Notes under the pieces: generated by a model
What the model was told of the DNA's origin: nothing
Seen by the model: the letters and a program-made list of their open reading frames with translations, nothing else
The model's database searches: none
Made by a program: the position numbers and the translations under genes
In this document: one piece after another, positions 1 to 7,174 of the stretch
Layout: each line of letters starts with the position of its first letter
How positions within the stretch are numbered: the first letter of the stretch is position 1
From: a virus
Lineage: Duplodnaviria > Heunggongvirae > Uroviricota > Caudoviricetes
Virus record (IMG/VR): IMGVR_UViG_3300028453_000023
Direction: 5' to 3' (one strand)
Length of the DNA: 7,174 nucleotides

Positions 1-6572: not shown

Positions 6573-6899
6573 TCAGGGTGCAGAAGGACTAAAGATAAAC
6601 GTTTTCTTCACGCCTTTACGCGGCCTGTCCTTCTCAAATCGCCATTTTGCCATCGCCTTTACAACCTGCTCATCAAACAGATGGTGCGGCTCTGAACGGA
6701 TAAACTCAATTCGGGTGACAGTACCATCAGCACCAATATCAAACTTCACATCAACCCGTCCCTTTATATAATTTGCCGCTGCATAGGCCGGATATTGTGG
6801 TAATGCCTTAACCAACTGTCGGGGCATATCTGTTTTATGTTGCGTACAGCCCATAACCAGAGAAGACAACAAAATAATTAACGGAAGATTTCTTTTCAT
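6573..6899 (-). CDS. Lipoprotein consisting of a TonB C-terminal-domain-like module (about 108 aa); start may instead be the ATG at 6905 or the GTG at 6914
   Basis: Signal peptide with lipobox (MKRNLPLIILLSSLVMGC). The mature part (LPQYPAYAAANYIKGRVDVKFDIGADGTVTRIEFIRSEPHHLFDEQVVKAMAKWRFE) follows the TonB C-terminal-domain pattern (PQYPA ... G.V.VKFD ... DG.V ... AM..WR.E). GGGA lies 6 nt upstream of the ATG at 6897-6899. AT-rich codon usage, unlike the phage module. Confidence 0.7.
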   Translation of the reverse strand: MKRNLPLIILLSSLVMGCTQHKTDMPRQLVKALPQYPAYAAANYIKGRVDVKFDIGADGTVTRIEFIRSEPHHLFDEQVVKAMAKWRFEKDRPRKGVKKTFIFSPSAP

Positions 6900-6919
6900 T
6901 TTCATTCCCGGCACAGATA

Positions 6920-6936
6920 AGAATAAGTCTTATTCT
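6920..6936. promoter_or_regulatory. 17-bp palindrome AGAATAAG-T-CTTATTCT just upstream of the lipoprotein gene start; candidate operator
   Basis: Seen directly: perfect 8-bp arms around a single central base, 20-37 nt upstream of the lipoprotein start codon. Confidence 0.3.
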
Positions 6937-7174
6937 AACAATGCCACCCTGTCGGTCATCAATCCTCTGCTTAATGGCAACGACAATTATCCGACTTAAA
7001 TCACAAATCAGACACATGACATAACAGAGCTTGCGAGGTAACACATCGTCCGGTTTCTTCCACCATCGCACCGGACCAGCGACCATGAGGGGACAACGCC
7101 GCGCTCCGTTAACGCGGTAAACCCCGGTGTGTATCGTTTTTGATTATCCCCGCACACTCGCGCAGAGGAGTCTC

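Follow-up and report, generated by a model that had tools for sequence, protein, structure and literature searches.

A TonB C-terminal domain standing alone in a predicted lipoprotein of a lambdoid prophage cassette: a possible decoy of the Ton system

Introduction

The question raised by this locus is what purpose is served by a TonB receptor-binding domain that lacks the rest of TonB, carries a lipoprotein signal, and is encoded between the lysis and packaging genes of a lambdoid prophage. An earlier note, made from the letters of the window (the whole stretch of 7,174 nucleotides analysed), had proposed the gene product as a TonB decoy or superinfection-exclusion factor, and as the most plausible novel function encoded there. 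That claim of novelty stands only in part. As an object the gene is not novel, having long been annotated ('TonB family protein' in RefSeq; formerly 'partial tonB-like membrane protein ... CP-933N' and, in phage 21, 'TonB C-terminal domain protein') and occurring in some 30% of complete Escherichia coli genomes, but the proposed mechanism would be new. No functional study of the TonB-CTD (C-terminal domain) lipoprotein was found in a full-text literature search, and a 2024 review of superinfection exclusion names, for FhuA, Cor alone.

Results

The reading frame and its lipoprotein signal

Translation of the minus strand from 6899 to 6573 gave an open reading frame (ORF) of 108 residues plus stop (MKRNLPL...SPSAP), with the same frame and start as in RefSeq; further in-frame starts lie upstream of the 6899 ATG (ATG at 6905, GTG at 6914). 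The relevant features are as follows.

6573..6899, minus strand: complete ORF encoding the TonB-CTD lipoprotein (ORF call, RefSeq, translation)
6905..6909, minus strand: Shine-Dalgarno-like GGGAA, 5 nt ahead of the 6899 ATG (read from the sequence; kept in L081 and L082)
6846..6899, minus strand: predicted lipoprotein signal peptide, residues 1–17, plus predicted lipidated Cys18, lipobox L-V-M-G-C (read from the sequence)
6825..6845, minus strand: short tether TQHKTDM, residues 19–25, from lipid anchor to folded domain (the TonB alignment begins at P26 = TonB P153)
6585..6824, minus strand: TonB CTD, residues 26–105, equivalent to E. coli TonB 153–232 (Pfam, TIGR, phmmer, AF2/Foldseek)

The signal peptide runs from K2/R3 through a hydrophobic core to L-V-M-G-C18 and T19. 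The LVMG-C18 segment conforms to the PROSITE PS51257-type lipobox rule, as do the corresponding segments in 19 of 21 family members, and the Cys at the lipobox is invariant across the family alignment; the ORF and lipoprotein signal (VMGC, with Thr at +2) described in the earlier note were thus borne out by both translation and rule. The +2 residue, Thr in the window protein, is S, T, A or V in relatives and never Asp. Since the Lol avoidance signal is accordingly absent, the +2 rule predicts sorting to the outer membrane, and the window protein is on that rule-based reading a predicted outer-membrane lipoprotein.

Homology to TonB begins at P26, separated from Cys18 by 7 residues, in agreement with the claim that a TonB-like domain follows the signal almost directly. 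This short tether is kept across family members, the spacing from Cys to the PxYP motif being 15–23 residues and mostly 15–19. The mature protein of 91 residues contains no transmembrane helix, and both the TonB membrane anchor and the proline-rich spacer are absent from its sequence, as had been claimed.

Identity of the TonB C-terminal domain

A TonB_C profile search and a structural superposition had been suggested as checks on the resemblance to TonB, and both confirmed it. Scores exceeded the curated cut-offs for Pfam PF03544 (TonB_C; 56 bits against 24.6, E = 5.5e-15, residues 36–103) and for TIGR01352 (56.5 bits against 27.1), and the best sequence matches in the PDB by phmmer were the E. 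coli and Salmonella TonB CTDs (E ~1e-16), with the E. coli structure 1u07 matched over residues 28–106 at E = 4.7e-16. The AF2 model, for which pLDDT exceeded 95 across residues 26–105, matched TonB CTD structures in a Foldseek search of the PDB with rmsd values of 1.0–1.3 Å and TM values of 0.88–0.92 (1u07, the top match, 1.2 Å; 2gsk_B, 1.0 Å and TM 0.92; 2grx_C, 1.1 Å), and superposed on the E. coli TonB CTD in both its BtuB-bound and FhuA-bound forms. No match to the TonB_C fold was returned at E≤0.001 from the catalogued viral structures of BFVD.

Identity to enterobacterial TonB CTDs amounted to 37–41%, the YP motif and the conserved aromatics F53/F75/W86/F88 being retained. In TonB numbering, the hallmarks Y163, F180, G186, F202, W213 and P161/P164 are kept, while Y215 is replaced by F. 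Strand beta3, the TonB counterpart of which pairs with the TonB box, was modelled as a strand at residues 97–104. Two further positions differ from TonB: Q160 is Leu, the same exchange by which tonB suppressors compensate for TonB-box mutations, and R166, reported to contact FhuA in 2GRX, is Tyr.

The possibility of a full-length TonB energy transducer was rejected: the best score against the NCBIfam TonB equivalog (PRK10819) was 73 bits against a cut-off of 315, covering model positions 157–240 only, the N-terminus is a cleavable lipoprotein signal, and the Pro-rich segment is absent. Judged from sequence matches and the predicted model, what the window protein carries behind its lipoprotein signal is a TonB C-terminal domain on its own.

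The accessory cassette and its neighbourhood

Comparison with phage BP-4795, together with base composition, placed the ORF in a cassette between the lysis genes and the HNH/terminase genes of a lambdoid/Stx prophage.

6396..7048, minus strand: accessory cassette of 653 bp comprising putative promoter, ORF and a 177-bp tail (comparison with BP-4795, GC content)
7049..7174, minus strand: start of a conserved lambdoid backbone block of ~190 nt, normally found after Rz; context, outside the cassette (sequence comparison)
6241..6441, plus strand: YlcI/YnfO (DUF3950) family gene, a convergent neighbour marking the downstream backbone (ORF call, RefSeq)
5834–6199, minus strand: HNH gene, following YlcI
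4982–5545, minus strand: TerS gene, following HNH and followed by TerL

The GC content of the cassette (43.6%, against 56.8% for the remaining window) and the succession of YlcI, HNH, TerS and TerL beyond it agree with the AT-rich segment and packaging-module neighbourhood described in the earlier note. Its further remark that such a setting is typical of morons also found backing: BP-4795 lacks the cassette and has an unrelated 246 bp at the same site between flanks that are 91–95% identical, and among phage records the gene is present in 15 and the flanking backbone block in 398. The gene has the same orientation, and the same position between the lysis genes and YlcI/HNH/TerS, in 80 of 80 IMG/VR loci, some of them short contigs without full flanks. 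The commonest arrangement, in 41 of the 80, places it directly after Rz; in the others Rha, Gp49 or another spanin gene intervenes, or the upstream flank is missing. A Klebsiella phage exhibits the same synteny with a protein that is 40% identical. The sequence comparisons thus support assignment of the gene to an accessory, moron-like cassette of the late region of lambdoid prophages.

Searches of the same region for other functional signals were negative. No intrinsic terminator was found after the ORF or between the gene and its neighbours, no Rfam match indicative of a structured RNA or riboswitch was present in 5500–7174, and the conserved 200-nt block folded no better than its shuffles (z = −0.16). 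A known anti-phage defence system was discounted, PADLOC models giving no match at E≤0.01 for the window protein, P0009 or P0037.

Distribution, selection and the wider family

The gene was present in 1616 of 5426 complete E. coli genomes (~30%), with a very high prevalence in pathogenic E. coli. These copies represent two alleles, the commonest being of the phage-21 type, and their carriers include phage 21 and CFT073, in both of which the gene travels with iss/bor and sitABCD; the latter, encoded by phage 21 and by the CFT073 prophage, is a TonB-independent Fe/Mn importer. With 'intact' defined as at least 80% covered among the complete E. coli genomes that hold the gene, the ORF was intact in 1612 of the 1616 (>99%). 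Comparison of the window allele with the phage-21 allele gave a dN/dS of 0.12, synonymous divergence between the two being saturated. By these sequence measures, the TonB-CTD lipoprotein gene is evidently functional and under purifying selection.

Related lipoproteins of ~100 residues, each with a TonB CTD, occur across the Enterobacterales, both prophage-borne and chromosomal; as a wider family they appear, from sequence comparison, to be newly recognised here. Many relatives, found in Klebsiella, Raoultella, Serratia and Erwinia, are plain chromosomal genes with no linkage to phage genes, and no transporter or iron-uptake genes were found beside the chromosomal relatives. The family as a whole is thus not restricted to phages; the earlier note's own objection, that the gene might prove to be a conserved chromosomal one unrelated to the prophage, applies in part to the family but not to the E. 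coli copies.

Promoter and Fur-box architecture

Two overlapping elements precede the start codon.

6932..6940, minus strand: extended −10 element TGTTAGAAT (promoter scan, family comparison)
6916..6936, no strand assigned: operator-like element (palindrome plus degenerate Fur-box match)

The extended −10 element follows a family consensus, TGnTA(G/A)(T/A)AT, which lies at a constant distance from the start codon, the equivalent sequences being TGTTAGTAT in relative L133, TGATAATAT in L085, TGATAGTAT in L089 and TGTCAGAAT in phage 21. The promoter scan returned a weak −35 for the window allele and was blank for phage 21, so that no −35/−10 promoter is common to the two E. coli alleles and the extended −10 alone is shared.

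Overlapping this element is a perfect palindrome, AGAATAAG-N-CTTATTCT, at 6920–6936, which in turn overlaps a Fur-box match at 6916–6934. The latter is degenerate (13/19; top score in the window, p ~0.06), and the operator-like element that it forms with the palindrome occupies the position of the strong Fur boxes of relatives. The phage-21 allele has no Fur box and is missing the second arm of the palindrome. The Fur boxes of relatives score 14–17/19 and overlap the promoter, only 0 to 8 of 2000 shuffles reaching the same score for most of them; in most non-E. coli members the box is the unique top site of the whole ~16-kb locus, and prophage-borne relatives (L092, L133–L141) are included among those with strong boxes. 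A role for the palindrome as a phage-repressor operator was rejected, there being no second copy (≤3 mismatches) in 30.5 kb of JLK-2012, cI-cro included.

Since strong Fur boxes precede most non-E. coli relatives, an iron-starvation-linked role is suggested rather than a purely anti-phage one, and the emphasis placed by the earlier note on phages and colicins has to be moderated in that respect. The pattern suggests Fur control, with deployment under iron starvation, the regulation of the window allele itself being read across from its relatives. The gene shares the orientation of the late operon, with no terminator detected, and its expression may fall largely in the late lytic phase, a point that weighs against the decoy reading discussed below.

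Discussion

A possible decoy of TonB

The reading tentatively preferred here, though with rather less than even confidence, is that a self-contained moron encodes a lipoprotein of the outer-membrane inner leaflet, folded solely as a TonB CTD, that acts as a non-productive decoy of TonB. On its tether of ~7 residues the domain would lie against the outer membrane on the periplasmic side. Both the TonB boxes of TonB-dependent transporters and the N-terminal TonB boxes of group-B colicins emerge there, and the domain could then capture these boxes through beta-strand pairing in the manner of TonB. Because it would be uncoupled from ExbB/ExbD, it would transmit no energy and would thus be a non-productive competitor. 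The expected outcome would be a reduced entry of agents that require energised TonB (T1/phi80-type phages, colicins B/D/Ia/M and microcins), which would amount to a lysogenic-conversion or exclusion function. The presence of a Fur box over the promoter of most relatives implies that production of such a decoy would coincide with the de-repression of the transporters in iron-starved cells, at the time of their greatest exposure. The proposal in its fullest form is advanced with greater reserve still: that enterobacterial prophages and some chromosomes encode an unenergised, outer-membrane-tethered TonB mimic, de-repressed through Fur, which captures the TonB boxes of transporters or those of incoming colicins and receptors exploited by phages, and so protects iron-starved cells broadly, whatever the receptor, from TonB-dependent phages and bacteriocins. 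Within the decoy reading, localisation, TonB-box binding, phenotype and the regulation of the window allele are what we infer.

Two precedents are relevant. Overexpression of the TonB periplasmic domain impairs iron import that depends on TonB (Howard et al. 2001, as related in PMC9841981); the decoy or exclusion idea is plausible and accords with such inhibition by periplasmic TonB fragments. The lipoprotein precedent against FhuA invoked in the earlier note also holds good: T5 Llp, a lipoprotein of the inner leaflet of the outer membrane, acts from the periplasm to block FhuA (bioRxiv 10.64898/2026.03.26.714494).

A number of observations weigh against a decoy. A constitutive TonB antagonist should be costly, yet the gene is carried by ~30% of E. 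coli, CFT073 included. TonB is needed for iron uptake and for the virulence of uropathogenic E. coli (UPEC). It is possible that sitABCD, in phage 21 and the CFT073 prophage, offsets such a cost. An uptake inhibitor induced by iron starvation looks paradoxical unless its targets are the TonB boxes of colicins or phages; moreover, the window Fur box is weak and the commonest E. coli allele is without one. Tyr occupies the reported FhuA-contact position R166, and isolated TonB fragments of up to ~86 residues dimerise and inhibit poorly in vitro, the mature protein having 91, which is likewise to be counted against a decoy, as is the lack of a PADLOC match. Finally, as transporters greatly outnumber TonB (according to PMC9841981), a decoy directed at transporters would need a high copy number.

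Alternative readings

Unlikely, though far from negligible, is the alternative that the protein serves the TonB system as an iron-starvation accessory, a Fur-controlled outer-membrane partner that tunes or assists uptake and is not an antagonist. Three ways of doing so can be envisaged: holding on to the TonB boxes while transporters are idle, keeping the C-terminus of TonB in place at the outer membrane, or modulating signalling. The gene would then be fitness or virulence cargo of the prophage in the manner of iss and sitABCD. The strong Fur boxes ahead of most non-E. coli members, the many phage-unlinked chromosomal relatives in Klebsiella, Raoultella, Serratia and Erwinia, and the association in phage 21 and CFT073 with genes for iron and virulence functions (iss/bor, sitABCD) all favour such a role, as does the high prevalence in pathogenic E. 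coli, which argues against a costly inhibitor. However, aid to transport from an unenergised TonB domain has no known mechanism, the sole experimental precedent being inhibition; transporter genes are not adjacent to the relatives, and the Fur box has been lost from the commonest E. coli allele.

A role as a late product of the lytic cycle is improbable. In the manner of Llp and Cor, such a protein might protect progeny or the infected cell by putting a TonB-dependent receptor out of action on debris and on cells undergoing lysis, or it might aid the final, outer-membrane step of lysis. The late-operon orientation, the position directly after Rz in 41 of 80 loci and the absence of a terminator between the gene and its neighbours are consistent with this, Llp provides a precedent, and the match to phrog_1267 (E = 1.9e-42) carries the label 'Rz-like spanin'. 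That label is most likely an annotation error: the protein was rejected as a spanin on the grounds of its globular TonB_C fold and the absence of a C-terminal hydrophobic segment. Having no C-terminal transmembrane segment it is not a u-spanin, nor does it resemble Rz1, which is short and rich in proline; in phage 21 an i-spanin and an o-spanin are annotated in addition to this gene, and BP-4795 lyses without the gene. Furthermore, the cassette has its own conserved promoter element, with a Fur box in relatives, and chromosomal relatives occur without any lysis context. Irreversible adsorption to de-energised debris is not known for TonB-dependent phages, and hence protection of progeny would be unneeded for them.

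Sequestration of TonB itself is very improbable. Here the outer-membrane-anchored domain would form a heterodimer with the TonB CTD by strand exchange, of the kind seen in dimeric TonB CTD crystals, and would thereby titrate the scarce energiser, which would be stoichiometrically cheaper than titrating transporters. TonB is limiting relative to transporters (again according to PMC9841981), and the TonB CTD fragments known to form dimers in crystals have almost the same fold, 1u07 being the top match; against this, PMC3005593 states in its title that 'The TonB Dimeric Crystal Structures Do Not Exist In Vivo', and the present data are as compatible with a TonB box as with TonB for the partner.

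That the gene is an inert remnant, a captured and functionless fragment of tonB as the old 'partial tonB-like' wording and the 37–41% identity to the enterobacterial TonB CTD might suggest, is scarcely tenable and is already contradicted by the sequence data on selection and conservation, namely the dN/dS of 0.12 with saturated synonymous divergence between alleles, the new lipoprotein signal peptide conserved family-wide, the intact state of >99% of carriers, and the conserved promoter and operator-like elements.

Significance

Were the protein indeed a decoy, no earlier natural antagonist of the Ton system would have worked by mimicry of the energiser's receptor-binding domain, and it would provide a generic mechanism over all TonB-box clients beside the receptor-specific Llp and Cor. 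Lysogenic conversion or exclusion would then have a new mode, energiser mimicry in place of receptor blocking, present in ~30% of E. coli including Shiga toxin-producing strains (STEC) and UPEC. It could help to explain why strains vary in their response to TonB-dependent therapeutic phages, to group-B colicins and microcins, and to sideromycin and siderophore-conjugate antibiotics, and could bear, as the gene travels with iss and sitABCD, on the effects of prophages on the iron physiology of STEC and UPEC. Should the protein assist uptake instead, it would be a hitherto unknown component of a heavily studied system.

Comparison with known systems

The closest likeness is to the CTD of Enterobacterales TonB (residues ~153–235; 1U07, 2GSK chain B, 2GRX chain C), with which the window protein shares fold, YP motif, aromatics and beta3. 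Unlike TonB, it has no N-terminal transmembrane helix, ExbBD-coupling segment or Pro-rich spacer, is predicted to be lipid-anchored to the opposite membrane, and has Tyr for R166 and Leu for Q160. The fragments of Howard, Herrmann, Stratilo & Braun 2001 (J Bacteriol 183:5885), reported to inhibit TonB-dependent import as is now proposed for the window protein, were of the TonB periplasmic domain and likewise uncoupled from the inner membrane, but were artificial, soluble, longer and overexpressed. The window protein, by contrast, is natural, predicted to be lipid-anchored, and equivalent to residues ~153–235 only. Those fragments reportedly extended from TonB residue 122 or earlier to residue 239.

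The spanins Rz/Rz1 similarly include an outer-membrane lipoprotein encoded beside the lysis genes, whereas the window protein is a globular TonB_C domain whose gene is neither embedded in nor paired with an i-spanin gene. Lambda Bor/Iss and other lambdoid morons occupy the same niche, from lysis cassette to cos, as outer-membrane lipoprotein cargo of deviant GC content, and in phage 21 and CFT073 the gene adjoins bor/iss; it differs from bor in the domain encoded and in being oppositely oriented, and thus co-oriented with the late genes.

T5 Llp and the lambdoid Cor proteins (phi80, N15, HK022) are small phage lipoproteins of the outer-membrane inner leaflet that inactivate FhuA from the periplasmic side, but in sequence and fold they are unrelated to the window protein: Llp, Cor and FhuA:Llp were absent from the best 50 of 153 Foldseek matches in the PDB, which cover every match at E≤0.001, and none of five PHROG matches was labelled Cor or Llp. 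They differ also in the breadth of action to be expected, Llp acting allosterically on the one receptor, FhuA, whereas the action of a TonB mimic would extend to TonB boxes in general.

Domain structure of the predicted lipoprotein

Translation of the minus strand over window positions 6573-6899 gave a protein of 108 amino acids, MKRNLPLIILLSSLVMGC-TQHKTDM-PRQLVKALPQYPAYAAANYIKGRVDVKFDIGADGTVTRIEFIRSEPHHLFDEQVVKAMAKWRFEKDRPRKGVKKTFIFSPSAP, named 'TonB family protein' by RefSeq for the same frame and start. Two basic residues and an 11-residue hydrophobic core are followed by L-V-M-G-C18, in agreement with the PROSITE PS51257-type lipobox rule, so that the lipoprotein signal claimed in the earlier note, with its VMGC lipobox and Thr at +2, was directly apparent. 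The TonB C-terminal domain (CTD) proposed in the same place was upheld by both profile and structural comparisons: Pfam TonB_C (56 bits, E=5.5e-15; cut-off 24.6 bits) and TIGR01352 (56.5 bits; cut-off 27.1 bits) each matched, phmmer against the PDB matched the E. coli and Salmonella TonB CTDs at ~1e-16 over residues 26-106, and an AlphaFold2 model with pLDDT >95 across residues 26-105 superposed on the TonB CTD 1U07, on BtuB-bound TonB (2GSK_B; rmsd 1.0 Å, TM 0.92) and on FhuA-bound TonB (2GRX_C; rmsd 1.1 Å). The protein belongs in the TonB_C domain family. With E. coli TonB residues counted from the TonB C-terminus in the phmmer-PDB alignment, Y163, F180, G186, F202 and W213 are kept, Y215, R158, Q160 and R166 are replaced by Phe, Lys, Leu and Tyr respectively, and residues 97-104 are the counterpart of beta3 (TonB 224-231).

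An N-terminal membrane anchor and a proline-rich spacer define TonB energy transducers; the protein lacks both, as had been recognised at the outset, and so is not one of them: only seven residues separate the lipid-anchor Cys from P26, which aligns with TonB P153, and the full-length TonB equivalog models scored 73 bits, far under their cut-off of 315. The feature is real and had been correctly described in every respect; judged from model and sequence, the protein appears to combine a TonB-box-binding fold with predicted lipidation, a predicted outer-membrane address and a very short tether.

Prophage setting

The window corresponds to the late region of an E. coli prophage of lambdoid/Stx type (99.6% identical in strain 2011C-3911), ordered in that strain as holin, lysozyme, antirepressor, Rz, Rha, Gp49 and the TonB-CTD gene, then YlcI (opposite strand), HNH, TerS, TerL, a protease-capsid fusion and portal. 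All 80 IMG/VR contigs with the window-type allele carried the gene in one orientation and, wherever flanks were present, between the lysis genes and YlcI/HNH/TerS, most commonly directly after Rz. The gene lies within the following segment:

6396-7048: accessory cassette, 653 bp, containing the TonB-CTD gene

In phage BP-4795 an unrelated 246 bp replaces this cassette between flanks 91-95% identical. The AT-rich character noted beside the packaging module was evident in a GC content of 43.6% against 56.8% for the remaining window. The gene occurred in 15 phage records as against 398 for the backbone block just upstream of it, and is therefore an accessory cassette, or moron, as had been supposed.

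The block in question, a mostly unannotated stretch of ~190 nt normally found just after Rz (window 7049-7174, continuing past the window; minus strand of database locus L001, 13705-13895), was 77-99% conserved in those 398 lambdoid and Stx phage records, short-tailed Stx2a phages included, with or without the TonB-like gene. It had no Rfam match and its RNA stability was not unusual (z = -0.16); it overlaps small ORFs sharing the peptide 'RWWKK' (window ORF 6835-7086, phage 21 CPT_21_72, possibly gp71 of phage JLK-2012). Elsewhere in the window, a run of 100 N (4439-4538) breaks the terminase large-subunit gene, and the window is ~500-660 nt shorter than the near-identical region of 2011C-3911, so that sequence is masked or missing. 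The major capsid gene (1819-3756, minus strand) encodes 645 aa; in related phages the protein is annotated as a fusion of prohead protease and major head protein, as is usual in this phage group.

Alleles and wider family

Of 5426 complete E. coli genomes, 1616 carried the gene, each in 1-4 copies; all but one of 1785 places were chromosomal, and in 1612 of these carriers the match spanned at least 80% of its length. The window-type allele accounted for 415 genomes and a second allele (~73.5% nucleotide, 71% protein identity) for 1201; the latter is that of classical phage 21, where depositors named it 'TonB C-terminal domain protein', and also occurs in UPEC CFT073. Between alleles, dS was ~1.5 and dN 0.19, giving a dN/dS of 0.12; the gene is evolving under purifying selection, not decaying as a remnant.

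An exhaustive HMMER search recovered short relatives of 105-135 aa aligning from residue 1. Among species-representative genomes, full-length members came from Raoultella, Klebsiella, Serratia, Erwinia, Pantoea and Pseudescherichia, all with a lipobox and never with Asp at +2. Spacing from the anchor Cys to the PxYP motif was 15-23 residues across the family, mostly 15-19; NCBIfam holds no family-specific model. Some members are phage-borne: Klebsiella phage ST13-OXA48phi12.4 has holin, lysozyme, homologue (40% identity), HNH, TerS and TerL, an arrangement repeated in 40 further IMG/VR prophage contigs, and a Serratia montpellierensis prophage has Mom, lysozyme, homologue and TerS. Others are chromosomal, lying between lacZ/lacI and DUF1440 in Klebsiella sp. 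I138, among an SLT transglycosylase, FAA hydrolase, CxxCxxCC protein and dsbB-nhaB in Serratia grimesii, and beside araA or panE in Erwinia. The view of a prophage gene consequently stood for the E. coli copies, which behave as a prophage cassette, but not for the family, which also has ordinary chromosomal members. No TonB-dependent transporter gene adjoined a homologue in the family contexts examined.

Immediately downstream of the chromosomal homologue, Klebsiella and Raoultella have a gene for a DUF1440 (YagU-like) membrane protein (L085 8749-9312; L086 and L087 ~8727-9298), and Klebsiella prophages carry a ~61% identical copy ~3 kb upstream of their homologue (L128 2277-2903; L142-L156). 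Joint transfer of the two genes is one possibility; another is that the 'chromosomal' loci are remnants of prophages.

Promoter and putative Fur boxes

Comparison of the 130 nt preceding the start codon in family members revealed a conserved extended -10 element at a fixed distance from that codon.

Extended -10 elements
Window: TGTTAGAAT
L133 (prophage-borne, non-E. coli): TGTTAGTAT
L085 (Klebsiella/Raoultella chromosomal): TGATAATAT
L089 (non-E. coli homologue): TGATAGTAT
Phage 21: TGTCAGAAT

In most non-E. coli members, prophage-borne copies included, a candidate Fur box follows or overlaps this element when scored against the 19-position consensus GATAATGATAATCATTATC; matches of 14-17/19 were regarded as strong.

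Fur-box matches by locus
Serratia grimesii: 17/19
L089, L092, L095, L141: 16/19
L084-L088, L133-L140: 15/19
Klebsiella-phage type: 12-14/19

A perfect 7-1-7 motif, TGATAATTATTATCA, was found in L084, L089 and L133-L140, and one with a single mismatch (TGAGAAT...) in L085-L088. In most of these loci no other site on either strand of the ~16-kb locus scored as high as the box, which lay 7-47 nt before the start codon (L084-L090, L092, L095, L123) or at ~5966-5984 (L133-L141). Only 0-8 of 2000 dinucleotide shuffles of the 120 nt upstream of the gene reached the observed score (L084-L086, L089, L090, L092, L095, L123).

In the window allele, the position of the relatives' boxes, 17 nt before the ATG, is taken by only a 13/19 match (6916-6934); this was the best score in the window, reached by 113 of 2000 shuffles (p ~0.06). 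It is overlapped by a perfect palindrome, AGAATAAG-N-CTTATTCT (6920-6936), and the 45-nt promoter-proximal stretch in which it lies does not vary between diverged window-type alleles (L082) despite differing sequence further upstream. The palindrome was rejected as a phage-repressor operator because no other copy occurs in 30.5 kb of JLK-2012, cI-cro included. The phage-21 allele has no Fur box (best match 10/19). On this evidence, the family most likely descends from a Fur-repressed gene that had its own promoter; Fur control is predicted to be kept by the Klebsiella and Serratia prophage-borne copies, while the window allele seems to have kept the promoter with a degenerate or altered operator.

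Within the ORF, an antisense near-consensus sigma-70 promoter-like site (6745-6772, plus strand; TTCACA-16 nt-TATAAT, 11/12) coincides with the AANYIKG codons; in the same place, the phage-21 allele has TTAACC-16-TATAAT with TG (L002 5161-5134). This could be a spurious AT-rich signal or reflect an antisense transcript.

Possible function

In the 2GSK and 2GRX complexes, beta3 of the TonB CTD pairs with the transporter TonB box directly beneath the barrel. The reading tentatively favoured here, at somewhat below an even chance, is that the protein acts as a decoy, an unenergised TonB competitor placed where TonB boxes emerge, which would dampen processes needing energised TonB, among them infection by T1/phi80-type phages and killing by group-B colicins and microcins; under Fur control, it would be made when transporters are de-repressed. 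According to the summary of Howard et al. 2001 in PMC9841981, a TonB periplasmic domain freed from its coupling to the inner membrane acts as an inhibitor of TonB-dependent iron import; Llp of T5, a lipoprotein in the inner leaflet of the outer membrane, inactivates FhuA from the periplasmic side (bioRxiv 10.64898/2026.03.26.714494). The functional proposal of the earlier note is reasonable, albeit unproven, and needs amendment on two counts: the family has chromosomal relatives as well, and these are apparently iron-regulated.

Several observations weigh against a decoy. TonB R166 is not conserved, and short TonB fragments inhibit poorly in vitro. Transporters, according to PMC9841981, are more numerous than TonB, so that a high copy number would be needed. 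A TonB antagonist would also be expected to impair iron uptake, yet pathogens that depend on TonB commonly carry the gene; a positive or modulatory factor in iron starvation, for which the putative Fur boxes also speak, is a lesser but genuine contender. Besides the TonB-CTD gene, phage 21 and the CFT073 prophage have iss/bor and the TonB-independent Fe/Mn importer sitABCD, a combination possibly fitting either a cost-offset logic or a general iron/virulence cargo theme. The three cargo loci occur together in phage 21 (L131 8968-12417) and in the icd-integrated CFT073 prophage (L132 17708-21151, L129 4227-4520), where sitA is frameshifted. JLK-2012, which carries the window-type allele, has tciA/tciB between Q and the lysis genes (L198 23804-24396), annotated as tellurite resistance and 'inhibition of cell division or resistance to colicin', and so may hold a second envelope- or colicin-related cargo.

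In the E. coli alleles, furthermore, the Fur box is weak or missing, the gene runs in the direction of the late operon, and no terminator was found; expression may therefore be mainly late. A role late in the lytic cycle would suit that arrangement but not the Fur boxes of the relatives, and is unlikely. Titration of TonB itself, by the same CTD, is distinctly improbable, and an inert remnant, at odds with the purifying selection, is scarcely credible.

Relation to known systems

The family is contained in PHROG 1267 (phrog_1267, E=1.9e-42, full length), labelled 'Rz-like spanin' in the lysis category. Spanin identity was rejected, and the label is considered an annotation error, because the fold is globular and TonB-like with no C-terminal TM segment and phage 21 has its own i- and o-spanins; the label looks to have spread because the gene sits beside Rz. 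PADLOC matched the protein to no catalogued defence system. The gene's existence is already known, having been annotated for two decades; no description of its lipoprotein nature, family, Fur-box architecture or function was found in the literature, and the Fur-box/promoter architecture, as predicted from sequence, is new here. A widespread TonB-CTD lipoprotein bears on a classic system and is directly testable. The protein resembles Llp and Cor in its possible mode of action but shares neither sequence nor fold with them, no Llp, Cor or FhuA:Llp entry being among the top 50 of 153 Foldseek PDB matches listed and none of the five PHROG matches having a Cor or Llp label, and exclusion by energiser mimicry, if true, would be a new variant of exclusion by phage outer-membrane lipoproteins.
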